Shown here: positions 1 to 24,834 of the stretch, piece after piece
Layout: every line of letters begins with the position of its first letter
How positions within the stretch are numbered: position 1 is the first letter of the stretch
Virus record (IMG/VR): IMGVR_UViG_2563366939_000004
Location: 1-24,834 of that record
Strand: one strand, 5' to 3'
Length of the DNA: 24,834 bases
DNA from: a virus
Lineage: Duplodnaviria; Heunggongvirae; Uroviricota; Caudoviricetes
Notes under the pieces: generated by a model
The model's database searches: none
What the model was told of the DNA's origin: nothing
The model's input: the letters and a program-made list of their open reading frames with translations, nothing else
Translations under genes and position numbers: made by a program

Positions 1-786
1 AGTGGTATCAGCCATATAAAGCTGCCCCGTTCCCTCACCGCAGCACTTCGGGCAATCCGGATTGGGTATGGCGTTATCAACAAAGCCGAGGCCTCCATAT
101 TCCGGCTCGGGTTTACCATCTCTGGAGGCCTGTGCCGCAGCCTTATCGAATTCTGCAATATCACGCCACTGGTAGAGATGATTCTCGCCCCAGCAATAAC
201 GGCAGTTAACACGGCGAAATTGTGCCAACTGATTGGGGTCGGCCTGGACAATGGCCATCAACTGGCTCACCAGTAAATCCAGGTCTGCGGTATAGCGTTT
301 CTGGTACTGATTGCGGAAGTAGCTGATAGCACGATAAACCCTGGCATTTCTAAGCATACGGCTGGCGTTGCTGTTAGCTGTCGCACCTTGCCCCTCATAA
401 CCAGCCAGTCGGTATGCCTCTGTCGGCTTTTTCCCCTGAGCAACCAACATGGCGAATTTTGCCTGCTGGTCAGAAATACCGAATTCATCGGGGCAGAACG
501 AAATTTCTTCCGTGTCCCCCTCAATCAGGAGTGCATCGGATACAGCCTTTTTTTTCTGAGATTTTCCGTTCTGCCTTTGCGCAGTCTGCGCAGTTTTTTT
601 TCGCGCACTTTTTTGCGCAGTTTTGCGCATTTCTTTCTGCGCATTTTTCGGAGTTTTTTTGATGTAACGACGGGCTGTTGCGTAGTTCAGTCCCCTTGCT
701 TCACACCATGCCACCGGAGATATACCGGAGCGGGTGTATTCAGCAATATACTCCTGCTGCAACGCCCCCCAGTCCGGTCTGCTCAT
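1..786 (-). CDS. Phage DNA-packaging protein, terminase-small-subunit-like (N-terminal HTH, Lys/Ala-rich linker, Cys-rich C-region); 5' part only, runs off window start
   Basis: Hand translation from ATG at 786 gives uninterrupted frame to position 1 (MSRPDWGALQQEYIAEYTRSGISPVAWCEARGLNYATARRYIKK...NCRYCWGENH...PDCPKCCGEG); not in ORF track because no stop in window. Position directly after lysis genes is where lambdoid packaging genes sit. Function assignment is inference. Confidence 0.4.
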   Translation of the reverse strand, partial: MSRPDWGALQQEYIAEYTRSGISPVAWCEARGLNYATARRYIKKTPKNAQKEMRKTAQKSARKKTAQTAQRQNGKSQKKKAVSDALLIEGDTEEISFCPDEFGISDQQAKFAMLVAQGKKPTEAYRLAGYEGQGATANSNASRMLRNARVYRAISYFRNQYQKRYTADLDLLVSQLMAIVQADPNQLAQFRRVNCRYCWGENHLYQWRDIAEFDKAAAQASRDGKPEPEYGGLGFVDNAIPNPDCPKCCGEGTGQLYMADTT

Positions 787-789
787 CAG

Positions 790-1041
790 TTAGTCCTGAT
801 TTTTATCCACCCTGAGTAGTTCGCGCAGAGCAAAGGCATCCCCTTTTCTGGCAAGCTTAAACAATGCCGCTCGTAACTCGGCTTCACCTTTCGCTCTGCC
901 CTTACGGATGGCCGCATAAAAATCTGTCATTGCTTCCCGATTTTCTTTCAGTCGGTTCAGATCAACATCCAGAACGTCAGCGATTTGTTGTGCAGTCATC
1001 CGGCACGCTGCCAGAGACTCGACTTTCGAATACGGAATCAT
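790..1041 (-). CDS. Small HTH-like phage protein, resembles K-12 Rac YnaK from memory; start uncertain (alternative ATG at 999)
   Basis: 83-aa ORF (MIPYSKVESLAACRMTAQQIADVLDVDLNRLKENREAM...), stop 4 nt before terS-like ATG; overlaps upstream gene by 65 nt if long start is used. Confidence 0.5.
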   Translation of the reverse strand: MIPYSKVESLAACRMTAQQIADVLDVDLNRLKENREAMTDFYAAIRKGRAKGEAELRAALFKLARKGDAFALRELLRVDKNQD

Positions 1042-1909
1042 TTGTCACCCCCATTGATATGCAGGGTGTCTTCTTCCTGTATTTTTCGTGAAGGATTTTT
1101 ACTGCAGCGTTGTTCCAGGTGACCTGATGGTGAATGCGTTTATGGCTGGCACCCATCAGTGAGATTTTTACGCACGACGGCGCATACATGACGGAGTAAA
1201 AACTTTTAACGTAGGTTCCGGAATCCAGATACAGCTCGGTCATTCCGCCGCTGTTTTTCTGCGTCTGTTTCTGCCCTAACTGGACAGCACCGATCGTCAT
1301 AAACAATTCACCACAGCGACCGAGATTCGTGTACGTATTCACATCCTCGTTAATGCGCCCCATGAATGAGAACGGTCGATCAACCGAACAGATAAAGCTG
1401 TTCATTGCCTTGCGTTTCACCCACGAAGCATGGCCGCCATTGTCACCAAGAAAATCCCCGCCCTGCGACATAGCGATGGAAAGCGCGGGTATTGATTCGT
1501 AATACGCCAGCATTTCAGAAAGGATCGCATCCAGTTTCCTTATCGGGAAATAGGCCTGGTCATAGTTGCGATCCACCCGAAACTGGAACTCGTGATAATC
1601 ATCATCGAACTGAATGAAGTATTTACACCCGACCAGTTTTGCCAGGTCGAAACAGGCATTACGGGCGTAAAAAATTGAGCGGCGGTCACCAAAATTATCG
1701 GCTTCGTCAAAACGACTGGCAATATCGGCTTTGGAAAATACCAGCACCTGTTCACCAAATTCAGCCATGTACTGATGCCGTGTCTTATCTTCATCATCAA
1801 CAACGATAAAAATTTTCCCGGTATAGCCAGCACGACGCAACGTCCGGTAAGTCAGAACTTTGTCCGGTCGCCCGTGAGTCAGAATAAAGGCGCAAAAATC
1901 ATCACGCAT
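977..1909 (-). CDS. Uncharacterised 310-aa protein; motifs suggest a GT-A-fold nucleotide-sugar transferase-like enzyme (IFIVVDDEDK ... FIQFDDDYHEF); no PP-loop, no TM segments
   Basis: ORF with GGAGG RBS 5 nt upstream of ATG; start overlaps stop of upstream ParB-like gene by 8 nt (ATGCGTGA) indicating translational coupling. Fold assignment is motif-based inference only. Confidence 0.6.
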   Translation of the reverse strand: MRDDFCAFILTHGRPDKVLTYRTLRRAGYTGKIFIVVDDEDKTRHQYMAEFGEQVLVFSKADIASRFDEADNFGDRRSIFYARNACFDLAKLVGCKYFIQFDDDYHEFQFRVDRNYDQAYFPIRKLDAILSEMLAYYESIPALSIAMSQGGDFLGDNGGHASWVKRKAMNSFICSVDRPFSFMGRINEDVNTYTNLGRCGELFMTIGAVQLGQKQTQKNSGGMTELYLDSGTYVKSFYSVMYAPSCVKISLMGASHKRIHHQVTWNNAAVKILHEKYRKKTPCISMGVTNDSVFESRVSGSVPDDCTTNR

Positions 1910-2690
1910 ATTCCTCCTCCCCGCTATGCATGATCGCCACCATGCGCTGCGTCATTCGGACAAATCCATTTTCAATAGCCTGCTGATAATCAATGATCAC
2001 CAGCGCCGACTCCTCGAAAAGGCACTGAATTTCAGCGGGGGCATGAGCGTAATAGTCCGCAATTCTGCTGAAATTAAACACCGTGTGACGTTCTGCCGCA
2101 CACAGGAGGAATTTCTCAATATCAGGATCAAGGGACGCCGAACGTATCCGGCTGATCAGCTCCTGAGTTTTCGTATCGTCGTACAGTTCACTGATATCCG
2201 GTTTACCGCCCGACGGCTCATAAACAGGCGTATCAATTTTCGTCGTATACGGCTCCTCCTTATTTCCTGTACCGGGCAAAACATCCGTCAACAGTTCATC
2301 AATTTCTGTCGGGCCGAAGCCTGTCAGGGAGACATCAAAATCAGCATTGATTAGGTCCGACAGCTCCATCCGCAATAGATCTTCATCCCAGCCAGCATTC
2401 ATCGGTAGGCGATTATCTGCCAGGCGGTACGCCTTTTTCTGCTCATCCGTCAGGCCAGACAGAACAATGACCGGAACAGAATCCATTTTGAGCATTTCAG
2501 CCGCCATAACACGACCGTGACCCGCAATAATTTCGCCCTTTTCGTCAATCAGCACCGGATTAGTCCAGCCGAATTGCTTAATACTTTCTACCAGTTGTGC
2601 CACCTGCTCAGTACTGTGCGTCCTGGCGTTGTGCGCATACGGTGACAATTCTTGTAATGGGCGATAGACTATCTTTAATTTCTCGCTCAT
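1902..2690 (-). CDS. ParB/Srx-like nuclease-domain protein (262 aa)
   Basis: N-terminal ParB-N-like region (KIVYRPLQELSPYAHNARTHS...VLIDEKGEIIAGHGRVMAA); acidic C-terminal half; first gene of a two-gene cassette. Confidence 0.65.
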   Translation of the reverse strand: MSEKLKIVYRPLQELSPYAHNARTHSTEQVAQLVESIKQFGWTNPVLIDEKGEIIAGHGRVMAAEMLKMDSVPVIVLSGLTDEQKKAYRLADNRLPMNAGWDEDLLRMELSDLINADFDVSLTGFGPTEIDELLTDVLPGTGNKEEPYTTKIDTPVYEPSGGKPDISELYDDTKTQELISRIRSASLDPDIEKFLLCAAERHTVFNFSRIADYYAHAPAEIQCLFEESALVIIDYQQAIENGFVRMTQRMVAIMHSGEEEYA

Positions 2691-2827
2691 ACAGCCTTGC
2701 TTTATGAATAAAACGCACCCCAGCAGCCAGTGCTACTGGGGGCGGAGGTGTTGCTGGTAAAGTTAGGTATTGGATCAATGAGTGAGTCAATATAATATTA
2801 AACTCACAATTATAAATCAGCCATATA

Positions 2828-4285
2828 TTAGGAGCGCCAAAAAAAACCTGAAAACAATATAATAACAGGATAAATTTCAAGGCGACCAAGAATCATAGCT
2901 ATGCACATTAAATATTTTGCAATGTCATTAAGCACTCCGAATGACGATGCAGTAGCCCCAAAACCTAATCCCATATTATTAATACATGCAGCCACTGTTG
3001 CAAATGATGTAAGAAAATCATATCCCATACCATTTAACACCAGTATAAAAAACACCGTGAAGAGAGTATAAAGAAAAAAGAAACTCCATACAGACCTCAT
3101 TACACGATCTGTAACTATCTTCCCTCCTACATTTACACTCAACAACGCTCTGGGATGAGAAAGCTGATTTATCTCGTGTTTGCTTTGTTTGAAAAGTATA
3201 AGAAATCGAAGTGACTTAATTCCACCACAAGTTGAACCTATACATCCCCCAAAGAAACTTGACAACAGCAAAAACACTATCGTGTGCGTGGGCCAGTTTG
3301 CATAATCCTGCGTAGCTAAACCATTATCAGTGAGCATGGAGCTGGCAAGAAAAAACGAATGAATAAAACTTCCATGCAAGTCATACATACCTATATGCCA
3401 GACCTGGAAAGAGGTAACAATGATCACCCCTAAGGCTATTAACAGAAAGAAACGAAGTTCAATATCTCTGATTAAAGGTTTTATCGTTTTCCTGCTAATA
3501 ACAATATACCAAAGAGTGAAGTTGAAAGCCGATAGCAGGGAAAAAGAACCAGCCACCAGCTCAACCAAATAGTTATTAAAATATCCGATACTCTCGCTAT
3601 GAGTTGAGAAACCACCAAGCGAAACTGTGGAAATCCCGTGACAAATAGCATCAAACAAAGGCATTCCTGCAAGTCTATAACAGACAATACAAGCAATACC
3701 TAATAAAGAATAAGTTATCCACAGTGTCCGTGACGTATCGGCCAGGCGGGGAGTGAGTTTGTCATCCTTAAATGGCCCCGGCATTTCTGACTGATAAAGC
3801 TTTGCACCACCAATACCCAATAATGGCAATACAGCAACCGCCAGAACAATAACTCCTAAACCACCTATAAAATTTAACTGTGACCGATAGTACAAATATG
3901 CCCGAGGTAATGAACTAACATCATCAATTACAGTTGCTCCTGTTGTTGTTATTCCAGAAACCCCTTCAAACAGAGCATCAATGAACGTTAAATTAAGTTC
4001 TGAGTCAATCCATAAAGGGAATGCACTAATAACAGAAAACAAAATCCAAAACATTACAATTATAATAAACCCATCACGGGTACGTAATTGAATGCCAGAT
4101 TTCTTAGTTGTATACCACGCTCCGCCACCAATGCAAAAAAATATAACGAAAGTTATAAAGAAAACGAACAGGCTTTTTTCTTTATAAAACAATGCTACAA
4201 CCATTGGTGGCAACATTGAAAGACTATAGAGCCAAACCAGGAACCCACACATATGAGTAACAACTCTTACATGAGATGTATTCAT
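2828..4285 (-). CDS. trkG: TrkG, Trk-system K+ uptake membrane protein (485 aa from ATG at 4285; ORF-track start is an upstream TTG)
   Basis: Polytopic membrane protein starting MNTSHVRVVTHMCGFLVWLYSL..., matches my recollection of the K-12 Rac-encoded TrkG; strongly AT-rich relative to flanking DNA. Confidence 0.85.
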   Translation of the reverse strand: MNTSHVRVVTHMCGFLVWLYSLSMLPPMVVALFYKEKSLFVFFITFVIFFCIGGGAWYTTKKSGIQLRTRDGFIIIVMFWILFSVISAFPLWIDSELNLTFIDALFEGVSGITTTGATVIDDVSSLPRAYLYYRSQLNFIGGLGVIVLAVAVLPLLGIGGAKLYQSEMPGPFKDDKLTPRLADTSRTLWITYSLLGIACIVCYRLAGMPLFDAICHGISTVSLGGFSTHSESIGYFNNYLVELVAGSFSLLSAFNFTLWYIVISRKTIKPLIRDIELRFFLLIALGVIIVTSFQVWHIGMYDLHGSFIHSFFLASSMLTDNGLATQDYANWPTHTIVFLLLSSFFGGCIGSTCGGIKSLRFLILFKQSKHEINQLSHPRALLSVNVGGKIVTDRVMRSVWSFFFLYTLFTVFFILVLNGMGYDFLTSFATVAACINNMGLGFGATASSFGVLNDIAKYLMCIAMILGRLEIYPVIILFSGFFWRS

Positions 4286-4422
4286 ATCTAAATATTCTTT
4301 CAATTATAACCACCTTGCTGCAATATTATGATTATACTGTATAAAATTTAACCCCTCTTAGATCTTACTTCACTGTTCCTTATGAAACAATCATCAAAAT
4401 GAATCATATTGTAGTTAAGATT

Positions 4423-4899
4423 TTACTTTAAACACTGTTCGGTTATGTATTGCTGAGCACCTTCAAGTTGGGCCTGCATCATTACCAGTCGTTCCCGGAG
4501 GGTGAAATAATCCCGTTCAGCGGTGTCTGCCAGTCGGGGGGAGGCTGCATTATCCACGCCGGAGGCGGTGGTGGCTTCACGCACTGACTGACAGACTGCT
4601 TTGATGTGCAACCGACGACGACCAGCGGCAACATCATCACGCAGAGCATCATTTTCAGCTTTCGCATCAGCTAACTCCTTCGTGTATTTTGCATCGAGCG
4701 CAGCAACATCACGCTGACGCATCTGCATGTCAGTAATTGCCGCGTTCGCCAGCTTCAGTTCTCTGGCATTTTTGTCGCGCTGGGCTTTGTAGGTAATGGC
4801 GTTATCACGGTAATGATTAACAGCCCATGACAGGCAGACGATGATGCAGATAACCAGAGCGGAGATAATCGCGGTTACTCTGTTCATTGCTGACCCCAC
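4423..4899 (-). CDS. Rz-type i-spanin (inner-membrane spanin), full length
   Basis: 158 aa, N-terminal TM ([18 protein letters not shown]), coiled-coil-like periplasmic part; immediately downstream of endolysin with 16-nt overlap; equivalent of rzpR position. Confidence 0.8.
4482..4667 (-). CDS. Rz1-type o-spanin lipoprotein nested in +1 frame inside Rz
   Basis: 61 aa, lipobox-like LVVVGC, proline-rich ([13 protein letters not shown]); fully embedded in Rz gene; equivalent of rzoR. Confidence 0.8.
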
Positions 4900-5381
4900 A
4901 AACAGATTTCACGCTCAATCTCACGACGAGTCATGAGACCTTTCCATTGCTTACCGCCAGCATATGTCCAGCGACGTAGCTGATCACATGCGCCTTTGAT
5001 ATCGCCCTGGTTTATTTTGCGAAGAAGCGTCGATGTTCTGAAATTGCCAGCACCCACGTTGTAAACGAATGAGTAAAGAGCGCCGCGCGTTGTTTCCGGT
5101 ATATCGACTTTGATGTACGGGTTAATTTGTCTGGCGACAGTGGCAAGGTCTTTATTCAAGAGTGCTTTGCATTCTGCTTTGGTATACGTTTTACCGAGCA
5201 TGATGTCTTTTCCTGTATGCCCGTGACATACAGTCCATACACCAACAATATCTTTGTATGGTATGTAGCTGACACCTTCCAGACCATCGTTACCACTTGG
5301 GCCAGTGATTAACACTGATGCTATAGCAATTGCTCCGCCACCAATAGCAGCAGCAACGACTTTTCGTAATGATGGAGGCAT
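4884..5381 (-). CDS. SAR endolysin (phage 21 R21-type lysozyme with N-terminal signal-arrest-release segment)
   Basis: 165 aa; Gly/Ala-rich weakly hydrophobic N-terminus ([20 protein letters not shown]) followed by lysozyme-like domain; ATG overlaps holin stop (TAATG). Confidence 0.8.
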
Positions 5382-5596
5382 TATTCACCTCTCGCAGCCT
5401 TGCGCTTATCTTCTTTAATCTTGAAATAAAGGTTTGTCAGGTACGTCAGCAGGCCAAATACCAGACTACCCAGCACACCGATTGCAGCCCACTGTGACGG
5501 AGTTACTCTATCGAGCAACTGTAAAAACCAGTAGCCAGCACTGCCTGCGGAGGTGCCATAGGCGACACCTGTTGTTAACTTATCCATGGATTTCAT
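5381..5596 (-). CDS. Class II holin, phage 21 S21-type pinholin (71 aa) with dual-start motif MKSM
   Basis: [71 protein letters not shown] closely resembles S21 from memory; ORF-track 102-aa version is an upstream in-frame extension. Confidence 0.8.
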
Positions 5597-5945
5597 AACC
5601 CCCACCTCGCAGATGCGGGCGCTGTGTAATGGAAACAAAAAATGGCCACCAGCGGCCCGTAAAAAACACCCCGTCAAAAGCACCGGCATCCGCAGATGCC
5701 CTTTGCGTGGCGTTATTTGATGCGCGCCAGATGTGGCGCAAAGAAATGAAATAAGACTTATCGAAAATTAAGGTTAATTTGATGATTTAAACCACTTCTG
5801 AAGCTTAGTAGTATGAACATGTCCCCAGAAGGGGCCAATACTTATTATTCTTCATGGACTTTGTCCCGCGGTCTTAATCCGACGACCGCGCTACTTTTCA
5901 CCCTCTCGCAAATTGCTATCTAAAGGACGTTGTCCCACGAGTATT

Positions 5946-5980
5946 CCTGTATGCTCGTGTCTTTTTTTGTCCTGAGAAAG
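5946..5980 (+). terminator. Putative intrinsic terminator on + strand (stem CACGAG...CTCGTG followed by T7)
   Basis: cacgagtattcctgtatgctcgtgtcttttttt read directly from sequence. Confidence 0.4.
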
Positions 5981-5984
5981 GAAT

Positions 5985-6015
5985 AAAAAAGCCGCCAGAT
6001 ATGGCGGTTGGTCAA
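5985..6015 (-). terminator. Putative intrinsic terminator on - strand (stem AACCGCCA/TGGCGGCTT followed by T6)
   Basis: Reverse complement reads accaaccgccatatctggcggcttttttattcc; lies downstream of the tRNA pair and upstream of the holin. Confidence 0.55.
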
Positions 6016-6371
6016 TGCAAGGGATGAATTATTTAATTGTTATTAAACCGAGGCGTCGGGTGCCTCCCGAAGTATTCCGTGCTGTATGGATACTGTGGTT
6101 TCCCGCTAAACCGACTCTTTAAACCACCCTCGCACTGAGGAGCGCCTCTGTGGTGTTTTTATAACACCAAAATGATGCATCACCGACCCTGCCAGGAAAT
6201 ACAAAATCTCCACCGATAATGCACCATTCTGCTGCCGTAAAAAATTAACACTGAGGCTACACCCGGCCTCAAATCATAGCCAGAGAACAGAATGCTTTTT
6301 CAAAACAACCTGCTCCCACGTAATAAAAAAATACGCCAGTGCCGTAATACAATAAGGCTTGTTTTAAATGC

Positions 6372-6446
<75 letters not shown>

Positions 6447-6449
6447 ATA

Positions 6450-6525
<76 letters not shown>

Positions 6526-6771
6526 ATTGGTTCTTCAGGGGAGCGATATCACCGAGCAAAGAAGAGTTCCCCCTCAGAACCGTTTTCGATGATACGATTT
6601 AATATTCCAATCGCAACAACACTTTGCGTCAAGCTATGTAAATTTATTTATGTATTTTTATTTTATGTGAACATTTCACCTTCACTTAAAATATACGCGA
6701 CAATATATAAACAAATTTATTTTGAACGCAATTATTAAATGTCGTTTCTTATATCACACCACAAAAACAAC

Positions 6772-6800
6772 AAAACCCGCTTGATGGCGGGTTTTATTAA
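6772..6800. terminator. GC-rich hairpin flanked by T-runs about 80-100 bp downstream of Q-like gene; candidate tR'-like terminator or qut-associated structure
   Basis: aaaacccgcttgatggcgggttttatt; stem ACCCGC/GCGGGT, T/A-rich on both sides. Confidence 0.4.
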
Positions 6801-6878
6801 AGTTTAATTGCGCTTGATTCGCCTCGCGATACAGCTTTGCGAAGCGTAGCAAAATTGAAGCAGTTTACGCGTAAAAAA

Positions 6879-7421
6879 TCAAGCCGTTTTTTGAGCGAGT
6901 GATTCTCGCATGGGAATGTATAGCGCATACTCAGCAACGGCCAACCAATTAGCAATTCGCTTTTCGCATGTGCTAAAACACCACTCTGGGTGTGCATCAT
7001 TTAGCAATTCAGCCATTTTGCGTTTGGTCATCCCCCGCCCCTCATACCGTTGCCGAAGGACGCTAATCAATCCTGGATGCTCTGCCAGCACCTCACTTAT
7101 GACCCGATCAATACATAACGCCTCTGCATCAGTACAATGCGCCAGCCAGCTCTTTTGCTTACCGTTAATCATATCCCGCAAAAAAGCCTCAAGTTCAGAC
7201 TTGTTCAGACCTGCTTTTTTCATCCTCCGGAGCGCCTCGTTAATTGCCGTTTTTGTCAGCTTTTTAGAGGCCAACAACTGATTGAACATATTTCCTGACC
7301 TGCCACCGCCAATATACGACCAGCGCCCCCACATACGCAGTTTGCCCTGAATCCAGACACTTTCCAGCGTTGCGAGACGAAGGTGTTCTCCGCTTTTTCC
7401 TGTATTCGTTGGGTAAATCAC
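6879..7421 (-). CDS. Putative late-gene antiterminator Q-like protein (about 180 aa from GTG at 7421)
   Basis: Position between nin-like genes and lysis cassette; GTG start preceded by AGGAGG and overlapping upstream stop (GTGA); two Cys pairs (CTDAEALC, WCFSTC) compatible with a Zn site. Family assignment is inference from synteny. Confidence 0.5.
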   Translation of the reverse strand: MIYPTNTGKSGEHLRLATLESVWIQGKLRMWGRWSYIGGGRSGNMFNQLLASKKLTKTAINEALRRMKKAGLNKSELEAFLRDMINGKQKSWLAHCTDAEALCIDRVISEVLAEHPGLISVLRQRYEGRGMTKRKMAELLNDAHPEWCFSTCEKRIANWLAVAEYALYIPMRESLAQKTA

Positions 7422-7708
7422 AAATATCCCTCCTTTCTCCAGATTTCTTGTGTGCGAAAAACACCTTCTGCATGCATCAGGCGTAATTCTTCTTTGGTGT
7501 AATCGCTGGTTTTTACCCGCCCGTCGATTAGATCGTGGCATGAGCTACAGGCAATCGCCGCCTGCATATCGTGTGGTTTTGTCGCTGTTCCGCACGTTCC
7601 CGCCAGTCGGTAATGCGCCAGCACAGACGTTTCCGGATCGTGATTGCAGTAGCCAGGAATTCTGACGGTGCACATCTGCCCCCGCGCCGCTTTACGTAAA
7701 TCCACCAT
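7418..7708 (-). CDS. YbcO-like small Cys-rich phage protein (DUF1364-type, putative nuclease)
   Basis: 96 aa, MVDLRKAARGQMCTVRIPGYCNHDPETSVLAH...CGTATKPHD...ACSSCHD resembles K-12 DLP12 YbcO from memory. Confidence 0.65.
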   Translation of the reverse strand: MVDLRKAARGQMCTVRIPGYCNHDPETSVLAHYRLAGTCGTATKPHDMQAAIACSSCHDLIDGRVKTSDYTKEELRLMHAEGVFRTQEIWRKEGYL

Positions 7709-8307
7709 TACGCAAACTCCAGCAGCTGCGCGGCCACATTTTCGACTTGTTCCGGAGAGGAAAATTTACGGAACAGAATCCAGTTCCACAGCACATTCAG
7801 AACAGATTTATAAACCTGCTGAAACTCGGTTTCGTCCATATTCGCAAAAGCGATGGATTTCGCCCGACGCCCATGGCTACCGTCCGGATAAAAATGTTCG
7901 GTGTAAAATCCAGCCTGAATGGTTACCCACTCGCGAAAAGCCTCAAACGACTTTAGCAATGCCGTATCCCGGGTTCTGCGTGTCGCAACTGTATTCAGAT
8001 ATTGCTCTGCGGCATCACTCAGGGCTGGCGTGTGTTCCCGACCAACTGATTCGCACAGGTAATCAACGAAACCAGACAGCAGTTCTCGTTCGCGAGGCGT
8101 GATCGCCCCACCGACCGGAGTCCAGTAATCGAATCCCAGTTGCAGGAGTTTGAAAAAACGCTTGTGGAATACGTAGTTACGCACACGCTTAAAGTCTGCG
8201 TGTATCCACTCACCTATTTTGATTTGATGCAGAAAATCGCAACTCTCCGGCGTCGCCGGGAGAAGTAAACCAGAAGAGGTTTGTTTGACCAGTTGTATAT
8301 GCGCCAT
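7708..8307 (-). CDS. Conserved lambdoid nin-region protein of unknown function (199 aa)
   Basis: ORF with 1-nt stop/start overlap (TAATG) with ybcO-like gene. Confidence 0.55.
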   Translation of the reverse strand: MAHIQLVKQTSSGLLLPATPESCDFLHQIKIGEWIHADFKRVRNYVFHKRFFKLLQLGFDYWTPVGGAITPRERELLSGFVDYLCESVGREHTPALSDAAEQYLNTVATRRTRDTALLKSFEAFREWVTIQAGFYTEHFYPDGSHGRRAKSIAFANMDETEFQQVYKSVLNVLWNWILFRKFSSPEQVENVAAQLLEFA

Positions 8308-8580
8308 TTCTCAATCTCTCGATGGCGCAGTGCAACAGATGCCAGTTGTTCAGGCTGACGTATAAAGTATAAATAAACTGGTTCCAGTGTAAAGCCCCCA
8401 CATTGATGGAATAAAAACCAAACAACAGATTGCTGGGATAAAAACAACGCTTATTATTAAAAGCGGTTAAACAAATTAAATTTTAATGTTATGCAAATCT
8501 GCCAGATCACCATAATATCTCATTTGAAAACCGCTGAAATAACAACCCTATCAGGATTAATCATATTAAGGTGAGTAAAT

Positions 8581-8667
8581 ATGGAAAACAACAAATCTGC
8601 ACATTACGTTCCTTTTTTATCTGTAATACTTTTTGTTTTATGCTGTGCGTGGGCATTATTTTTATAA
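8581..8667 (+). CDS. Putative 28-aa hydrophobic small protein (MENNKSAHYVPFLSVILFVLCCAWALFL)
   Basis: Strong SD (AAGGTGAG) 5 nt upstream of ATG; single predicted TM helix; below ORF-track size cutoff; convergent with hok. Confidence 0.35.
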   Translation: MENNKSAHYVPFLSVILFVLCCAWALFL

Positions 8668-8773
8668 AAATATTCACAGATAAAATATACCCGCCAAAGC
8701 AGGTTAAGTGCGGGTGCGTTGAGGATGCCTGACACATCAGAGGTGGCGAGGGATTTATCCCCCGCCAGGTCTC

Positions 8774-8929
8774 TTACTCCTCAGGTTCGTAAGCTGTGAA
8801 GACAGCGACCTCCGTCTGGCCGGTTCGGATTCGTACCTCACAGAGGTCTTTCCTCGTTACCAGTGCCGTCACTATGACGGTTAAACAGATGACGATCAGG
8901 GCGATTAACATCGCCTTTTGCTGCTTCAT
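8774..8929 (-). CDS. Hok-family type I toxin (51 aa)
   Basis: Hand translation gives MKQQKAMLIALIVICLTVIVTALVTRKDLCEVRIRTGQTEVAVFTAYEPEE, a Hok/Gef family sequence; missed by ORF track because under 60 aa. Confidence 0.85.
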   Translation of the reverse strand: MKQQKAMLIALIVICLTVIVTALVTRKDLCEVRIRTGQTEVAVFTAYEPEE

Positions 8930-9451
8930 AGCCTGCTTCTCCTTGACCTTTCGGTCCGTAAGAGGCTAATCTCTATGTGTCGCATAGATATGGCCTCAGA
9001 TTAATGTTAAACGTCTTGCAGGACGCGTAATGTTAACTGGGGCTTTTCTCTATCTACCTTTGGTGTTCATGCCCGAGGCAGATAGCCTCAAGCACCCACA
9101 GCAATTCTAACTATCCAATACATCACTGCCAACACTTTAAACTCTTACCCTTTAAAACAAGAACAAAATTCAACCAATCAGCATTGGGCGTATACTCATA
9201 TCCTAGAGAAAACAACTCTTTCTGTACTATTTATATCCATATGATTTATAAGCATTTGCCACTTGCCATAGCCGCACAATGACAGTTTGCCATTTGATGT
9301 CAATAGATAAAAATGATCGTTTTCAATGAGTTACATACTTGCAAGGCGTTGCACATCAGGCCCGATTACGTCAGTATCAAAAGATTACAGATGGTGCATT
9401 ACTGCCACCTCGCCTTAATGTTCCAGAACTCTCCAACTTGAGGAATTTTCA

Positions 9452-10225
9452 ATGACATCCTTTCAATTATCTTTGATTTCTCGTGAAATTGACGGCGAAA
9501 TAATACATTTACGTGCCAAAGATGGTTACATAAACGCCACATCAATGTGTAGAACTGCGGGCAAACTGCTCTCTGATTACACTAGACTCAAAACTACTCA
9601 AGAGTTTTTTGACGAATTATCACGCGATATGGGAATTCCCATATCGGAGTTAATTCAATCATTTAAAGGTGGAAGACCTGAAAACCAAGGGACATGGGTG
9701 CATCCTGACATCGCTATTAATCTAGCGCAGTGGCTATCGCCCAAATTTGCAGTCCAGGTTTCAAGATGGGTTCGTGAATGGATGTCAGGGGAAAGAACTA
9801 CAGCAGAAATGCCTGTACATTTAAAACGGTACATGGTTAATCGTAGTAGAATTCCTCACACGCACTTTTCTATTCTTAATGAACTGACATTCAACTTGGT
9901 TGCACCTCTTGAACAAGCAGGGTACACACTCCCAGAAAAAATGGTTCCTGACATTTCACAAGGAAGAGTATTTTCACAATGGTTAAGAGATAATAGAAAC
10001 ATAGAACCCAAAACATTCCCTACCTATGACCATGAATATCCCGATGGTCGCGTATACCCTGCAAGGCTGTACCCAAATGAATATTTAGCAGATTTCAAAG
10101 AACATTTTAACAATATTTGGTTGCCGCAATATGCCCCGAAATACTTCGCTGACCGGGACAAAAAGGCTCTCGCCTTGATTGAAAAAATTATGCTACCTAA
10201 CCTCGATGGCAATGAACAGTTCTAA
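9452..10225 (+). CDS. KilA-N domain protein with uncharacterised C-terminal domain (257 aa)
   Basis: N-terminal KilA-N/APSES-like region (IDGEIIHLRAKDGYINATSMCRTAGK...WVHPDIAINLAQWLSPKFAVQVSRWV); GAGGA RBS; opposite strand to neighbours; AT-rich flanks. Confidence 0.65.
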   Translation: MTSFQLSLISREIDGEIIHLRAKDGYINATSMCRTAGKLLSDYTRLKTTQEFFDELSRDMGIPISELIQSFKGGRPENQGTWVHPDIAINLAQWLSPKFAVQVSRWVREWMSGERTTAEMPVHLKRYMVNRSRIPHTHFSILNELTFNLVAPLEQAGYTLPEKMVPDISQGRVFSQWLRDNRNIEPKTFPTYDHEYPDGRVYPARLYPNEYLADFKEHFNNIWLPQYAPKYFADRDKKALALIEKIMLPNLDGNEQF

Positions 10226-10227
10226 AT

Positions 10228-10258
10228 GATTAGCCAGCCCCATAAGGGCTGGTTATTT
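10228..10258 (+). terminator. Putative intrinsic terminator after KilA-N gene
   Basis: agccagccccataagggctggttattt: stem CCAGCCC/GGGCTGG followed by T-rich tract. Confidence 0.5.
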
Positions 10259-10265
10259 AGTATTA

Positions 10266-10349
10266 TCAACCCCAGCGGCAAATCGAATACACCACCAGCG
10301 CCACCGCCATCGCAATTCCTACCGTTGTGAATGCTTCAGACCAGGTCAT
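10266..10349 (-). CDS. Putative 27-aa hydrophobic small protein (MTWSEAFTTVGIAMAVALVVYSICRWG)
   Basis: GGAGG 9 nt upstream of ATG; single TM-like segment; immediately downstream of 149-aa gene. Confidence 0.25.
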   Translation of the reverse strand: MTWSEAFTTVGIAMAVALVVYSICRWG

Positions 10350-10398
10350 CGTAAAACATCCTCCACGCTTATAAGTCCGCTTCGCTCCAGGTAGTCCA

Positions 10399-10848
10399 TC
10401 ACTTTATCCGGCAATTTGCAGCCGGTTTCGCTTTCTTCAGTTGACTAACCAATTGTTTAACCAGCATTGTCAATTCGCGAACTTGTTTCCCGGGCTCCCC
10501 TTTGCCCTGAAGCAGGGCAGCGCGGCAAGCGTTCCATCCCTCAGCATATGTTTCAGTTACACCATCGAGATGGCATGTAAGCAAATCCATTTCTTCCGGC
10601 ACTACGGGCGCTGGAAAAACGGCATAGGATGGCGTCCATTTTGGCGCTTTATCTCCAGCCGAACGCTGATACCAGTCATCCGGTTTGTATTCATAAAAAT
10701 CACCAACTGGCTCTGCTTCCAGAGATGCCAGAGCAATTTTGAATAATTCGCCCTCTACCCGTGCCATCCCTGAATTGGGGTGGCATTTCTCAATCGCTAT
10801 TTTTAATTTAGCTTCTTCGATTAATTGCTTTTTGGTTAATTCAGTCAT
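10399..10848 (-). CDS. Hypothetical phage protein (149 aa)
   Basis: ORF in early-region operon; no recognisable motif. Confidence 0.5.
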   Translation of the reverse strand: MTELTKKQLIEEAKLKIAIEKCHPNSGMARVEGELFKIALASLEAEPVGDFYEYKPDDWYQRSAGDKAPKWTPSYAVFPAPVVPEEMDLLTCHLDGVTETYAEGWNACRAALLQGKGEPGKQVRELTMLVKQLVSQLKKAKPAANCRIK

Positions 10849-11009
10849 TTTTCATTACCGCCCTTTCGGGCCGCCTCCTAATATTTTGAGGGTGCAGCCC
10901 CCCCCTCCGGTTAAGGATTAAATTTTATTTACAGTGCTAAATTTAATTATTCAGATTTGGATTATGATTTCTCTTTCAGTTCACGCAGTTCCCTGATTGT
11001 TAATTTGGC

Positions 11010-11447
11010 TCACAACAGCACATCCTGAAAATTACCCTGATAGAACGCCAGTACACGCTGTATGACTTCGCTCTTCCGGCACTCGCGACAGATTATATTC
11101 AGACGCCTGTCATAGCGGCGTATTTCTCCGTCTGGTAATGACCAGATAAGGTCCGGATCAACTACAGCAGGTTTCTTCACCTTTGCCCTCGATAGTTTTT
11201 TGCGGGCGTTTTGCCAGTCCTTACGAGCCTGTTCAGAGGGAAATAGCCCGTAGCCGGAGTTATATACATCGCCACTGGCAACCAGCTCTCTGGCGAGAAC
11301 GCTCATTAAATATCTTGTCGCACCTGTCTTAGCTTCAAGTTGTCGTAACGTCTCGCGCCCATTCTGGCGCACGAGTTCAACAACCTGCCCCTTAATTTTT
11401 TCCCGCTCTTCTTGTGTAAATACTTTTGCCATAAGCGCCTCCGGCAA
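11010..11447 (-). CDS. Hypothetical phage protein (145 aa), basic, CxxC pair near C-terminus
   Basis: ORF abutting stop of upstream gene. Confidence 0.5.
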   Translation of the reverse strand: MPEALMAKVFTQEEREKIKGQVVELVRQNGRETLRQLEAKTGATRYLMSVLARELVASGDVYNSGYGLFPSEQARKDWQNARKKLSRAKVKKPAVVDPDLIWSLPDGEIRRYDRRLNIICRECRKSEVIQRVLAFYQGNFQDVLL

Positions 11448-12209
11448 TCACTTTTCCGATACAACACAGCGGGAAGAATCAGTAATCTGGCGAACAATAT
11501 CCCGGTGCTTGTTCAACTCCCGCAGCGCGGCGCAGACACGCTCCCACTTCTGGACATGGCTTTTCGCCCGACGCAGTTCACGATTTGCTATATGCAGCGA
11601 TGGTAAAATCAGGTTATCCGCTTGCGTTTCAGTAAACGATGGCAACGACTGCACAATGTCCGCCACAGTTTCTGTTTTAATATCTTCCTGTGTTGCAGCT
11701 TCCAGTACTGGTAACGCAACACCGGCTGGCTGAGGAAAGGCTTTACCATCAGTTTCCGCTACCGATGCAGCTTTCGGCTCTGCTGGTAAATTATCGCCCG
11801 GCATGCAGTAACGAAATTTACCGTTCTGATTAACGCGAATCAGACGACCTTTACTGATTGCCATTGCCAGCGTTGAAGCCACTTTGCGTGATGTGATGCC
11901 GAAAAACGTAGCCAGTTCTTCCGCCGTTTGTGGGCCACGTTGTTCAATCGTCGCAGTTAAATCGCACTCCGAAATTTTTGCGACTGTTGCCGTGGTGGTT
12001 TCTTCCGGCAGTTCTGCCTGCTCTGGCTGTTCCTGCTGAACGTTGTTATCAGCCACGCGCCAGGTGTATACGCTTTTATCAACGAAGCCAGCCTTTTTCA
12101 GTTCCCACAGCTCGTTCAGCACTTCTTCACGACTGATATCAAGTCGCGCAGCCAGTTCTACCGACGTAGCTTTCCCCATTGCTTTCAGTGCGTCAAAAAC
12201 AGTCTCCAT
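11448..12209 (-). CDS. Hypothetical protein with two winged-helix-like DNA-binding segments (about 254 aa from ATG at 12209; longer start at 12260 possible)
   Basis: Repeated HTH-like segments ([30 protein letters not shown] and [31 protein letters not shown]); GGAG upstream of 12209. Confidence 0.5.
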
Positions 12210-12231
12210 TAAATTTTTCTCCCGGTAAAAA

Positions 12232-12978
12232 TTACTTCGCAATTCCTGGCTGGACGACATTCGGACGCCAGCTCTCCCAGTTAAAATTCACCCATCGCCC
12301 GCCGTTCATGGTCATGCGATCCATAATCCGCTCGCCGAGCAATGTTTTCATGGCCCCATAGTTCAGGTTTGTCAGCATCCCCACGCTGCGCATCGACGCT
12401 GTCCGGCGATCAACAATCTGGTGCAGTACCACCTGCTCGTTTTTCGTCTCGCGCTGAATGCCAATTTCATCAAGAACCAGCAGATCCACTTCGCACAGTT
12501 CCCGCAAAAATTTTTCGCCTGATTTCCCGTCGTCATAGCTGGCGTGTAGAGCACTCATGACATCAGCCACGGTAACCACAATCACTGTCTGGCCATCTTT
12601 CAGCAGGCGATTCCCGATTGCCGCCGCCAGATGGTTTTTTCCGGTACCAGGTTTTCCGCTGAACGCAAAATTTGTACACCCGGTCATCAGTTCATCAGCG
12701 ATAGATTTCGCCTGGCTCAACGCGTATCGCTGGCCGTCGTTCTGCACCAGGTAATTCGCAAACGAGCATTTGCGGTGCAACGGCTGGATGCCGGAGCGAT
12801 TCAGGATTTTTTCCACCCGCAACTGACGATTCTGACGGTTGATCTCCTCACAACGTTTCTGGCCTTCTGCAAGTTGCCACTCGCGCCACTCAGCCACCGT
12901 CCTGAATGGGGCGGTTACATGTGGCGGGGCCAGTCTGCGGATACGTTCAAGAATGCCGCCTGCCGCAATATTTTTCAT
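12232..12978 (-). CDS. ydaV: DnaC/IstB-like AAA+ replication protein (helicase loader, lambda P analogue)
   Basis: Walker [16 protein letters not shown] and Walker B LLVLDEIG; 248 aa as recalled for K-12 YdaV. Confidence 0.8.
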
Positions 12979-12984
12979 GGTCAG

Positions 12985-13842
12985 TTACCCCCTGAAGCCT
13001 GGCGGGATCGCACTATCCGGTAACGAGACGGTGTTAACCTGTCGGAGTAACGTCTCAGGTCGAACACCTTTTGGCGCGAACAAGCCCTGGTATTCATTGG
13101 CGATGCTGTGTCGAATCACCTGCTCAGGTGAAAAACCCTGCTGGCGGAATTTTTCCAGCTCCCGTATCGCCCCGTTAGCGCCCTGCTCCGTTCGAATCGG
13201 TTTACGCAATGCCTGGCGAAATTCAACCCACTCACGCCAAAGCGAGACAGAAATCCAGTTCGGCAAAGCAATATCCAGAGGGTCAAACTTTTTAACACCT
13301 CGATTCCCCCGGGGGGGATTTAGGGGGGGATCTGTTTTTAGATCTTTATCTGTATCTTTATTAGTTGCCTTTGTGTTGACATCGTGTTCAAACACCACTT
13401 CAACATCTGTTTGAACACCTGTTAAATTTCTCTCTTGTTTTGTTTGAACATCTGCTTCCTTTCTGCTTCTTCTGGCCTGAACCGATGCTTTTCCTGCGGC
13501 TGATTTTTTGGTTAATTTTTCCCTGACTGATGCCAGATCTTCCTCAATCCGAAGATGCACCCATTCCTCGCCGTTATCACAAAAAAACTCCCGCAAGGAT
13601 GGTTCAACATCAGCCCATCGCTCGTTAGTCAGGCGGGCAATTTTTGCCAGCCTGTTTTTGGGTATTGGCTTTCCTGTTTGCCAGTAATTGAACATCAGCA
13701 ACAAATACGCACCGTGCTCCTCTGCTGACAAATGCATGGTGTCAGCCAGGTAATCAGCTATGTACAGTTGCATGTATGGTAATGCGGCCATAATTGCCCC
13801 GTATGATGCTGCCCGGTTGCTTAGAATAAGCACAAACAGCAT
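12985..13842 (-). CDS. ydaU: Replication initiation-type protein (lambda O analogue position), YdaU-like
   Basis: 285-aa ORF upstream of DnaC-like gene; length and synteny match recalled K-12 YdaU. Confidence 0.7.
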   Translation of the reverse strand: MLFVLILSNRAASYGAIMAALPYMQLYIADYLADTMHLSAEEHGAYLLLMFNYWQTGKPIPKNRLAKIARLTNERWADVEPSLREFFCDNGEEWVHLRIEEDLASVREKLTKKSAAGKASVQARRSRKEADVQTKQERNLTGVQTDVEVVFEHDVNTKATNKDTDKDLKTDPPLNPPRGNRGVKKFDPLDIALPNWISVSLWREWVEFRQALRKPIRTEQGANGAIRELEKFRQQGFSPEQVIRHSIANEYQGLFAPKGVRPETLLRQVNTVSLPDSAIPPGFRG

Positions 13843-13854
13843 GGAAACTTTTGC

Positions 13855-14277
13855 TTAATGAACAATGACAGAATCGTCGGAAGACCCGCCGCCGCTGAAA
13901 TGTGCTTTCCGGTAAACGGCTTGGACTGCATCATCATGCGCATCAATTGCCGTACTTAACGCTTCCTGCGCCGCCAGTAATGCACGGCGTTCCAGGGTAT
14001 CGAAGATGCAGAGTCGGTGACGCAGCTCGCGCGGAAGGATTGCCAGAATTGCTGGGATCAGCTTCTGAATTTTTTCTCTTTGCGTTTTCGTTTCACCTTT
14101 CAACCAACGGTGATAGATATTCTGCTGATTGTTCCAGTCCTTGCCTGGAACCAGGGGCAATTCGCCGTCCCCCTGGCGCAGATATTCTTCAGTAATTGCA
14201 TTGGCTACCCATGCCTGCCCTTTTTCGGCTGCCAGGGCTAACAACACTGATTCGATGTGCTCATGCTTGATTTTCAT
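13855..14277 (-). CDS. ydaT: YdaT (CII-position protein of Rac immunity region)
   Basis: 140 aa; ATGA overlap with ydaS stop; synteny with racR. Confidence 0.75.
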   Translation of the reverse strand: MKIKHEHIESVLLALAAEKGQAWVANAITEEYLRQGDGELPLVPGKDWNNQQNIYHRWLKGETKTQREKIQKLIPAILAILPRELRHRLCIFDTLERRALLAAQEALSTAIDAHDDAVQAVYRKAHFSGGGSSDDSVIVH

Positions 14278-14528
14278 GAATCAACTCCCATCAGCTTTTT
14301 CGTAGTAGTTTTATTTTTGCCAATAGTTAAAATTGCATCGGCAGAAAATAATCCGTTTGATGCATGAGCGATTTTTTCAGCGTAATTTGTTTCGCCGGTA
14401 TATTCTGTGCGAGGCAGTTTTCCGTTATCCATCCATTTGTAGATTGCTCTTTGGCTGACACCACAAACGTCGGCCACAACAGAAACGCGAACAGTTTTGA
14501 TTACATCTTCAAGTGTTTTCTGGTTCAT
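14274..14528 (-). CDS. ydaS: YdaS, Cro-like HTH protein (start at ATG 14528 with GAGGGTGA RBS; ORF-track version is extended upstream)
   Basis: HTH segment VVADVCGVSQRAIYKWM; divergent from racR. Confidence 0.7.
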   Translation of the reverse strand: MNQKTLEDVIKTVRVSVVADVCGVSQRAIYKWMDNGKLPRTEYTGETNYAEKIAHASNGLFSADAILTIGKNKTTTKKLMGVDS

Positions 14529-14607
14529 ATCACCCTCACAATGTGAACTTTGAGTACATGCTATAACAGAACTGACAGTACATTCAAGAGCGAATATCAT
14601 TGAACTT
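14529..14607. promoter_or_regulatory. Divergent racR / ydaS promoter-operator region (OR-like)
   Basis: Repeated AGTACAT motifs (14553, 14576) between divergently oriented repressor and Cro-like genes. Confidence 0.5.
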
Positions 14608-15027
14608 ATGGTTCATGAAGATAAAGCGCGTAAAGAGTTCGCCAGTAGGCTTGCGCTAGCCTGTGAAAACGCTGGTTATGAACAACATGGAAGGCAGGCA
14701 GAAATTGCCCGTCGAATGAAATTAACACCAAAAGCGGTTAGCAAATGGTTTAATGGCGAAACAATTCCTCGCCGAGAGAAATTAAGGGAATTAGCAACAC
14801 TCATTGGAACAACACCAACCTATCTTTTGGGAGAGGATACAGAAGAAAGTGGACAGGTACGTTTCTATCAGGAGTTAAATCCAAGACAAAAAATCATCAT
14901 TGACCTTCTGGACGAGCTCCCTGACAGTGAGACAGATGAACTTTTAAAAACTCTTGAGGAGAAAAAACAGAAGTACAATGCAATTTACGAAGAGTTAGCA
15001 CGAAAGAAAAAACAAAAAGCCTCTTAA
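14608..15027 (+). CDS. racR: RacR prophage repressor (HTH, XRE-like)
   Basis: 139-aa ORF with HTH (MKLTPKAVSKWFNGETIP); first in-frame ATG; in-frame stop at 14551 limits N-terminal extension. Confidence 0.8.
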   Translation: MVHEDKARKEFASRLALACENAGYEQHGRQAEIARRMKLTPKAVSKWFNGETIPRREKLRELATLIGTTPTYLLGEDTEESGQVRFYQELNPRQKIIIDLLDELPDSETDELLKTLEEKKQKYNAIYEELARKKKQKAS

Positions 15028-15094
15028 ACCAGCATAAATCCGGTAGCGTCTCCCTCCGGGTTTGTGCTTCACTTTATCCCATCTCATTTTTTTA

Positions 15095-15150
15095 CACACA
15101 AAATGTACTTAAAGTACTTTACAACAATGAACACAAAGTACATTATATAC
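15095..15150. promoter_or_regulatory. Second operator-like cluster downstream of racR (OL/PL-like) including 10-bp palindrome AAAGTACTTT
   Basis: ATGTACT, AAAGTACTTT, AAGTACAT motifs sharing the core seen in the racR-ydaS intergenic region. Confidence 0.45.
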
Positions 15151-15315
15151 CTACCAACCCCCCCCCGCCCCACAGAACGCAGGGCAATACTTCGAGTTAC
15201 CAGGCAGTGGTCAGGGGTTAAGTAGCCAGCCCGAGGCGTATGAACATGACGGCGGGATTCAAATTTTGCAGTGCAGCAGTTAGTTCCGCCACCCGGCGTT
15301 AAGGGGAGAGATAAG

Positions 15316-15450
15316 ATGGTGTATTACGAAGTAGTTCAGTTTTTGATGGATTGTTGCGATATCACTTACAGCCAGGCTGTACAGGCTCTACGCAGCAACG
15401 ACTGGGATCTCTGGCAGGCAGAAGCCTCTATCCGCAACAACAAAATGTGA
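15316..15450 (+). CDS. ydaG: YdaG-like small protein (44 aa)
   Basis: MVYYEVVQFLMDCCDITYSQAVQALRSNDWDLWQAEASIRNNKM; GGGGAGAG RBS; below ORF-track cutoff. Confidence 0.6.
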   Translation: MVYYEVVQFLMDCCDITYSQAVQALRSNDWDLWQAEASIRNNKM

Positions 15451-15460
15451 GGTGCGAAAA

Positions 15461-15613
15461 ATGCAAAAAATCGACCTCGGCAATAACGAATCCCTGGTGT
15501 GCGGCGTGTTCCTCAACCAGGATGGAACGTTCACCGCCATGACTTATACCAAAAGCAAAACATTTAAAACAGAAACAGGCGCACGTCGCTGGCTTGCCAG
15601 AAATACTTGCTAA
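15461..15613 (+). CDS. ydaF: YdaF-like small protein (50 aa)
   Basis: MQKIDLGNNESLVCGVFLNQDGTFTAMTYTKSKTFKTETGARRWLARNTC; follows ydaG by 10 nt. Confidence 0.55.
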   Translation: MQKIDLGNNESLVCGVFLNQDGTFTAMTYTKSKTFKTETGARRWLARNTC

Positions 15614-16033
15614 TCCATTATTTGGATTAATTCAATATTCTCGCTGTAGGGGTATAGCAGAAACCACCAAAGCCCGGAGGTGGTGAAATAAAACCGGGCA
15701 CAACACGAAGGCGCATTTCCGATATCCATAAAGAGTCGGTCTTGTCTGTTAAATTTAAATGGTGGGAGTGCGCCTCCGGTTGTGAATAACAACACTGCTG
15801 TGTGTAGTCTTGGCGGCATCAGTTTTTTCTTGAAGTTCGACTGATGTCCGCCCTTTTTAAAGTGAATTTTGTGATGCGGTGAATGCGGCTAAGCGCACGC
15901 GGCACAGTTAAAAGTCATGTTAGTCCTTATTGGTTTGGGTGGGAAAACCGACTGTAATTGTTAACTGGTTGCAGTCACCTGGAGGCACCAGGCACCGCAT
16001 CAACAAAGTTCATTTGTAAAAATGGAGATAATT

Positions 16034-16255
16034 ATGATTGCACATCACTTCGGAACTGATGAAATACCACGTCAGTGTGTGACTCCTGGTGATTATGTTC
16101 TTCATGAAGGCCGGACATATATCGCCTCGGCAAACAATATTAAAAAGCGAAAACTTTATATTCGTAACCTGACTACAAAAACATGCATTTCTGACTGCAT
16201 GATTAAAGTCTTCCTCGGTCGTGATGGTTTACCTGTAAAGGCGGAGTCATGGTGA
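16034..16255 (+). CDS. kilR: KilR, FtsZ-targeting killing protein of Rac
   Basis: 73 aa [32 protein letters not shown]... matches recalled KilR. Confidence 0.85.
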
Positions 16256-16425
16256 TGACTAAGAAAATAAAATGTGCTTACCACCTTTGCAATAAAGGAA
16301 TTGAAGAAAGCAAAAGCATTAAAAGACCACTTCATTTCATGCGTGGAGTTATCCCAACGACGGAAATGAAAAAATATTGTAGTGAAAATTGTGCCGAAAA
16401 AGACCAGATGGCACACGAACTTTAA
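16255..16425 (+). CDS. ydaE: YdaE-like small Cys-rich protein (56 aa)
   Basis: [18 protein letters not shown]...YCSENCAEKDQMAHEL; start overlaps kilR stop; below ORF-track cutoff. Confidence 0.65.
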   Translation: MTKKIKCAYHLCNKGIEESKSIKRPLHFMRGVIPTTEMKKYCSENCAEKDQMAHEL

Positions 16426-16498
16426 TTAACTGACTATGCGAAACTGAATTTATGCCAGCAATGGCAGGGATTCGCTCAACCTTAATTAAGGAGAAAAA

Positions 16499-16774
16499 AT
16501 GATTACCAATTATGAAGTCACTGTTGTAACTACCGATGACATTGTTCACGAGGTTAATCTGGAAGGAAAGCGTATTGGCTACGTCATTAAAACAGAAAAT
16601 AAAGAAACCCCATTCACTGTGGTTGATATTGACGGCCCATCAGGCAACGTAAAAACACTTGATGAAGGTGTCACAAAAATGAGTCTGGTTCACATCGGAA
16701 AGAATCTGCCCGCAGAAAAAAAAGCCGGATTTCTGGCAACTCTGATTGCAATGAAATTAAAAGGTGAAATCTGA
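16499..16774 (+). CDS. racC: RacC
   Basis: 91 aa, AAGGAG RBS, synteny upstream of recE. Confidence 0.8.
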   Translation: MITNYEVTVVTTDDIVHEVNLEGKRIGYVIKTENKETPFTVVDIDGPSGNVKTLDEGVTKMSLVHIGKNLPAEKKAGFLATLIAMKLKGEI

Positions 16775-16872
16775 AAAAAGAAAGCCTGCACAACGTGCAG
16801 GCCTGAGTGAAGAACCTGGGACATTTATTCATCACTCGCAGTAATTTTAATCTGAGTTGAGGTTAAAAAACA

Positions 16873-19524
16873 ATGAGCACAAAACCACTCTTCCTTTTAC
16901 GGAAAGCGAAAAAATCATCCGGTGAACCTGACGTCGTCCTGTGGGCAAGCGACGATTTTGAATCAACCTGTGCCACTCTGGACTACCTGATCGTTAAGTC
17001 AGGTAAAAAACTGAGCAACTATTTTAAAGCTGTTGCCACAAATTTTCCTGTCGTTAATGACCTTCCCCCTGAAGGTGAGATCGATTTTACCTGGAGTGAA
17101 CGCTATCAACTCAGCAAAGACTCCATGACCTGGGAACTAAAACCGGGAGCAGCGCCAGACGACGTTCACCATCAGGAGGATGCACCGGAAACCGAAGAAC
17201 CGACGGGAGGCCAGGAAGAAAACGCGCAGGCAGACGCCCACGAGGATTGCCAGGATTGCGAAGTCTCTGTAGCCACTTTGCGGTTCACACAGCGTCTTCT
17301 GCACATTTTTACGTATGCAGCCGGGGATCGAAAATACCTGCATCATGCCACCCGTGAACAACGCAAACACATTACTGCTCTTGAGATGGATCAGGAAAAC
17401 AGCTATGTCCAGAATCTGCTGTTGGCCATACGCAGCATGGCAGAACCGACAACTCTGGATAATGCCGCCCTGCTCCGCCTGACTGATGCAATTAAGGCAG
17501 TGTTCTCTATCACGAAAAAACATCAGCCCTATGAATTTAAGAATTTCATTTCAGCCTGGCTGGATACCGAACACATTGATCGCGGTCTTCTGACAAAAGA
17601 ATGGCGAAAAGGGAATCGTGTTTCACGCATCACTCGCACGGCTTCCGGTGCTAATGCTGGCTGCGGGAACCTCACCGATCGCGGCGAAGGTTTCGTCCAC
17701 GATCTGACGTCACTGGCGCGCGATGTAGCCACTGGCGTACTGGCCCGTTCAATGGACGTGGACATCTATAACCTTCATCCGGCACACGCTAAACGCATTG
17801 AGGAAATTATCGCTGAAAATAAACCACCCTTTTCTGTTTTCCGCGACAAATTCATCACCATGCCTGGCGGGCTGGATTATTCCCGCGCCATCGTGGTTGC
17901 GTCCGTGAAAGAAGCACCAATTGGGATCGAGGTCATCCCCGCACACGTCACTGAATATCTGAACAAAGTACTGACTGAAACTGATCATGCCAACCCTGAT
18001 CCGGAAATCGTGGATATTGCCTGCGGTCGCTCCTCGGCCCCGATGCCGCAGCGAGTAACAGAAGAAGGAAAACAGGATGATGAAGAAAAACCGCAACCAT
18101 CTGGAACAACGGCAGATGAACAGGGAGAGGCTGAAACAATGGAACCGGACGCAACTGAACATCATCAGGACACGCAGCCACTGGATGCTCAGTCACAGGT
18201 AAATTCTGTTGAAGCGAAATATCAGGAACTGCGGGCAGAACTCCATGAAGCCCGGAAAAACATTCCATCAAAAAATCCTGTCGATGCCGATAAATTGCTT
18301 GCTGCATCACGTGGTGAATTTGTTGACGGAATTAGCGACCCGAACGATCCGAAATGGGTTAAGGGGATCCAGACTCGCGATTCTGTGTACCAGAACCAGC
18401 CAGAAACGGAAAAAATCAGCCCGGATATGAAACAACCTGAGCCAGTAGTGCAACAGGAACCGGAAATAGCCTGCAATGCCTGCGGTCAGACTGGCGGGGA
18501 TAACTGCCCTGACTGTGGTGCGGTGATGGGCGACGCAACATACCAGGAAACATTCGATGAAGAGAATCAGGTTGAAGCTAAGGAAAATGATCCGGAGAAA
18601 ATGGAAGGCGCTGAACATCCGCACAATGAGAATGCTGGCAGCGATCCGCATCGCGATTGCAGTGATGAAACTGGCGAAGTCGCAGATCCCGTAATCGTAG
18701 AAGACATAGAGCCAGGTATTTATTACGGAATTTCGAATGAGAATTACCACGCGGGTCCCGGTGTCAGTAAGTCTCAGCTCGATGACATTGCTGATACTCC
18801 GGCACTGTATTTGTGGCGTAAAAATGCCCCCGTGGACACCACAAAGACAAAAACGCTCGATTTAGGAACCGCTTTCCACTGCCGGGTACTTGAACCGGAA
18901 GAATTCAGTAACCGCTTTATCGTAGCACCTGAATTTAACCGCCGTACAAACGCCGGAAAAGAAGAGGAGAAAGCGTTTCTGATGGAATGCGCAAACACAG
19001 GAAAAACGGTTATCACTGCGGAAGAAGGCCGGAAAATTGAACTCATGTATCAAAGCGTTATGGCTTTGCCGCTGGGGCAATGGCTTGTTGAAAGCGCCGG
19101 ACACGCTGAATCATCAATTTACTGGGAAGATCCTGAAACAGGAATTTTGTGTCGGTGCCGTCCGGACAAAATTATCCCTGAATTTCACTGGATCATGGAC
19201 GTGAAAACTACGGCGGATATTCAACGATTCAAAACGGCTTATTACGACTACCGCTATCACGTTCAGGATGCATTCTACAGTGACGGTTATGAAGCACAGT
19301 TTGGAGTGCAGCCAACTTTCGTTTTTCTGGTTGCCAGCACAACTATTGAATGCGGACGTTATCCGGTTGAAATTTTCATGATGGGCGAAGAAGCAAAACT
19401 GGCAGGTCAGCTGGAATATCACCGCAATCTGCGAACCCTGGCTGACTGCCTCAATACCGATGAATGGCCAGCTATTAAGACGTTATCACTGCCCCGCTGG
19501 GCTAAGGAATATGCAAATGACTAA
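16873..19524 (+). CDS. recE: RecE, exonuclease VIII (5'-3' dsDNA exonuclease)
   Basis: 883 aa; C-terminal region ([16 protein letters not shown]...[17 protein letters not shown]...) matches recalled RecE nuclease domain; middle region appears diverged from the K-12 sequence as I recall it. Confidence 0.9.
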
Positions 19525-20326
19525 GCAACCACCTATCGCAAAAGCCGATCTGCAAAAAACTCAGGGAAACCGTGCACCAGCAGCAATTAAAAATAACGAC
19601 GTGATTAGTTTTATTAACCAGCCATCAATGAAAGAGCAACTGGCAGCAGCTCTTCCACGCCATATGACGGCTGAACGTATGATCCGTATCGCCACCACAG
19701 AAATTCGTAAAGTTCCGGCGTTAGGAAACTGTGACACTATGAGTTTTGTCAGTGCAATCGTACAGTGTTCACAGCTCGGACTTGAGCCAGGTAGCGCCCT
19801 CGGTCATGCATATTTACTGCCTTTTGGTAATAAAAACGAAAAGAGCGGTAAAAAAAACGTTCAGCTAATCATTGGCTATCGCGGCATGATTGATCTGGCT
19901 CGCCGTTCAGGTCAAATCGCCAGCCTGTCAGCCCGTGTTGTCCGTGAAGGTGACGAATTTAATTTCGAATTTGGCCTTGATGAAAAGTTAATACACCGCC
20001 CAGGAGAAAACGAAGATGCCCCGGTTACCCACGTCTATGCTGTCGCAAGACTGAAAGACGGAGGTACTCAGTTTGAAGTTATGACGCGCAGACAGATTGA
20101 GCTGGTGCGCAGCCAGAGTAAAGCTGGTAATAACGGGCCGTGGGTAACTCACTGGGAAGAAATGGCAAAGAAAACAGCTATTCGTCGCCTGTTCAAATAT
20201 CTGCCCGTATCAATTGAGATCCAGCGTGCAGTATCAATGGATGAAAAGGAACCACTGACAATCGATCCTGCAGATTCCTCTGTATTAACCGGGGAATACA
20301 GTGTAATCGATAATTCAGAGGAATAA
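19517..20326 (+). CDS. recT: RecT single-strand annealing protein
   Basis: 269 aa from [18 protein letters not shown]...; ATG overlaps recE stop (ATGACTAA). Confidence 0.9.
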
Positions 20327-20382
20327 TTCAGTCTGGCGGTGTAATGCACCGCCAACTTGAAATATTTTTTATGAGAAAAATT

Positions 20383-20577
20383 ATGAGATATGACAATGTT
20401 AAACCATGTCCATTTTGTGGTTGTCCATCAGTAACGGTGAAAGCCATTTCAGGATATTACCGAGCGAAGTGTAACGGATGCGAATCCCGAACCGGTTATG
20501 GTGGAAGTGAAAAAGAAGCACTCGAAAGATGGAATAAACGAACCACTGGAAATAATAATGGAGGTGTTCATGTATAA
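20383..20577 (+). CDS. ralR: RalR (Lar), restriction-alleviation protein / type I TA toxin
   Basis: 64 aa MRYDNVKPCPFCGCPSVTVKAISGYYRAKCNGCESRTGYGG... Confidence 0.85.
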   Translation: MRYDNVKPCPFCGCPSVTVKAISGYYRAKCNGCESRTGYGGSEKEALERWNKRTTGNNNGGVHV

Positions 20578-20758
20578 AATTACCGCCACTATTGAAAAGG
20601 AAGGTGGCACTCCTACTAACTGGACAAGATATTCAAAATCTAAACTAACGAAATCAGAATGCGAAAAAATGCTCTCAGGTAAAAAAGAAGCAGCCGTTTC
20701 CAGAGAGCAGAAAGTAAAACTGATAAATTTTAATTGCGAGAGACTTCAGTCCTCGTGA
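20570..20758 (+). CDS. rcbA: YdaC/RcbA small protein (62 aa from ATG 20570)
   Basis: GGAGGTG RBS; start overlaps ralR stop; synteny between ralR and xisR. Confidence 0.6.
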   Translation: MYKITATIEKEGGTPTNWTRYSKSKLTKSECEKMLSGKKEAAVSREQKVKLINFNCERLQSS

Positions 20759-20857
20759 ATTGCATTGTATTCAAATTAAAACTTCATAGCTGATTATTAA
20801 TAATCAACATCGGGCGTCAATTTCAGTCTAACATTGGCGCCTGCCAGAGGTGATGCG

Positions 20858-21073
20858 ATGGCACAAGTAATCTTTAATGAAGAGTGGATGGTTGAATACG
20901 GCCTGATGCTTCGCACTGGTCTGGGGGCCAGACAAATTGAAGCATACCGCCAGAACTGTTGGGTGGAAGGCTTCCACTTCAAACGAGTATCTCCTTTAGG
21001 GAAGCCAGACAGTAAGCGAGGGATTATCTGGTACAACTATCCAAAGATAAATCAGTTTATCAAAGACTCATGA
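20858..21073 (+). CDS. xisR: XisR (YdaQ) excisionase
   Basis: 71 aa [21 protein letters not shown]...; stop 1 nt before intR ATG. Confidence 0.8.
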
Positions 21074-21074
21074 T

Positions 21075-22310
21075 ATGTCTAAATTACCAACAGGTGTCGA
21101 GATTAGAGGTAGATACATTCGCATCTGGTTCATGTTTCGAGGAAAACGATGTCGGGAAACATTAAAAGGCTGGGAGATTACAAATAGTAATATTAAAAAG
21201 GCCGGAAATTTAAGATCGCTGATAGTTCATGAAATAAACTCCGGTGAATTTGAGTATTTAAGACGTTTTCCCCAGTCCAGCACTGGGGCAAAAATGGTGA
21301 CAACGAGAGTCATAAAAACGTTCGGAGAACTTTGTGATATCTGGACAAAAATTAAAGAGACAGAGTTAACAACAAACACAATGAAGAAAACGAAATCACA
21401 ATTAAAAACACTCAGAATAATAATTTGTGAAAGTACCCCGATATCACATATTCGTTATAGCGATATCTTAAACTACCGGAATGAACTGCTGCATGGAGAA
21501 ACGCTTTACCTGGATAATCCAAGATCCAACAAAAAAGGAAGAACCGTGCGCACAGTTGATAACTATATCGCCCTGCTCTGTTCGCTGTTGCGTTTTGCGT
21601 ATCAGTCGGGATTTATATCAACCAAACCATTTGAAGGAGTAAAAAAATTACAGCGAAACAGAATAAAGCCTGATCCGTTATCTAAAACAGAATTCAATGC
21701 ATTAATGGAAAGTGAAAAAGGACAGAGCCAGAACTTGTGGAAATTTGCCGTTTACTCAGGACTTCGTCACGGGGAACTGGCAGCTCTGGCGTGGGAGGAT
21801 GTGGATCTCGAAAAGGGAATAGTGAATGTCAGAAGAAACCTGACGATACTTGATATGTTCGGTCCCCCAAAAACAAATGCCGGGATCCGGACAGTAACAC
21901 TACTGCAGCCTGCTCTTGAAGCACTGAAGGAGCAATACAAACTGACCGGGCATCATCGCAAAAGCGAAATCACTTTTTATCATCGGGAGTACGGCAGAAC
22001 CGAAAAGCAAAAACTGCATTTTGTTTTCATGCCCAGAGTGTGTAACGGAAAACAGAAACCTTATTACTCGGTAAGCAGTTTGGGTGCGAGATGGAATGCA
22101 GCAGTAAAACGTGCTGGTATTCGCCGCCGTAATCCGTACCATACGCGGCATACTTTTGCCTGCTGGCTGTTGACGGCAGGAGCGAACCCGGCGTTTATAG
22201 CCAGCCAGATGGGGCATGAAACTGCGCAGATGGTGTATGAAATTTACGGTATGTGGATTGATGACATGAACGACGAACAGGTAGCCATGTTGAATGCGCG
22301 GTTATCGTAG
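21075..22310 (+). CDS. intR: IntR tyrosine integrase
   Basis: 411 aa; C-terminal catalytic region with conserved R...H..R...Y spacing (HTRHTFACWLL ... MVYEIYGMW). Confidence 0.9.
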   Translation: MSKLPTGVEIRGRYIRIWFMFRGKRCRETLKGWEITNSNIKKAGNLRSLIVHEINSGEFEYLRRFPQSSTGAKMVTTRVIKTFGELCDIWTKIKETELTTNTMKKTKSQLKTLRIIICESTPISHIRYSDILNYRNELLHGETLYLDNPRSNKKGRTVRTVDNYIALLCSLLRFAYQSGFISTKPFEGVKKLQRNRIKPDPLSKTEFNALMESEKGQSQNLWKFAVYSGLRHGELAALAWEDVDLEKGIVNVRRNLTILDMFGPPKTNAGIRTVTLLQPALEALKEQYKLTGHHRKSEITFYHREYGRTEKQKLHFVFMPRVCNGKQKPYYSVSSLGARWNAAVKRAGIRRRNPYHTRHTFACWLLTAGANPAFIASQMGHETAQMVYEIYGMWIDDMNDEQVAMLNARLS

Positions 22311-22361
22311 TTGCAAAGTTTGCCCCCAATTTGCCCCATTTAGTACCAGAGAACTGAAATA

Positions 22362-23297
22362 ATGAAAGAAAATCAACAAATTACAAAGAAAGAACAATAC
22401 AACCTGAACAAATTGCAAAAACGTCTGCGTCGTAACGTAGGCGAAGCTATTGCTGACTTCAATATGATTGAAGATGGCGATCGCATTATGGTTTGCCTCT
22501 CCGGGGGTAAAGACAGCTATACCATGCTGGAGATTCTGCGTAATTTGCAGCAAAGTGCGCCAATCAGTTTTTCGCTGGTTGCCGTTAACCTCGACCAGAA
22601 ACAACCTGGCTTCCCGGAACATGTGCTGCCGGAGTATCTCGAAAAACTGGGCGTTGAGTACAAGATTGTTGAAGAGAACACTTACGGTATCGTGAAAGAG
22701 AAGATTCCTGAGGGCAAAACCACCTGCTCACTGTGCTCTCGTCTGCGTCGCGGTATCCTTTACCGCACCGCAACGGAACTGGGTGCGACGAAGATCGCGC
22801 TGGGTCACCATCGTGACGATATCCTGCAAACGTTGTTCCTGAATATGTTCTACGGCGGCAAGATGAAAGGTATGCCGCCGAAGCTGATGAGCGATGATGG
22901 CAAGCACATCGTTATTCGCCCGTTGGCCTACTGCCGCGAAAAAGATATTCAACGCTTTGCCGATGCGAAAGCATTCCCGATTATTCCGTGCAACCTGTGT
23001 GGTTCACAGCCTAACCTGCAACGTCAGGTGATTGCTGATATGCTGCGTGACTGGGATAAGCGTTATCCGGGGCGAATTGAGACGATGTTCAGCGCGATGC
23101 AGAATGTGGTGCCGTCTCATTTGTGCGATACCAGTCTTTTCGATTTCAAAGGCATTACCCACGGTTCCGAAGTGGTTAACGGCGGTGATCTGGCGTTCGA
23201 TCGCGAAGAGATCCCACTACAGCCTGCGGGCTGGCAGCCTGAAGAAGATGAGAATCAGCTGGATGAATTACGGCTGAATGTGGTTGAAGTGAAATAA
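22362..23297 (+). CDS. ttcA: TtcA, tRNA 2-thiocytidine(32) synthetase
   Basis: 311 aa; PP-loop motif CLSGGKDS; paired CxxC motifs. Confidence 0.9.
22386..22411. other. Candidate Rac attachment-site core (attR copy) inside 5' end of ttcA
   Basis: Sequence aagaaagaacaatacaacctgaacaa is the reverse complement of the 26-bp Rac att core as I recall it; second copy would lie outside this window. Confidence 0.45.
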
Positions 23298-23391
23298 CCA
23301 GGATAACGCCCGATGCGCAAACTTATCGGGCTACTCTTGCATAGGCCGGATAAGACGCAACCAGCGTCGCATCCGGCAATTCAACATTTCG

Positions 23392-24765
23392 TTATTTTAA
23401 TAATCGCACCCGGCACGTTTTCCCTTTAACCTTCCCGCCCTGTAACTGCTTCCATGCCTTATGGGCGACACTCTGACGCACTGCGACATAGACATGCGCC
23501 GGATGCACAGCAATTTTGCCAATATCTGCGCCATCAAGGCCGATATCGCCCGTCAACGCACCTAACACATCGCCCGGTCGCATTTTGGCTTTTTTCCCGC
23601 CATCAATGCACAACGTCGCCATCTCTGCTTCCAGCGGCACAATGGAACTACTGGCTGGCGGCGTTTGCCAGTTAAGTTTTATCTGCAACATGTCAGAAAT
23701 GATATTGGCGCGCTGTGCTTCTTCCGGGGCACAGAAACTGATCGCCAGTCCGCTATTTCCTGCACGCGCTGTACGCCCGATGCGATGTACATGAACTTCA
23801 GGATCCCACGCCAGTTCAAAGTTCACTACCAGCTCAAGAGATTTGATATCCAGACCGCGCGCTGCGACATCGGTCGCTACCAGCACGCGGGCGCTACCGT
23901 TAGCAAAACGTACCAGGGTCTGATCGCGGTCACGTTGCTCCAGATCGCCATGTAACGACAATGCACTTTGCCCTACTTCATTCAGCGCGTCACACACAGC
24001 CTGACAATCTTTTTTAGTATTACAAAACACCACACAAGACGAGGGTTGATGCAAACTTAATAACCGTTGTAATAACGGAATTTTAGCCTTGCTGGATGTT
24101 TCATAAAATTGTTGTTCAATAGGCGGTAAAGCATCTGTCGAATCAATTTCAATCGCCAAAGGATCGCGTTGTACACGACCGCTAATCGCAGCAATTGCGT
24201 CTGGCCAGGTCGCCGAAAACAAAAGCGTCTGACGAGAAGCAGGAGCAAAACGGATCACATCATCAATGGCATCACTAAATCCCATATCCAACATGCGGTC
24301 AGCTTCATCCATCACCAGCGTATTCAACGCATCCAGCGATACCGTGCCTTTTTGCAGGTGATCGAGCAAACGACCCGGCGTTGCCACGATAATATGCGGC
24401 GCATGTTGCAGCGAATCACGCTGCATACCGAACGGTTGACCACCGCATAAGGTCAAAATTTTGGTATTTGGCAGAAAACGCGCCAACCGACGCAATTCCC
24501 CGGCAACCTGATCCGCCAGCTCACGCGTAGGACACAGTACCAAAGCCTGGGTCTGAAACAGCGACGCATCAATTTGCTGTAACAACCCGAGGCCAAATGC
24601 CGCCGTTTTGCCGCTGCCGGTTTTCGCCTGCACGCGAACGTCTTTTCCGGCAAGGATCGCCGGAAGCGCGGCGGCCTGTACAGGCGTCATGGTTAAATAA
24701 CCCAACTCATTAAGGTTAGTGAGCTGGGCGGGAGGCAAAACGTTCAGGGTAGAAAAAGCGGTCAC
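23392..24765 (-). CDS. dbpA: DbpA, ATP-dependent DEAD-box RNA helicase
   Basis: 457 aa; Q motif, Walker A AKTGSGKT, DEAD box (VMDEAD), SAT motif. Confidence 0.9.
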   Translation of the reverse strand: MTAFSTLNVLPPAQLTNLNELGYLTMTPVQAAALPAILAGKDVRVQAKTGSGKTAAFGLGLLQQIDASLFQTQALVLCPTRELADQVAGELRRLARFLPNTKILTLCGGQPFGMQRDSLQHAPHIIVATPGRLLDHLQKGTVSLDALNTLVMDEADRMLDMGFSDAIDDVIRFAPASRQTLLFSATWPDAIAAISGRVQRDPLAIEIDSTDALPPIEQQFYETSSKAKIPLLQRLLSLHQPSSCVVFCNTKKDCQAVCDALNEVGQSALSLHGDLEQRDRDQTLVRFANGSARVLVATDVAARGLDIKSLELVVNFELAWDPEVHVHRIGRTARAGNSGLAISFCAPEEAQRANIISDMLQIKLNWQTPPASSSIVPLEAEMATLCIDGGKKAKMRPGDVLGALTGDIGLDGADIGKIAVHPAHVYVAVRQSVAHKAWKQLQGGKVKGKTCRVRLLK

Positions 24766-24834
24766 AATCTATTCTCGTGGTCATCGACGCAAAATTAGCA
24801 GGCGCGTATCCTCGCAGATCTACGCTCACGATGC

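Follow-up and report, generated by a model that had tools for sequence, protein, structure and literature searches.

Phage SPP1 has a pac site that partly coincides with terS and in which short repeats are accompanied by A-tracts. In phage lambda, cosB carries several R-sites for the N-terminal winged helix-turn-helix (HTH) of gpNu1, and adjoins the site of action of the large subunit. The pac site of P1 is 161 bp long and includes seven hexamers; synonymous mutation of these hexamers lowers the titre about ninefold (PMC10028697). Very few phages have a known pac site, and even that of ES18 is still unknown (PMC11260489). Within the searchable literature, which leaves older subscription papers outside its scope, we found no earlier description of the arrays presented below, nor of a pac site for Rac-type or Stx-converting phages.

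We analyzed a stretch of 24,834 nucleotides from a virus of the Caudoviricetes (IMG/VR record IMGVR_UViG_2563366939_000004, positions 1 to 24,834), which we call the window. A first-pass annotation had singled out hexamer repeats inside its terS-like gene as a candidate pac site resembling that of P1. The array is selected as DNA, is linked to an N-terminal HTH homologous to that of P1 PacA and covaries with residue 39 of this domain. Judging from sequence, the six hexamers are probably the cognate sites of the TerS N-terminal HTH and would jointly constitute the part of a headful pac site that is recognized.

Layout of the terS gene and its prophage

The terS gene lies on the minus strand, with its ATG at 786-784, and is truncated where the window ends on the left. 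The complete gene is present in an E. coli prophage of 99.9% identity (L003:8691-9785); it measures 1095 nt (364 aa) and is annotated as terminase small subunit. The window contains the following parts of TerS:

658-786, minus strand: N-terminal PacA-like HTH of TerS, aa 1-43 (AF2 model, hhalign, PHROG cross-matches and covariation of residue 39)
664-684, minus strand: predicted helix 3, aa 35-41 (AF2 model)
670-672, minus strand: Arg39 codon, in predicted helix 3
487-657, minus strand: Lys/Ala/Gln-rich linker, aa 44-100, whose DNA bears the array (translation)
1-486, minus strand: Terminase_2 core bearing a CxxC...CxxC insertion, truncated at the left end of the window (Pfam PF03592)

The AF2 model of TerS was built from a single sequence (pLDDT 75), because homologue searches gave no diverse alignment: the 46-aa HTH retrieved short fragments only, and the 262-aa fragment only proteins at least 84% identical to it. 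The model predicts three helices (6-20, 24-31 and 35-41, with pLDDT of about 85 over the helices), the third of which contains residue 39. A Foldseek comparison of this model with the PDB returned only non-significant HTH matches (E > 0.7), and a PDB sequence search with TerS and TerL returned nothing usable. No Pfam domain matches the linker (aa 44-100). The Terminase_2 core starts at about aa 105; a full-length homologue scores 36.1 bits against PF03592, above the gathering cutoff of 26.1, and the truncated TerS of the window falls just under this cutoff with 25.9 bits.

In the L003 prophage, terS is followed by genes for a 433-aa large terminase (TerL), a DUF4055 portal, a MuF-like protein and a P22-type capsid protein. 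The TerL is T4-type by Pfam (Terminase_6N/6C) and 44-52% identical to the TerL of Guernseyvirinae (Jersey, K1G), a group in which phage Sciku has been called headful by PhageTerm (PMC6753286). These similarities support, though indirectly, a large terminase and head module of the headful type.

Beyond terS, the window consists of the left arm of a Rac-type prophage, which is integrated beside ttcA. It encodes an integrase, RecE/RecT, a repressor, a Cro-like protein, replication proteins, a Q-like antiterminator, two tRNAs, a holin, a lysozyme, Rz, TrkG, a ParB_N protein and a TAGT-like glycosyltransferase. Close relatives of this prophage are present in 905 of 5,426 complete E. coli genomes (about 17%). 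The tRNA genes, tRNA-Gly(tcc) and tRNA-Thr(tgt), are located upstream of the lysis cassette (6372-6525, minus strand). The potassium-transporter gene trkG (2828-4303, minus strand) is inserted cargo with the lysis cassette on one side and the ParB_N gene on the other, an arrangement shared with K-12 Rac. Between trkG and terS, we observe the gene for the ParB_N-domain protein (1902-2690, minus strand) and an ORF of 83 aa (790-1041, minus strand). The TET-associated-glycosyltransferase-like protein, whose RefSeq name is GREB1-related, is encoded at 977-1909 (minus strand); no TET/JBP dioxygenase or DNA methyltransferase partner for this gene was found in the window.

A hexamer array in the linker-coding DNA

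The (T/C)GCGCA copies reported at intervals of 9-15 bp in the linker-coding part of terS are indeed present. Positions 578-643 hold five TGCGCA and one CGCGCA within 66 bp, all inside terS; on the coding strand, the copies are found at terS nt 144, 158, 168, 180 (TGCGCG), 195 and 204. We number the sites in the direction of the gene; no strand is assigned to them:

578-643, no strand assigned: six-hexamer array, proposed TerS-binding element of pac (terS coding nt 144-209)
638-643, no strand assigned: site 1, TGCGCA, codons aaT-GCG-CAg (N-A-Q)
624-629, no strand assigned: site 2, TGCGCA in another reading frame, aTG-CGC-Aaa (M-R-K)
614-619, no strand assigned: site 3, TGCGCA (T-A-Q)
602-607, no strand assigned: site 4, degenerate, TGCGCG on the coding strand and CGCGCA on the plus strand (S-A-R)
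587-592, no strand assigned: site 5, TGCGCA (T-A-Q)
578-583, no strand assigned: site 6, TGCGCA (T-A-Q)

The window as a whole contains 13 TGCGCA against 10.4 expected, an unremarkable number, so that the signal resides in clustering: five of the 13 are packed into these 66 bp. Two other properties attributed to the array hold in part. Each hexamer had been described as followed by a T-run, which on the plus strand is true of five of the six, the copy at 578 being followed by GTC and the next hexamer. Phasing at about one helical turn is only approximate: successive hexamers are 9, 15, 12, 10 and 14 bp apart (mean 12 bp), and family-wide spacing ranges from 7 to 16 bp with modes at 7, 9, 12 and 14 bp and no strict helical repeat.

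Searches around the array for further elements gave negative results. No second hexamer cluster, even at one mismatch, was found in the window's terS and the 300 nt upstream of it (1100 nt). The IHF consensus WATCAANNNNTTR has no match with at most one mismatch in the window's part of terS or the 800 bp upstream, the nearest match being at 1613. We also considered whether a phage methyltransferase might govern the GCGC core, as Dam does in P1; this idea finds no support, as the window yielded no gene for a DNA methyltransferase. The linker region of terS also contains two A8 runs on the coding strand (window 548-555 and 594-601), which are prone to slippage in transcription or replication.

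E. coli alleles of terS carry four to six perfect hexamers. Point losses (TGTGCA, TGCGTA, TGCGCG, TGCACA) affect one or two sites, and a deletion has removed two sites from one allele. Site 4, degenerate in the window, reads TGCGCA without mismatch (S-A-Q) in the majority of other alleles, and site 6 reads TGCACA in the commonest 95%-identity allele. This natural loss of hexamers suggests that the sites are individually dispensable, or that some of the prophages are decaying.

A separate case is that of Rac-SA53 (L001:4600-4660), in which an annotated gpO-terS deletion fusion joins exactly at the array. Similarity to the window ends at 634, and the leftover hexamers are partly degraded (TTCGCA, TGCGCT, TGCCCA). 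We may speculate that a deletion end-point at the proposed pac reflects a break made by terminase.

Probable kinship with the P1 pac site

The resemblance to the P1 hexamer repeats, initially put forward as a likeness of pattern, is one of homology and not analogy: three methods match the TerS HTH to PacA. Alignment by hhalign of nine TerS family members with P1 and D6 PacA yields a probability of 97.7% (E 1.4e-12, 47 columns). Against the PacA-family PHROG (phrog_1711), the TerS of the window obtains an E of 2.4e-4 and its Klebsiella homologue 2.4e-5; reciprocally, PacA matches phrog_370 at 1.9e-4, a family that the window TerS matches at 1e-16. Finally, a tblastn search with the HTH retrieves pacA of the P1-like phage D6 (E 9e-4). 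P1 PacA itself starts with the homologous domain (…FNLNPNTARRYLRA). The P1 repeats inside pacA are the target of the PacA/PacB pacase.

In the P1 record, TGATCA/G is found at pacA nt 194, 201, 213, 228 and again at 324, 336, 347 and 375, in two reading frames, and these two groups (nt 194-233 and 324-380) surround the annotated cleavage at nt ~276-284 and the IHF site. The two loci therefore have much in common. In both, the array is inside the small-terminase gene, just 3' of the segment encoding the homologous N-terminal HTH, and is formed by several 6-bp TGNNCA palindromes, spaced irregularly by 7-15 bp, falling in more than one reading frame and maintained at synonymous positions. However, the core is TGCGCA here and TGATCA in P1, and since our array has no GATC, control by Dam methylation is not possible. 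We observe one cluster of six hexamers where P1 has 4 + 3 flanking the cut, and no IHF consensus where P1 has an IHF site between its clusters. The TerS body, a Terminase_2, is unrelated to the C-terminal part of PacA, and the host element is a lambdoid Rac-type prophage rather than a P1-like plasmid prophage. The locus is best read as a P1-type pac recognition element, with a different hexamer (no GATC and no IHF consensus) and a simpler, one-cluster layout.

The evidence for cognate HTH and sites is silent on the purpose of binding, and the sites are inside a transcribed and translated gene. TerS might thus bind the array for regulation, through autoregulation of terS/terL or by blocking transcription of the late operon, and not for packaging. 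We consider this unlikely. In P1, experiments have defined the homologous arrangement as a pac site. The protein belongs to the small terminases, which are known to act in recognition of pac or cos, and no promoter-like site was found overlapping the array.

Two other systems, SPP1/SF6 and lambda, show both likenesses and differences. As in the SPP1/SF6 pac (pacL-pacC-pacR), where the recognizing protein, G1P, is of the Terminase_2 family, TerS here has a Terminase_2 domain (PF03592), and the repeats coincide with terS. Unlike in the SPP1 type, an additional N-terminal HTH, absent from SPP1-type proteins, goes with the repeats, and Terminase_2 relatives lacking the HTH carry no such array. As in lambda cosB, there are repeated sites for the N-terminal HTH of a small terminase. 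Packaging in lambda, however, proceeds by cos cutting, which leaves defined cohesive ends, and involves an IHF site as well as three R sites of 16 bp that lie outside the sequence coding for Nu1, whereas the phage studied here has a TerL that is, by similarity, of the T4-type headful kind, and 6-bp units inside terS.

The array and the HTH domain in related phages

Full-length homologues of TerS, with 34-44% identity, are found in Klebsiella, Yersinia and other phages. The first-pass annotation had called for a comparison of the repeats in related prophages, and in this comparison the array is kept at the same position despite protein identity of about 38%. The genes of relatives with this level of protein identity carry 6-9 copies, in all three frames. 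In the Klebsiella prophage terS, six TGCGCA occupy nt 138-201, again in all three frames (TAQ, PAQ, LRT, CAE). Klebsiella sequences (L005:1860-1905, L006, L008) also possess a second cluster of three TGCGCA within nt 348-403 (nt 360-403 in the genes just described), some 160-200 nt past the main array. Both clusters exceed the expectation from codon usage (6 against 0.54 for the main array, 3 against 0.32 for the second). This 6 + 3 layout is reminiscent of the 4 + 3 of P1, and its second cluster is missing from the E. coli terS. In Yersinia, terS has four or five TGCGAAT at the corresponding position.

Arrays also follow the HTH in different protein contexts. TGCGCA occurs right after the HTH in a different TerS body in PhiR12_3 (seven copies) and in Stx phage GER2 (five copies), and the terS genes of Providencia PSTCR3 and Klebsiella RothD have a TGCGAAT array in the same place. 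In all, an array after the HTH is seen in bodies that are otherwise unrelated: E. coli/Klebsiella phrog_51, RothD/PSTCR3, the Stx-phage type, Pmp11 and P1 PacA. Conversely, the terS genes of F116, Bcep22 and Skulduggery, which have the Terminase_2/zinc core without the HTH, contain 0-1 TGCGCA and no 5' array. Present with the HTH and absent without it, the array appears to travel with the HTH. We count 256 phage records sharing this HTH, mostly Stx phages.

Some relatives depart from this pattern. In four Shewanella/Psychrosphaera sequences with the ARRYIK helix (L229, L232, L246, L292) and in L313, a set whose helices are ARRYIK or AKRYIK, no repeated motif was detected in the 300 nt after the HTH, so that the recognition site, if any, must be elsewhere. 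The Lys39-type sequence L158 (IMG/VR 2846979917_000004) has two arrays, a proximal one of five TGCGAA/TTCGCA (nt 131-187) and a distal one of five TGCGCA (nt 198-294). This double array looks like a relic of cassette exchange or a site of dual specificity.

Covariation of the motif with residue 39

We collected the family from IMG/VR with a degenerate DNA pattern (W27-C28...A38-[R/K]39-R-Y-I-K) and an alignment-based scan, obtaining 151 distinct sequences. TGCGCA is dominant in 125 of the 126 genes with Arg39 (ARRYIK; mean 6.2 copies per 280 nt, against 0.06 TGCGAA) and TGCGAA/TTCGCA (TGCGAAT) in 23 of the 24 with Lys39 (AKRYIK; mean 5.9 copies, against 0.4 TGCGCA). As the sequences are related, independent events are fewer than these raw counts imply: the number of separate switches is small, with three or four backgrounds at the least rather than some 150. 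An independent set, a scan of one genome per species spanning Enterobacterales, Vibrionaceae, Aeromonas and Pasteurellaceae, gave the same picture: at least four TGCGCA are present in 63 of 68 Arg39 genes and at least four TGCGAA in 14 of 15 Lys39 genes, with zero cross-class cases. Site logos read aaaAcTGCGCA(A/G)A for the Arg class and aaaAnTGCGAAT for the Lys class, whose TGCGAAT unit is non-palindromic and is found in one orientation in 74% of cases.

Lys-type HTHs differ from the nearest Arg-type HTHs by 1-3 other substitutions in at least three enterobacterial backgrounds, and a divergent Pasteurellaceae group adds one more. With near-identical Lys and Arg HTHs in several backgrounds, the switch must have happened, or have been exchanged, several times. 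The motif thus covaries with residue 39 of the recognition helix.

A third class, from a single lineage, is formed by the 933W-type Stx phages. Their TerS has the helix NTARTRIK and an array of four or five YGATCAT, encoding the peptide IDHEIDHKTDHEIDH. The 933W TerS (L0112) resembles the proteins discussed above in that its HTH family and Stx-type body match those of GER2 and PhiR12_3, which have TGCGCA arrays, and in that its array directly follows the HTH; it differs in its helix and in its unit, which contains a Dam site. The same position of the array is observed in the L0112 locus (L337:1501-2307) and in L339-L377, each YGATCAT unit holding a Dam GATC as in P1. In one 933W-type allele, the fifth unit results from a 12-bp duplication.

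Many dimeric proteins could recognize a palindrome as short as TGCGCA, and the hexamers might be bound by a host factor or by another phage or satellite protein, with only an indirect link to the TerS HTH. Yet the motif tracks one residue of one TerS helix in several backgrounds and in hosts from Escherichia to Pasteurellaceae/Vibrionaceae, which a host factor does not predict, and arrays are lacking where the HTH is absent. We therefore regard another binder as quite improbable.

The existence of a Lys39 class also bears on a structural reading of the repeats. A terminator scan flags three weak candidates with a hairpin and a T-run on the plus strand (577-593, 614-629 and 624-643), as though the palindromes and T-runs were terminators of antisense (plus-strand) transcription or formed some other RNA or DNA structure. 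The stems, however, are only 6-7 bp long and arise automatically from neighboring palindromes beside Lys (AAA) codons. The Lys39 class keeps its array with the non-palindromic TGCGAAT and generally has no such hairpins, for which reason we view the hairpins as a by-product; what is conserved is the sequence of the motif and not its pairing potential. A terminator function is very unlikely on these grounds.

Selection on the DNA rather than the peptide

Several observations indicate that the TGCGCA array of the window is selected as DNA, not as peptide. We resampled synonymous codons of aa 43-83, keeping the peptide fixed and taking codon usage from eight late genes. Resampled sequences contain 0.62 +/- 0.71 TGCGCA, with a maximum of 4; five are observed, a number reached by none of 20,000 resamples. 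The same codon test applied to P1 pac as a positive control gives 8 copies against 2.9 expected (5e-5). Codon choice is also specific to the array: all four xAQ of the linker are written xxT-GCG-CAx, and the other three xAQ of terS use GCT or GCA for Ala.

Reading frames lead to the same conclusion. At site 2 (624-629), the first residue is M, V or L across E. coli alleles with the hexamer unchanged. The motif occurs in at least two reading frames in 112 of 126 Arg39-type genes, and copies in other frames account for 185 of 786 family-wide. Linker peptides differ by class, with TAQ/NAQ/LRK/CAK, SAN/IAN, IDH or NCE. The outcome named beforehand as contrary to a pac site, a conserved protein whose repeats are not conserved as DNA, comes out inverted: hexamers are conserved, and the linker peptide is not conserved across the TerS family. 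As for the suggestion that the pattern may serve two purposes, the peptide looks subordinate to the DNA rather than being its equal.

The repeats might instead be a by-product of the repetitive Lys/Ala/Gln (TAQK) peptide through replication slippage, with no DNA function; the linker is of low complexity, and four of the six copies share one frame, in which they encode xAQ. This reading is scarcely credible. The peptide calls for 0.6 copies with no resample reaching five, copies occur in other frames (one here, besides the family-wide ones), spacings of 9, 15, 12, 10 and 14 bp follow no constant tandem period, and the peptides are entirely different from one motif class to the next. We reject a purely peptide-level origin on the results for resampled codons and for reading frames.

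We have here a clear case of an overlapping DNA signal dictating the amino-acid sequence of a protein linker. In Pasteurellaceae (Pasteurella phage Pmp11, L015:1201-1920, and L102, L113, L193), an array of eight or nine CTGCGAA forces a Cys/Glu-rich linker, KCEQNCETAN…ENCETNCESNCETAK (NCE/KCE). This linker is the clearest case of a peptide dictated by a DNA motif.

Proposed mechanism and significance

Selection at the DNA level, homology to PacA and a TerL and head module of presumed headful type, by similarity, all support the candidate pac site inside terS. We propose that a TerS oligomer would present several N-terminal HTHs on flexible Lys-rich tethers, and that these would read, along concatemeric phage DNA, (C)TGCGCA(A/G)A units placed every 9-15 bp; the 3' part of each unit would be contacted by residue 39 in the recognition helix. 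Bound TerS would then recruit the T4-type large terminase, which may cut somewhere nearby and so set off successive rounds of headful packaging. What we infer, from sequence comparison, is binding itself, avidity through oligomers, the start of packaging, and where and in what direction the cut occurs.

Since the array lies in the DNA of a tolerant linker, directly beside the DNA encoding the HTH, domain and target may be inherited or exchanged as one specificity cassette. It is about as likely as not that a large family of temperate phages of enterobacteria, Vibrio, Aeromonas and Pasteurellaceae uses such a modular cassette, a PacA-like HTH followed by its own array of 6-7 bp targets, in which Arg39 or Lys39 would switch between TGCGCA and TGCGAAT and ARTRIK would specify the Dam-methylatable YGATCAT in 933W. 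On this reading, the family would include Rac-type prophages (about 17% of complete E. coli genomes) and Stx-converting phages.

Should the array be a pac element, it would allow the start of packaging to be studied through sequence in a prophage that 905 of 5,426 complete E. coli genomes contain and, by extension, in the 256 phage records that share the HTH, mostly Stx phages. It would establish a mechanistic link of Rac-type and Stx phages to P1, would predict which prophages and satellites package each other's DNA and would offer, with R39K and a change of TGCGCA to TGCGAAT, a simple system for studying how small terminases read DNA. If the cassette reading is true, pac specificity, cross-packaging among co-resident prophages and satellites, and transduction hot spots would become predictable from sequence, and specificity could be re-engineered by one substitution together with synonymous recoding.

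Follow-up and report, generated by a model that had tools for sequence, protein, structure and literature searches.

Two overlapping genes just ahead of the terminase genes of a Rac-like Escherichia coli prophage were found to encode a 310-aa glycosyltransferase of the TAGT family and a 262-aa partner with a ParB/Srx fold. We put the probability that this pair is a late-expressed module of a DNA glycosyltransferase and its activator at about 50%. Coordinates throughout refer to the window, which is the whole 24,834-nt stretch of DNA that was analyzed (IMG/VR record IMGVR_UViG_2563366939_000004).

The two genes overlap and lie between trkG and the packaging genes

The ORF encoding the partner occupies positions 1902..2690 on the minus strand and is the full-length form of the gene called ynaK in K-12. 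The glycosyltransferase ORF follows at 977..1909 on the same strand and carries the PGAP name 'GREB1-related protein' or hypothetical protein. As a first-pass annotation of this DNA had noted, the two genes share an 8-nt stop/start overlap (1902..1909, minus strand): the stop codon of the partner (TGA, 1904..1902) and the start codon of the glycosyltransferase (ATG, 1909..1907) together read ATGCGTGA. A Shine-Dalgarno-like sequence for the glycosyltransferase, GGAGGAGGA (1912..1920, minus strand), is located within the final codons of the partner. Since relatives that were gene-called independently (L082, L083, L084, L248-L252, halovirus HHTV-2 and Lactobacillus phage c5) also have stop/start overlaps of 4-29 nt, the overlap is not due to chance.

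Annotation also supported the placement of the pair between trkG and the packaging genes. Upstream lies trkG (2828..4303), and an intrinsic-terminator-like hairpin (2718..2741, minus strand) with a 10-bp stem, 7 G-C pairs and a T-rich tail closes the trkG moron 28 nt 5' of the start of the partner gene. On the other side of the pair, a small HTH-like ORF (790..1041, minus strand; PGAP start at 999) matched positions 145-218 of the TerS family phrog_309 with an E-value of 8e-23, and downstream of it PGAP annotates the terminase small subunit gene (<1..786). The ORF overlaps the non-conserved C-terminal tail of the E. coli glycosyltransferase (residues ~282-310; 980..1066, minus strand); homologues run to ~288 aa and either lack this tail or do not align with it. 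The cassette is positioned behind Q-dependent late/lysis genes, which argues for expression at induction and not in the lysogen. Expression in the lysogen would be unlikely because the pair belongs to the late operon behind the terminator that closes trkG.

The 310-aa protein has an intact glycosyltransferase active site

Its profile score assigns the 310-aa protein clearly to PF20691 (TET-associated glycosyltransferase, TAGT): it reached 118.8 bits against a cut-off of 27.5 (E 3.9e-34), and the match spans positions 4-205 of the 205-position profile. The protein shows a GT-A fold and, when compared with the R…DDD…EDY/F pattern of the family, an intact R…DDD…EDY active-site signature that agrees with the DNA-acting TAGT subgroup. 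The first-pass annotation had proposed a GT-A-type transferase from a VVDDxD strand motif and a later DDD motif, and both the proposal and the motifs held up. The strand motif reads VVDDED (residues 36-41; 1787..1804, minus strand) and would supply the acidic nucleotide-binding residues of the GT-A Rossmann half; D38 and D41 were invariant in alignment A1, and D41 also in alignment A3. The DDD motif (residues 102-104; 1598..1606, minus strand) is the putative DxD motif for metal and nucleotide-sugar, with D104 invariant and D102 and D103 at least 90% conserved among 47 sequences. All the catalytic residues of the protein were conserved in the homologue alignments. Structure models built from 20-sequence alignments were confident only for the N-terminal halves of both proteins, the C-terminal halves being of low confidence.

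The naming of such proteins in PHROG and RefSeq after the T2/T6 alpha-glucosyltransferase is transferred annotation only. We rejected an assignment to the T2/T6 beta-glucosyl-HMC alpha-glucosyltransferase subgroup, as T4-like (Aeromonas) TAGTs were just 23-25% identical; no alpha-GT, beta-GT or hmC genes are annotated in the prophage. The protein gave no match to PF01507 (PAPS-reductase/PP-loop) even at E<=1, in line with the earlier statement that it has no PP-loop and is not a PAPS-reductase.

The partner combines a ParB/Srx domain, a linker motif and a C-terminal helical domain

The 262-aa partner scored 29.3 bits against PF02195 (ParB_N; cut-off 26.3), matched phrog_620 at 3e-90 and was linked to Spo0J (1vz0) by phmmer with an E-value of 1.8e-5. 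Foldseek returned Noc, PadC, ParB-CDP/CTPgS and KorB at E-values of 8e-6 to 1e-3, and sulfiredoxin at values just above these ParB-type matches (2e-3 to 3e-2). The N-terminal ParB/Srx nucleotide-binding domain covers residues 1-135 (2286..2690, minus strand; alignment A2), contains the boxes NARTHS, GWTNPVLIDE, IIAGHGR and YRLADN, and was modeled with a pLDDT of 71-92 across most of the region. When aligned to Spo0J, the phosphate-binding residues of boxes I, II and III are kept, R23 being nearly invariant and R60 and N93 invariant. Box II reads GHGR and not GERR, so that the catalytic Glu for hydrolysis is lost. The term 'nuclease' that had been applied to this gene turned out to be a family label only; the domain is a ParB/Srx NTP-binding fold with the GERR to GHGR change.

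The N-domain is followed by a predicted disordered, acidic linker (residues 136-170, pLDDT <50) that carries the linear motif Y-T-x-K-I-x-x-P-x-Y-E-P-S-G at residues 148-161 (2208..2249, minus strand). Across 71 diverse sequences the motif took the form Y-[ST]-x-K-I-x-x-P-x-Y-x-P-[ST]-G with both Y148 and Y157 invariant. The C-terminal domain (residues 166-255; 1926..2195, minus strand) is the part of the protein that tracks the glycosyltransferase, with HMM E-values of 1e-22 to 1e-64 in 75 of 75 loci, and has R201, Y214, E226 and D234 as invariant residues. The model of the partner placed helices at residues 120-134 and was helical over residues 172-254. A profile of the C-domain made from 71 sequences had no significant match among Pfam and PDB sequences; weak matches to PF23887 ('phage L5 gene 47-like') recurred, the best at E 0.0025.

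The partner is strongly acidic in all three of its segments, with a pI of 4.25-4.6 and a net charge of roughly -21 to -26. Because of this acidity and since profile searches detected no HTH or other recognizable DNA-binding domain, direct clamping of DNA by the partner is doubtful. We also considered and rejected a partition ParB of the ParABS type: the TIGR00180 score of 38.1 bits was below the cut-off of 58.45, an HTH domain was lacking and the net charge was about -21. No ParA was present in the prophage annotation or among the listed neighbor families of the pair.

The pairing is obligate and under purifying selection

The first-pass annotation had suggested that the two genes form a single functional unit, with co-occurrence across genomes as a check. 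This view was borne out, as the pairing held in every relative with readable upstream sequence. The partner gene was immediately upstream of the TAGT gene in all of 75 loci, which came from archaeal MAGs and a wide range of bacterial phyla. The glycosyltransferase was present in all the viral contigs with the C-domain (35/35) and the TAGT clade in all the phage genomes with it (28/28), and the C-domain was found only where the TAGT clade of the 310-aa protein occurs. Long TAGT proteins in a 50%-cluster library have other domains added: a kinase-like P-loop domain (Walker A) at the N-terminus, another TAGT domain, a class I methyltransferase or a sulfotransferase. None of them was a ParB-TAGT fusion, and the loci of the domain-fused variants still have a separate ParB-like gene upstream.

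In most loci the pair is directly upstream of terminase genes, which come from at least six unrelated Pfam families, and in Lactobacillus phage c5 it adjoins cos. In Vibrio jumbo phages the C-domain/TAGT pair lacks the ParB domain and is found at a distance from the terminase, with primase, exonuclease and helicase genes around it. Occasional neighbors of the pair include UDP-galactopyranose mutase, epimerase/dehydratase and nucleotidyltransferase genes. The literature on HHTV-2 does not discuss gp21/gp22.

Of 5426 complete E. coli genomes, 1619 matched in some part and 867 had at least 80% of the region. Both genes were intact in 74 of 80 E. coli prophage loci, and the pair is under strong purifying selection (pN 0.13-0.25 against a pS of 0.74-0.87, at which synonymous sites are saturated). 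K-12-type genomes match only positions ~2437-2900 of the window, which comprise the trkG end and what is left of the ParB-like gene, an 87-codon stump that carries the name ynaK; everything else of the pair has been deleted. The statement that the K-12 Rac remnant lacks the pair was therefore essentially right, apart from this stump. Truncation was also seen in many other strains, and some Lactobacillus delbrueckii phages have a broken copy of the gene, indicating that it is dispensable there.

N-domain relatives accompany base-modifying enzymes

We analyzed 48 relatives of the N-domain that lack the C-domain and are 50-65% identical to it. More than half (26) were fusions of ParB_N to a DNA N6/N4-methyltransferase, and the remainder were stand-alone proteins whose neighbors include Mom-family (6), PAPS-reductase (2) and methyltransferase (2) genes as well as terminases. 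DNA modification, anti-restriction and defence had all been entertained as roles for the cassette. DNA modification is the best supported of these, by association, and an anti-restriction role may go with it. Defence fared less well, as the position of the genes favors induction and the cassette does not correspond to a known system in PADLOC-DB: PADLOC had no model for or match to the glycosyltransferase, and the sole match of the partner, by its N-domain, was to the N-terminal portion of a type II methyltransferase model.

Discussion

In our preferred reading the 310-aa GT-A enzyme of the TAGT family would transfer a sugar from a nucleotide-sugar to DNA, and the 262-aa protein would be its dedicated activator or adaptor, docking the enzyme by its C-terminal domain and linker motif. 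The ParB/Srx N-domain, probably an NTP-binding module that phages have reused for several DNA base-modifying enzymes, would link the enzyme to the double-stranded DNA of the phage. Transcribed with the late operon just ahead of the terminase genes, the pair would mark replicated phage DNA shortly before packaging, with protection against host nucleases in the next cell as the most likely benefit. We infer substrate, activation, timing and benefit alike; our search of the literature returned no experiment on the pair. Several points weigh against this reading, namely the missing acceptor pathway, the acidity of the partner, the GERR to GHGR change, the low model confidence for the C-terminal halves, the broken gene of some L. 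delbrueckii phages and the fact that GREB1 glycosylates a protein.

The acceptor is the main puzzle. Characterized DNA-acting enzymes of the TAGT type all need a hydroxyl made by another enzyme (5hmC, 5hmU or glucosyl-hmC). The prophage annotation has neither a TET/JBP (5mYOX) enzyme nor a hydroxymethylase of the thymidylate-synthase type, and among the top 25 families listed per scan for genes within ~3 positions of the pair at ~70 loci there was no 5mYOX/TET or hydroxymethylase. It is possible, if rather unlikely, that this TAGT clade, loaded or switched on by its ParB-like partner, glycosylates DNA directly without prior hydroxymethylation. The sugar would then be placed on a canonical (or Dam/Dcm-methylated) base, at an exocyclic amine or some other position, and a sparse or sequence-specific modification would explain why it has gone unnoticed so far. 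If true, direct glycosylation would be a new DNA-modification chemistry in about one-sixth of complete E. coli genomes and also in tailed viruses of many bacterial phyla and haloarchaea.

The sugar could instead go to a protein. The TAGT-like domain of GREB1, an animal O-GlcNAc transferase, O-GlcNAcylates ER-alpha (PMC7968844), and a similar O-glycosylation here might target the partner itself at the Tyr/Thr/Ser motif of its linker, in the style of glycogenin, or a packaging or virion protein encoded by an adjacent gene. Consistent with this, both tyrosines of the motif are invariant within a disordered segment, the pair regularly adjoins terminase and head genes, L083 has additional GT2 genes after its capsid gene, and a DNA acceptor pathway was not found. 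We nevertheless consider a protein acceptor unlikely, since the nearest relatives of the N-domain accompany DNA base-modifying enzymes, the active-site signature is that of the DNA-acting subgroup and the pair of the Vibrio jumbo phages is among replication-type genes (primase, exonuclease, helicase) and not structural genes. Moreover, the terminase and head proteins beside the pair come from unrelated families and thus offer no obvious shared protein target. The enzyme might also be an orphan that finishes 5hmU or 5hmC which some other element has made or which a superinfecting phage carries in its DNA; this would give it a role in inter-phage competition, or a function limited to some hosts. 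All the characterized DNA TAGTs do act on hm-bases or glucosyl-hmC, GT (31%) and ParB (27%) genes are the commonest neighbors of phage 5mYOX genes, and the literature contains a proposal that prophage GTs have an antiviral role. However, pairing without a 5mYOX or ThyS neighbor (among the families listed) is a stable state across phyla, the late-operon position behind the trkG terminator makes expression in the lysogen unlikely, and T-even-type TAGTs are 23-25% identical and have no C-domain partner, all of which make an orphan finisher quite improbable.

A role in packaging, in which the ParB-like protein mainly nicks or recognizes the packaging site in the way of HNH proteins beside terminases and the glycosyltransferase is accessory, would fit the location of the pair immediately 5' of the terminase genes in most loci and beside cos in phage c5, and methylase-fused ParB domains have been reported to nick DNA (PMC5512222). 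We find it very doubtful, because the conserved TAGT-specific part is the C-domain and not the ParB domain, the cos-type, headful and other terminases involved (at least six families) have no common packaging-site mechanism, the Vibrio pair is away from the terminase and without a ParB domain, and K-12 has lost the pair, which is also broken in some lytic Lactobacillus phages. It is extremely improbable that the cassette is just a moron that is decaying or has no function in E. coli. K-12 and many other strains do have truncated forms, with 867 genomes holding at least 80% of the region out of the 1619 that match, and PGAP marks one copy as a pseudogene. However, the ORF of that copy is intact and the label an artefact, both genes are intact in 74 of 80 prophages, purifying selection is strong, and the catalytic residues are all conserved.

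The pair bears on a question raised by recent papers, the role of phage TAGT-type glycosyltransferases away from TET/5mYOX or hydroxymethylase genes. One survey found solitary TAGTs, not beside TET/5mYOX or hydroxymethylase genes, in 288 of 753 GT-encoding phages; in another, ~65% of GT contigs were without such neighbors, and a 2026 NAR paper called the role of 'solitary' TAGTs undefined. The pair described here is a concrete and genetically tractable E. coli case of a phage TAGT without a TET/5mYOX or hydroxymethylase neighbor. In the searchable literature we did not find it stated that a TAGT clade always has a dedicated ParB-like partner, that the enzyme-tracking part is an uncharacterized C-terminal domain plus a linker motif, or that cassettes with methyltransferase, Mom or PAPS-reductase genes at the start of the packaging operon use the same ParB N-module. 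If the pair modifies DNA, it would represent a new acceptor chemistry or a new targeting mode for a DNA-modifying enzyme and would bear on restriction evasion, sequencing artefacts and the prophage biology of common E. coli lineages; if it glycosylates protein, bacteria and viruses would have their own counterpart of GREB1.

Comparison with known systems

The GT-A enzymes of T2/T6 and those associated with TET/5mYOX share with the 310-aa protein the Pfam family PF20691, the GT-A fold and the R…DDD…EDY/F signature. They act on 5hmC, 5hmU or glucosyl-hmC from a co-encoded pathway, whereas none is encoded here, and the T-even-type TAGTs (23-25% identical) lack the partner C-domain. GREB1 has a related catalytic domain, and NCBI calls the E. 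coli protein 'GREB1-related', but GREB1 is a 1949-aa multidomain eukaryotic protein with a protein substrate and without a ParB-like partner. IbrA/IbrB-type pairs, with which a comparison had been recommended, likewise couple a ParB/Srx-fold gene to an enzyme gene, and PAPS_reduct neighbors occur among the N-domain relatives; this type was ruled out as the 310-aa enzyme is without a PAPS-reductase/PP-loop domain. The ParB_N-DNA N6/N4-methyltransferase fusions (PHROG 498; B. cereus Bce_0392 type) have an N-domain 50-65% identical to that of the partner and often have terminase genes downstream of them. In these fusions the effector is in the same polypeptide, while here it is a separate glycosyltransferase served by a dedicated C-terminal domain.

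The closest parallel in layout is a phage ParB-like protein, ParB176, which is required by the thymine dioxygenase 5mYOX176 on dsDNA in a cognate-specific manner (PMC13229309, PNAS 2026). ParB176 consists of a nucleotide-binding domain, a helix pair, a ~50-aa disordered linker and a C-terminal domain, with no DNA-binding domain, and ParB/5mYOX clusters are often near terminase genes and often contain GT genes (PMC13229309). The layout predicted by our model of the partner is the same as this published description of ParB176. ParB176 is encoded beside an enzyme that modifies DNA post-replicatively. The partner gene here adjoins the glycosyltransferase gene at all loci, no dioxygenase was found among the neighbor families listed, and the C-terminal domain here tracks the TAGT one-to-one.

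Organization and distribution of the gene pair

The first-pass annotation had noticed a ParB-like gene overlapping a gene for a 310-aa protein, and we confirmed both ORFs on the minus strand: the 262-aa ParB/Srx-fold partner at 1902..2690 and the glycosyltransferase at 977..1909. Reading of the sequence placed the partner's stop codon (TGA, 1904..1902) and the glycosyltransferase start codon (ATG, 1909..1907) within an 8-nt overlap, ATGCGTGA; a GGAGGAGGA run (1920..1912), inside the partner gene, lies close 5' of this ATG. As annotated by PGAP on an E. coli chromosome with 100% identity to the window, the minus-strand genes run from antiterminator Q through two tRNAs, holin, lysozyme, Rz and trkG to the pair, followed by a small HTH ORF, the small and large terminase subunits, portal and onward. 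The trkG moron ends in a strong terminator-like hairpin immediately upstream of the pair (2741..2718, minus strand; 10-bp stem with 7 G-C pairs and a T-rich tail). Since this hairpin closes the moron, we regard trkG as an independent insert bracketed within the late operon, and on these grounds together with the gene order we infer that the pair is part of the late, Q-dependent transcription unit. The other prophage genes are a Rac-type set (int, xis, recET, kilR, repressor and replication genes). At window 540-660, repeated TGCGCA/TTTTT units follow one another on the plus strand, where two plus-strand terminator-like hairpins were called; on the minus strand this region lies within the terminase small subunit gene, and the repeats would encode a Lys/Arg-rich low-complexity stretch.

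Window 700-2900 had a partial match in 1619 of 5426 complete E. coli genomes and was at least 80% present in 867 of them. The pair, widespread among E. coli strains, lends itself to direct testing. K-12-type strains retain only window ~2437-2900, an 87-codon stump of the partner gene annotated as ynaK. In E. coli prophage contigs the 310-aa ORF was intact in all 80 and both ORFs in 74. When compared with the copies in Superficieibacter, Serratia and Pantoea, synonymous sites were saturated (pS 0.74-0.87) and non-synonymous differences were low (0.13-0.16 for the 310-aa gene, 0.24-0.25 for the partner), which indicates that both genes are under strong purifying selection. On NZ_CP042899.1 (100% identity to the window), PGAP presents the intact 262-aa ORF merely as an 86-codon ynaK pseudogene fragment (L001, the locus on that chromosome, 13734-13991), a label that seems to be an artefact stemming from the truncated K-12 reference protein. 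In a 2026 screen, overexpression of the 87-aa K-12 YnaK, the ParB N-domain stump (equivalent to window ~2430-2690), is reported to raise MICs 3-6-fold for six antibiotics (PMC12924614).

The 310-aa protein is a TAGT-family glycosyltransferase

The 310-aa protein, named 'GREB1-related protein' or hypothetical by NCBI, matched the TET-associated glycosyltransferase (TAGT) family PF20691 with 118.8 bits (cut-off 27.5) and PHROG 842 with an E-value of 5.6e-103. Its AlphaFold model was confident at residues 1-150 only, and a search of a viral structure library with this model returned TAGT-domain proteins. Among 47 homologues, D41, D104, N187, D189, H260 and H261 were invariant and R14, D102, D103 and Y193 at least 90% conserved; D38 and E188 were invariant among the 20 closer ones. 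Judged by alignment, these residues correspond to R…DDD…EDY/F, the pattern reported for the base-J glucosyltransferase and for phage GT-A enzymes that act on DNA (bioRxiv 10.1101/2023.12.21.572611). Clustered at 50% identity, the family comprised 1328 clusters at E <= 1e-3 and 492 at E <= 1e-30. The glycosyltransferase is mildly basic (median pI 8.7). Homologues are typically ~288 aa long, and the E. coli protein has an extra, non-conserved tail of ~25 residues overlapping the next ORF. This small ORF (69-83 aa; window 790-1066, minus strand) resembles an internal piece (positions 145-218) of the PHROG terminase-small-subunit family and is distinct from the 364-aa TerS gene that comes next in order.

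Some members of the clade are fused to an N-terminal P-loop (Walker A) kinase-like domain (proteins P0272, P0310 and P0313), a C-terminal class I methyltransferase (P0248, P0251 and P0285), a sulfotransferase (P0286) or a second TAGT domain (P0268); for the two fusion types with loci examined, P0272 and P0248, a separate ParB-like partner gene was still upstream. Together with the sugar-nucleotide genes that adjoin the pair in a few loci, these fusions are compatible with a sugar-transferring, sometimes sugar-elaborating role. One metagenomic phage with the pair has two GT2-family glycosyltransferase genes behind its capsid gene (L083, 15837-16894), which may serve virion glycosylation separately from the pair.

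The partner carries a TAGT-specific C-domain

Residues 1-135 of the partner form a ParB/Srx nucleotide-binding domain. Its PF02195 score was barely over threshold; Foldseek matched it to Noc, PadC, ParB-CDP/CTPgS and KorB, and more weakly to sulfiredoxin. The phosphate-binding residues R23, R60 and N93 are kept, and box II reads GHGR, not GERR. A linker predicted to be disordered (residues 136-170) contains the motif Y-[ST]-x-K-I-x-x-P-x-Y-x-P-[ST]-G, both tyrosines of which were invariant in 71 diverse sequences. The C-domain (residues ~171-255) is helical, with R201, Y214, E226 and D234 invariant, and gave no significant match to Pfam or PDB sequences. No recognisable DNA-binding domain was found in the partner, a highly acidic protein with a pI of 4.25-4.6 and a net charge of about -21 to -26.

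We scanned TAGT loci in one genome per species, which gave 79 loci from Proteobacteria, Bacteroidota, Firmicutes, Veillonella, Verrucomicrobiota, Spirochaetota, Saccharibacteria and archaeal MAGs. A same-strand upstream gene matching the partner profile was present at all 75 loci with readable upstream sequence; it abutted or overlapped the TAGT gene in ~70 of these and lay 0.8-1.6 kb upstream in L127, L132 and L146. The C-domain was the best-conserved part (E 1e-22 to 1e-64 across the 75 loci), and where no N-domain was detected by profile, alignment still revealed ParB-type boxes, e.g. GNKRLRA. The first-pass proposal that a GT-A transferase and a ParB-like gene form one unit proved correct; its labels 'nuclease' for the partner and 'defence' for the pair were unsupported.

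Viral contigs scanned with the partner as seed gave the same picture: a TAGT gene accompanied the C-domain in 35/35 loci, mostly adjacent (~0.9 kb downstream in L190, L192 and L194, and with a second TAGT gene between in L199), and this TAGT clade occurred in none of the 48 viral loci having the N-domain only. Among 50,697 phage genomes the C-domain was found in 28 records, every one with the TAGT clade; distant T4-like (Aeromonas) TAGTs, 23-25% identical, were without it. The pair is also present in cultured viruses, among them Lactobacillus phages c5 and phi jlb1, Nocardia phage NTR1, ~195-kb Vibrio phages and HHTV-2, a virus of haloarchaea. Pairing of the two genes is thus both obligate and ancient. 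Because the Vibrio phage partner (139 aa, located with its TAGT among replication genes) has the C-domain only, the minimal unit is C-domain plus TAGT. The TAGT gene is intact in phage c5 and split in two or a remnant in several Lactobacillus delbrueckii phages, among them phiLdb (KF188410/NC_022762), Ld17 (NC_025420), LL-Ku (NC_022989) and Ld25A (NC_025415), so some lineages can do without the pair.

Genomic company of the N-domain and the acceptor question

The first two genes downstream of the pair included terminases from at least six Pfam families unrelated to one another; phage c5 has cos, partner, TAGT, two small ORFs and TerL in that order. The 48 N-domain-only relatives were 50-65% identical to the partner N-domain; in 26 the ParB_N was fused to a DNA N6/N4-methyltransferase, and the others stood alone. 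Immediately downstream of the latter (viral loci L200-L247) were Mom-family PF25680 (6), PAPS-reductase (2) and DNA methyltransferase (2) genes, usually with terminases after them; a distant TAGT was another downstream neighbour. This suggests a general cassette type, ParB_N plus a DNA-modifying enzyme. At the head of the packaging operon, the N-module is thus a front end common to several enzymes that modify DNA bases, and this company is the main argument for DNA as the substrate of the pair. The most economical reading would be that the glycosyltransferase is the effector, that the partner C-domain and linker motif bind or activate it, that the ParB N-domain is a nucleotide-regulated module coupling such effectors to phage dsDNA, and that the module acts late, ahead of packaging. 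The strong negative charge of the partner argues against a simple DNA-clamp picture and fits an activator working through protein contacts.

The acceptor is the weak point of this reading, since known TAGT chemistry needs a hydroxyl and has no provider here: no TET/JBP dioxygenase or thymidylate-synthase-type hydroxymethylase was present in the prophage annotation, or among the top 25 families listed per scan for genes up to 3 positions from the pair in ~70 loci. That the clade uses a novel acceptor on DNA we hold at roughly one chance in five. Transfer to a protein instead is unlikely, and reliance on bases made elsewhere we consider quite improbable. In five or six loci the TAGT gene is followed directly by one for a ~718-aa radical-SAM protein that has an NrdR-like zinc ribbon (~6880-9040 in L125, L126, L133, L137 and L147; opposite strand in L137), and L248 has a radical-SAM gene of 320 aa upstream of the pair (80-1042); these neighbours could be relevant to the acceptor question.

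Comparison with known systems

Both protein families are already known, as is ParB-assisted DNA modification (published 2026). PF20691 takes in the T2/T6 enzyme responsible for the second glucose on glucosyl-hmC, and 'solitary' TAGTs, their function termed undefined, occur in 288/753 GT-encoding phages (PMC13216743). A survey of phage DNA glycosyltransferases found ~65% of GT contigs to be without a neighbouring 5-methylpyrimidine dioxygenase (5mYOX) or ThyS, and remarked on nearby ParB-like and terminase genes without deeper analysis (bioRxiv 10.1101/2023.12.21.572611). A survey of the ParB-CTPase fold noted methyltransferase fusions enriched in prophages and left glycosyltransferases unmentioned. 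Our literature search found no earlier description of an obligate, dioxygenase-free ParB-C-domain/TAGT pair, and no paper describing the TAGT-specific C-domain or testing the pair.

By sequence and fold, the pair belongs to the TAGT family and the ParB/Srx superfamily. The TET/5mYOX-linked subgroup and IbrAB-type pairs were rejected for the pair, the T-even subgroup for the glycosyltransferase and partition ParBs for the partner, a defining feature having been checked and found absent in each case. The thymine dioxygenase 5mYOX176 requires on dsDNA a phage ParB-like protein that is cognate-specific (PNAS 2026, PMC13229309). This ParB-like protein consists of a nucleotide-binding domain, a pair of helices, a disordered linker of ~50 aa and a C-terminal domain, and is without a DNA-binding domain; the commonest neighbours of phage 5mYOX genes are GTs (31%), ParBs (27%) and terminases (19%) (PMC13229309). 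On the reading given above, the pair would work like this ParB-dependent dioxygenase system and the ParB-methyltransferase fusions.

Follow-up and report, generated by a model that had tools for sequence, protein, structure and literature searches.

The DNA between positions 5597 and 6015 of the window (the whole 24,834-nt stretch of viral DNA that was analysed) is likely to contain the 3′ ends, pointing towards each other, of two small non-coding RNA genes that are transcribed separately and placed at a lambdoid moron site between the antiterminator gene Q and two tRNA genes on one side and the lysis cassette on the other. One RNA, on the late (minus) strand, would extend from about 6175 or 6151 to 5985 and would be a divergent member of the STnc100 group; the other, on the plus strand, would extend from about 5819–5821 to about 5898 or 5968 and would have a sigma-70 promoter of its own and tandem terminators. 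The anatomy of the pair, its conservation, its strands and its fixed position are observed features of the DNA. The layout is already known from Shiga-toxin phages; the plus-strand RNA, judged by its sequence, is a new and unannotated family.

The window is a defective lambdoid (Rac-like) E. coli prophage whose late genes are encoded by the minus strand. Two features identify it as such: the lysis cassette runs directly into trkG without terminase or structural genes (2828–5596, minus strand), and the RNAs RalA and sok are present elsewhere in the window. In particular, an Rfam scan of the window at gathering scores returned only RalA, sok and two tRNAs. RalA, the antitoxin RNA of the RalR/RalA pair, scored 220 bits, and sok, the antisense RNA of a hok/sok-type module, scored 101.5 bits, both above the gathering threshold; the two antitoxin RNA sites are 20576–20754 and 8927–9097 (minus strand). 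Q and the lysis genes, as identified with Pfam, are still intact and adjoin trkG. The late-strand order is Q, tRNA-Thr, tRNA-Gly, about 770 nt of non-coding DNA, holin, lysozyme, Rz and trkG, with the following coordinates.

6879–7421, minus strand: antiterminator gene Q (DUF1133 / Phage_antitermQ; Pfam PF06576, E = 2.3e-106)
6525–6450, minus strand: tRNA-Thr(TGT) (ARAGORN; Rfam tRNA)
6446–6372, minus strand: tRNA-Gly(TCC) (ARAGORN; Rfam tRNA)
5381–5596, minus strand: holin gene of the P21 S type, first of the lysis cassette (Pfam PF04971, E = 4.8e-35)
5381–4884, minus strand: lysozyme gene (Pfam PF00959)
4899–4423, minus strand: Rz gene (Pfam PF03245)

The Pfam model PF06530 is also matched by Q, barely over its cutoff (27.2 bits against 26). 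Both tRNA genes are read in the late direction, downstream of Q and upstream of the small RNA pair, which occupies the holin-proximal half of the roughly 770 nt between tRNA-Gly (6372) and the holin start (5596), a stretch with no conserved ORF. The late promoter PR′ could not be placed; the sole candidate near the end of Q, TTGATT-17-TTCAAT (about 6881–6853), is weak. The roughly 200 nt between tRNA-Gly and the late-strand RNA (6176–6371, minus strand) are highly conserved, mostly above 90%, and a hairpin with a T-run at 6272–6251 may terminate the tRNA operon.

Two intrinsic terminators face each other within the interval.

5936–5968, plus strand: stem CACGAGTAT/ATGCTCGTG (5936–5959, 9 pairs), then TCTTTTTTTG with T7 at 5962–5968
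6007–5985, minus strand: stem-loop CCGCCA-TATC-TGGCGG (6007–5992), then CTTTTTTATT with T6 at 5990–5985

Their predicted 3′ ends are about 17–20 nt apart, with no overlap. The first-pass annotation of this DNA had described such a facing pair, and its coordinates are right to within about 10 nt: the minus-strand element, given as 5985–6015, was recovered with its stem and T6 down to 5985, and the plus-strand element, given as 5946–5980, exists with other limits, its hairpin beginning 10 nt earlier (5936) and the element ending at 5968. The number of terminator-like sites alone is within chance (six in 2.4 kb, compared to 2.9 ± 1.8 in shuffled sequences); it is the conservation of the module and the compensatory changes in its hairpins that lift the terminators above chance. 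In particular, the CCGCC/GGCGG stem and T-run of the minus-strand terminator are kept while the loop varies, even where the body of the RNA has been deleted, and the plus-strand terminator shows compensatory changes from CACGAG/CTCGTG to CACGGAC/GTCCGTG in one variant type (L010). Its stem also includes a U·G pair that would be an A·C mismatch on the minus strand.

Further hairpins lie on the holin side of the interval. GC-rich hairpins do occur throughout 5634–5960, as had been claimed together with an absence of ORFs; ORFs of 20–53 aa are present, none of them conserved. Three of the hairpins (5644–5657, 5685–5700 and 5724–5739) do not belong to the plus-strand RNA. They precede its promoter and carry their T-runs on the minus strand, which makes them terminator-like elements of the late strand, within the holin leader; two of these are the following.

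5700–5685, minus strand: terminator-like hairpin GGCATCTGCGGATGCC in the holin leader
5657–5644, minus strand: terminator-like hairpin GGCCGCTGGTGGCC with T6, its tail reaching 5634, in the holin leader

A holin-leader block of about 120 nt, which includes both hairpins, precedes at least three unrelated holin types in about 1170 E. coli genomes. A CATCTG / ATATCTG motif recurs in several hairpin loops of the holin leader (5600–5750) and in the loop of the terminator at 6007.

The plus-strand RNA is predicted to begin just downstream of a sigma-70 promoter and to consist of the following elements.

5786–5791 and 5809–5814, plus strand: predicted promoter, TTTAAA, 17-nt spacer, TAGTAT
5819–5899, plus strand: core of the small RNA, short form of about 80 nt (alignment A2, RNAalifold)
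5821–5835, plus strand: 5′ hairpin
5836–5855, plus strand: conserved single-stranded stretch AAUACUUAUUAUUCUUCAUG
5856–5866, plus strand: small invariant hairpin GGAC/GUCC
5867–5890, plus strand: hairpin 2, then UACUUUU
5936–5968, plus strand: second terminator, giving a long form of about 150 nt (5819–5968)

The start at about 5819–5821 is read off the position of the −10 hexamer. The hexamers match at only four of six positions each, and a consensus scan did not report them; TTTAAA-17-TA(G/A)TAT is present at fixed spacing in 86 of the 88 unique variants analysed for the promoter, drawn from a search with a 23-nt pattern that retrieved 115 viral contigs. The −35 reaches a majority frequency of 1.00 and the −10 one of 0.93, compared to 0.68–0.69 for the linker and the gap between the terminators, and a conserved A/T-rich block (5745–5785) lies upstream. 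The single-stranded stretch, like the hexamers, is better conserved than the linker and the terminator gap.

The structure was derived from alignment A2 (39 unique variants of the plus-strand RNA) as an RNAalifold consensus. Across this alignment, 98.1% of cells are paired, compared to 36–51% in controls with a slid partner, and there are 31 double-change cells as opposed to 12.1 ± 3.5 in shuffles that ignore phylogeny, a count equalled by none of 500 such shuffles. CG/UA covariation was counted as 19 against 16 in the 5′ hairpin and 26 against 13 in hairpin 2; overall, covariation amounts to three pairs among closely related sequences. In an alignment of six sequences, three plus-strand hairpins already have compensatory changes. 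Because the 5′ arm and the loop of hairpin 2 were set by the pattern used for retrieval, conservation at these positions is partly circular.

The strand of this RNA is indicated by the U·G pairs, which become A·C on the other strand, by the T-runs and by the stronger fold: from 5819 to 5971, the fold z is −3.78 on the plus strand and −2.58 on its complement. The core of about 80 nt has a z of −2.71. The U-run after hairpin 2 is T6–T9 in two variant types (L010 and L020), and in the latter homology stops directly after it, so that the conserved unit is taken to be a small RNA of about 80 nt. In the window itself this U-tract is the weak UACUUUU, which, together with the second terminator at 5936–5968, predicts an additional form of about 150 nt and leaves the predicted 3′ end anywhere from about 5898 to 5968. 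The first-pass proposal of a small RNA that is read from the plus strand, lies antisense to the late transcript and ends at the plus-strand terminator is supported by comparative data, namely the conserved promoter at 5786–5814, the covarying 5′ hairpin, the conserved single-stranded stretch and T-runs that exist only on the plus strand; its proposed length of 250 nt is replaced by about 80 or 150 nt.

In anatomy, the predicted parts are those of Hfq-dependent trans-acting small RNAs in general, namely an own promoter, a 5′ stem-loop, a conserved single-stranded seed and a Rho-independent terminator with a U-tail. An Rfam scan of 5500–6900 yielded no match to the plus-strand RNA at E ≤ 10; on the minus strand, it gave a sub-threshold match to STnc100. 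When the single-stranded stretch was compared by RNAduplex with the sense RNA, the holin start, the window as a whole and the core-genome paralogue described below, no pairing was better than that of shuffled seeds.

The minus-strand terminator is most likely the 3′ end of a second gene, that of an STnc100-family small RNA, in the same position as the STnc100 RNA opposite AsxR in prophage Sp5 of the Sakai strain.

5981–6175, minus strand: structured RNA, divergent relative of STnc100 (RF02076) (Rfam, alignment A3)
5985–6007, minus strand: its intrinsic terminator

The Rfam alignment to STnc100 covers the whole model at 6175–5981 (25.9 bits, E = 7e-4 to 3e-3) and does not reach the gathering score of 47 bits; the RNA is therefore regarded here as divergent kin of STnc100, short of a certified member. 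It has the STnc100 architecture, with a closing helix around internal hairpins that end in the CGGGAGGCACCCG hairpin, followed by the terminator, and TGtTATAAA at 6166–6158 is a possible extended −10. Alignment A3, with 37 unique late-strand variants and an RNAalifold consensus independent of the Rfam alignment, supports a multibranch structure with 98.4% of its cells paired; seven pairs covary, and there are 31 double-change cells, compared to 11.8 ± 2.5. The covariance model built from it (R1) matches the Rfam-confirmed STnc100 loci in Sakai and E2348/69 at coincident coordinates, with E-values from 1.5e-6 to 0.014; it does not match PasD (PasD1 and PasD2). The R1 matches, by locus, are as follows.

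L132, 3255–3380: 32.1 bits
L006, 170–362: 32.0 bits
L133, 922–1114: 28.1 bits
L130, 5432–5630: 16.4 bits

About a third of the variants have lost the STnc100-like body and retain both terminators. In STEC316-type prophages, an STnc100-like RNA is accompanied by another plus-strand terminator element (L009, 3690–3830, plus strand in the orientation of the window), CCACAGAG...CTCTGTGG followed by T7, which lies between the STnc100-like RNA and TerB. The slot on the opposite strand thus appears to accept different cargo.

This arrangement is the same as that described by Tree et al. 2014 (PMC4104026), who reported convergent small RNA pairs 3′ of PR′, at the moron site, in eight Sakai prophages, such as EcOnc27 facing AsxR. 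Here too, the pair is located 3′ of Q and PR′ and 5′ of the lysis genes, with facing, abutting terminators. One such layout is that of Sp5, where STnc100 (5423–5628, plus strand) abuts AsxR (5630–5682, minus strand): in both, a late-strand RNA of about 200 nt ends at a terminator that abuts that of a short opposite RNA, although the gap between terminators is 1–4 nt in Sp5 and about 17 nt here. The upstream cargo is stx2AB in Sp5, whereas in Sp4, as here, it consists of tRNA genes, which STnc100 directly follows. The late-strand RNA shares with STnc100 its strand, position, closing helix, CGGGAGGCACCCG last hairpin and terminator, and the models match in both directions; however, there is no blastn similarity between them, and the internal hairpins differ in sequence and length.

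The plus-strand RNA, in contrast, is unlike the opposite-strand partners known from Sakai. AsxR, the partner of STnc100 in Sp5, and AgvB, from Sp10/Sp17, are 51–60 nt long, compared to about 80 or 150 nt here, and an Rfam search of 5500–6900 at E ≤ 10 found no match to either (RF02703 and RF02702), including their conserved 3′ region of about 42 nt. Further, the interval has no blastn similarity to the small RNA regions of Sakai Sp3, Sp4, Sp5, Sp6 and Sp10, and none (word size 7) to the PasA, PasB, PasC and PasD loci of E2348/69; a covariance model of the plus-strand RNA (R2) found no match in the late regions of Sakai or E2348/69, including loci L004–L006. Comparable in layout are PasA and PasC of EPEC E2348/69, whose sequences place them opposite the late operon between an esterase gene and the holin. 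Like the plus-strand RNA, they lie between Q-proximal cargo and the holin and each has a terminator; PasC, moreover, has a recognisable sigma-70 promoter, and in the family the 3′ end is conserved while the 5′ part varies. Hfq binding and expression have been shown for PasA and PasC (PMC8550237), whereas the plus-strand RNA is known here from its sequence, with no similarity to either in sequence or model. PasD is STnc100-like and runs in the late direction (Pearl Mizrahi et al. 2021, PMC8550237; Zhu, Shabalina and Storz 2026, bioRxiv 10.64898/2026.05.13.724894). HnrS (EcOnc10-12) was rejected as a counterpart, being encoded downstream of Rz and not upstream of the holin. A literature search for the sequence strings and for small RNAs at yodB/serU found nothing.

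The 770-nt module is present in 378 of 5426 complete E. coli genomes (nearly full length in 197). It is also carried by two phages on deposit, vB_EcoS-683R6 and SerU-LTIIb, the latter an LT-IIb toxin phage, and is joined to differing holins and differing Q genes. One carrier strain, 14EC029 (NZ_CP024141.1), is 99% identical. The plus-strand core is found in 369 of the 5426 genomes, nearly full length in 296; among the records listed, annotation over it comprises no RNA gene and only an occasional 'hypothetical protein'. Among GTDB representative genomes, the exact pattern occurs only in Escherichia ruysiae. At all of 121 loci, the plus-strand RNA lies between Q and the lysis genes and always opposite to the late genes, with Q (three families) or a Dam methylase as its upstream neighbour and a holin (two families) or TerB-DUF3927-holin as its downstream neighbour. 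Most carriers are commensal, animal, environmental or ETEC strains, the LT-II toxin phage being among the carriers, with EHEC and EPEC in the minority.

A 45-nt match to hairpin 2 leads to a paralogue in the core genome, in the yodB-serU (zinT-serU) intergenic region, which is present in 5418 of the 5426 complete E. coli genomes (99.9%).

K-12 NC_000913.3, about 2,043,039–2,043,184 (3040–3185 of locus L136), plus strand: core paralogue, by sequence match
E2348/69, 2905–3055 of locus L135: core paralogue, by sequence match

The paralogue has the same upstream and promoter block and the same terminator block, with a different 5′ hairpin and a different single-stranded middle. It has no annotated feature and no Rfam match, and the zinT-serU intergenic region has no entry among those listed in the RIL-seq supplements of PMC8550237. 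The adjoining serU is a phage attachment tRNA, after which phage SerU-LTIIb is named. Tentatively, these sequences suggest a modular small RNA family with fixed promoter and terminator blocks around a swappable 5′ hairpin and seed, whose core member would be at yodB-serU and whose re-seeded copies would be carried by lambdoid prophages at the moron site of the late operon; in that case, the host small RNA could face competition from the phage copies or have its regulon rewired by them.

By analogy with AsxR, AgvB, PasA, PasC, STnc100 and PasD, both RNAs of the window are probably made in the lysogen from their own promoters, and both probably act in trans, together with Hfq, on host or prophage mRNAs via the single-stranded stretch; an Hfq dependence of the plus-strand RNA would be pure analogy. 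The back-to-back terminators would stop either transcript before it extends into the other as antisense. Moreover, the late-strand terminators at 6007–5985, 5700–5685 and 5657–5634 may shield the holin from the constitutive tRNA and small RNA promoters, so that only Q-modified polymerase would reach the lysis genes; such insulation of a lethal gene from constitutive cargo promoters is proposed as the reason for the several terminators ahead of the holin.

The same elements have been read as a control of lysis. According to this explanation, which is doubtful, the plus-strand RNA would be mainly a cis-antisense regulator that pairs or collides in transcription with the late transcript, and the terminator pair would form a tR′-like checkpoint for lysis timing or against a leaky holin. 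By its position, the RNA is perfectly complementary to 80–150 nt of the late transcript, and its location upstream of and opposite the lysis genes at 121 of 121 loci looks like positional selection; moreover, since Q and the lysis cassette beside trkG are both intact, any leaky lysis would come at a cost, and three late-strand terminators separate the tRNAs from the holin. However, the overlap covers only non-coding leader, 220–370 nt upstream of the holin start, with TerB and DUF3927 genes additionally lying between the RNA and the holin in some loci. A purely cis role would not need the primary sequence of the single-stranded stretch to be conserved, and the same promoter and terminator modules exist at yodB-serU with no late operon opposite. 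The first-pass suggestion of a regulatory node for late lysis expression is not supported, as neither a coding sequence nor a ribosome-binding site is overlapped by the plus-strand RNA, and the complementarity of its single-stranded stretch to the holin start region is not above that of shuffles. Control of lysis by the plus-strand RNA is possible, and these comparisons lend it no specific support.

The parallel that had been drawn with lambda tR′ is also not borne out. Lambda tR′ is the first terminator directly downstream of PR′ and adjoins Q, whereas the minus-strand terminator here ends its own predicted small RNA gene 872 nt past the Q stop, with two tRNAs and the hairpins at 6799–6768 and 6272–6251 in between. 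Its likeness to lambda tR′ / 6S RNA and to StxS is that of an intrinsic terminator in the late path that Q-modified polymerase must read through. A strong minus-strand terminator at 6799–6768 (a 13-pair stem with a T-run, 80 nt past the Q stop) is a better fit to tR′, which again counts against a checkpoint at the facing pair, and a short PR′ transcript of the lambda 6S RNA or StxS kind could end there; the region around it (6768–6880) has sub-threshold Rfam matches to STnc370 (35.4 bits against 54) and to isrK.

A further explanation, which is improbable, is that no functional RNAs are made and that the hairpins are transcriptional insulators or what remains of a moron gene since lost, and simply travel with the tRNA and lysis modules. 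Moron cargo does come and go: the STnc100-like body is lost in about a third of the variants while both terminators stay, terminator number alone is not above chance and some annotators call hypothetical ORFs over the region. These calls, however, are not conserved. Public 'hypothetical protein' ORFs of 41, 132 and 105 aa are at 5629–5754 of the window (plus strand), at 2724–3122 of L010 and at 3273–3590 of L002; no conserved ORF was found in the interval, the longest ORFs differing in frame and sequence between variants, and because their frames are not conserved, the annotated ORFs are probably spurious calls laid over small RNA genes. Insulators or remnants would also leave unexplained the promoter hexamers at fixed spacing in nearly all variants, a compensatory 5′ hairpin outside any terminator, the conserved single-stranded stretch and a late-strand RNA with a covarying multibranch core that is kin to an Hfq-bound small RNA family. 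It is least credible of all that the plus-strand unit is a tiny mRNA for a small protein that ends at the terminator, since its ATG-started 36-aa ORF (5813–5923, plus strand), just past the predicted promoter, has no Shine-Dalgarno sequence, loses both ATGs in L010-type variants and is shifted in frame between common variants by a 1-nt indel in the first hairpin.

Prophage small RNAs at this site (AsxR, AgvB, PasA-D and STnc100) rewire host regulation in pathogenic E. coli and have so far been catalogued only from EHEC and EPEC. The convergent-pair layout is now seen in about 5–7% of complete E. coli genomes, with an opposite-strand partner that neither Rfam nor any of the annotations examined contains. 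That partner is a concrete small RNA candidate for which a start, two ends and a possible seed are predicted. Overall, it has a near-universal and unannotated paralogue in K-12 itself, which, if the modular reading is true, would be an unnoticed small RNA of the host.

Follow-up and report, generated by a model that had tools for sequence, protein, structure and literature searches.

Does a 28-codon open reading frame (ORF) that faces a hok toxin gene across an AT-rich gap in a prophage constitute a gene and, if so, what might its product do? This question is raised by positions 8581-8667 (plus strand) of a 24,834-nucleotide stretch of viral DNA, the whole of which is referred to here as the window. 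The window is a lambdoid prophage, and the label 'Rac-like' that it had been given is a reasonable one, as RalA sRNA is found at 20576-20754 on the minus strand (full-length Rfam match, 220 bits); RalA is the sRNA antitoxin of the RalR/RalA pair of Rac, and represents a second type I locus in the window. Transcription of the early and nin regions of the phage follows the minus strand, from the replication genes through hok, DUF1367 (7708-8307), DUF1364 and a DUF1133 Q-like gene to tRNA-Thr and tRNA-Gly and then the lysis genes. The small ORF is located on the opposite strand, between hok and DUF1367, where GC content is 27-33% (8400-8700) compared with 45-57% in those two genes. The lysis cassette is separated from the Q-like gene by the genes for tRNA-Gly(TCC) and tRNA-Thr(TGT) (6372-6525, minus strand); among the relatives, E. 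coli W and the loci L004 and L007 share these genes and L001 does not.

The small ORF and its predicted product

The ORF extends from an ATG at 8581-8583 to a TAA at 8665-8667, and its product would be MENNKSAHYVPFLSVILFVLCCAWALFL, in which a polar N-terminal octapeptide is followed by a 20-residue hydrophobic segment that reaches the C-terminus. Residues 9-28 are hydrophobic without a break, and the highest Kyte-Doolittle mean over 19 residues is 2.62. A Shine-Dalgarno (SD) sequence, AAGGTGA, is found at 8568-8574, leaving a 6-nt gap to the ATG; the AGGTGA within it is a perfect 6-nt complement to the 3' end of 16S rRNA. As an in-frame TGA is present at 8572-8574, the ORF has no longer N-terminus. 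The initial annotation had described an ORF with a good SD and a peptide with a single transmembrane segment. Both descriptions hold: the 28-codon ATG frame is preceded at 6 nt by AAGGTGA, and one predicted hydrophobic helix (residues 9-28) dominates the peptide. At fewer than 60 aa and hydrophobic throughout this helix, the peptide has the size and hydrophobicity of type I toxins, and it is probably targeted to the membrane.

T accounts for 38 of the 87 bases of the ORF, and T-rich DNA readily gives hydrophobic ORFs. We therefore need to ask how often such an ORF arises by chance. Using as criteria an ATG ORF of 20-50 aa, a 5-mer SD at -5 to -16 and a hydrophobic stretch scoring at least 2.2, we found one ORF in the window compared with 0.03 expected per Markov-simulated window, and a comparable ORF in 0.1% of simulated local AT-rich pieces; these figures are only indicative, because the thresholds were set post hoc with the ORF already known. 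Conservation appears to provide stronger evidence for the ORF than does this test.

Three other frames of the region were considered and rejected. A 53-aa GTG frame (8571-8732) and a 58-aa minus-strand frame (8561-8737) both cross a mosaic junction and have stops in other haplotypes. An upstream 27-aa ORF (8491-8574) is without an SD and, on reading the aligned sequences by eye, is not conserved as a protein.

Selection on the reading frame and distribution of the ORF

Conservation of the frame in relatives had been set beforehand as the test of whether the ORF is real, and the ORF passed it. The frame is intact in 160 loci selected by pattern, which include 14 peptide variants, and also at every one of the 209 homologous loci (140 of 140 and 69 of 69) picked by upstream non-coding sequence alone, with a single E2G copy among the latter. 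The block at 8450-8493, described below, served as the search pattern independent of the ORF.

A total of 228 loci represent 22 nucleotide haplotypes and approximately 17 peptide variants, and the minimum spanning tree of these haplotypes contains at least 57 substitutions, 26 of them synonymous and 31 nonsynonymous. The synonymous share expected at random is 24-27%, so that the observed 26/57 is in excess (P = 0.0017 and P = 0.0003). Approximately 10% of random substitutions would break the start, the frame or the stop, and none of the 57 did so (P ~ 0.002). In a six-frame test the other frames gave null results, save for the mirror frame -1, which itself has stops in 18 of the 22 haplotypes; all 22 are open in the small-ORF frame only. 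In this frame pN/pS, taken pairwise between the main lineages, ranged from 0.12 to 0.49, and omega is approximately 0.4, nonsynonymous changes being more numerous than synonymous ones in absolute count. A frame that is kept, together with a synonymous excess across diverged copies, is what characterizes a protein-coding gene. The pattern indicates purifying selection of moderate strength on the frame, the independent evidence amounting to three or four lineages because many of the loci are near-identical.

Within the alignment, 64% of the columns of the ORF are invariant and none has a gap, compared with 24% invariant columns and nine gap columns in the leader upstream. The invariant residues are M1, E2 (save for the one E2G copy), N3, N4, H8, P11, L13, S14, I16, F18, C21, W24, F27 and L28, and variation is free at positions 5-6, 9-10, 19-20 and 23. 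Over the final five codons and the stop there is almost no nucleotide change, which could reflect a recombination junction rather than constraint on the protein.

This invariance of the DNA at the 3' end of the ORF, and its coincidence with a mosaic junction, are also in keeping with a different reading, in which the locus is a non-coding element (a divergent nin promoter or operator, a structured RNA or a mosaic 'boundary sequence') and the frame is a by-product of its T-richness. A non-coding element predicts neither an excess of third-position, synonymous change found only in the open frame and its mirror, nor 87 nt without an indel while the adjacent leader has many, nor the lack of start, stop or nonsense changes among the substitutions counted above. 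It also leaves unexplained the correctly spaced SD of most lineages, and the cassette occurs away from any nin operon in one case (L086). We consider this reading distinctly unlikely, even with the support from upstream elements to which we return below. The small ORF is very probably a genuine gene that had not been annotated before.

Of 5426 complete E. coli genomes, 1188 have DNA similar to 8440-8700, with identities of 73-100%. The cassette containing the ORF is also present in Shigella flexneri and E. ruysiae, and the copies that could be read in IMG/VR prophage contigs, in S. flexneri and E. ruysiae and in gut and food metagenomes all have the ATG, 28 codons and the stop. An identical peptide would be encoded in E. 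coli W (ATCC 9637) at NC_017664.1 complement(1512879..1512965), and some carrier strains of E. coli have up to three copies of the ORF; in the K-12 prophages Qin and DLP12, no copy of the cassette was found. A tblastn search of phage and plasmid collections returned four E. coli phage records and two chromosome-sized records (4.8-4.9 Mb) filed as plasmids, and no copy outside Escherichia. When genome contigs were scanned with a T-rich 20-base pattern, the true matches were S. flexneri and E. ruysiae only, most of the others being chance matches in unrelated phyla. The family thus appears to be confined to Escherichia and Shigella. If the ORF is translated, approximately one in five sequenced E. 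coli carries an unrecorded gene for a membrane peptide, including the laboratory and industrial strain W.

The expectation that an ORF of this size would be missed by annotation proved correct, as it is annotated in none of the records examined; among the 60 matches listed for the 1188 E. coli genomes, none has annotation under the cassette match. An exact look-up of five peptide variants in a collection of 15 billion proteins returned nothing, which is expected because 87 nt falls below the limits of gene callers. A tandem of two peptide variants, searched against 5.8 billion protein clusters, matched four rare, aberrant alleles of the same locus (P0001-P0004) and nothing else, and we therefore recognize no longer parent protein. 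In P0001 a stop-loss has given a 58-aa product in which the upstream 27-codon frame is fused to the peptide; P0002 and P0003 have frameshifts after codons 23 and 20 respectively, and P0004 is rearranged after codon 17. These alleles are either real mutations or homopolymer sequencing errors.

Neither Pfam nor PADLOC yielded a family for the peptide at E values up to 10, Hok/Gef, Ldr, Ibs, TisB, Fst and DinQ included, and there was no significant family in NCBIfam or PHROGs. The near-matches in these two, at E = 0.04-0.27, are signal peptides of the lipoprotein type and a PHROG without a known function; the resemblances to Lp6.6 (E = 0.04-0.2) and to an Rz-like spanin PHROG (E = 0.24) are weak and not significant. 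No mention of the peptide was found in the literature searched. A preprint on small proteins of CFT073 describes new membrane peptides, and the two for which coordinates are given (108 and 192 nt) are other ORFs; the accessible supplementary material to Fozo et al. 2010 and to the Pro-SMP finder paper gave no match.

A lipoprotein was among the candidates rejected. The pattern expected of such a protein is an n-region with positive charge, an h-region and then the lipobox [LVI][ASTVI][GAS]C. Cys21 does not vary, but the residue before it (position -1) is L or F in the majority of variants, giving VLC and VFC, which break the lipobox and led us to reject this reading; only the rare AGC and VSC variants fit. 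Moreover, the n-region MENNKSAH has a net charge of 0, and the mature part would consist of eight hydrophobic residues.

The same faint resemblance to lipoprotein signal peptides, with the lipobox-like AGC and VSC variants and the narrow taxonomic range, might be taken to indicate a relic: either the signal peptide or N-terminal anchor of a longer gene that was truncated before the lineages split, or a young and functionless de novo ORF. We regard this as highly improbable. The 5.8 billion clusters hold no longer homologue, the lipobox is broken at -1 in most variants, the n-region is without net positive charge and only eight residues would remain in the mature part; purifying selection on the frame further argues against a dead relic.

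Cassette limits and variable neighbours

The minimal unit shared by divergent copies spans approximately 8446-8668 and comprises the ORF and some 135 nt upstream of it, approximately 225 bp in all, with 30% GC. The most diverged copies (73-74% identity) align only as far as 8668, one base past the stop codon. Beyond these limits the neighbours vary. To the right, 154 loci fall into six classes: two types of hok (91 and 10 loci), a DUF1971 gene (36), IetAS (15) and two singletons. Of the five classes to the left, DUF1367 is the largest (107 loci); a rem-like gene accompanied by DUF968 and RusA accounts for 39 loci and, in variant form, for one more, and the remaining two classes are singletons, of which one (L086) adjoins a 992-aa tail-fibre-like gene away from any nin operon. 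Left and right classes combine in many ways. In Qin of K-12, rem and hokD are found without the cassette between them, and the hok module there starts at window position 8689.

The DUF1367 gene, the commonest left neighbour, is the first gene of the nin/Q-proximal operon on the minus strand. Approximately 60 nt upstream of its start is the best sigma-70-like site of the region, TTTACA-16-TATACT at 8393->8366 (minus strand), which is also kept where the left neighbour is the rem-like gene (L005, L014). Its retention suggests that the nin/Q-proximal operon may be served by a dedicated promoter pointing away from the small ORF.

On the right, the window has a hokD-type toxin gene (8774-8929, minus strand), annotated as HokD in a RefSeq genome that is 97.9% identical to the window over 8400-9100. 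The sok/hok leader is at 8927-9097 (Rfam sok, 101.5 bits), a promoter-like site of the module is at 9132->9104 (minus strand), and the 3' hairpin and terminator of the hok mRNA occupy 8689-8715 (minus strand), the terminator-like stem at 8704->8689 being followed by ATATTTTATC. This hairpin begins 21 nt past the stop of the small ORF, outside the small-ORF cassette, and marks the start of a separate hok/sok module: homology to hokD of Qin and to phage hok loci likewise starts at approximately 8689. A query of 8400-9100, which includes hok, matched 4747 genomes, mostly through its hok part, compared with 1188 for the ORF region.

The initial annotation had drawn attention to the convergence of the ORF with hok. 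In this window the two genes are indeed convergent, their stop codons are 107 bp apart and their transcripts could overlap; such overlap is not, however, a conserved property. The emphasis on hok was not sustained, since 53 of the 154 loci have another right neighbour and hok is often found without the ORF. As the neighbours vary and the cassette stops directly past the stop codon, convergence with hok is incidental. It is common, at 101 of 154 loci (about two thirds), and not obligatory. When hok loci are read alone, the neighbouring conserved element is missed.

These observations bear directly on the proposal that read-through on the plus strand produces an antisense RNA to the 3' end of the hok mRNA, the region of fold-back inhibition, and so tunes hok, the peptide being secondary. 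The proximity of the ORF stop to the hok terminator hairpin (21 nt) would permit this, and on the plus strand that hairpin precedes GCGTTGAGG, with no U-tract and hence no plus-strand terminator; the frequency of hok as right neighbour is in its favour also. The proposal is nonetheless very improbable, as hok is not the neighbour at one third of the loci, where the junction follows the stop codon directly, most hok loci are without the cassette, and the reading frame is under selection that an antisense-only role does not need.

The right-hand DNA contains defence cargo. PADLOC identified IetS (E = 1e-298), NsnABC and a BstA-like KilA-N protein in it. In phage vB_EcoS-683R6, IetS (E = 1e-298) adjoins a gene annotated as an FtsH-like cell division protein, and in E. 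coli W, NsnC, NsnB and NsnA (E = 1e-89 to 1e-123) are found just past hok. These other defence systems of relatives occupy the same hotspot to the right of the small ORF, at L007 (2642-4858, minus strand, and onward) and L002 (5163-8366, minus strand). In the window itself a KilA-N protein gene beside hok (9452-10225, plus strand) has a PADLOC match (E = 3e-21) to BstA, an abortive-infection protein, over the C-terminal part of the latter, and together with hok/sok it forms a block of defence and toxin cargo. The DUF1971 gene, which had no PADLOC match, is approximately 500 nt downstream of the small ORF at 3228-3569 in L003, 3234-3572 in L004 and 3066-3431 in L006 (plus strand); as it is on the same strand as the ORF, co-transcription is conceivable in this second commonest context. 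In most prophages the small ORF therefore sits at the fixed edge of a cargo hotspot.

Genes of the kind known as morons provide the closest parallel for this arrangement. Examples in lambdoid phages are bor and lom of lambda, gp15 of HK97 and cor of phi80, the concept having come from the comparative genomics of HK97 and HK022; morons often encode envelope proteins, and the spot beside the tail-fibre gene is a classic moron site. Like morons, the small ORF is patchily present, in some related phages only, between conserved genes, and its base composition is unlike that of its flanks; it is oriented for expression from the prophage, and one copy is beside a tail-fibre gene. Unlike morons, it is much smaller, its promoter and terminator are only candidates, and its cassette ends at the stop codon. 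We would regard it as a new family within a known kind of element, and the 225-bp cassette offers a compact test case, a small protein of the moron type that is unannotated and for which the evolutionary evidence is clear.

Upstream elements and possible roles

The most conserved non-coding block in the alignments, CTTATTATTAAAAGCGGTTAAACAAATTAAATTTTAATGTTATG at 8450-8493 (plus strand), forms the left limit of the minimal cassette and is presumed to be a control region, either promoter- or UP-like or a binding site. At 8485-8519 (plus strand) there is an imperfect hairpin or inverted repeat with the 9-nt arms AATGTTATG and CATAATATC, which are always 17 nt apart; across copies the second arm reads CATAAYATY. 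The inner stems are clade-specific yet complementary (ATCTG/CAGAT, AAAAAG/CTTTTT and AAAG/CTTT). In all, 86% of cells are paired, compared with 30-52% when the partners are slid; in two pairs both partners have changed, and the plus strand is the one that the G-U pairs suit. An outer and larger inverted repeat (8462-8536), which appeared in the fold of the hypothetical antisense RNA described below, is specific to the clade of the window and was rejected.

A strict sigma-70 scan upstream of the small ORF found no plus-strand promoter. The only promoter-like pair on that strand that is conserved in position is weak, with ATGCAA (8491-8496) separated by 16 nt from TAATAT (8513-8518); the -10 hexamer ends at -60 to -67 in clade representatives, approximately 62 nt before the ATG. 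As the hairpin arms coincide with this pair, a promoter and a leader hairpin are indistinguishable here, with an operator as a third possibility. The SD AAGGTG is present at 100 of the 140 upstream-selected loci and in 50 of 62 distinct cassette sequences; the weakened forms AAAGTG and AAAGCG belong to the L159 clade, which is a common one, and AAGGTA is found in L041 and L086. No terminator was found inside the cassette, and whatever hairpin lies downstream is borrowed.

That the best-conserved stretch (8450-8493) is non-coding, and that the hairpin has a fixed 17-nt spacing and some covariation, are the main points in favour of the non-coding reading considered above, as are minus-strand promoter-like sites that point at DUF1367. 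Even were the ORF not translated, lambdoid prophages would have in this hairpin and upstream block a regulatory or recombination element not described before.

On the minus strand a sigma-70-like sequence, TTTCCA-16-TATGAT, is found at 8560-8587 with 9 of 12 matches, overlapping the start codon. Its -10-like hexamer is in place in nearly all variants (TATGAT, CATAAT or AATAAT, with one AACAAT in the L003 clade). This is the only candidate promoter for an antisense RNA, and the evidence for it is weak, because the Met-Glu codons fix its -35 hexamer and the surroundings are rich in A and T. The only terminator-like hairpin available to such an RNA (8465->8448) has five weak pairs and is not found in L086. 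The hypothetical 116-nt antisense RNA folds better than its shuffles (z = -2.66). The modelled mRNA (8525-8712), with its 5' end assumed, folds no better than shuffles (z = -0.11); on this assumed start site its SD is in a loop and is not sequestered, and the blocked translation of type I systems is not seen. An Rfam scan of 8200-8700, which includes the cassette, found no RNA family.

Taken together, these features allow us to weigh the possibility that the ORF encodes a type I toxin, that is, a membrane-damaging peptide held down by a cis-antisense RNA that would start from the 8587->8560 site and proceed leftwards across the leader and the hairpin. Peptides of the ShoB/Ibs type have 19-30 aa, a polar head and a hydrophobic helix to the C-terminus, and ShoB ends in LFL. 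The small-ORF peptide has this size and shape, its polar head being followed by a hydrophobic C-terminus that also ends in LFL, and the locus sits among toxin and defence cargo. The recurrence of the minus-strand -10-like hexamer in the same place in nearly all clades and the z-score of the hypothetical antisense RNA would suit a toxin, and the weakening of the SD in one clade could mark a cost of expression. Against this, no toxin family in Pfam, NCBIfam or PADLOC was matched at E values up to 10, nor was any Rfam RNA between 8200 and 8700; the Met-Glu codons fix the antisense -35 in any case, and the sole terminator-like hairpin is the weak one that L086 lacks. The ordinary mRNA fold with its exposed SD is unlike known type I toxin mRNAs, the G-U pairs of the hairpin suit the plus and not the antisense strand, and there are no tandem copies. 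What the peptide clearly shares with type I systems is its size and hydrophobicity, and we consider a type I role unlikely.

Among the type I loci of E. coli, ShoB/OhsC and Ibs/Sib have been reviewed (PMC2887945, PMC8309996); like them, the small-ORF locus is free-standing, in an AT-rich intergenic region, with a possible divergent or overlapping antisense promoter. Unlike ShoB and Ibs, its peptide has no sequence similarity to theirs, an antitoxin RNA is neither demonstrated nor convincingly predicted, the leader is short and unstructured with an exposed SD, and the locus, which is without tandem duplication, is at a prophage rather than a core site. It shares with the adjacent, convergent Hok/Sok system that it is a prophage-borne gene for a putative small membrane peptide. 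Hok/Sok differs in being a separate mosaic module from 8689, with a 51-aa Hok, the mok/sok/fbi architecture and an Rfam sok match; the small ORF is without mok, sok or fbi features, and is without hok in a third of loci.

Our preferred reading, which we hold to be probable, is that the small ORF is a real gene, under selection and unannotated, that resides on a self-contained moron-like cassette and encodes a membrane peptide with one helix. The cassette (approximately 8446-8668) comprises, in order, the presumed control block, the hairpin or promoter-like element, a variable leader of approximately 55 nt, the SD and the ORF. As the ORF opposes phage early and nin transcription, we propose that it would be transcribed in the lysogen from its own promoter. 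The translated peptide would insert in the inner membrane as a single-pass protein of the tail-anchored type, with its head, MENNKSAH, probably in the cytoplasm. The cassette recombines as a unit between prophage backgrounds, like a lambdoid-phage moron, beside a hotspot that holds hok/sok or anti-phage systems (IetAS, NsnABC beyond hok, or the BstA-like protein). Since only its own upstream region always accompanies it, the peptide should act alone in the host membrane. Because the SD is strong and mRNA structure does not hide it, a lethal toxin seems to us less likely than a peptide of mild activity in the membrane that would modulate an envelope function or the entry of phages. If translated, the ORF could reveal a new membrane-acting factor in the interaction between phage and host.

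A more far-reaching reading, which we consider improbable, is that the ORF is the founding member of a new family of prophage membrane peptides that both marks and serves the defence-cargo hotspot of Escherichia lambdoid prophages. In one version the peptide would be a new type I toxin under the control of the leader hairpin and an antisense RNA; in another it would be a superinfection-exclusion or abortive-infection peptide, with a read-through transcript that tunes the adjacent hok.

In form, the peptide that we predict resembles either the short tail-anchored type I toxins or the small regulators among membrane proteins. The latter include AcrZ, MgrB, MgtS, PmrR and YohP, which are short, have one helix and are missed by gene callers. 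These single-pass regulators of E. coli have been reviewed (PMC12648545). Unlike them, the small ORF shows no sequence similarity to any of the five, has no known partner and is an accessory prophage gene rather than a core gene; like them, it is free-standing and SD-led, of similar length, and with one predicted helix.

Follow-up and report, generated by a model that had tools for sequence, protein, structure and literature searches.

Does the nin-like region of this prophage hold an intact type I toxin–antitoxin system, or the remains of one? The window (the whole stretch of DNA analysed, 24,834 nucleotides of IMG/VR record IMGVR_UViG_2563366939_000004) had been given a Hok/Sok-type locus in a first-pass annotation made from the sequence alone. 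That annotation placed the locus at 8774–9060, called the copy apparently undisrupted, and expected an overlapping mok frame and an antisense RNA in the leader. Our analysis agrees on the type of locus: Hok is recognized by Pfam and PHROG, the leader by Rfam RF01794, and the individual elements could be mapped. We consider it highly probable, from sequence, modelled folds and analogy with known systems, that the window carries a structurally complete hokD-type hok/mok/sok cassette of a Rac-like lambdoid prophage, for which a mechanism can be proposed.

The hok reading frame and its prophage setting

The window is a Rac-like lambdoid prophage that covers 87 per cent of Escherichia phage vB_EcoS-683R6 at 96.6 per cent identity and also matches Rac-SA53. 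The hok locus lies in a nin-like region, as first proposed, between a KilA-N gene and a group of DUF1367, YbcO and DUF1133 genes (coordinates in Table 1). Two tRNA genes, tRNA-Gly(TCC) and tRNA-Thr(TGT), are found at 6372–6525 on the minus strand, between the Q-like gene and the lysis genes. The prophage also carries a second type I toxin–antitoxin system at 20344–20754. It consists of the RalA antitoxin sRNA (20576–20754, minus strand; Rfam RF02694, 220.4 bits against a gathering score of 170) and an adjoining Lar/RalR restriction-alleviation ORF (20344–20577, plus strand; Pfam Lar_restr_allev, E 5e-14).

Lowering the ORF cutoff to 20 aa brings up a minus-strand reading frame from the ATG at 8929 to the TAA at 8776–8774, which encodes a protein of 51 aa followed by a stop codon. 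Its translation is MKQQKAMLIALIVICLTVIVTALVTRKDLCEVRIRTGQTEVAVFTAYEPEE. The frame was missing from the earlier ORF track because of the 60-aa cutoff used there, and the hidden 51-aa toxin of the first reading is thus real. The protein matches Pfam HOK_GEF (PF01848) over profile positions 1–42 of 42 (82.9 bits, cutoff 22, E 1.2e-23) and PHROG 251, ‘MokW-like host killing’ (E 2.8e-33). These two matches show that the ORF is not a chance one. It is identical to K-12 HokD (RelF) at 51/51 residues and to HokW of phage 933W at 47/51. The named Hok models of NCBIfam scored below their cutoffs (NF007279, 48.5 bits versus 73; the HokA equivalog NF007290, 40.2 versus 89), and both are models of other Hok subtypes. 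Near-identical E. coli loci are labelled ‘hokD: type I toxin-antitoxin system toxin HokD’ by the NCBI pipeline, which also gives the HokD name to proteins identical to the window Hok. A sequence search of the PDB returned no solved structure of any Hok relative.

Codon 47 of hok is TAC (Tyr) and is followed by G, which gives a UACG motif (8791–8788, minus strand) that is kept in 67/67 relatives. A recent preprint describes A-to-I editing by TadA that turns a Tyr codon into Cys in hokB, and similarly in hokC, hokD and hokE; the edited Cys enables a disulfide that raises toxicity (bioRxiv 10.1101/2025.08.07.668861). A 58-aa ORF downstream of hok (8561..8737) overlaps fbi and the terminator and was not taken as a gene.

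Table 1. Features of the hok/mok/sok locus and of the neighbouring genes (window coordinates).
Feature	Position	Strand	Details
hok promoter	9132-9104	minus	-35 TTGGCA 9132-9127, 17-nt spacer, -10 TAGAAT 9109-9104
Full-length hok mRNA, ~415 nt	9097..8680	minus	5' end ~9097 inferred
tac (translational activator)	9097-9086	minus	GGGTGCTTGAGG
ucb (anti-Shine-Dalgarno of mok)	~9045-9039	minus	AAGCCCC
mok Shine-Dalgarno	8997-8994	minus	GAGG, 8 nt before ATG 8985
mok leader ORF	ATG 8985 to TGA 8928-8926	minus	19 codons, MRHIEISLLRTERSRRSRL
dcb box	8966-8960	minus	GCCTCTT
hok Shine-Dalgarno	8944-8939	minus	AAGGAG
hok (hokD) coding sequence	8929-8774	minus	51 aa + stop
fbi (fold-back inhibition)	8724-8712	minus	CCTCAACGCACCC; complementary to tac, one bulged C
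hok intrinsic terminator	stem 8704-8689, region to 8680	minus	stem followed by ATATTTTATC; terminator scan
sok promoter (putative)	8943-8972	plus	-35 TTGACC 8943-8948, 18-nt spacer, -10 TAATCT 8967-8972
Sok RNA (predicted), ~69 nt	8979-9047	plus	ends carried over from 933W sokW by alignment
KilA-N gene	9452-10225	plus	divergent from hok
DUF1367 gene	8307-7708	minus	downstream of hok
YbcO/DUF1364 gene	7708-7418	minus	downstream of hok
DUF1133/antiterminator-Q-like gene	7541-6879	minus	downstream of hok

Cassette elements and predicted RNA folds

Judged by sequence, the cassette lacks nothing that the hok/sok model of plasmid R1 calls for: a hok promoter and a putative sok promoter, tac, ucb, mok and hok with their Shine-Dalgarno sequences, dcb, fbi and terminators. 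The copy is undisrupted in this respect, as had been suspected. The interval of 8774–9060 proved too narrow at both ends, since the leader extends to 9097 and is preceded by the hok promoter, and fbi and the terminator lie below 8774. The whole locus thus spans about 8680–9132.

The hok promoter was the sole sigma-70-like site reported by a consensus scan of 8600–9300 (10/12 matches), and it lies 7 nt ahead of the first position of the Rfam leader model. The 5' end of the mRNA was set from this model start together with the conserved tac sequence. The leader itself matches RF01794 at 9097..8927 over the full model (positions 1–157; 101.5 bits, gathering score 59, E 1.4e-23). RF01794 carries the name ‘sok antitoxin’; its alignment here is to the strand that codes for hok and stops at the hok AUG. 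The match thus marks the leader of the hok mRNA and not the Sok transcript, and a strand call taken from RF01794 would place Sok on the wrong strand. A second Rfam match in the region, to the snoRNA ceN48, was dismissed as chance (21.8 bits versus 70, E 0.17). At the other end of the transcript, the hok terminator of the window has an interrupted T-run; in most relatives the T-run is longer, with a single G interrupting it.

A plus-strand Sok of about 65 nt had been expected in the leader. Its elements do occur at the homologous positions, with a predicted length closer to 69 nt. The 933W record annotates sokW as an antisense RNA of 71 nt covering the mokW start. The window Sok is predicted to begin with a single-stranded 5' tail of ~13 nt that covers the mok start and to continue as a long terminator hairpin followed by a U-run (-27.3 kcal/mol, z -4.76). 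Its stem has ~16 extra nt compared with the Rfam consensus. The Sok-target hairpin in the mRNA has a 5-nt loop, CGACA, without U. A YUNR U-turn motif is reportedly present in the Sok-target loop of R1; the window loop, which lacks U, does not have it.

We placed the putative sok promoter by homology, at the position implied by the annotated 5' end of sokW in 933W. The hexamer TTGACC that had been pointed out as -35-like is indeed on the plus strand, one position further along than reported (8943 and not 8942). The consensus sigma-70 scan did not report this promoter, which fell below its threshold, and its -10 (TAATCT) matches the consensus at 3/6 positions. In the alignment with 933W, however, the -10 implied for the sokW promoter (TAACCT) is no nearer to consensus, and the activity of the sokW promoter has been demonstrated (PMC8621323).

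We predicted folds for three forms of the hok mRNA; these are thermodynamic predictions, and the 3' processing site is assumed. The full-length mRNA (415 nt) has a minimum-energy fold of -173.7 kcal/mol (z -9.45 against shuffled sequences) in which the 5' and 3' ends pair. In this fold tac and fbi form a 12-bp helix (9097–9086 with 8724–8712), ucb binds the mok Shine-Dalgarno, and dcb sequesters that of hok. When the last 45 nt at the 3' end are left out, tac is predicted to pair with ucb and the mok Shine-Dalgarno with dcb, the hok Shine-Dalgarno is unpaired, and a hairpin presents the mok start. In the first 38 nt, as a stand-in for the nascent RNA, tac pairs with the adjoining downstream sequence (-19 kcal/mol, z -3.7). 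Three states described for the R1 hok mRNA (nascent, full-length and 3'-shortened; PMC9841398) match these folds. As models, then, the predicted folds reproduce the published R1 refolding switch.

The elements and their pairings are also conserved among relatives. At least 575 loci that encode close relatives turned up in a scan of viral contigs; 80 of these were kept, all with a Hok identical to that of the window. Together with the window and K-12 hokD this gives 82 classified leaders, and 78 of them are full leaders. The remaining four are K-12 hokD, two K-12-type relE junctions and one rearranged copy. We aligned the 67 distinct full-length mRNAs (95 per cent mean column identity) and imposed the window fold on them. 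In this alignment 95.9 per cent of cells are paired, against ~40 per cent when the partners are slid by 1–3 columns, though this fraction is inflated, since the structure comes from one of the aligned mRNAs. Double (compensatory) changes occur in 8 pairs, against 2.5 expected from shuffles, and the hok terminator stem shows compensatory changes among the relatives. The tac/fbi helix and the helix of dcb with the hok Shine-Dalgarno are 100 per cent paired in the 67 mRNAs. Since tac and fbi are nearly invariant, the support for their helix is conservation and not covariation.

The mechanism that we propose follows by homology from plasmid R1 hok/sok and from prophage hokW/sokW. The hok promoter would give rise to a stable mRNA of ~415 nt. 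While nascent, this RNA would be silenced by a metastable hairpin at its 5' end; once complete, it would be silenced by pairing of its tac and fbi ends, with the mok Shine-Dalgarno held by ucb and that of hok by dcb. Slow trimming from the 3' end would then remove fbi, tac would switch to ucb, and the mok start region would become the Sok-target hairpin. As long as the prophage is present and transcribed, the unstable ~69-nt Sok would pair across the mok start region, which would block mok translation and lead to cleavage by RNase III. With Sok gone, ribosomes would translate the 19-codon mok through the hok Shine-Dalgarno, stop at the UGA/AUG overlap and initiate Hok, a 51-aa inner-membrane peptide that would kill or lyse the cell. 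For the window locus we infer the transcription of both RNAs, the toxicity of Hok, the coupling of the two frames and the biological role from what is known of these other systems.

Known relatives and the possible role in the prophage

The first-pass annotation had implied that the locus was new, which is not supported. Near-identical loci are already annotated as hokD, and a 91-per-cent-identical locus in 933W is both annotated and characterized (PMC8621323). This relative, hokW/mokW/sokW of 933W/Sp5 (AF125520), is prophage-borne too and has 91.3 per cent nucleotide identity to the window over 95 per cent of the locus; its record annotates mokW, hokW and sokW. The sequences of tac, ucb, the Sok stem, dcb, the hok Shine-Dalgarno and fbi are the same in both. 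The differences are in the first mok codons and the Sok 5' tail (CTGAACACATGTAGG in 933W versus CGACACATAGAGA in the window), in the sok -35 (TTGCCT versus TTGACC) and in four C-terminal residues of Hok, and 933W lacks the terminator sequence found in the window. In addition, mokW has 70 codons and is in frame with hokW, starting 57 nt upstream of it (an offset of 57), whereas the window mok has 19 codons and an offset of 56. The 933W locus lies elsewhere in its phage genome, near the right end and beside genes of the tail-fibre region; the position of the locus is thus not conserved.

In 2021, hokW–sokW of Sp5 was demonstrated to be a working type I toxin–antitoxin system (PMC8621323). HokW is toxic, and SokW neutralizes it in a manner that depends on RNase III and Hfq. 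SokW is lost after treatment with mitomycin C, HokW is made RecA-dependently, and the system raises the release of Sp5 phage about two-fold (PMC8621323).

By analogy, the benefit of the cassette to the window prophage is likely addiction, help with lysis on induction as for hokW–sokW, or both. A reading that we take seriously without favouring it is that the cassette works but that its main role is something other than addiction, either earlier damage to the membrane with improved release of progeny on induction or the abortive exclusion of superinfecting phages. The hok/sok system of R1 has reportedly been found to exclude phage T4. The rough doubling of phage release by the 91-per-cent-identical hokW–sokW points in this direction (PMC8621323), as do the placement of the window locus ahead of the Q-like gene, in the nin-like region of the early-to-late transition, and an approximately four-fold enrichment of hok genes in prophages (bioRxiv 10.1101/2025.08.07.668861). 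The same preprint reports no enrichment of hok near defence systems, however, and the locus sits elsewhere in the 933W genome. The sequence itself distinguishes none of these roles.

The K-12 gene hokD (relF, in the Qin prophage) encodes an identical Hok and is likewise in a lambdoid nin-like region. It has 97.6 per cent nucleotide identity to the window at 8943..8689, from the hok Shine-Dalgarno through the terminator. The homology stops at 8943, and the hok promoter, tac, ucb, the Sok gene, the mok start and dcb are replaced by relB-relE in K-12. Because K-12 hokD matches only this part, it is the window that has the gene in complete form and K-12 that has it truncated.

By its Rfam match and its predicted folds, the window locus shares with hok/mok/sok of plasmid R1 (parB) the tac/fbi closure and the ucb/dcb switch, together with a leader ORF probably coupled to hok and a predicted short antisense RNA that covers the start of mok. 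R1 differs in that the locus is plasmid-borne, mok starts at an offset of 58 and runs for 70 codons in the +1 frame, and Sok is 64 nt long. A further K-12 relative, hokC (gef)/mokC/sokC, has 75.9 per cent nucleotide identity over 352 nt including the leader. It is chromosomal and not prophage-borne, with IS186 directly downstream in K-12. Its mokC, of 69 aa, has the offset of 57 that most hokD-type alleles have and so shares the frame of hokC, which the window mok does not. Toxicity and its neutralization have been demonstrated for R1 hok/sok (PMC9841398), and Hok homologues of every localization tested were toxic on expression (bioRxiv 10.1101/2025.08.07.668861).

Of 5426 complete E. coli genomes, 4721 have a match of some kind to the 601-nt locus. 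Cassettes of the hokD type with 88–89 per cent identity also occur on non-mobilizable plasmids of ~79–109 kb from E. coli, Salmonella, Klebsiella and Enterobacter, and in a phage P1 record, which suggests that such cassettes are carried by P1-like phage-plasmids. A record labelled Actinobacillus pleuropneumoniae phage vB_Apl-pPE4 (PP818812.1) has the locus at 94.5 per cent identity and matches 28 per cent of the window at 92.5 per cent. This is unexpectedly E. coli-like for a phage of Pasteurellaceae, and its host assignment or possible contamination is perhaps worth checking.

The short mok allele

The feature that sets the window apart is its mok. The frame starts at an offset of 56 from the hok start and ends after 19 codons in a UGA that overlaps the hok AUG (AUGA). 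The overlapping mok predicted earlier is present, but it does not overlap the hok coding sequence beyond the start codon. In the alignment to 933W, its ATG falls on the start codon annotated for mokW. Our sample contains 17 leader alleles, of which 16 have an offset of 57 and a 70-codon mok in frame with hok; the window allele alone has an offset of 56. It is the second commonest, with 9/67 distinct mRNAs. In R1 and in K-12 mokB, mok starts 58 nt upstream of hok and so is in the +1 frame. An offset of 57, as in K-12 mokC and 933W mokW, puts mok in frame and makes it a 69–70-aa, N-terminally extended Hok. In the sampled alleles other than the window's, and in mokW and mokC, a 70-aa Mok–Hok fusion would also be possible.

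A disrupted mok frame had been named beforehand as a sign of decay. The window mok is short, at only 19 codons, but the part upstream of the hok start is intact, and R1 mutagenesis described in section 18 of PMC9841398 found only that part of mok to be needed. The required part is thus retained. The 57 nt that lead from the mok Shine-Dalgarno to that of hok have an exact match in 811/5426 complete E. coli genomes (~15 per cent), and 784 E. coli records have this stretch at 99 per cent identity or more, with nearly all copies chromosomal. For these loci the NCBI pipeline annotates the hokD coding sequence only, and nothing beneath the mok/Sok segment. With the required upstream part kept and the allele in hundreds of genomes, we rejected decay as the main reading of the short mok, which we take to be a common variant, either tolerated or functional. 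Being one base out of register with the 16 other sampled alleles, it could be a tolerated frameshift and not a selected design.

Variation among the 67 mRNAs clusters where mok starts and the 5' tail of Sok lies (8971–8995, alignment columns 106–131); the 17 alleles found there have a median of 7 differences in 19 columns. The Sok stem that adjoins this stretch hardly varies, and neither do tac and the hok coding sequence. Such variation might diversify the specificity of Sok. The sample includes two pairs of prophages from the same genome; the Sok-target alleles differ in one pair and are identical in the other. One could read the window locus as a distinct natural hokD-type allele, with its 19-codon mok giving Hok only by termination and reinitiation, and the variation of the Sok tail as the outcome of selection against cross-reaction between prophages in the same cell. 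We consider this reading less likely than not.

It is improbable that the locus is intact in sequence but silent. On that view it would be decaying and carried along, as the chromosomal hok loci of K-12 are: the shifted mok and a weak sok or hok promoter would keep Hok from ever being made, and the cassette would persist through the spread of the prophage. The short mok at offset 56 against 70 codons at offset 57 in the 16 other alleles, a sok -10 missed by the scan, the interrupted terminator T-run and earlier work in which intact chromosomal hokA, hokB and hokC gave no post-segregational killing (cited in bioRxiv 10.1101/2025.08.07.668861) would all fit it. Against it, every element is present with the predicted refolding switch preserved, the Hok protein is unchanged, Hok homologues of every localization tested were toxic, the 19 codons correspond precisely to what R1 requires of mok, and the allele recurs in those 784 E. 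coli genome records. We retain the structurally complete hokD-type cassette as our reading.

The finding is correct but ordinary: this version is found in ~15 per cent of complete E. coli genomes, and there is experimental work on a close relative. The cassette is already known, as a textbook type I toxin–antitoxin system of which a near-identical prophage copy has been studied, and it has little significance beyond correct annotation. For annotation, it is a case in which small-ORF and antisense-RNA features (hok, mok and sok) are lost at a 60-aa ORF cutoff. For the hok family, the window copy shows what would be the complete ancestor of the truncated K-12 hokD.

Follow-up and report, generated by a model that had tools for sequence, protein, structure and literature searches.

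Few prophage defence systems have a described self-immunity device, and BstA is among them (PMC8585504). The characterised proteins, BstA of phage BTP1, BstA-Ec and BstA-Kp, are single prophage-encoded proteins of 250-310 aa, as is the one that we describe here (Owen et al. 2021, Cell Host Microbe; PMC8585504). They are tolerated when expressed constitutively and act only upon infection (PMC8585504). The self-immunity device of BTP1, aba, is a 63-bp DNA element with terminal direct repeats that overlaps the 5' end of bstA, and both the workings of aba DNA and the target of BstA are posed as open questions in the Discussion of that study (PMC8585504). Lambda rexAB and other repressor-linked prophage defence morons, with which that study compares BstA, fill the same ecological role, that of an abortive-infection cassette expressed by the lysogen from a mosaic hot spot (PMC8585504); they are unrelated in sequence and architecture to the cassette analysed here, which occupies a different slot. 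A second group of relatives consists of antirepressor-type proteins that join KilA-N to Ant/KilA-C, such as CAJ1312223 of Bacteroides phage LoVEphage.

Our analysis covered a window of 24,834 nucleotides of viral DNA. We consider it probable that one region of this window is a 1.16-kb moron cassette, carried by a Rac-like, inducible lambdoid E. coli prophage and encoding an abortive-infection protein of the BstA family. Its features are as follows.

9104-9132, minus strand: promoter assigned to the neighbouring hok gene, TTGGCA-17-TAGAAT (10/12), by motif match
about 9110-10267, plus strand: moron cassette comprising gene, terminator and a control region upstream, delimited by the empty site and GC content
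9255-9265 and 9286-9296, plus strand: direct repeats TTTGCCAyTTG, 31 bp apart
9287-9314, plus strand: best sigma-70-like promoter candidate, TTGCCA-16-AAAAAT, weak (9/12)
9440-9444, plus strand: Shine-Dalgarno sequence GAGGA, 7 nt 5' of the ATG, by inspection of the sequence
9452-10225, plus strand: bstA-like gene, a single ORF of 257 aa, from the ORF call and family matches
9491-9787, plus strand: KilA-N (APSES-like) DNA-binding domain, aa 14-112, from Pfam
9610-9661, plus strand: extended hairpin with an inner 9-bp stem and a weakly supported outer GAATTA/TAATTC stem
9625-9646, no strand assigned: perfect palindrome of 22 bp, CGATATGGGAATTCCCATATCG, which encodes (R)DMGIPIS; a nucleic-acid element embedded in the gene and conserved
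9806-10204, plus strand: BstA C-terminal domain, aa about 119-251, the presumed effector
10231-10255, plus strand: intrinsic-terminator-like hairpin closing the cassette transcript, with a 10-pair stem that includes 6 G-C pairs

Domains and family of the protein

By its family matches, the protein is a two-domain fusion, with a canonical KilA-N/APSES-type domain at the N-terminus and a BstA C-terminal domain behind it. An earlier note on this DNA had proposed a 257-aa protein with an N-terminal KilA-N domain, and the Pfam match agrees well with that description (PF04383; E=3.6e-27; 94.8 bits against a gathering cut-off of 23.8). The same domain also matches phrog_129, "transcriptional regulator" (9e-25). 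The C-terminal region, which the note had called unknown, can be assigned to the BstA family, and the label still holds for its structure insofar as no structural relative was found among solved structures. The protein matches phrog_6287, "BstA abortive infection system, replication inhibitor", over its full length (E=5.3e-89), and BTP1 BstA falls in the same PHROG (2e-150). The PADLOC BstA model is matched at aa 119-238 (E=3.3e-21), with 43% of the model length covered, and BLASTP to BTP1 BstA, whose C-terminal domain spans about residues 156-307, gives 32% identity over 142 aa (E=4e-16). The Pfam copy that we searched holds no model for this domain, and an NCBIfam search of the protein gave no match; PF26567 is listed for all close homologues in the precomputed annotation of the protein database. 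A standard antirepressor C-terminus (Ant/Bro-C), which the note had set against its own reading, was looked for as well: no Pfam family for an ANT, KilA-C or Bro-C domain was matched even at E<=1, nor were the Ant PHROGs.

The BstA family itself is already known, and the window protein is a variant of it that combines a Pfam KilA-N domain with a non-repressor slot and lacks a BTP1-like 5' aba signature. It has in common with BTP1 BstA the homologous C-terminal domain behind an N-terminal domain of KilA-N type and, with the family at large, its prophage origin. Identity to the characterised BstA proteins is restricted to the C-terminal domain, and the sensor halves differ: the window protein carries a bona fide Pfam KilA-N domain, whereas BTP1 BstA, which is 50 aa longer, has no Pfam match to KilA-N. 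The KilA-N domain of the LoVEphage protein is 53% identical to that of the window protein (aa 27-109), but the C-terminal half of such proteins belongs to Ant PHROGs 63 and 130 instead of being a BstA domain.

Homologues 50-60% identical to the window protein are found across Proteobacteria, Verrucomicrobiota, Bacteroidota, Planctomycetota and candidate phyla radiation (CPR) bacteria. The BstA C-terminal domain nearly always forms the C-terminal half of proteins of 230-300 aa, and the DNA-binding modules that precede it can be swapped (KilA-N, Bro-N and ORF6N). One protein joins it instead to a PriCT_2 + DUF3987 primase/helicase, a fusion that connects the BstA domain with replication. The earlier note had also guessed at an abortive-infection function; the BstA domain and the PHROG shared with the experimentally characterised BTP1 protein support that guess, with the phenotype predicted from homology.

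The cassette in its prophage

Related E. coli prophages help to define the cassette. In E. coli EC21Z-101 (L367) the site is empty: the left flank runs as far as ...CAGCAATTCTA and is followed directly by the right flank, from CCCCAGCGGCAAATCG, a junction that sets the limits of a 1.16-kb insertion/deletion unit. GC content is 39.6% in the cassette and 49.8% and 49.4% in the flanking gene blocks, in line with the AT-richness noted earlier. All substantial flanking ORFs lie on the minus strand, opposite to the bstA-like gene as had been claimed: ORFs 6879-7541, 7418-7708 and 7708-8307 and hok (8774-8929) to the left, and ORFs 10399-10848, 11010-11447, 11448-12260 and 12232-12978 to the right. 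The gene is antisense to the lytic operon (cro-O-P-nin-Q-lysis) and in the same orientation as the prophage repressor. We assign the promoter at 9104-9132 to hok on account of its position and of an Rfam match to sok at 8927-9097. The left junction of the cassette falls between the -10 and the -35 of this promoter, so that the cassette supplies the -35.

The gene has hok on one side and the replication module on the other, and about 4.4 kb separate it from the repressor-like ORF 14608-15027. Its antisense place between the replication and nin modules differs from the hallmark place of BstA, the repressor operon; a position downstream of the repressor is frequent, though not universal, in the family. 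A sister clade, 85-88% identical, does lie directly 3' of cI-type repressors of several different alleles in other lambdoid phages, and since this is the hallmark BstA position we count it in favour of membership in the BstA family. Other prophages hold other cargo in the slot used here, for example paa/adfO in PPompW. Together, the empty site, the alternative cargo and the occurrence of the same family in the post-cI slot elsewhere bear out the idea of an independently acquired moron. Of 5426 complete E. coli genomes, 117 have the locus, as do the isolated phages vB_EcoS-673R7, -666R9 and -613R10, and in 114 of those 117 genomes the gene is 99.9% identical.

The proposal that the gene is independently controlled is borne out in part. 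Its ribosome binding site is strong, and it has its own terminator hairpin, like BTP1 bstA with its Rho-independent terminator; nearly all homologues carry a hairpin and T-run of their own right behind the stop codon. No convincing promoter was found, however, and promoter-like sites in the region are no more frequent than in shuffled sequence. The two TTTGCCAyTTG repeats overlap the candidate -35 and are a possible regulator site.

A palindrome within the KilA-N coding sequence

The most unusual feature of the gene, one that does not appear in the earlier note, is the conserved palindrome within it. In a scan of the gene, synonymous variation dips only once, at the palindrome, with an observed/expected ratio of 0.21 at aa 59-65. 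The palindrome is retained in 78 of 112 distinct homologues by way of more than 10 compensatory variants, natural examples of which include ATATCGGAATTCCGATAT and AAACGGGAATTCCCGTTT. At least 9 of the 11 pairs are complementary at exactly this centre in 71 of 112 distinct CDSs (background 0.1%), and about a third of family members have no palindrome at this site. The covariation score is 0.327, compared with 0.153 in shuffles (0 of 500 reach 0.327) and 0.07-0.10 in slid controls; double changes occur at all 10 palindrome pairs, while the central 4 nt vary freely. The extended hairpin coincides with a wider zone of reduced synonymous change (aa 50-72) and folds with a predicted dG of -23.2 kcal/mol as RNA (z -3.7) and -13.6 as DNA (z -4.3). 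RNAalifold over all 93 segments returned no consensus structure, the palindrome being missing from a third of the rows. No Rfam family matches at this site, and the window contains no further copy of the palindrome or of its half-site.

The palindrome is not peculiar to BstA proteins. It is conserved across many bacterial phyla, Proteobacteria among them, and in giant viruses, and KilA-N genes whose C-termini are Ant-like or of other kinds have it too, including LoVEphage-type genes, where it occupies the homologous codons. BTP1 bstA does not have it. Both its wider occurrence and its absence from BTP1 bstA argue against a dedicated anti-BstA role. In Stenotrophomonas relatives the palindrome has been relocated. 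We found no paper that connects KilA-N genes with a palindrome, and the BstA study does not mention one (PMC8585504).

Hundreds of E. coli prophages carry orphan copies of the palindrome in non-coding DNA. In viral contigs, at least 93 non-coding sites contain the same 18-mer, only 2 of 93 with a KilA-N gene nearby, and a single orphan context recurs in 578 of 5426 E. coli genomes. Such copies sit exactly at a moron junction beside the hok promoter, and identical non-coding palindromes face either way relative to their neighbours. We rejected the idea that orphans are long pseudogene remnants, as homology to KilA-N genes ends after 18-34 nt, and the idea that they are terminators, as the enterobacterial copies have no T-run on either side. 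A scan of viral contigs with the KilA-N protein of MW202478 gave no match.

Possible roles of the gene and its palindrome

The BstA proteins of BTP1, Klebsiella and E. coli suggest, by homology, how the protein would act (Owen et al. 2021). It would be made in the lysogen; on infection by another phage, the DNA-binding domain would carry it to the replicating phage DNA, where the C-terminal domain would block replication, and the infected cell would die without releasing progeny. On induction the prophage would have to escape its own protein, and the anatomy of the locus offers two candidate devices. Convergent lytic transcription across the antisense gene may be one. The other may be the palindrome at 9625-9646, a cis-acting site within the gene that a KilA-N dimer would bind, either for autoregulation or as an aba-like decoy.

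Two other readings of the gene deserve weighing. One is that it encodes a KilA-N-type regulator or antirepressor (Ant/Roi-like) of the prophage's own life cycle, which would bind DNA or a repressor and modulate induction or early transcription. We regard this as unlikely. Many proteins with KilA-N carry an annotation as regulator or antirepressor, the phrog_129 match is of that kind, the gene is located in the early region, and an internal palindrome would suit an autoregulated DNA-binding protein; yet the C-terminal half is specifically a BstA domain and not ANT, KilA-C or Bro-C. Moreover, a gene that is antisense to the early operon, has its own terminator and belongs to a cassette missing altogether from related prophages is one that the life cycle can do without. 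KilA-N takes its name from a lethal P1 protein, and that name, together with the adjoining hok/sok toxin-antitoxin module, raises the prospect of a gene that, like P1 KilA, kills the host ("kil") or acts in the manner of a toxin, restrained by the prophage and serving post-segregational or lysis-related purposes. This seems to us very improbable. The near-identity of the gene among the E. coli genomes that carry the cassette speaks against it, as do the strong ribosome binding site and the lack of any hint of a partner antitoxin among our results, and BstA proteins are tolerated under constitutive expression (PMC8585504). We therefore retain the reading of the gene as a BstA-family abortive-infection moron.

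For the palindrome, our leading guess is a self-immunity or autoregulatory DNA site. There is precedent for DNA of this kind in a coding sequence: that of lambda O contains ori-lambda, so that the initiator gene holds its own binding sites. The window gene likewise has a conserved, putatively cis-acting DNA element in the reading frame of a DNA-binding protein, but as a single palindrome and not as iterons; no origin function is indicated, and self-binding is hypothetical. In its full form the guess is a tentative one, with a low probability: that the palindrome, as duplex or extruded hairpin, is recognised by the very KilA-N domain that it encodes and gives aba-type self-immunity in this BstA class, that orphan copies are escape decoys, and that many phage and giant-virus KilA-N genes carry an in-frame operator, with residues 60 and 64 co-varying by base complementarity. 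We found no similarity to BTP1 aba in the window gene, as would be expected because aba elements are homologue-specific and, among BstA proteins, that of BTP1 is the one mapped. The 5' end, where aba lies in BTP1, shows no synonymous constraint (0.91 over aa 2-8), and a search for direct repeats around the start codon yielded only a non-conserved TTTCAAT. The palindrome is an alternative aba candidate only.

We see a similarly slight possibility that the element is a hairpin in the mRNA, by which KilA-N genes have their translation, ribosome pausing or message stability tuned. The stable RNA fold, the loop-like freedom of the central 4 nt and covariation that fits base pairing would all agree with it. 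Such a hairpin should nevertheless produce a G-U bias among stem mismatches, and on the coding strand we count 7 of G-U type, 13 of A-C type and 41 others, without enrichment of G-U; the occurrence of identical palindromes in non-coding DNA, in either orientation, and conservation across organisms whose translation systems differ also argue against it. We give a somewhat smaller chance to the palindrome being a structural hot spot or a joint for recombination, whether as a cruciform or as a short patch of conserved homology, that exchanges or truncates KilA-N genes and neighbouring morons and has no regulatory role. The orphans favour this, through their placement at a moron junction, the short tract that they share with KilA-N genes and their sheer number; but a homology patch requires no two-fold symmetry, and the junctions of the window cassette are not at the palindrome. 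Symmetry preserved by compensatory change from phylum to phylum, and the relocated palindrome of Stenotrophomonas, point instead to selection on the symmetric structure itself.

In summary, the locus is a member of a large and very conserved BstA clade that combines a textbook KilA-N DNA-binding half with a sharply defined, protected 22-bp palindrome. The palindrome offers a testable hypothesis for the DNA target of KilA-N, for self-immunity in this class of BstA proteins and for possible natural decoys in competing prophages. Even if its role proves purely structural or recombinational, it would still be a striking case in which selection on nucleic acid imposes amino-acid co-variation on a protein domain that phages and giant viruses have in common.

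The cassette and its prophage setting

The ORF listing gives a single long ORF in the interval 9060-10260, at 9452-10225 on the + strand, encoding a protein of 257 aa, and all sizeable flanking ORFs lie on the - strand, just as the earlier note had described for this KilA-N gene. The neighbours are as follows:

6879-7541, - strand, Q-like, left of the cassette
7418-7708, - strand, DUF1364-like, left of the cassette
7708-8307, - strand, DUF1367-like, left of the cassette
8774-8929, - strand, hok, left of the cassette
10399-10848, - strand, ORF, right of the cassette
11010-11447, - strand, DUF977-like, right of the cassette
11448-12260, - strand, DUF1627-like, right of the cassette
12232-12978, - strand, DnaC-like, right of the cassette

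The gene also has the signals that had been ascribed to it, namely its own ribosome-binding site (GAGGA, 7 nt 5' of the ATG) and its own terminator-like hairpin at 10231-10255 (10 pairs, then TTTAGTATT), and the proposed check of composition agrees, the cassette having 39.6% GC and the gene blocks on either side 49.8% and 49.4%. The promoter is the weakest of its control elements. The top candidate is TTGCCA-16-AAAAAT at 9287-9314, and promoter-like sites in the cassette region are not in excess of shuffles. Two 11-nt direct repeats in the upstream region, TTTGCCAyTTG, 31 bp apart at 9255-9296, overlap the cassette's only promoter-like site and may be an operator.

A search with window 8700-10900 as the query recovered genomes with a gap of about 520 bp or less between the hok flank and the right flank. 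In alignment with the empty site of E. coli EC21Z-101 (L367), window-like sequence stops after ...CAGCAATTCTA (about 9109) and restarts at CCCCAGCGGCAAATCG (about 10268), and the two junctions therefore define an autonomous unit of about 9110-10267 that comprises control region, gene and terminator. With paa/adfO occupying the same slot in PPompW prophages, this discrete unit bears out the proposal that the gene is a moron. The left junction separates the -10 from the -35 of a promoter assigned to hok (TTGGCA-17-TAGAAT, 9132-9104, - strand), so the cassette gives the hok promoter a better -35 (TTGGCA) than the empty site does. Directly left of the cassette is a complete hok/sok type I toxin-antitoxin module (8774-9132), consisting of the hok ORF (8774-8929, - strand), an Rfam match to the sok/hok leader (8927-9097, E=2.5e-23) and the promoter-like site. 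The right junction is abutted by a short hydrophobic ORF, MTWSEAFTTVGIAMAVALVVYSICRWG (10270-10350, - strand), which belongs to the prophage backbone, since the empty site has the same sequence.

The window is a lambdoid E. coli prophage that resembles Rac; its genes include int, xis, recET, kilR, sieB, a racR/ydaS-type immunity region, O- and DnaC-like replication genes, nin-like genes, Q, lysis genes, trkG and terminase. The trkG-like potassium-transporter ORF (2828-4303, - strand) lies between lysis and packaging genes as in Rac, a further cargo gene in a low-GC stretch (35-42% GC, about 2500 to 4500). E. coli 7/2 matches the interval 9060-10260 at 99.9% identity, and its prophage shows the same gene order. 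Counted at >=80% coverage, this 1.2-kb interval is found in 117 of 5426 complete E. coli genomes, whose annotations label the gene merely "KilA-N domain-containing protein". Three isolated phages, with genomes of ~38 kb each, carry it as well, and the element is therefore a live phage. On the - strand the lytic operon extends from about 14600 to 977, and the + strand carries a repressor-like gene (14608-15027), recET and int; the bstA-like gene therefore shares the orientation of the lysogenic genes and runs antisense to lytic transcription.

A BstA-type protein with a canonical KilA-N domain

The domain architecture and family relationship are well established. Pfam places KilA-N at aa 14-112 (E=3.6e-27). 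The C-terminal region, which the earlier note had considered of unknown fold, is instead a BstA domain: the PADLOC BstA model matches aa 119-238 (E=3.3e-21), BLASTP against BstA of the Salmonella prophage BTP1 gives 32% identity over 142 residues (E=4e-16), and PHROG 6287 ("BstA abortive infection system, replication inhibitor"), into which BTP1 BstA also falls (2e-150), matches over the full length (5.3e-89). The Pfam search returned no Ant, KilA-C or Bro-C family match to the protein, so that the C-terminus is not that of a standard antirepressor, and homology to BstA favours the abortive-infection-type function that had been guessed. The finding is real and its original interpretation essentially right.

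Prophage-encoded BstA is expressed constitutively; it goes to foreign phage DNA that is replicating and stops the replication, which aborts the infection. Its own prophage is protected by aba, a DNA element of 63 bp located at the 5' end of bstA, and the cognate aba differs from one BstA homologue to another (Owen et al. 2021, PMC8585504). The N-terminal domains of the window protein and BTP1 BstA have no BLASTP alignment, and BTP1 BstA lacks any Pfam KilA-N hit, whereas the window protein has a canonical KilA-N domain. Unlike described BstA genes, the window gene lies outside a repressor operon. Phage PhiR5_2 and some 50 viral contigs have members of a sister clade (253 aa, 85-88% identity to the window protein), which directly follow cI-type genes (five or more different alleles) and are followed by N. 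The window gene has no similarity to BTP1 aba, and synonymous constraint is absent at its 5' end. Because it belongs to a known defence family, we regard the gene as a variant rather than a new family; what is new relative to described BstA is the canonical KilA-N domain, the new slot on the antisense strand and the lack of a BTP1-type aba.

A protein homologue search gave 2652 hits, the top 120 all two-domain (precomputed PF26567 + PF04383) at 56-82% identity, and genome hits at 50-60% identity came from Proteobacteria, Verrucomicrobiota, Bacteroidota, Planctomycetota, Spirochaetia, Nitrospirota, Armatimonadota and CPR bacteria. The window protein's clade is large and unusually conserved. The C-terminal domain alone recovered 416 cluster representatives, nearly always as the C-terminal half of 230-300-aa proteins, and its N-terminal partners in a sample of ten were KilA-N (five), Bro-N (two), ORF6N (one) and undetected (two). 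One of the five KilA-N cases, P0145 (1230 aa), has KilA-N and the BstA C-terminal domain fused to a PriCT_2 + DUF3987 primase/helicase-type protein, a possible clue to an effector acting on the replication machinery. Such architectures fit an exchangeable module for DNA binding or sensing, attached to a conserved effector and linked to replication.

A co-varying palindrome in the KilA-N coding region

A repeat search identified a perfect 22-bp palindrome, CGATATGGGAATTCCCATATCG, at 9625-9646, where the KilA-N domain residues (R)DMGIPIS are encoded. Among perfect palindromes of the 24.8-kb window it is the longest; its length, reached in 2 of 200 shuffles, is unremarkable by itself, but the comparative evidence is not. 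Across 16 thinned homologues (77-100% protein identity), the observed/expected ratio for synonymous differences falls to 0.21 at aa 59-65 and 0.42 at aa 66-72 from about 1.0 elsewhere, making aa 59-72 the single trough of synonymous variation in the gene, in which the rare codons CCC and ATA never vary. The broader constraint zone would be accounted for by an outer GAATTA/TAATTC stem. At the exact palindrome centre, 9 or more of the 11 pairs are complementary in 71 of 112 distinct CDSs (background 0.1%), and 8 or more in 78. The arms change between lineages while symmetry is retained by compensatory change, and residues 60/64 co-vary in exact step with base complementarity (M/I, T/V, A/A, I/I, V/T).

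Compensatory variants of the palindrome (left arm / right arm)
GATATGGGAA / TTCCCATATC
GAAACGGGAA / TTCCCGTTTC
GATATCGGAA / TTCCGATATC
GATGCGGGAA / TTCCCGCATC
GATGTCGGAA / TTCCGACATC
TCCATGGGAA / TTCCCATGGA
TCTGCGGGAA / TTCCCGCAGA
GATATCGGTA / TACCGATATC
ATATGCAGA / TTTGCACAT (GIP motif itself replaced)

Among 93 distinct 34-nt segments, palindrome-less ones included, 71.7% of cells are paired against 57.5% in shuffles (0/500 reach 71.7%), the covariation score is 0.327 against 0.153 shuffled (0/500) and 0.07-0.10 with slid partners, and double changes occur in 10/10 pairs, although cell counts overstate independent events because the sequences share phylogenetic history. The central four bases are free to vary. 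About a third of the family, the "AQTGLPEQQL" subclade, has no palindrome at the usual site; some of its Stenotrophomonas members (L110, L111, L114, L115, L123, L138) have GAGTTCCTG / CAGGAACTC instead, about eight codons upstream (window aa 54), and it looks as if the palindrome has moved rather than been lost. In a profile alignment to Mbp1 the seven palindrome-encoded residues stand opposite a gap and are therefore an insertion relative to the fungal APSES domain. Comparison among homologues shows that selection acts on the palindrome.

Palindromes elsewhere and their possible roles

The palindrome is a feature of KilA-N, not of BstA. It occurs at homologous codons in LoVEphage (a Bacteroides phage; KilA-N with an Ant-type C-terminus), MW202478 and PaV-LD, and an unbiased set of 79 LoVEphage-like loci includes variants such as GCCGATATG-N8-CATATCGGC and CCGTTAGG-N8-CCTAACGG. 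KilA-N genes with unrelated C-termini, including those of Bacteroides phages and giant-virus MAGs, have it at codons homologous to 9625-9646 (L165:1432-2262, L166:1474-2244, L167:1441-1968, L176, L207, L288-L366), with arms that differ yet are complementary. BTP1 bstA has no comparable palindrome, the BstA paper mentions none (PMC8585504), and we found no paper linking KilA-N genes with one.

An exact scan of viral contigs for ATATGGGAATTCCCATAT matched at least 119 loci; among the matches listed are 13 BstA-type genes, 13 other KilA-N genes (including giant-virus MAGs) and 93 orphan copies in non-coding DNA of enterobacterial prophages. The orphans read (C)CGATATGGGAATTCCCATATCG(G) (L170-L286, e.g. 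L172:8536-8553; L287 at about 3600), have 18-34 nt and no more in common with KilA-N genes, and lie within about 7 kb of such a gene in 2 of 93 cases. Most commonly the orphan stands a dozen bases upstream of the hok promoter -35, the same moron junction that the window cassette uses, and one 69-nt orphan context is present without annotation in 578 of 5426 complete E. coli genomes. The prophage L168/L022 (IMGVR_UViG_2690316115_000011) has two palindrome sites in one phage genome, a GGGG-variant in a repressor-linked bstA-like gene and a perfect orphan ~5.6 kb away.

We propose that the bstA-like protein would be made in lysogens, that KilA-N would direct it to replicating foreign DNA and that the C-terminal domain would halt replication, aborting the infection, a scheme that homology makes rather probable. 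Self-immunity may come from convergent lytic transcription across the gene, which the window arrangement makes available. A KilA-N dimer may bind the symmetric palindrome, which would then serve either as an operator for autoregulation or as a decoy of the aba kind; replication would raise decoy copy number, consistent with BTP1 aba being effective on multicopy replicating DNA only (PMC8585504). We consider it unlikely that the full combination of self-encoded operator, aba and orphan decoys holds. Since KilA-N genes outside the BstA type also have the palindrome, a function common to KilA-N genes, for instance autoregulation, is favoured over one directed specifically against BstA.

Alternatively, the palindrome could act as an mRNA hairpin. 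The segment folds at -23.2 kcal/mol as RNA (z -3.7) and at -13.6 as DNA (z -4.3), and RNAalifold gave no consensus structure for the whole segment set. Stem mismatches on the coding strand show no G-U excess (7 G-U-type, 13 A-C-type, 41 other), weak evidence that leans towards a DNA-level or strand-neutral constraint, and we regard the hairpin as doubtful. A recombination or structural hot spot appears slightly less likely still.

The main interest of this gene lies in its embedded, co-varying palindrome, common to other KilA-N genes and to orphan copies in competing prophages. The palindrome offers a testable handle on what KilA-N domains bind and on how BstA-type systems spare their own phage.

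Follow-up and report, generated by a model that had tools for sequence, protein, structure and literature searches.

The window, by which we mean the whole stretch of 24,834 nucleotides of viral DNA that was analysed, is a Rac-type lambdoid prophage integrated beside ttcA and dbpA. On its minus strand lies an open reading frame (ORF) of 27 codons, running from an ATG at 10349-10347 to a TGA at 10268-10266 (Table 1). The rightward early operon, which is divergent from the gene for an HTH_3 repressor, ends with this small ORF. A KilA-N gene converges on it from the other side, and the lysis cassette (4884-5689) is about 4.6 kb away.

Table 1. Features of the window, with the small ORF and its signals first
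Feature	Position	Strand	Basis
Small ORF, 27 codons plus TGA, encoding MTWSEAFTTVGIAMAVALVVYSICRWG	10266..10349	-	ORF listing and conservation island
Predicted single transmembrane helix, codons 6-24 of the small ORF, containing the conserved small residues G11, A15 and A17	10278..10334	-	Kyte-Doolittle
Shine-Dalgarno GGAGG of the small ORF, 10 nt 5' of the ATG	10360..10364	-	Motif in sequence
ATGA, in relatives the overlap of the upstream gene's TGA with the small ORF's ATG (translational-coupling arrangement)	10346..10349	-	Contexts and A17/666R9 alignment
Orphaned 3' end of the 167-aa gene, last 22 codons, frame MPDKVMDYLERSGLISVEDVLR up to its stop, detached from the 149-aa frame	10346..10414	-	
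1-nt deletion in a minus-strand G-run, window CCGGC against CCGGGC in relatives	10422..10423	-	Alignment column 478
149-aa ORF, allele truncated by frameshift; full gene 167 aa, early-region, phrog_660 type, N-terminus YfdT-like	10399..10848	-	Alignment, PHROGs
Hairpin between the convergent genes, 10 bp stem (6 G-C), 10 nt past the small ORF's stop	10231..10255	.	Terminator-like on the + strand only
KilA-N gene, convergent on the small ORF, BstA abortive-infection homologue	9452-10225	+	phrog_6287 E = 5e-89; PADLOC BstA E = 3e-21
DUF977, early operon	11010-11447		
DUF1627, early operon	11448-12260		
IstB/DnaC-like, early operon	12232-12978		
DUF1376, early operon	12985-13842		
YdaT, early operon	13855-14277		
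ydaS-like, early operon	14274-14600		
HTH_3 repressor gene	14608-15027	+	
Lysozyme (Phage_lysozyme), lysis cassette	4884-5381		
Holin (Phage_holin_2_1), lysis cassette	5381-5689		
HokD	8774-8929		
sok RNA	8927-9097		Rfam
RalA RNA	20576-20754		Rfam

The encoded peptide consists of an acidic N-terminus (MTWSE), a hydrophobic stretch of residues 6-24, and a basic/aromatic C-terminus (RWG). The 19-residue segment AFTTVGIAMAVALVVYSIC has a mean Kyte-Doolittle hydropathy of 2.11, and the GRAVY value of the whole peptide is 1.12. An earlier reading made from the sequence alone (hereafter the sequence-only reading) had reported a 27-aa ORF with a hydrophobic stretch and a GGAGG motif, and all three are as it described them, the motif lying at 10364-10360. 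Its distance from the ATG is at the long end of the range for a Shine-Dalgarno (SD) sequence. The surrounding 2.5 kb contain 45 ORFs of at least 20 aa, and the combination GGAGG-N4-10-ATG occurs five times in the window, with 4.3 occurrences expected by chance. The small ORF and its GGAGG are therefore not beyond chance when taken alone, and their significance depends wholly on the comparison with relatives.

The same reading had placed a convergent terminator after the small ORF. A hairpin is indeed present between the two convergent genes, but it resembles a terminator only for the opposite strand. When the minus-strand RNA is folded the stem forms; the U-tract is weak, and a T-run is absent from the strand of the small ORF. 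Since the hairpin scores as a terminator on the plus strand only, we assign it to the convergent KilA-N/BstA-like gene.

A correction is also needed upstream. The small ORF had been described as lying just after a 149-aa gene, and a 149-aa ORF does end 49 nt before it, but this ORF is a frameshifted allele of a 167-aa gene. The frameshift became apparent when the window was aligned with phage vB_EcoS-666R9 and with E. coli A17, whose identity to it over 2.1 kb is 99.6%; both relatives have an intact 167-aa gene whose TGA overlaps the ATG of the small ORF. The loss of the nucleotide is due either to a sequencing error or to a recent mutation that made the upstream gene a pseudogene. Among the examined loci that carry the window's own allele, defined by a shared flank and ORF variant, no copy but that of the window has fewer than 60 open codons in the upstream frame; short open upstream frames do occur in several loci of other types. 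Because the deletion ends the upstream gene 49 nt early, the ATGA coupling is broken in the window, leaving only the SD route of initiation.

Homologues of the small ORF were collected from IMG/VR with two search patterns. The first constrained only codons 1-16 and returned 125 copies, of which 121 have a stop after codon 27; two others are stop-loss extensions (38 and 40 aa), and one runs off the end of its contig. The second pattern constrained codons 1-6 and 25-28 and yielded 123 further copies, which are quite different alleles and all encode exactly 27 aa (123/123) with no internal stops. The total set comprises 252 copies with 75 unique DNA sequences and 37 unique peptides, and the hydrophobic core is kept in every one of the 37. 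Only one 25-aa variant was found, the product of an in-frame 6-nt deletion; the copy in phage POCJ13 has a TAG at codon 3.

Residues M1, W3, A6, G11, R25 and W26 are invariant, and P4, A15, A17, S22 and C24 are at least 90% conserved, even when alleles with as little as 65% DNA identity are included (examples of divergent alleles are MSWPDAIVTLGMVFAAAFVVYSICRWG and MNWPEAFTAVGVAIAVAFILYSLFRWG); most homologues were gathered by patterns that require some conserved residues, so the apparent conservation at those residues is inflated. Fitch parsimony gives 44, 40 and 139 changes at the first, second and third codon positions, respectively, the third position having changed about three times as often as either of the others. 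For alleles that are 65-83% identical in DNA, Nei-Gojobori dN/dS values in the sense frame range from 0.11 to 0.41. Values of 0.17-0.59 were obtained for the wobble-aligned antisense frame, itself open in 49 of 51 sequences. As the antisense values mirror those of the sense frame, dN/dS by itself cannot fix the coding strand, and we have not used it as a deciding argument. The strand is fixed instead by the invariant ATG, the SD sequence and the stop codon, by the lack of a start codon in the antisense frame of the window (no ORF of at least 20 aa initiated by ATG, GTG or TTG), and by flanks of the antisense frame that show no homology between contexts. In one class of contexts, third-position conservation is higher in the small ORF (0.88) than in the neighbouring gene (0.66), which could reflect recent spread, gene conversion or a constraint at the nucleotide level.

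The 84-nt ORF is widespread in E. coli. It was matched in 1610 of 5426 complete genomes (about 30%), at 3050 places, with up to seven copies per genome and 163 of the places on plasmids. A tblastn search with the peptide found it in 90-95 of 50,697 phage records, including 933W, VT2-Sakai, Min27, Stx2 II, BP-4795, ArgO145 and genomes of phage-plasmid size. The taxonomic range is narrow: when one genome per species was scanned with degenerate codons, the matches were confined to Escherichia and Shigella, apart from two tiny, probably contaminant contigs filed under other names, and the protein collection contains one partial Salmonella protein. A homologue is absent from Rac, Qin and CPS-53, the prophages of MG1655 that were searched, which probably explains why the gene has not appeared in small-protein screens of K-12.

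Conservation is confined almost exactly to the reading frame. When the ORF alone was used as a BLAST query, nearly all alignments spanned positions 1 to 80-84, and when the flanks were included, many alignments covered positions 72-151 of the query, from the ATG to just short of the stop codon. In 76 unique contexts drawn from IMG/VR and GenBank, the mean pairwise column identity is 0.84-0.98 within the ORF and falls to 0.29-0.38 directly past the stop. Identity in the upstream flank is 0.37-0.57, except for a bump of 0.77 at positions -12 to -7, which corresponds to the SD sequence. The upstream genes end in at least eight unrelated ways. They include genes of the DUF551 type (last residues HWMPLPEPPQEVNQ), the coiled-coil Ea22 type (NDLKNIEQEVNR) and the EaA type (ACRAAMLKKKGMNQ), a gene for a dATP/dGTP pyrophosphohydrolase-domain protein, and two further types ending in LERSGLISVEDVLR and ERMPDDRQEVNQ. 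Downstream, we found more than ten unrelated sequences, among them several different hairpins, the hok/mok leader in Stx phages, and the start of a DUF4222 gene. In most phages the small ORF directly follows a gene of the Ea22, EaA or DUF551 type and precedes xis/int; in Stx phages it is often directly upstream of the hok/mok locus. Its position at the end of the early operon, as proposed by the sequence-only reading, holds for the window and for many relatives, but elsewhere the small ORF is in mid-operon, and in some phages the DUF4222 gene starts 4 nt past its stop. In BP-4795, PhiR12_1 and PhiR5_1 the ORF exactly fills a gap between annotated genes, the upstream gene ending at +1/+4 and the next gene starting 4 nt past the stop.

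The mosaicism of lambdoid phages is usually explained by non-homologous recombination, after which selection keeps functional genes. When the joints coincide exactly with the two ends of a 27-codon frame, as they do here, their position in itself argues that the frame is under selection.

The signals for translation initiation are conserved along with the frame. Neither the ATGA nor the SD sequence was constrained by the search patterns, and the ATGA is present in all 76 unique contexts, the upstream frame stopping in that TGA in 70 of them. The SD block is the only conserved stretch in upstream coding sequences that are otherwise unrelated. It is embedded in different codons, CAGGAGGTG encoding Q-E-V in one class and GTGGAGGAT encoding V-E-D in another, which points to selection for initiation and not for the upstream protein sequence. 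The most economical model of expression suggested by these signals would be SD-dependent initiation aided by termination-reinitiation coupling.

The small ORF is absent from all RefSeq and GenBank annotations that we inspected. The annotations of Min27 and Stx2 II show a long ORF that spans the site on the other strand; we think that this long ORF is spurious. The exact peptide with P4 is present in the protein collection on 79 contigs, in few deposits, under the names 'bacteriophage protein' or 'hypothetical protein'; the S4 variant of the window is not in that collection. Common gene callers have a minimum length of 90 nt. At 84 nt the small ORF is shorter than 30 codons, which accounts for its being almost never annotated. 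A Ribo-seq survey of E. coli O157:H7 Sakai took only ORFs of at least 30 aa, so that a 27-aa ORF was outside its range (PMC5597208). A full-text search of the literature for the peptide strings produced no match.

No known family accounts for the peptide. It has no Pfam, NCBIfam, PHROG or PADLOC match above threshold, and a profile built from 13 peptides has no match in the PDB. KdpF (TIGR02115) scored 12 bits against a cutoff of 26.85 and was rejected, the context being a prophage early operon and not kdpFABC. The glycine-zipper anchor DUF883_C (PF19029) scored 14 bits against a gathering threshold of 27 (E = 0.041) and was likewise rejected. An assignment as holin or pinholin was dropped for lack of a Pfam or PHROG holin match and because the ORF belongs to the early operon, outside the lysis cassette. 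Nor is the peptide a known anti-phage defence protein, as it has no match in PADLOC-DB, whereas its convergent neighbour does match BstA. The locus also lacks the layout of an autonomous type I toxin locus: Rfam shows no antisense RNA at 10100-10550, and the ORF is ATGA-coupled to an upstream gene. Rfam in fact gave nothing in that interval, even with E values up to 10, and the stability of a 181-nt RNA at the site is not unusual (z = -1.6). A clustering procedure had linked the peptide to 121-aa DUF551 proteins as a possible fusion, but these proteins do not contain the peptide and the link is a clustering artefact.

Taken together, these observations make it very probable that the small ORF is a real protein-coding gene under selection. 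Frame, length, start, SD sequence and stop are kept over hundreds of copies in many contexts, and conservation of the frame in relatives was the check that the sequence-only reading had named. Its suggestion of an unannotated functional gene for a small membrane peptide is supported by this conservation and by the absence of the ORF from the annotations inspected. Insertion of the peptide into the membrane is predicted and probable. We consider it likely, as an overall account, that the gene encodes an inner-membrane peptide and constitutes a mobile one-gene module of Escherichia/Shigella lambdoid phages and prophages, with the expression and action proposed in the following.

The gene would be transcribed within a repressor-controlled early operon. 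In the window this would be the rightward ydaS-ydaT-DUF1376-DnaC-like-DUF1627-DUF977-167aa operon of the Rac-type prophage, and in Stx phages and others the gene would belong to the leftward operon, within its ea/exo-xis part. For exo-xis genes, early and repressor-controlled expression is described in PMC7093339. Translation would start from the gene's own SD sequence and would normally be reinforced by termination-reinitiation at the ATGA. By the positive-inside rule, the acidic N-terminus (M-x-W-P-E-A) should face the periplasm and the C-R-W-G terminus, with R25, the cytoplasm. The conserved termini, together with the small-residue face of the helix (G11, A15 and A17), may then bind an inner-membrane protein of host or phage and modulate it in the early phase of lytic growth. 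Conservation is highest in the short termini, M-x-W-P-[ED]-A and [CF]-R-W-G, and in the G11/A15/A17 face, while the remainder of the core varies among hydrophobic residues; this pattern favours specific helix-helix binding over non-specific membrane damage. On the strength of this pattern we tentatively propose, with rather less than even confidence, that the peptide acts as a partner-binding modulator and not as a membrane-damaging peptide.

The alternative that comes closest is a real gene whose peptide damages the membrane, by oligomerising and depolarising or permeabilising the inner membrane in the manner of Hok, TisB, DinQ, ShoB or a minimal holin/antiholin. A very short and very hydrophobic peptide with a G/A face suited to self-association could behave in this way, and the frequent location directly upstream of hok/mok in Stx phages and the sub-threshold glycine-zipper match (PF19029, 14 bits against 27) are compatible with it. 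We nevertheless consider this improbable. The gene is not a stand-alone toxin locus, being ATGA-coupled in 70 of 76 contexts; no family of antisense or overlapping sRNAs was detected at the site, although the window does contain sok and RalA in other places; the lysis cassette is some 4.6 kb distant; toxin and holin families gave no sequence match; and the top conservation is at both termini and not in the core alone, which fits specific contacts better than simple pore formation. A quite different possibility is that the ORF is incidental and that the conserved unit is a nucleotide element, either a recombination joint or linker for the exchange of ea/nin modules or a binding site in RNA or DNA. 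The sharply bounded island with unrelated flanks on both sides would be expected of such an element, synonymous sites in the common allele are highly conserved (above those of the adjacent gene), and up to seven copies per genome would favour exchange by homologous recombination. The threefold excess of third-position changes argues in the other direction, as do the retention of the 27-aa length and key residues by alleles with 65-73% DNA identity, the in-frame nature of the single indel variant (the 6-nt deletion), the conservation of start, SD sequence and stop across unrelated contexts, and the lack of an Rfam match or significant RNA structure. A role in recombination may exist in addition, yet it leaves the coding features unexplained, and as the sole explanation it is very unlikely.

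Still less credible is the idea that the hydrophobic segment serves as a detachable tail anchor, fused, when a fraction of ribosomes changes frame at the ATGA, to the upstream Ea22/DUF551-type protein and tethering that protein to the membrane. This idea draws on the universal 4-nt overlap with the upstream gene, on the portable C-terminal domains of the mosaic upstream partners (PMC10834534), and on the DUF551 label carried by some partial database proteins in the frame of the small ORF. These labelled proteins, however, are contig-edge fragments or 121-aa proteins that lack the peptide. Independent initiation is indicated by the invariant ATG and by an SD sequence that is conserved and suitably spaced. 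The codons with which the upstream genes end vary between contexts (AATCAATGA, TTACGATGA and GAAATGATGA), so that no conserved slippery heptamer is visible, and in the window the upstream frame ends 49 nt too early for any fusion. As for a chance open frame without function, the counts of ORFs and GGAGG-ATG combinations given above would allow it for the window by itself, but it is effectively refuted by the fact that unrelated contexts share the same frame, length, start and stop, and we assign it a negligible probability.

The closest parallels to the proposed inner-membrane modulator are the small single-pass inner-membrane proteins with regulatory or accessory functions in enterobacteria, such as AcrZ, MgtS, MgrB, PmrR, KdpF and CydX. 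Like them, the peptide has no more than 50 residues and one hydrophobic helix, is encoded in or at the end of operons, was missed by annotation, and has a narrow taxonomic range. Helix-helix contact with a larger membrane protein, as in the AcrZ/KdpF-type class, would be its likely mode of action. It differs from that class in having no sequence relationship to it and in being phage-borne, mobile and present in multiple copies, whereas the known genes are chromosomal and syntenic. With the type I toxins HokD, DinQ, TisB, ShoB and Ibs it shares the character of a tiny hydrophobic prophage peptide, often encoded beside hok/mok in Stx phages; in contrast to them it has no cognate antisense RNA and no homology, and is coupled inside a polycistronic early operon instead of forming an autonomous locus.

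T4 Imm and Sp, HK97 gp15 and P22 SieA are small phage membrane proteins, of roughly 80-160 aa, that block superinfection or act as signals at the membrane, and in temperate phages such proteins are usually expressed from the prophage. The small ORF resembles their genes in being a phage-encoded, dispensable-looking mosaic module with a product predicted to be located in the membrane. It is shorter and appears to depend on early lytic transcription. In most phages its neighbourhood is that of lambda orf60a, orf61, orf63, ea8.5 and the Ea22 variants. The exo-xis/ea proteins differ in being soluble and 60-180 aa long, the small ORF encoding a predicted membrane peptide of 27 aa, and in the window the small ORF has shifted its place, to the end of the rightward replication operon. 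It is not among the exo-xis ORFs named in the consulted parts of PMC7093339. The Ea22/DUF551-type proteins encoded upstream form a mosaic family with portable C-terminal domains (PMC10834534), and the ea/exo-xis region has been reported to influence the lysis-lysogeny decision (PMC7093339; PMC10834534). A role of the peptide in the lysis-lysogeny decision or in superinfection exclusion is plausible. A bolder version, which we regard as doubtful, is that the peptide is a widespread phage effector that would, soon after induction or infection, bind one particular inner-membrane protein of E. coli (a transporter or receptor of competing phages, FtsH, or a component of the divisome or respiratory chain) and so alter superinfection, lysis-lysogeny or host physiology, with the conserved island doubling as a crossover point at which Ea22/DUF551-type modules are shuffled among co-resident prophages.

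What is new here is a prevalent overlooked gene, not a new kind of system. Gene callers leave out ORFs of fewer than 30 codons, as at least one Ribo-seq survey has done, which amounts to a systematic blind spot, and mosaic boundaries of the kind described here can be used to detect such very small genes. Its product is a candidate member of a class that is still growing, that of very small membrane proteins with a regulatory action on larger ones, and the ea/exo-xis neighbourhood of the gene has already been linked to the lysis-lysogeny decision in Stx phages. Provided that the small ORF is expressed, about one in three sequenced E. coli strains, including most Shiga-toxin phage lineages, would harbour between one and seven copies of a membrane-active phage gene that is uncharacterised and that standard annotation omits.

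In relatives carrying S/N-type alleles of the small ORF, the stop codon lies just 4 nt ahead of the ATG of a DUF4222 gene (fetched loci L130, L131, L133 1584-1592; many IMG/VR loci), and the position is mid-operon, with close neighbours on both sides. On the upstream side, near-identical relatives encode a 167-residue protein whose gene ends in the ATGA overlap with the small ORF. Compared with these relatives, the 149-aa gene of the window (10399-10848) is missing one G of a minus-strand GGG run at 10422-10423; this reflects either a sequencing error or a real frameshift in the window's allele. The N-terminus of the 149/167-aa protein is similar to that of K-12 YfdT (MTxxTxKxLIxExK...ALxSLExEP; yfdT at L259 10874-11179). 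K-12 carries yfdT immediately after yfdS (DUF551), with no small ORF between the two.

Downstream, the small ORF's operon faces a convergent KilA-N gene (phrog_6287, E = 5e-89; PADLOC BstA, E = 3e-21), whose terminator hairpin (10231-10255) is common to the end of the operon. Coordinates of this gene and of other elements of the prophage are listed in the table.

Features of the prophage in the window
Feature	Position	Strand	Remarks
KilA-N gene	9452-10225	+	convergent; homologue of the BstA abortive-infection protein
hokD-type toxin ORF, 51 aa	8774-8929	-	paired with sok antisense RNA
sok antisense RNA	8927-9097	-	Rfam RF01794, 101 bits
RalA antitoxin sRNA	20576-20754	-	RF02694, 220 bits
tRNA-Gly(TCC) and tRNA-Thr(TGT), prophage-borne	6372-6525	-	between DUF1133/Q-like gene and lysis cassette

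In phages Min27 (ORF82, L003 1678-2250, minus strand) and Stx2 II (ORF C38, L005 1501-2250, minus strand), a long annotated ORF runs antisense to both the small ORF and the upstream gene; these two look like spurious shadow ORFs hiding real genes. In phage 933W, the tblastn match to the small ORF is underlain by gene L0139. Protein clustering at 90% grouped the 27-aa peptide with 121-aa DUF551 proteins (cluster 1, P0001-P0015). The peptide is absent from these proteins; the link seems to stem from contig-edge fragments in the small ORF's frame that are labelled 'DUF551, partial'.

In Shigella phage POCJ13 (L132 1501-1584), TAG replaces the invariant Trp codon 3, making that copy a pseudogene, and E. 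coli RMDEC332 (L257 701-778) has a 25-aa variant, MTWSEAFTTVGIALAVVVYSICRWG, that arose by a 6-nt in-frame deletion within the helix. The E. coli phage small ORF also occurs on tiny contigs filed as Xanthomonas pisi (L126, 431 bp) and Acinetobacter idrijaensis (L128, 369 bp), most likely through assembly contamination. An E. coli-like copy is present in 'Actinobacillus phage vB_Apl-pPE4'.

A further short hydrophobic ORF is the hokD-type one, which lies about 1.3 kb from the small ORF and is possibly the 'first' implied when the sequence-only reading called the small ORF the 'second'. The RalA sRNA adjoins a ralR-like ORF (20344-20577) and recT/recE-like genes, an arrangement that confirms the identity of the element as a Rac-type prophage.

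Follow-up and report, generated by a model that had tools for sequence, protein, structure and literature searches.

Do the homopolymeric G/C tracts of a lambdoid prophage act as programmed switches, or are they merely places where mutations readily occur? A sequence-only reading of the locus had proposed the former possibility for a C8 run and for a palindrome plus a G7 run inside ydaU, suggesting that such slippage-prone tracts could produce phase-variable expression or a frameshifted replication protein. According to the analysis presented here, the three tracts, which belong to a Rac-type lambdoid prophage, are probably mononucleotide runs of the ordinary, mutation-prone kind and not a programmed switch.

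The window, i.e., the whole stretch of 24,834 nucleotides (24.8 kb) that was analysed, is a Rac-like lambdoid prophage as judged from its sequence, and the presence of the RalA sRNA confirms a Rac-type element. Its early-right operon lies on the minus strand and comprises a cro-like gene, ydaT, ydaU, ydaV, the DUF1627 and DUF977 genes and a gene for a 149-aa protein. Pfam/PHROG matches named the same-orientation genes cro-like, YdaT, YdaU (DUF1376), DnaC-like YdaV, DUF1627 and DUF977. On the DNA level ydaU of the window is 98.6% identical to ydaU of K-12, and the protein that it encodes is identical to P0001. The tracts and the genes to which they belong are as follows.

10399–10848, minus strand: 149-aa gene (phrog_660, function unassigned), ATG at 10848, C8 tract upstream
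10898–10905, minus strand: C8 on the plus strand, G8 in the minus-strand transcript (direct reading and run scan)
12985–13842, minus strand: ydaU, replication initiator-like, 285 aa (Pfam and PHROG matches)
13306–13317, minus strand: ydaU tract 2 with the adjoining G5 run, C5G7 on the plus strand and C7G5 on the coding strand, codons P176, P177, R178 and G179
13323–13329, minus strand: ydaU tract 1, G7 on the plus strand and C7 on the coding strand, codons P172 and P173 and first base of L174
13308–13331, minus strand: two 12-bp direct-repeat units, ATCCCCCCCTAA and ATCCCCCCCGGG on the coding strand

The C8 run was found where it had been placed, 50–57 nt upstream of the ATG of the 149-aa ORF. 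In ydaU, the plus strand reads C5 (13306–13310), G7 (13311–13317), ATTTA (13318–13322) and G7 (13323–13329), and codons D171 to G179 read GAT CCC CCC CTA AAT CCC CCC CGG GGG on the coding strand. The previously described peptide PPLNPPRG and palindrome were hence recovered, although the palindrome, CCCCCGGGGGGG, is imperfect with arms of 5 bp and the block ends at 13329 and not at 13330. The two G7 runs are not independent of each other, as both are copies of the 12-bp direct repeat (ATCCCCCCC+3 on the coding strand). The enrichment of G/C runs over chance is modest: four runs of at least 7 bases were observed in the 24.8 kb, for which a first-order Markov model predicts 1.34 (P ~0.055), and two of at least 8 bases, for which it predicts 0.30 (P ~0.04). 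The fourth run, which the sequence-only reading did not include, is a C9 at 15158–15166.

The C8 tract had been assigned to a promoter region. No sigma-70-like −35/−10 pair (at least 8/12 matches) spanning it could be found on either strand by a scan tool or a relaxed hexamer scan. As the scan tool also missed the expected early-right promoter, its sensitivity is limited. A terminator scan yielded nothing at the C8 tract, and Rfam searches of the whole window at gathering scores and of the intergenic region at E <= 10 yielded no family at either tract region. Instead of a recognisable promoter, the tract occupies a conserved leader within the polycistronic operon.

10850–10956, minus strand: leader/junction module of ~110 nt between the DUF977 (ren-like) gene and the first nin-side gene
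10888–10907, minus strand: leader hairpin 1, plus-strand arms GAGGG (10888–10892) and CCCTC (10903–10907), RNA GAGGG-loop-CCCUC

More than 1,400 E. coli genomes contain this ~110-nt module with 85–90% identity, and it precedes many different genes in them. According to folding predictions the C8 tract lies in the loop and the 5′ arm of hairpin 1. The arms of this hairpin are identical in four of five aligned sequences (one relative has CCATC), and the loops differ. Further downstream in the leader, a Shine-Dalgarno sequence (SD; AGGAGG, 10879–10874) is followed by hairpin 2 (CGGCCC-GAAA-GGGCGG, 10873–10858) and the AUG at 10848.

Across relatives the C8 tract is not kept. Three relatives aligned to the window exhibit GCAG-AAATCCC, GAATCCC and AAATCCA-TCCGG at the same site, and all 115 further viral contigs with shared flanks contain AAATCCC (70), GAATCCC (34), AAATCCA (6) or AATCCC (5). 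Where a poly-C tract is present, its length is not invariant: C7, C8 and C9 were found in six, six and one of the viral contigs, respectively, and one, three and one times in metagenomes, with the C9 metagenome contig having a coverage of ~1. Complete genomes included eight exact C7, ten exact C9 and ~85 C8 records as well as two further records of C9 length with one mismatch each, and three induced phage genomes carry C8. More than one poly-C length occurs within each of three flank haplotypes. The claim that the tracts are slippage-prone is thereby upheld, as all of them vary in length among isolates. In the leader, tract length varies over C7/C8/C9 as widely and recurrently as that of a contingency tract would, the effect on expression being a predicted one.

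This prediction was derived from folding of the leader with G6 to G10 and with the ancestral loops, for which differences were negligible; the predicted unpaired probability of the ribosome-binding site stays at 0.32–0.38 across G6–G10. Tract length is thus predicted to have almost no effect on access to this site. In the preferred reading, the leader run would be a G8 in the early-right polycistronic transcript. Poly-G would be a derived state of certain lineages, having taken the place of AUUU or AUUC in the loop of a conserved hairpin ahead of the ribosome-binding site of the first nin-side gene. Through replication slippage the run would vary from 7 to 9 bases, expression being affected little or not at all, and we infer that these changes in tract length are neutral.

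The runs in ydaU have a coding context. YdaU consists of an N-terminal DUF1376 domain (residues 22–104), a disordered linker (~141–187) and a conserved C-terminal domain, which was found in 2,742 representative proteins (E-value <= 0.001). In the AF2 model, residues 141–180 are coil with a pLDDT of 44–57, and the C-terminal domain reaches 87–98. A Foldseek search against the PDB yielded weak winged-helix (MarR-like) and DnaD-model matches only, all with E > 0.08. The C7 runs encode, as four CCC codons, the prolines of a PPxxPP[KR]G motif (codons 172–179, PPLNPPRG). Among 150 representatives at 50% identity, proline is the commonest residue at positions 172 (43/76), 173 (56/81), 176 (66/91) and 177 (60/95). 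Relatives with a different N-terminal domain keep D-L-P-L-N-P-P-R, which they encode as CTCCCCC TAAAT CCCCCTC, i.e., with interrupted runs. According to the preferred explanation, a Pro-Pro unit encoded by CCC-CCC would have been duplicated to give the runs, and the resulting motif would form the start of the initiator's C-terminal module. This module would travel with a particular type of helicase loader, and the motif would lie in the unstructured linker exactly where lambdoid replication modules are swapped.

The choice of codons is less easily explained by the peptide. All four motif prolines are encoded by CCC, compared to 15% of proline codons elsewhere in the window (P ~5e-4 with independent codons; ~0.02 if the two units are copies), and this anomalous usage suggests that a cause on the DNA level, beyond the peptide, may favour the C runs. 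Such a cause could be an origin of replication, for which the neighbouring DNA contains candidate elements.

13330–13373, no strand assigned: AT-rich stretch (30–35% GC at 13320–13379) with two GATC sites and 3.3 copies of ATCTTT
13372–13452, no strand assigned: five copies of the iteron-like repeats GRTGTTCAAACA / TGTTTGAACA, candidate origin-binding sites

Of nine repeat matches with at most two mismatches in the whole window, six fall in ydaU. When up to three mismatches are allowed the whole-window count is not above chance, so that it is the clustering of close matches that stands out. Judged by the sequence, the iterons and the AT-rich region in ydaU are probably the phage origin. Rac has an active oriJ according to the literature, with the support for the ydaU site being indirect: primers named ‘oriJ’ and used for qPCR (PMC3945230) map to 12567–12721 in ydaV, ~0.6 kb from the ydaU block, which means that published work puts the Rac origin in this neighbourhood. 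In the accessible papers, the literature on oriJ offered these qPCR primers only and no sequence-level origin map.

A similar arrangement is found in YdaU's counterpart in phage lambda. The lambda origin sits inside the O gene and consists of iterons, an AT-rich region and a flanking palindrome. O and YdaU each consist of an exchangeable DNA-binding module at the N-terminus and a module of a given loader type at the C-terminus, and in both genes repeats and an AT-rich stretch lie in linker-coding DNA in which mosaic junctions occur. Unlike O, YdaU contains a DUF1376 N-terminal domain, its repeats are ~12 bp long (TGTTCAAACA type) and its partner is the DnaC-like YdaV and not lambda P; moreover, the ydaU origin is a putative one. 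Mosaic breakpoints were found at ~13346–13349 within the AT-rich stretch, into which an IS3 insertion also falls, and mosaic variants exchange either half of YdaU. The ydaU tracts hence lie at a mosaic junction, adjoining the iteron-like cluster and the AT-rich stretch.

It could therefore be argued that the G/C block is itself a DNA element of the origin, for instance a GC-rich boundary or palindrome flanking the unwinding region as in the lambda origin, with the C runs being kept for a reason on the DNA level and the proline codons being secondary. The order of iteron-like cluster, AT-rich stretch with GATC sites and C7-TAAAT-C7-G5 block, the anomalous CCC usage, the C-rich version kept in relatives with another N-terminal domain and the proximity of the ‘oriJ’ primers would all fit. 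However, accessible literature maps no origin to the block, which folded as single-strand DNA (C5G7) no better than shuffled sequence (z = −0.06). In mosaic variants the C-run block moves with the C-terminal, loader-type module and not with the N-terminal domain and the iterons, and its peptide is conserved in distant homologues. Pseudogene alleles of ydaU are uninformative on origin function. Altogether we regard this reading as rather unlikely.

The fate of the runs among isolates bears on whether they switch ydaU. In the following, alleles are named by the lengths of tract 1/tract 2, with 7/7 being intact. Among viral contigs, 70 of 73 contained 7/7 with an intact G5 run, one was 6/7 and two had a base substitution in the G5 run. 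Out of 718 complete genomes with the region, the best 60 included four exact 6/7 alleles, with the other 56 being one base longer, as expected for 7/7. A protein search returned near-identical full-length proteins only, and frameshift alleles were counted by exact look-up of the predicted products. The tail of the +1 product is GESRC* on the DNA haplotype of the window and GESRCQKV on the K-12-like haplotype, for which exact products were found in the following numbers of contigs.

Tract 1, −1: 343 contigs
Tract 1, +1: 72 contigs
Tract 2, −1: 114 contigs
Tract 2, +1: 189 contigs
G5, −1: 2 contigs
G5, +1: 1 contig

For comparison, intact YdaU was present in 10,058 index blocks and the commonest frameshift allele in 410. 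Frameshifts in the replication gene, as had been envisaged, do occur: ±1 alleles exist for either C7 run and frameshifted ydaU pseudogenes have been annotated. Loss of one base in tract 1 leads to an immediate TAA stop and a 173-aa product. Strain 95-3192 carries an extra 11-bp unit (three units, 6/7/7) and is annotated as ‘frameshifted; internal stop’. Both ±1 alleles and a duplication of the 11-bp unit are recurrent, almost always at the expense of the frame. Off alleles with a secondary change (6/6; 6/7/7) remain frameshifted, and a single contig contained an in-frame compensated 8/6 allele.

These observations fit with mononucleotide runs being known indel hot spots in E. coli, whose genome has few G·C runs of 7 or 8 bp and in which such runs readily gain or lose one base (PMC8510543). 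Similarly, the C7 runs of ydaU account for hundreds of variant contigs and the adjacent G5 run for three, with the difference that the evidence here is population polymorphism of a prophage and not measured rates. In functional phages the reading frame of ydaU would be kept by selection, and frameshifted null alleles, created by slippage (mostly ±1) or by duplication of a unit, would persist as pseudogenes in cryptic prophages.

True slipped-strand phase variation, in which the leader G-run would tune or switch expression of the 149-aa nin-side gene and the C-runs of ydaU would switch the initiator and thereby prophage replication, is unlikely. The tracts do resemble the poly-G/C contingency loci of Neisseria, Haemophilus, Campylobacter and Helicobacter in that run length differs between close isolates, here on several haplotypes, and in that ±1 in a coding run destroys the frame, for tract 1 even by an immediate stop codon; the compensated 8/6 allele would also fit. 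Unlike in these loci, the intergenic run lies outside any recognisable promoter spacer, and the coding runs are located mid-gene (codons 172–178 of 285, in the linker) in a prophage replication gene and not at the 5′ end of a surface or restriction-modification gene. A single length prevails by far, off alleles gain further changes that do not restore the frame, relatives encode the peptide without the runs in DNA that is not slippery, and predicted RNA access of the leader is flat from G6 to G10. Contingency tracts are also usually longer than the runs described here, and E. coli is proficient in mismatch repair. Comparisons of alleles among isolates gave no sign of reversible switching. Phase variation is not demonstrated, and the length variants are attributed to hot-spot mutation and pseudogene decay.

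That the length variation is mostly a sequencing or assembly artefact at homopolymers, with tracts being effectively stable in nature, appears more doubtful still. Frameshift alleles at NCBI often come from NCTC3000 or other PacBio assemblies, the longest contig is below 5 kb in 50% of the index blocks of the 6/7 allele compared to 21% for the intact allele, and the C9 metagenome contig has, as mentioned above, a coverage of ~1. Homopolymer errors of long-read or low-coverage assemblies do contribute some fraction of the length variants. Yet, related but separately assembled strains share alleles (C7 in three ST2747 records; C9 in the strain pairs KN12-1/KN13-4 and GN02461/GN06156), hundreds of short-read assemblies contain 6/7, and duplication of an 11-bp unit is atypical of homopolymer error. 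Furthermore, a ydaU frameshift at codon 178, within tract 2 and the G5 run, has been reported for the laboratory-evolved K-12 line BM28 (PMC10044804).

It is highly improbable that the tracts are functional rheostats. In such a scenario, ribosomal or transcriptional slippage might be favoured by the first C7 run and the C7G5 palindrome 5 nt behind it, and intact ydaU would then by analogy to dnaX also yield a truncated, origin-binding fragment of 173–186 aa that modulates initiation. In the leader, how strongly the nin-side gene is translated might depend on the G7–9 run present in each lineage. Folding of the mRNA around the ydaU runs (z = −1.9) gave no convincing frameshift stimulator.

With hot-spot mutation as the preferred reading, ydaU is a decay site of Rac-type prophages, in which the initiator has been inactivated time and again through its two C7 runs of proline codons, and this can help to explain why many of these prophages are replication-dead. 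For annotators it follows that ‘frameshifts’ in ydaU and length differences in the leader should be taken as hot-spot mutations or homopolymer sequencing errors. No new regulatory principle is revealed. As a by-product, the analysis points to a candidate origin, and to a leader module found in many genomes, at lambdoid mosaic junctions.

This leader module has a peculiarity of its own, which concerns the surroundings of the tract and not the tract itself. Its SD is located ~25 nt from the AUG, with the gap being filled by the GC-rich GAAA-loop hairpin. In genes 38 and 25 of phage T4 the ribosome-binding site is split, and SD and AUG are brought together by a hairpin. The layout of SD, hairpin 2 and AUG in the leader appears, from its sequence, to resemble these split sites. 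In the variants examined, 6–9 nt are left between hairpin 2 and the AUG.

The element is a Rac-type lambdoid prophage, whose early-right operon, from the cro-like gene to the 149-aa gene, lies entirely on the minus strand and diverges from the repressor gene (14608-15027). The ydaU ORF shares 98.6% DNA identity with K-12 ydaU and at most 99.2% with other E. coli, and the sequence of its protein is that of a cluster present on at least 1,000 contigs.

Early-right operon (ORF listing and Pfam/PHROG)
14600-14274, minus strand, cro-like
14277-13855, minus strand, YdaT / cII-like
13842-12985, minus strand, YdaU (DUF1376; 'primosomal / O-like')
12978-12232, minus strand, YdaV (DnaC-like loader)
12260-11448, minus strand, DUF1627
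11447-11010, minus strand, DUF977 (ren-like)
11009-10849, intergenic gap of 161 nt
10848-10399, minus strand, 149-aa gene (phrog_660)

The RNA genes found with Rfam in the window, a sok antitoxin RNA (hok/sok-type module; 8927-9097, minus), the RalA antitoxin sRNA (20576-20754, minus) and two tRNA genes (6375-6525, minus), lie outside the tract regions. A KilA-N domain gene (9452-10225, plus), convergent with the 149-aa gene, matches a PHROG family annotated as BstA abortive-infection system (E = 5e-89).

The tracts noticed in the sequence-only reading are all present, with C8 at 10898-10905 and C5, G7, ATTTA, G7 at 13306-13329 inside ydaU. There the coding strand does encode PPLNPPRG, D171-G179 being specified by GAT, CCC, CCC, CTA, AAT, CCC, CCC, CGG and GGG. 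Four G/C runs in the window have a length of at least 7, where 1.3 would be expected (P about 0.055), and two a length of at least 8, where 0.3 would be (P about 0.04). As the two C7 runs of ydaU are copies of a single 12-bp unit, they count as one event. The fourth run, C9 at 15158-15166 (plus), adjoins repeated AAGTAC operator-like motifs and starts 12 nt past a promoter-like TTTACA-17-CATTAT (15118-15146), which would place it in the leader of an early-left transcript. Relatives, including K-12, carry an interrupted CCCACCCC here, so that the pure C9 is lineage-specific, as for C8.

The intergenic C8 run had been taken for slippage-prone, and among isolates C7, C8 and C9 all occur.

Length of the intergenic poly-C run
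Viral contigs: C7 6, C8 6, C9 1
Metagenomes: C7 1, C8 3, C9 1
Complete genomes: C7 8 exact, C8 about 85, C9 10 exact and a further 2 that are equally long but have one mismatch
Induced phage genomes: C7 0, C8 3, C9 0

Each of three flank haplotypes includes more than one length, which indicates recurrent changes, and related strains have the same allele (three ST2747 records; KN12-1/KN13-4), which speaks against pure assembly noise. The proposed location in a promoter region found no support, as no -35/-10 pair spans the run and the sole weak candidate would place it at about +34 to +41 of a leader. The whole leader region (301-bp query) was found in 112 genomes only. Its central ~110 nt (10850-10956), where the replication genes adjoin the nin side, recur at 85-90% identity in over 1,400 E. 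coli genomes, with differing downstream genes (DUF7167, DUF4406, others). Alignment and pattern harvest gave the following order on the transcribed strand, ending 6-9 nt before the AUG:

Hairpin 1, GAGGG-loop-CCCUC
SD, AGGAGG, between the hairpins
Hairpin 2, CCGCCC-GAAA-GGGCGG, GC-rich with a GAAA loop

This conserved leader, which matched no Rfam family, may represent a split ribosome-binding site; from SD to AUG are ~25 nt, with hairpin 2 in between. C8 occupies the loop of hairpin 1. The loops among 115 relative viral contigs listed are interrupted (AAATCCC 70, GAATCCC 34, AAATCCA 6, AATCCC 5), so that the pure C run is a derived minority state. As predicted SD accessibility shifts only from 0.32 to 0.38 across G6-G10 folds, C8 is probably a hypervariable, near-neutral run.

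In ydaU, ±1 alleles exist beside the predominant 7/7 (C-run lengths of tract 1, G7 at 13323-13329, and tract 2, G7 at 13311-13317). Viral contigs carried 7/7 in 70 of 73 cases, 6/7 in one and a G5 substitution in two. The region is present in 718 complete genomes; among the best 60 of these, four had exact 6/7, and the remaining 56 had one base more, the length that 7/7 would give. Strain 95-3192 contains a third, 11-bp unit, and its ydaU is annotated as frameshifted. The anticipated frameshifted replication protein is found on hundreds of contigs of the K-12-like haplotype, with the caveats that NCBI carriers are often PacBio NCTC assemblies and that 6/7 is enriched among short contigs.

Contigs with predicted ydaU products (exact look-ups, K-12-like haplotype)
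Tract 1: -1, 343; +1, 72
Tract 2: -1, 114; +1, 189
G5: -1, 2; +1, 1
In-frame 8/6: 1

The tract 1 -1 allele occurs in two further haplotypes, and DNA at seven sampled sites of the 173-aa product was 6/7 in five and 6/6 in two. In a published heat-evolved K-12 line, ydaU (285 codons) is frameshifted at codon 178 (PMC10044804), the end of tract 2. For the K-12-like haplotype, index blocks numbered 10,058 for the intact protein versus 410 for the commonest frameshift allele. This allele pattern does not look like an ON/OFF equilibrium.

DUF1376 covers YdaU residues 22-104 (Pfam), and the C-terminal 125 residues have 2,742 representative protein matches (E-value ≤0.001). An AF2 model, made with 76 sequences, has a folded N-part, coil at residues 141-180 (pLDDT 44-57) and a C-domain at pLDDT 87-98, which places PPLNPPRG within a linker. 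Mosaic relatives set the module boundary, by which the C runs open the C-terminal module: one keeps the N-domain and repeats, followed by another C-domain and a lambda-P-type gene, without the runs, and two variants join another N-domain to the same C-domain and YdaV, encoding D-L-P-L-N-P-P-R as CTCCCCC TAAAT CCCCCTC. In E. coli 2014C-3057 an IS3-family element sits at the ~13350 equivalent, exactly the AT-rich mosaic junction, and truncates ydaU. Among the 150 best representatives, positions 172, 173, 176 and 177 most often hold Pro and position 179 most often G. By these comparisons the conserved feature is the peptide, the uninterrupted run being peculiar to the Rac ydaU lineage. Some database YdaU proteins (286-295 aa) end in ...GFRGN rather than ...GFRG, a sign of changes around the stop codon in AGGGGGTAA (12985-12993); the G5 run there had length 5 in 80 of 80 loci checked.

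It is very improbable that programmed slippage yields a truncated initiator or that a run serves as a translational rheostat. Of the proposed phase variation, the length polymorphism stands; tract location and conservation do not fit, and it is in these two that the tracts differ from slipped-strand contingency loci, with which they share polymorphism. The tracts are best classed as hot spots at mononucleotide runs of a prophage, a further example of a familiar kind with little general interest. The leader run would simply drift in length. The two proline-codon runs would knock out the replication initiator again and again: slippage that depends on run length, much commoner at C7 than at G5, would give rise to null alleles, and these could persist in cryptic prophages.

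The lambda origin is located inside the O gene, and ydaU has a similar layout of repeats and an AT-rich stretch. Five iteron-like copies of GRTGTTCAAACA / TGTTTGAACA lie at 13372-13452, upstream of the C runs in gene orientation; six of nine close repeat matches in the window fall within ydaU. They are followed by 13330-13373, where GC is 30-35%, GATC occurs twice and ATCTTT is present in 3.3 copies. A candidate Rac-type origin at this place is plausible from such motifs, and leaves the verdict on the C runs unchanged. The single-strand fold of the C block is unremarkable; the motif prolines use CCC in 4/4 cases versus 15% of Pro codons elsewhere, a usage that would allow for the block acting at the DNA level. 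An active origin, oriJ, has been reported for Rac, and the published 'oriJ' qPCR primers (PMC3945230) map to 12567-12721 in ydaV, 0.6 kb off.

Follow-up and report, generated by a model that had tools for sequence, protein, structure and literature searches.

Operator sites on both sides of the repressor gene

Which regulator, if any, reads the short repeats that flank the repressor gene of this Rac-like prophage, and what kind of switch would they form? The window (the whole stretch of 24,834 nucleotides analysed) had been compared in a first-pass annotation with the OR/OL arrangement of phage lambda, and this layout is indeed found, shared operator-type sites being present on either side of the repressor gene. 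Sequence comparison makes it very probable that the locus is an HK022-type immunity module lodged in a Rac-like prophage, with OR and OL dyads bound by the repressor, and that the C-rich tract further downstream stands outside the switch. The switch is of the ordinary lambda-style on/off kind and of the long-studied HK022 type.

The heptamer AGTACAT lies, as previously annotated, twice on the plus strand of the 79-bp region between the divergent genes (14553-14559 and 14577-14583) and once on the plus strand 3' of the repressor gene (15137-15143). A further inverted copy at 15103-15109 was missing from that list, and a copy at 1767 is unrelated to the switch. Four copies fall within 367 nt, in the two intergenic stretches around one gene, and this clustering is not due to chance (rough post hoc Poisson P of about 3e-8). 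The heptamer corresponds to one arm of a 15-bp dyad, TG(A/T)ACnnnnnGT(A/T)CA, and a pattern search of the 24.8-kb window with GWACWNNNRGTWC retrieved five distinct sites, all flanking the repressor gene. Three of them, centred at 14551, 14575 and 14608, occupy the divergent region at spacings of 24 and 33 bp, the third lying over the repressor ATG; the other two, centred at 15111 and 15135 and again 24 bp apart, bracket TTTACA-17-CATTAT and are the only convincing OL sites. Neither the heptamer nor the 10-bp palindrome proposed by the first-pass annotation is the functional unit, which is a dyad of 15-17 bp. The palindrome AAAGTACTTT does stand at 15111-15120 as claimed, but as a functional dyad it has to be given up: it is a by-product made of the spacer and right arm of one operator followed by the first two bases of the -35 box, and homologues carry GGTACTTT there.

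On the repressor's upstream side, the OR1-type operator (TGAACTTTGAGTACA, 14544-14558), which holds the first AGTACAT, came out of the pattern search and aligns column for column with HK022 oR1, its arms being invariant and its centre variable across six loci. The OR2-type operator (AGAACTGACAGTACA, 14568-14582) holds the second AGTACAT, and the OR3-type operator (TGAACTTATGGTTCA, 14601-14615), whose centre falls on the repressor start codon just as in HK022 a site lies over the cI ATG, has the very sequence of HK022 oR1 and oR3. Beyond the repressor gene, the OL2-type operator (TGTACTTAAAGTACT, 15104-15118) holds the inverted AGTACAT together with most of AAAGTACTTT and aligns with HK022 oL TGTACTATTGGTACT, while the OL1-type operator (TGAACACAAAGTACA, 15128-15142) holds the third direct copy.

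This arrangement is that of HK022, whose operator and promoter positions were taken from GenBank feature tables (X16093; HM173637 for HK75) and from the summary given in a later paper. HK022 possesses the same dyad, at spacings of 24 and 33 bp among its three oR sites and of 24 bp between its two oL sites, and its pL -35 box TTTACA sits between the oL sites as in the window. From cro through OR into the 5' part of cI, nucleotide identity is about 70%. Although OR1, OR2, OL1 and OL2 each depart from the corresponding HK022 site at 3-4 of the 15 positions, some of them in the arms (W position, flanks), all five sites fit the degenerate dyad of HK022, TGAAC/TGTAC-n5-GTTCA/GTACA. The first-pass annotation had staked its reading beforehand on conservation of the motif in related prophages, and the 3+2 pattern recurs in eight further loci, from Escherichia and five other genera: two of Salmonella (L125, L126), one of Raoultella (L128), one each in phages of Klebsiella (L159), Citrobacter (L160) and Providencia (L161), HK022 and HK75. 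The six loci other than HK022 and HK75 hold no dyad match outside this pattern, and HK022 and HK75 hold one extra match each, at the position annotated as OFR in HK75; the window has no such OFR-type operator. A footprint of five to six loci indicates that operator arms and the -35 box are invariant whereas operator centres and inter-operator bases vary. In some loci, cargo genes (HigBA, an AAA ATPase and several others) occupy 1.3-2.4 kb between the repressor gene and the OL pair, and even there the OL pair remains directly upstream of the leftward operon.

A hybrid repressor and its Cro-like partner

The two divergent genes point to the same phage. The Cro-like gene (14274-14528, minus strand; 84 aa), annotated as an HTH regulator in the nearest genome, is the first of the rightward (PR-like) operon and is followed by ydaT, a cII analogue; its product aligns with HK022 Cro over 73 aa (E 3e-34). 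The repressor gene (14608-15027, plus strand; 139 aa) encodes an HK022-CI-type HTH domain, aligning with HK022 CI over residues 4-102 (99 aa, E 1e-31) and having in common with it the recognition helix TPKA(V/I)SKWFNGE, and a short PaaR2-type C-terminal domain of about 55 aa. The C-terminal half is 27% identical to PaaR2 over 112 aa (blastp, residues 30-138, E 1e-10), and a 39% identity with the repressor of locus L004 (E 2e-22) is driven by the common motif PRQ..LDLLDELP.SE.D.LLKTLEEKK. Judged by these alignments, the protein is a hybrid in which an HK022-CI-type DNA-binding domain is joined to a PaaR2-type C-terminal domain, and as such a case of domain shuffling between DNA-binding and oligomerisation domains.

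Pfam returned HTH_3/HTH_31 only, with no S24 peptidase in the repressor, and in the alignment the S24 part of HK022 CI, P0021 and P0034 is missing from it, whereas homologues with the same DNA-binding domain do carry Peptidase_S24. Having no S24 protease, the repressor should therefore not be inducible by RecA-stimulated self-cleavage.

Promoters and transcripts

The first-pass annotation had predicted a PL-like promoter at about 15100-15150, and our promoter scan places the candidate at 15118-15146 on the plus strand (-35 TTTACA, 15118-15123; 17-nt spacer; -10 CATTAT, 15141-15146), facing the ydaG-ydaF-kilR-recET-xis-int arm, with a predicted start near A15153. The -35 box is invariant in five loci and equals the annotated pL -35 of HK022, and the -10 box coincides with the annotated HK022 pL -10 position. 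Given the match to HK022 in both layout and sequence and the recurrence in eight loci, this placement is well supported.

On the other side, the predicted PR-like promoter of the Cro-like gene (14560-14587, minus strand) would consist of a -35 box TTGAAT (14587-14582), a 16-nt spacer and a -10 box TATAGC (14565-14560), at the positions of the pR boxes annotated in the HK022 record X16093; the consensus scan missed it because TATAGC has no final T. The promoter scan also gave a putative PRM-like promoter, CTGACA-17-TATCAT (14572-14600, plus strand; 10 of 12 matches), whose -10 box ends 7 nt upstream of the A in the repressor ATG. A TAnnnT hexamer ends at this same distance from the ATG in all six aligned loci, and a Shine-Dalgarno sequence is lacking. 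This spacing and this lack suggest that the repressor mRNA is probably leaderless, for which paaR2 and cI are precedents (PMC8630535).

A hairpin with a 13-bp stem (15031-15068, plus strand), which follows immediately on the repressor stop codon, is predicted with an MFE of -19.4 kcal/mol (z = -6.25; none of 200 shuffles folds as well). Its stability and position suggest that it is probably the terminator that parts the repressor transcript from PL; its weak U-tract accounts for the lack of a call at this place in the terminator scan.

Weighing the alternatives

Are these sites operators at all, and if so, operators of the repressor? The heptamer count taken alone is marginal (5 observed against 1.97 expected, a count of at least 5 being reached in 5 of 100 shuffles, hence weakly unusual), and GTAC, being self-complementary, forms small palindromes easily. 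An explanation by chance matches, or by generic AT-rich promoter sequence that does not act as an operator, is nonetheless barely conceivable: against 0.46 expected matches the extended dyad occurs five times around the repressor gene, a number that none of 100 shuffles attains; the 24-, 33- and 24-bp spacings are the same in nine loci from six genera; and arms stay constant while centres drift. It might also be argued that the dyads are real but mainly serve the Cro-like protein alone or the YdaT/CII analogue. Cro proteins normally use the same operators as their repressor, and the Cro-like protein is closer to HK022 Cro (63% identity) than the repressor is to CI (47%). We regard this as quite improbable, seeing that the YdaT box, TTGATT-N6-AATCAA (PMC9986795), differs from the dyad and occurs once in the window, at 14267; that locus L129 retains the OR triplet beside its repressor gene and has no cro gene; and that the recognition helix of the repressor is conserved in all loci carrying the dyad sites.

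The identity of the repressor and the role of the C-rich tract raise two further alternatives. The first-pass annotation had named the genes racR and ydaS, which would make of the locus a K-12-type switch, with RacR binding AGTACAT-type sites on both sides of its own gene. The prophage is Rac-like and sits at ttcA, its YdaT is 98.6% identical to that of K-12, the ydaG/kilR/recET arm is in common, and K-12 Rac displays the same architecture with its own operator sites, three TAGGC-n3-GCCTA sites in the intergenic region (PMC9638921) and two more that we found around a TTGACA-17-TATAGT promoter downstream of racR. The names must nevertheless be abandoned and a RacR-type switch has virtually no chance of being right, as protein comparison, operators and DNA homology all rule out RacR: the repressor is no RacR orthologue, matching it at 36% identity over 33 HTH residues only; TAGGC-n3-GCCTA is absent from the window; and in blastn against K-12 the window is 98% identical up to 14283, does not align from 14284 to 15151, and is 93% identical from 15152 onwards, limits with which megablast agrees. 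This 868-bp immunity cassette (14284-15151) stands in place of the ydaS-racR-operator segment of K-12 Rac and provides a clean case in which an immunity cassette was exchanged while the two joints flanking it, the YdaT box to its left and the C-rich leader to its right, were conserved. The module being HK022-type, the RacR ChIP proposed earlier is the wrong experiment. As to the C9GC4 tract (15158-15171, plus strand), its position was correctly given (C9 at 15158-15166, a G, then C4 to 15171); its proposed role as a slipped-strand site found no backing, since no length polymorphism was found. A phase-variable switch tuning expression of the leftward arm could be defended, nine Cs being long enough to slip and the tract being one base longer than the usual 8-position CCCACCCC, which would fit one slippage after an A-to-C change. 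We consider it very unlikely. The nearest genome and all other relatives have CCCACCCC at the C9 position; an uninterrupted C-run in this leader was seen in none of 119 IMG/VR loci and in none of 5,426 complete E. coli genomes (best full-length match, 97.8%); C8, C9 or C10 versions of the leader were absent from IMG/VR pattern scans; and the seven matches of a JGI metagenome scan for C-run variants were all unrelated chance sequences. Moreover, the tract follows the -10 box at a distance of 12 nt and precedes the ydaG ATG, the first start codon, by about 145 nt, so that slippage would alter neither promoter spacing nor reading frame, and the sole ORF across it (15064-15225) starts in the non-conserved cassette. 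The tract, 6 nt past the cassette boundary in a leader common to heteroimmune prophages and at about +6 to +19 counted from the predicted PL start, is a private variant of the conserved leader start CCCACCCCGCCCC. Compared with that sequence it is either the product of two private steps (A to C, plus one C) or an error of base calling, and it is not part of the switch.

Proposed working of the HK022-type switch

Read from layout, statistics, homology and conservation, the HK022-type module would work as follows. Dimers of the 139-aa repressor would bind the 15-bp dyads at three OR and two OL sites, and the Cro-like protein probably binds the same dyads, also as dimers. OR1 and OR2 would cover, respectively, the start-site/-10 side and the spacer of the PR-like promoter, which faces left in the window, and their occupancy would shut off the cro-like gene, ydaT and the replication genes. 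OR3, lying on the start of the probably leaderless repressor mRNA, could mediate negative autoregulation. The OL sites lie on either side of the -35 box of TTTACA-17-CATTAT and extend into its -10 box, and when occupied would silence the ydaG-ydaF-kilR-recET-xis-int arm. A spacing of 24 bp within each pair would fit cooperative binding of adjacent dimers, and the OR-OL distance of 500-580 bp would permit looping, as for HK022 CI, which occupies neighbouring operators at OR and at OL cooperatively and joins OL to OR in a loop in vivo (PMC8053113). These properties of HK022 CI are not simply transferable because the C-terminal domain differs, HK022 CI having an S24 self-cleaving domain where the window repressor has its PaaR2-type domain, for which similarity to PaaR2 itself is only 27%. 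Other differences concern the first pL gene, which is nun in HK022, whereas the window has ydaG and ydaF first and no nun, and the state of the element, HK022 being an active phage while the module resides in a Rac-like defective prophage.

With lambda the module has in common a repressor gene and a cro gene that diverge, operator clusters flanking the former and the 24-bp spacing of adjacent sites; the repressor mRNA is leaderless in lambda and probably so here, and PL drives the recombination/int arm in the direction of the repressor gene in both. The operator sequences are unrelated, however, OL has three sites in lambda against two in the window, and neither an N/nut system nor a RecA-cleavable domain is evident in the window. 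The maintenance promoter differs as well: OR2 and OR3 are centred at about -33 and +1, against about -42 and -19 in lambda, and the PRM-like -35 box falls within OR2. As this geometry of OR2 is unlike the activating one of lambda, the model does not explain how expression of the repressor is sustained.

CP-933P (PaaR2/YdaS/YdaT; PRM933P, PR933P and PL933P; PMC8630535) offers another parallel, having a repressor of the same short non-S24 family with the common C-terminal motif, the same gene order with ydaT as cII analogue, an experimentally verified PL/OL analogue beyond the repressor operon and the same conserved C-rich leader after PL. In that prophage, PaaR2 and YdaS exert an about 100-fold repression on PL933P, which has OL1-3, and the paaR2 mRNA has no leader (PMC8630535). 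Its DNA-binding specificity and operators are unlike those of the window, which also has no toxin-antitoxin pair between repressor and OL. The RacR/YdaS/YdaT system of K-12 Rac (PMC9638921, PMC11879457) and the DicA/DicC-dicBp system of Qin (PMC10448788) are built on the same prophage backbone and architecture, with 5-n3-5 dyads, a third operator over the repressor ATG and derepression of both arms upon loss of the repressor. When RacR is depleted in K-12, both the genes from ydaG through intR and ydaS/ydaT are derepressed (bioRxiv 10.64898/2026.09.06.749655; PMC11014345). Both K-12 Rac and Qin are of heterologous immunity, and similarity to the window in proteins or operators does not go past the HTH fold.

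The same combination of HK022 specificity and PaaR2-type tail is encoded by about 1,050 of 5,426 complete E. coli genomes, roughly a fifth. In those genomes, the "racR-like" gene of the ttcA prophage is really an HK022-specificity repressor gene, and since the repressor is not RacR, the results obtained with K-12 RacR (operators, C-protein cross-talk, essentiality) should not be transferred to these strains. It is tempting to hypothesize that a non-SOS-inducible HK022-specificity repressor may give carrier strains a standing immunity to HK022-type phages. The map names the 15-bp sites predicted to control the toxic kilR arm and the ydaT arm, and from it one would expect cross-immunity with HK022-like phages and no response to SOS induction. 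The current understanding of how such switches work is unchanged by these findings.

A conserved leader after PL

The last question concerns the non-coding leader between PL and ydaG (15152-15315, plus strand), which is common to heteroimmune prophages. Over about 95-160 nt it hardly varies among Rac-, CP-933P- and other Qin-like prophages, in at least four immunity types, and its start coincides with the predicted +1 of each PL-like promoter. This is also the position of HK022 putL, whose first residue, going by the numbering in PMC9378689, is +1 of the pL transcript, and neither HK022 nor the prophage type of the window has an N gene after PL. In blastn-short searches with two put sequences, nothing meaningful resembling HK022 putL or putR was found in the window or in ten related loci. 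Rfam gave no match in the region, either from the whole window or in a permissive search of 14950-15500, a result that is uninformative on put since Rfam, which has no put family, also misses the annotated putL and putR of HK75. The fold of the leader is no better in MFE than that of shuffles (z = 0.04), with no support for a two-stem fold, and in RNAalifold on 37 distinct leader variants the pairs are essentially invariant and give no covariation signal either way. A DUF1391-based search for divergent leaders returned 18 loci, mostly of Escherichia; some Qin-type loci in this search are without the C-rich leader.

A small ORF within the leader (from 15240 or 15246 to 15302) keeps its frame in some variants despite a 6-nt indel. 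The majority variant has AAG in place of the first ATG and an extra C by which the ORF is fused to ydfA, and Salmonella homologues do not have this ORF. As a gene it is unproven, given this fusion and the lack of a Salmonella counterpart. Neither can the leader be compared with the prophage anti-sRNAs AgvB and AsxR, which are located downstream of PR' and not of PL (PMC4104026), and a preprint on Pas sRNA makes no mention of ydfA, DUF1391, repressor, immunity, dicB or Rac. In roughly the first 25 nt of the leader C predominates and G is scarce (16 C, 2 G), and the remainder is G-rich; as the C-rich/G-poor stretch is limited to these nucleotides, a Rho-loading site was set aside as a candidate, and the Rho terminator of K-12 Rac has been mapped within racR on the PRM transcript, not in the leader (PMC4150792).

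Conservation across immunity types nevertheless invites the speculation, which we hold to be rather unlikely, that the leader is a cis-acting RNA governing read-through into kilR, recET and int, either as a new processive-antitermination RNA or through a C-rich 5' end that serves for Rho loading or as an anti-Shine-Dalgarno element. If so, the C9 variant of the window would be a natural mutant of this RNA element.

Operator-like dyads around the repressor gene

The window carries a Rac-like prophage adjoining ttcA from a non-K-12 E. coli. The nearest complete genome, O27:H7 strain B4103-1, is annotated in the order ydaT, HTH regulator, divergent HTH protein, small ORF, ydaF, kilR, ydaE, recE, recT, ralR, xisR, intR and ttcA. 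A repressor gene of 139 aa (14608-15027, + strand) stands divergently to a Cro-like gene of 84 aa (14274-14528, - strand), and ydaG starts at 15316.

The first-pass annotation had noticed the heptamer AGTACAT at 14553, 14577 and 15137 (+ strand), the palindrome AAAGTACTTT at 15111-15120 and a C9GC4 tract at 15158-15171, all of which lie exactly there. We found a further inverted heptamer at 15103 and, elsewhere in the 24.8 kb, a single copy at 1767. By itself the count is marginal (5 against 1.97 expected, with 5 of 100 shuffles doing equally well); four copies within 367 nt flanking one gene give a rough, post-hoc Poisson P of ~3e-8, and this clustering is not due to chance. GAAC or GTAC stands eight bases upstream of each AGTACAT, and the real unit reads as a dyad of 15-17 bp rather than a heptamer. 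Five distinct sites in the window fit the dyad GWACWNNNRGTWC, where 0.46 matches would be expected and none of 100 shuffles attains the observed count; all five are confined to the two intergenic stretches flanking the repressor gene: OR1 (14544-14558, TGAACTTTGAGTACA), OR2 (14568-14582, AGAACTGACAGTACA) and OR3 (14601-14615, TGAACTTATGGTTCA, centred on the repressor ATG) to the left, OL2 (15104-15118, TGTACTTAAAGTACT) and OL1 (15128-15142, TGAACACAAAGTACA) to the right. Centres are 24 and 33 bp apart in the left cluster and 24 bp apart in the right one, the clusters being separated by 503-584 bp. The palindrome AAAGTACTTT does not mark the symmetry centre of any element: it takes in the spacer and right arm of a single site together with the first two bases of the -35 box, and homologues have GGTACTTT in its place.

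An HK022-type switch in a Rac-like prophage

The repressor had been taken for racR, an assignment that we abandon, as identity with RacR amounts to only 36% over 33 residues. K-12 Rac DNA aligns to the window at 98% as far as 14283 and at 93% from 15152 onwards, with nothing between, and the two YdaT proteins are 98.6% identical. The RacR operator is TAGGC-n3-GCCTA (PMC9638921), which has no match anywhere in the window. A search of phage genomes returned coliphages HK022 and HK75, to which the window is ~70% identical in nucleotides from cro through the intergenic region into the 5' part of the repressor gene. With HK022 CI the repressor shares 47% identity in its first 100 residues (E 1e-31) and the recognition helix TPKA(V/I)SKWFNGE, and identity between the Cro-like protein and HK022 Cro is 63%.

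According to the GenBank feature tables (X16093 for HK022), both phages have oR1 (TGAACTTATGGTTCA), oR2 (GGAACTGATAGTACA) 24 bp away and oR3 (TGAACTTATGGTTCA) another 33 bp on, covering the cI ATG, while their oL sites, TGTACTATTGGTACT and TGAACTTTAAGTACA, are 24 bp apart. The -35 box of pL (TTTACA) lies between both oL sites and its -10 box just past the second; the -10 box of pR lies between oR1 and oR2 and its -35 box abuts oR2. The window by itself had already yielded this layout, and at one site even the sequence is the same. Judged from these comparisons, the switch is an HK022-specificity immunity cassette (14284-15151, 868 bp) set into a Rac-like prophage, and its repressor has a non-cleavable tail of the PaaR2 type. 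The switch belongs to a well-known kind, and ~1,050 of 5,426 complete E. coli genomes have an HK022-specificity cassette in a Rac-like prophage.

Among repressor homologues one DNA-binding domain is joined to two alternative C-terminal halves. In HK022 CI and the homologues from Raoultella and metagenomes (235-240 aa) this half is Peptidase_S24. In the window's repressor, the Salmonella homologues, the repressor encoded by the heteroimmune locus L004 and PaaR2 of CP-933P, it is a short domain bearing the motif PRQ..LD.L.ELP.SE.D.LLKTLEEKK. Since the window repressor has this short domain instead of Peptidase_S24, it should lack RecA-stimulated self-cleavage, as noted for PaaR2 too (PMC8630535).

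Predicted promoters and mode of repression

A consensus scan called a PL-like promoter, TTTACA (15118)-17-CATTAT (15146), whose -35 box lies between the two right-hand operators and whose -10 box overlaps the second, and a PRM-like promoter, CTGACA (14572)-17-TATCAT (14600), both on the + strand. The latter's -10 box ends 7 nt ahead of the A of the repressor ATG, and there is no Shine-Dalgarno sequence. The scan did not call the leftward promoter of the Cro-like gene, which was placed by homology (- strand; -35 TTGAAT, 14587-14582; -10 TATAGC, 14565-14560). Directly 3' of the repressor stop is a strong hairpin with a 13-bp stem (15031-15068; -19.4 kcal/mol, z = -6.25) and a weak U-tract behind it; transcription of the repressor gene probably terminates here, upstream of PL.

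From analogy with relatives studied by experiment, we propose that repressor bound to OR1 and OR2 would block the PR-like promoter and, bound to OL1 and OL2, the PL-like promoter, and that by occupying OR3 it would limit production from its own mRNA, which is probably leaderless. At this module, operator binding, promoter activity, transcription start sites, cooperativity and looping are all predicted. HK022 CI binds adjacent operators cooperatively and forms an OL-OR loop in vivo, at a natural separation of ~700 bp (PMC8053113). In CP-933P, paaR2 is leaderless and a PL analogue with OL1-3 is repressed ~100-fold by PaaR2 and YdaS (PMC8630535); in Qin, dicBp is repressed by DicA (PMC10448788). 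In K-12, silencing of racR derepresses ydaG, kilR, recET, xisR, intR and ydaS/ydaT (bioRxiv 10.64898/2026.09.06.749655; PMC11014345). Unlike in lambda, the centre of OR2 falls near -33 of the maintenance promoter and the site holds its -35 box; positive autoregulation of the lambda kind is therefore not expected.

Conservation of operators and modularity of cargo

Conservation in related prophages, on which the lambda-like OR/OL-PL reading of the first-pass annotation was to stand or fall, was examined in loci fetched via repressor homologues and in additional phage records, and it was found. Three OR sites (24 and 33 bp) and an OL pair (24 bp) occur in two Salmonella loci (L125, L126), Raoultella (L128), Klebsiella phage 2 LV-2017 (L159), Citrobacter phage Omnitron (L160), Providencia phage PSTNGR2lys (L161), HK022 and HK75. 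No further dyad matches were found in each 5-8 kb locus save one extra in HK022 and one in HK75, the latter coinciding with the annotated OFR site. In the alignments, operator arms and the -35 TTTACA are invariant and operator centres and inter-operator bases vary, which is the pattern expected for protein-binding sites. The lambda-like OR/OL-PL reading is right in kind.

The OL pair always lies directly upstream of the leftward operon, regardless of the genes that separate it from the repressor gene, namely HigB/HigA in L125 and L126 (3053-3755), a 480-aa AAA ATPase (AAA_15/AAA_21) in L128 (3308-4750) and ~2.2 kb of small genes in L161. In a CP-933P-type locus (L003), PaaA2/ParE2 sits between repressor gene and OL/PL pair (1933-2411); rexAB occupies the corresponding position in lambda. 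At one locus (L129) the OR triplet still stands beside the repressor gene, the divergent neighbour being a Q-type antiterminator instead of cro.

The conserved leader and the C tract

The PL-like promoter is followed by a leader of roughly 95-160 nt (15152-15315 in the window), without annotation everywhere, which is possibly the sole new part of the region. It is almost invariant from 15152 to ~15245 over dozens of mosaic contexts, with a 3' part in a few variants, and follows a PL-like promoter in at least four immunity types (K-12 Rac, CP-933P/PaaR2, L004 and HK022). It is C-rich in its first ~25 nt only; a shorter form, recognisably akin to it, occurs in Salmonella relatives, and some Qin-type loci lack the C-rich leader. 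In Shigella/E. coli Qin-type loci L146 and L151, the dicB-operon leaders, ~300 nt upstream of ydfA, match the window's leader over no more than its last ~35 nt (GTTCCGCTACCCCGGCGTTAAGGGG...) and have no C-rich 5' part; the leader is thus itself modular. Its position is that of HK022 putL, whose first base is +1 of the pL transcript. Sequence comparison with putL and putR showed no similarity, and Rfam, which holds no put model, gave no match. The leader folds no better than shuffles, and no covariation was shown, because it hardly varies.

The first-pass annotation had proposed the C9GC4 tract as a candidate slipped-strand site. As the cassette ends at 15151 and the tract begins at 15158, it lies outside the immunity module, in the leader common to K-12 Rac, CP-933P-type and other Qin-like prophages, whose repressors and operators differ. 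The leader starts (A)CCCACCCCGCCCCACAG in 119 IMG/VR loci with scattered point changes only; none of the 119 has the window's C run, and exact-pattern scans of IMG/VR found no C8, C9 or C10 version. The nearest genome, B4103-1, has CCCACCCC at this position. A 91-nt query centred on the tract has no exact full-length match in the 5,426 complete genomes (best match 97.8%, one mismatch and one gap), and a JGI metagenome scan for any run of 7-11 returned seven matches, all in unrelated sequences. The tract is also placed downstream of the -10 box, with ~145 nt separating it from the first start codon, and so lacks the positional logic of a contingency locus. Slipped-strand variation, with neither population signature nor such logic, is unsupported. 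The C9 tract reflects either a base-calling error or a private mutation in which an A became C and one further C was added. It is not the sole such run in the window, since there are also a C8 (10898-10905) and two G7 runs (13311-13317 and 13323-13329), 5 bp apart in proline codons of a ydaU-like gene on the minus strand.

A small ORF in the leader (MNMTAGFKFCSAAVSSATRR, 15240-15302) has GAGG 3 nt upstream and a stop overlapping the ydaG Shine-Dalgarno sequence. Qin-type variants with a 6-nt indel preserve its frame. The majority variant, however, has AAG for the first ATG and one additional C, by which the ORF is fused to ydfA, and Salmonella homologues lack it. At the other end of the cassette, TTGATTTTCATGAATCAA (14267-14284) fits the published YdaT box TTGATT-N6-AATCAA and spans the ydaT start codon, within a 35-bp stretch (14254-14288) that is 94-97% conserved in the heteroimmune loci L003 and L004; the cassette is thus bracketed by two conserved joints.

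A possible counterpart in K-12 Rac

The RacR operator paper (PMC9638921) mentions neither ydaG, ydaF nor kilR, and the portions seen of the other K-12 literature describe no operators on the ydaG side of racR. In K-12 W3110 Rac (L002, 2451-2490), RacR-type dyads TTAGGCATAGCCTAT and TTAGGCATTACCTAT, 25 bp apart, surround a near-consensus TTGACA-17-TATAGT promoter just upstream of the conserved leader and ydaG, and from its sequence this segment looks like OL/PL for K-12 RacR.

As to other prophage content, the superinfection exclusion gene sieB, which K-12 Rac carries between ydaF and kilR, is absent here (15593-15638 in the window against L002 2940-3493), and Rfam matches on the minus strand comprise the RalA antitoxin sRNA (20576-20754), the sok antitoxin RNA beside hokD (8927-9097) and two tRNA genes (6375-6525).
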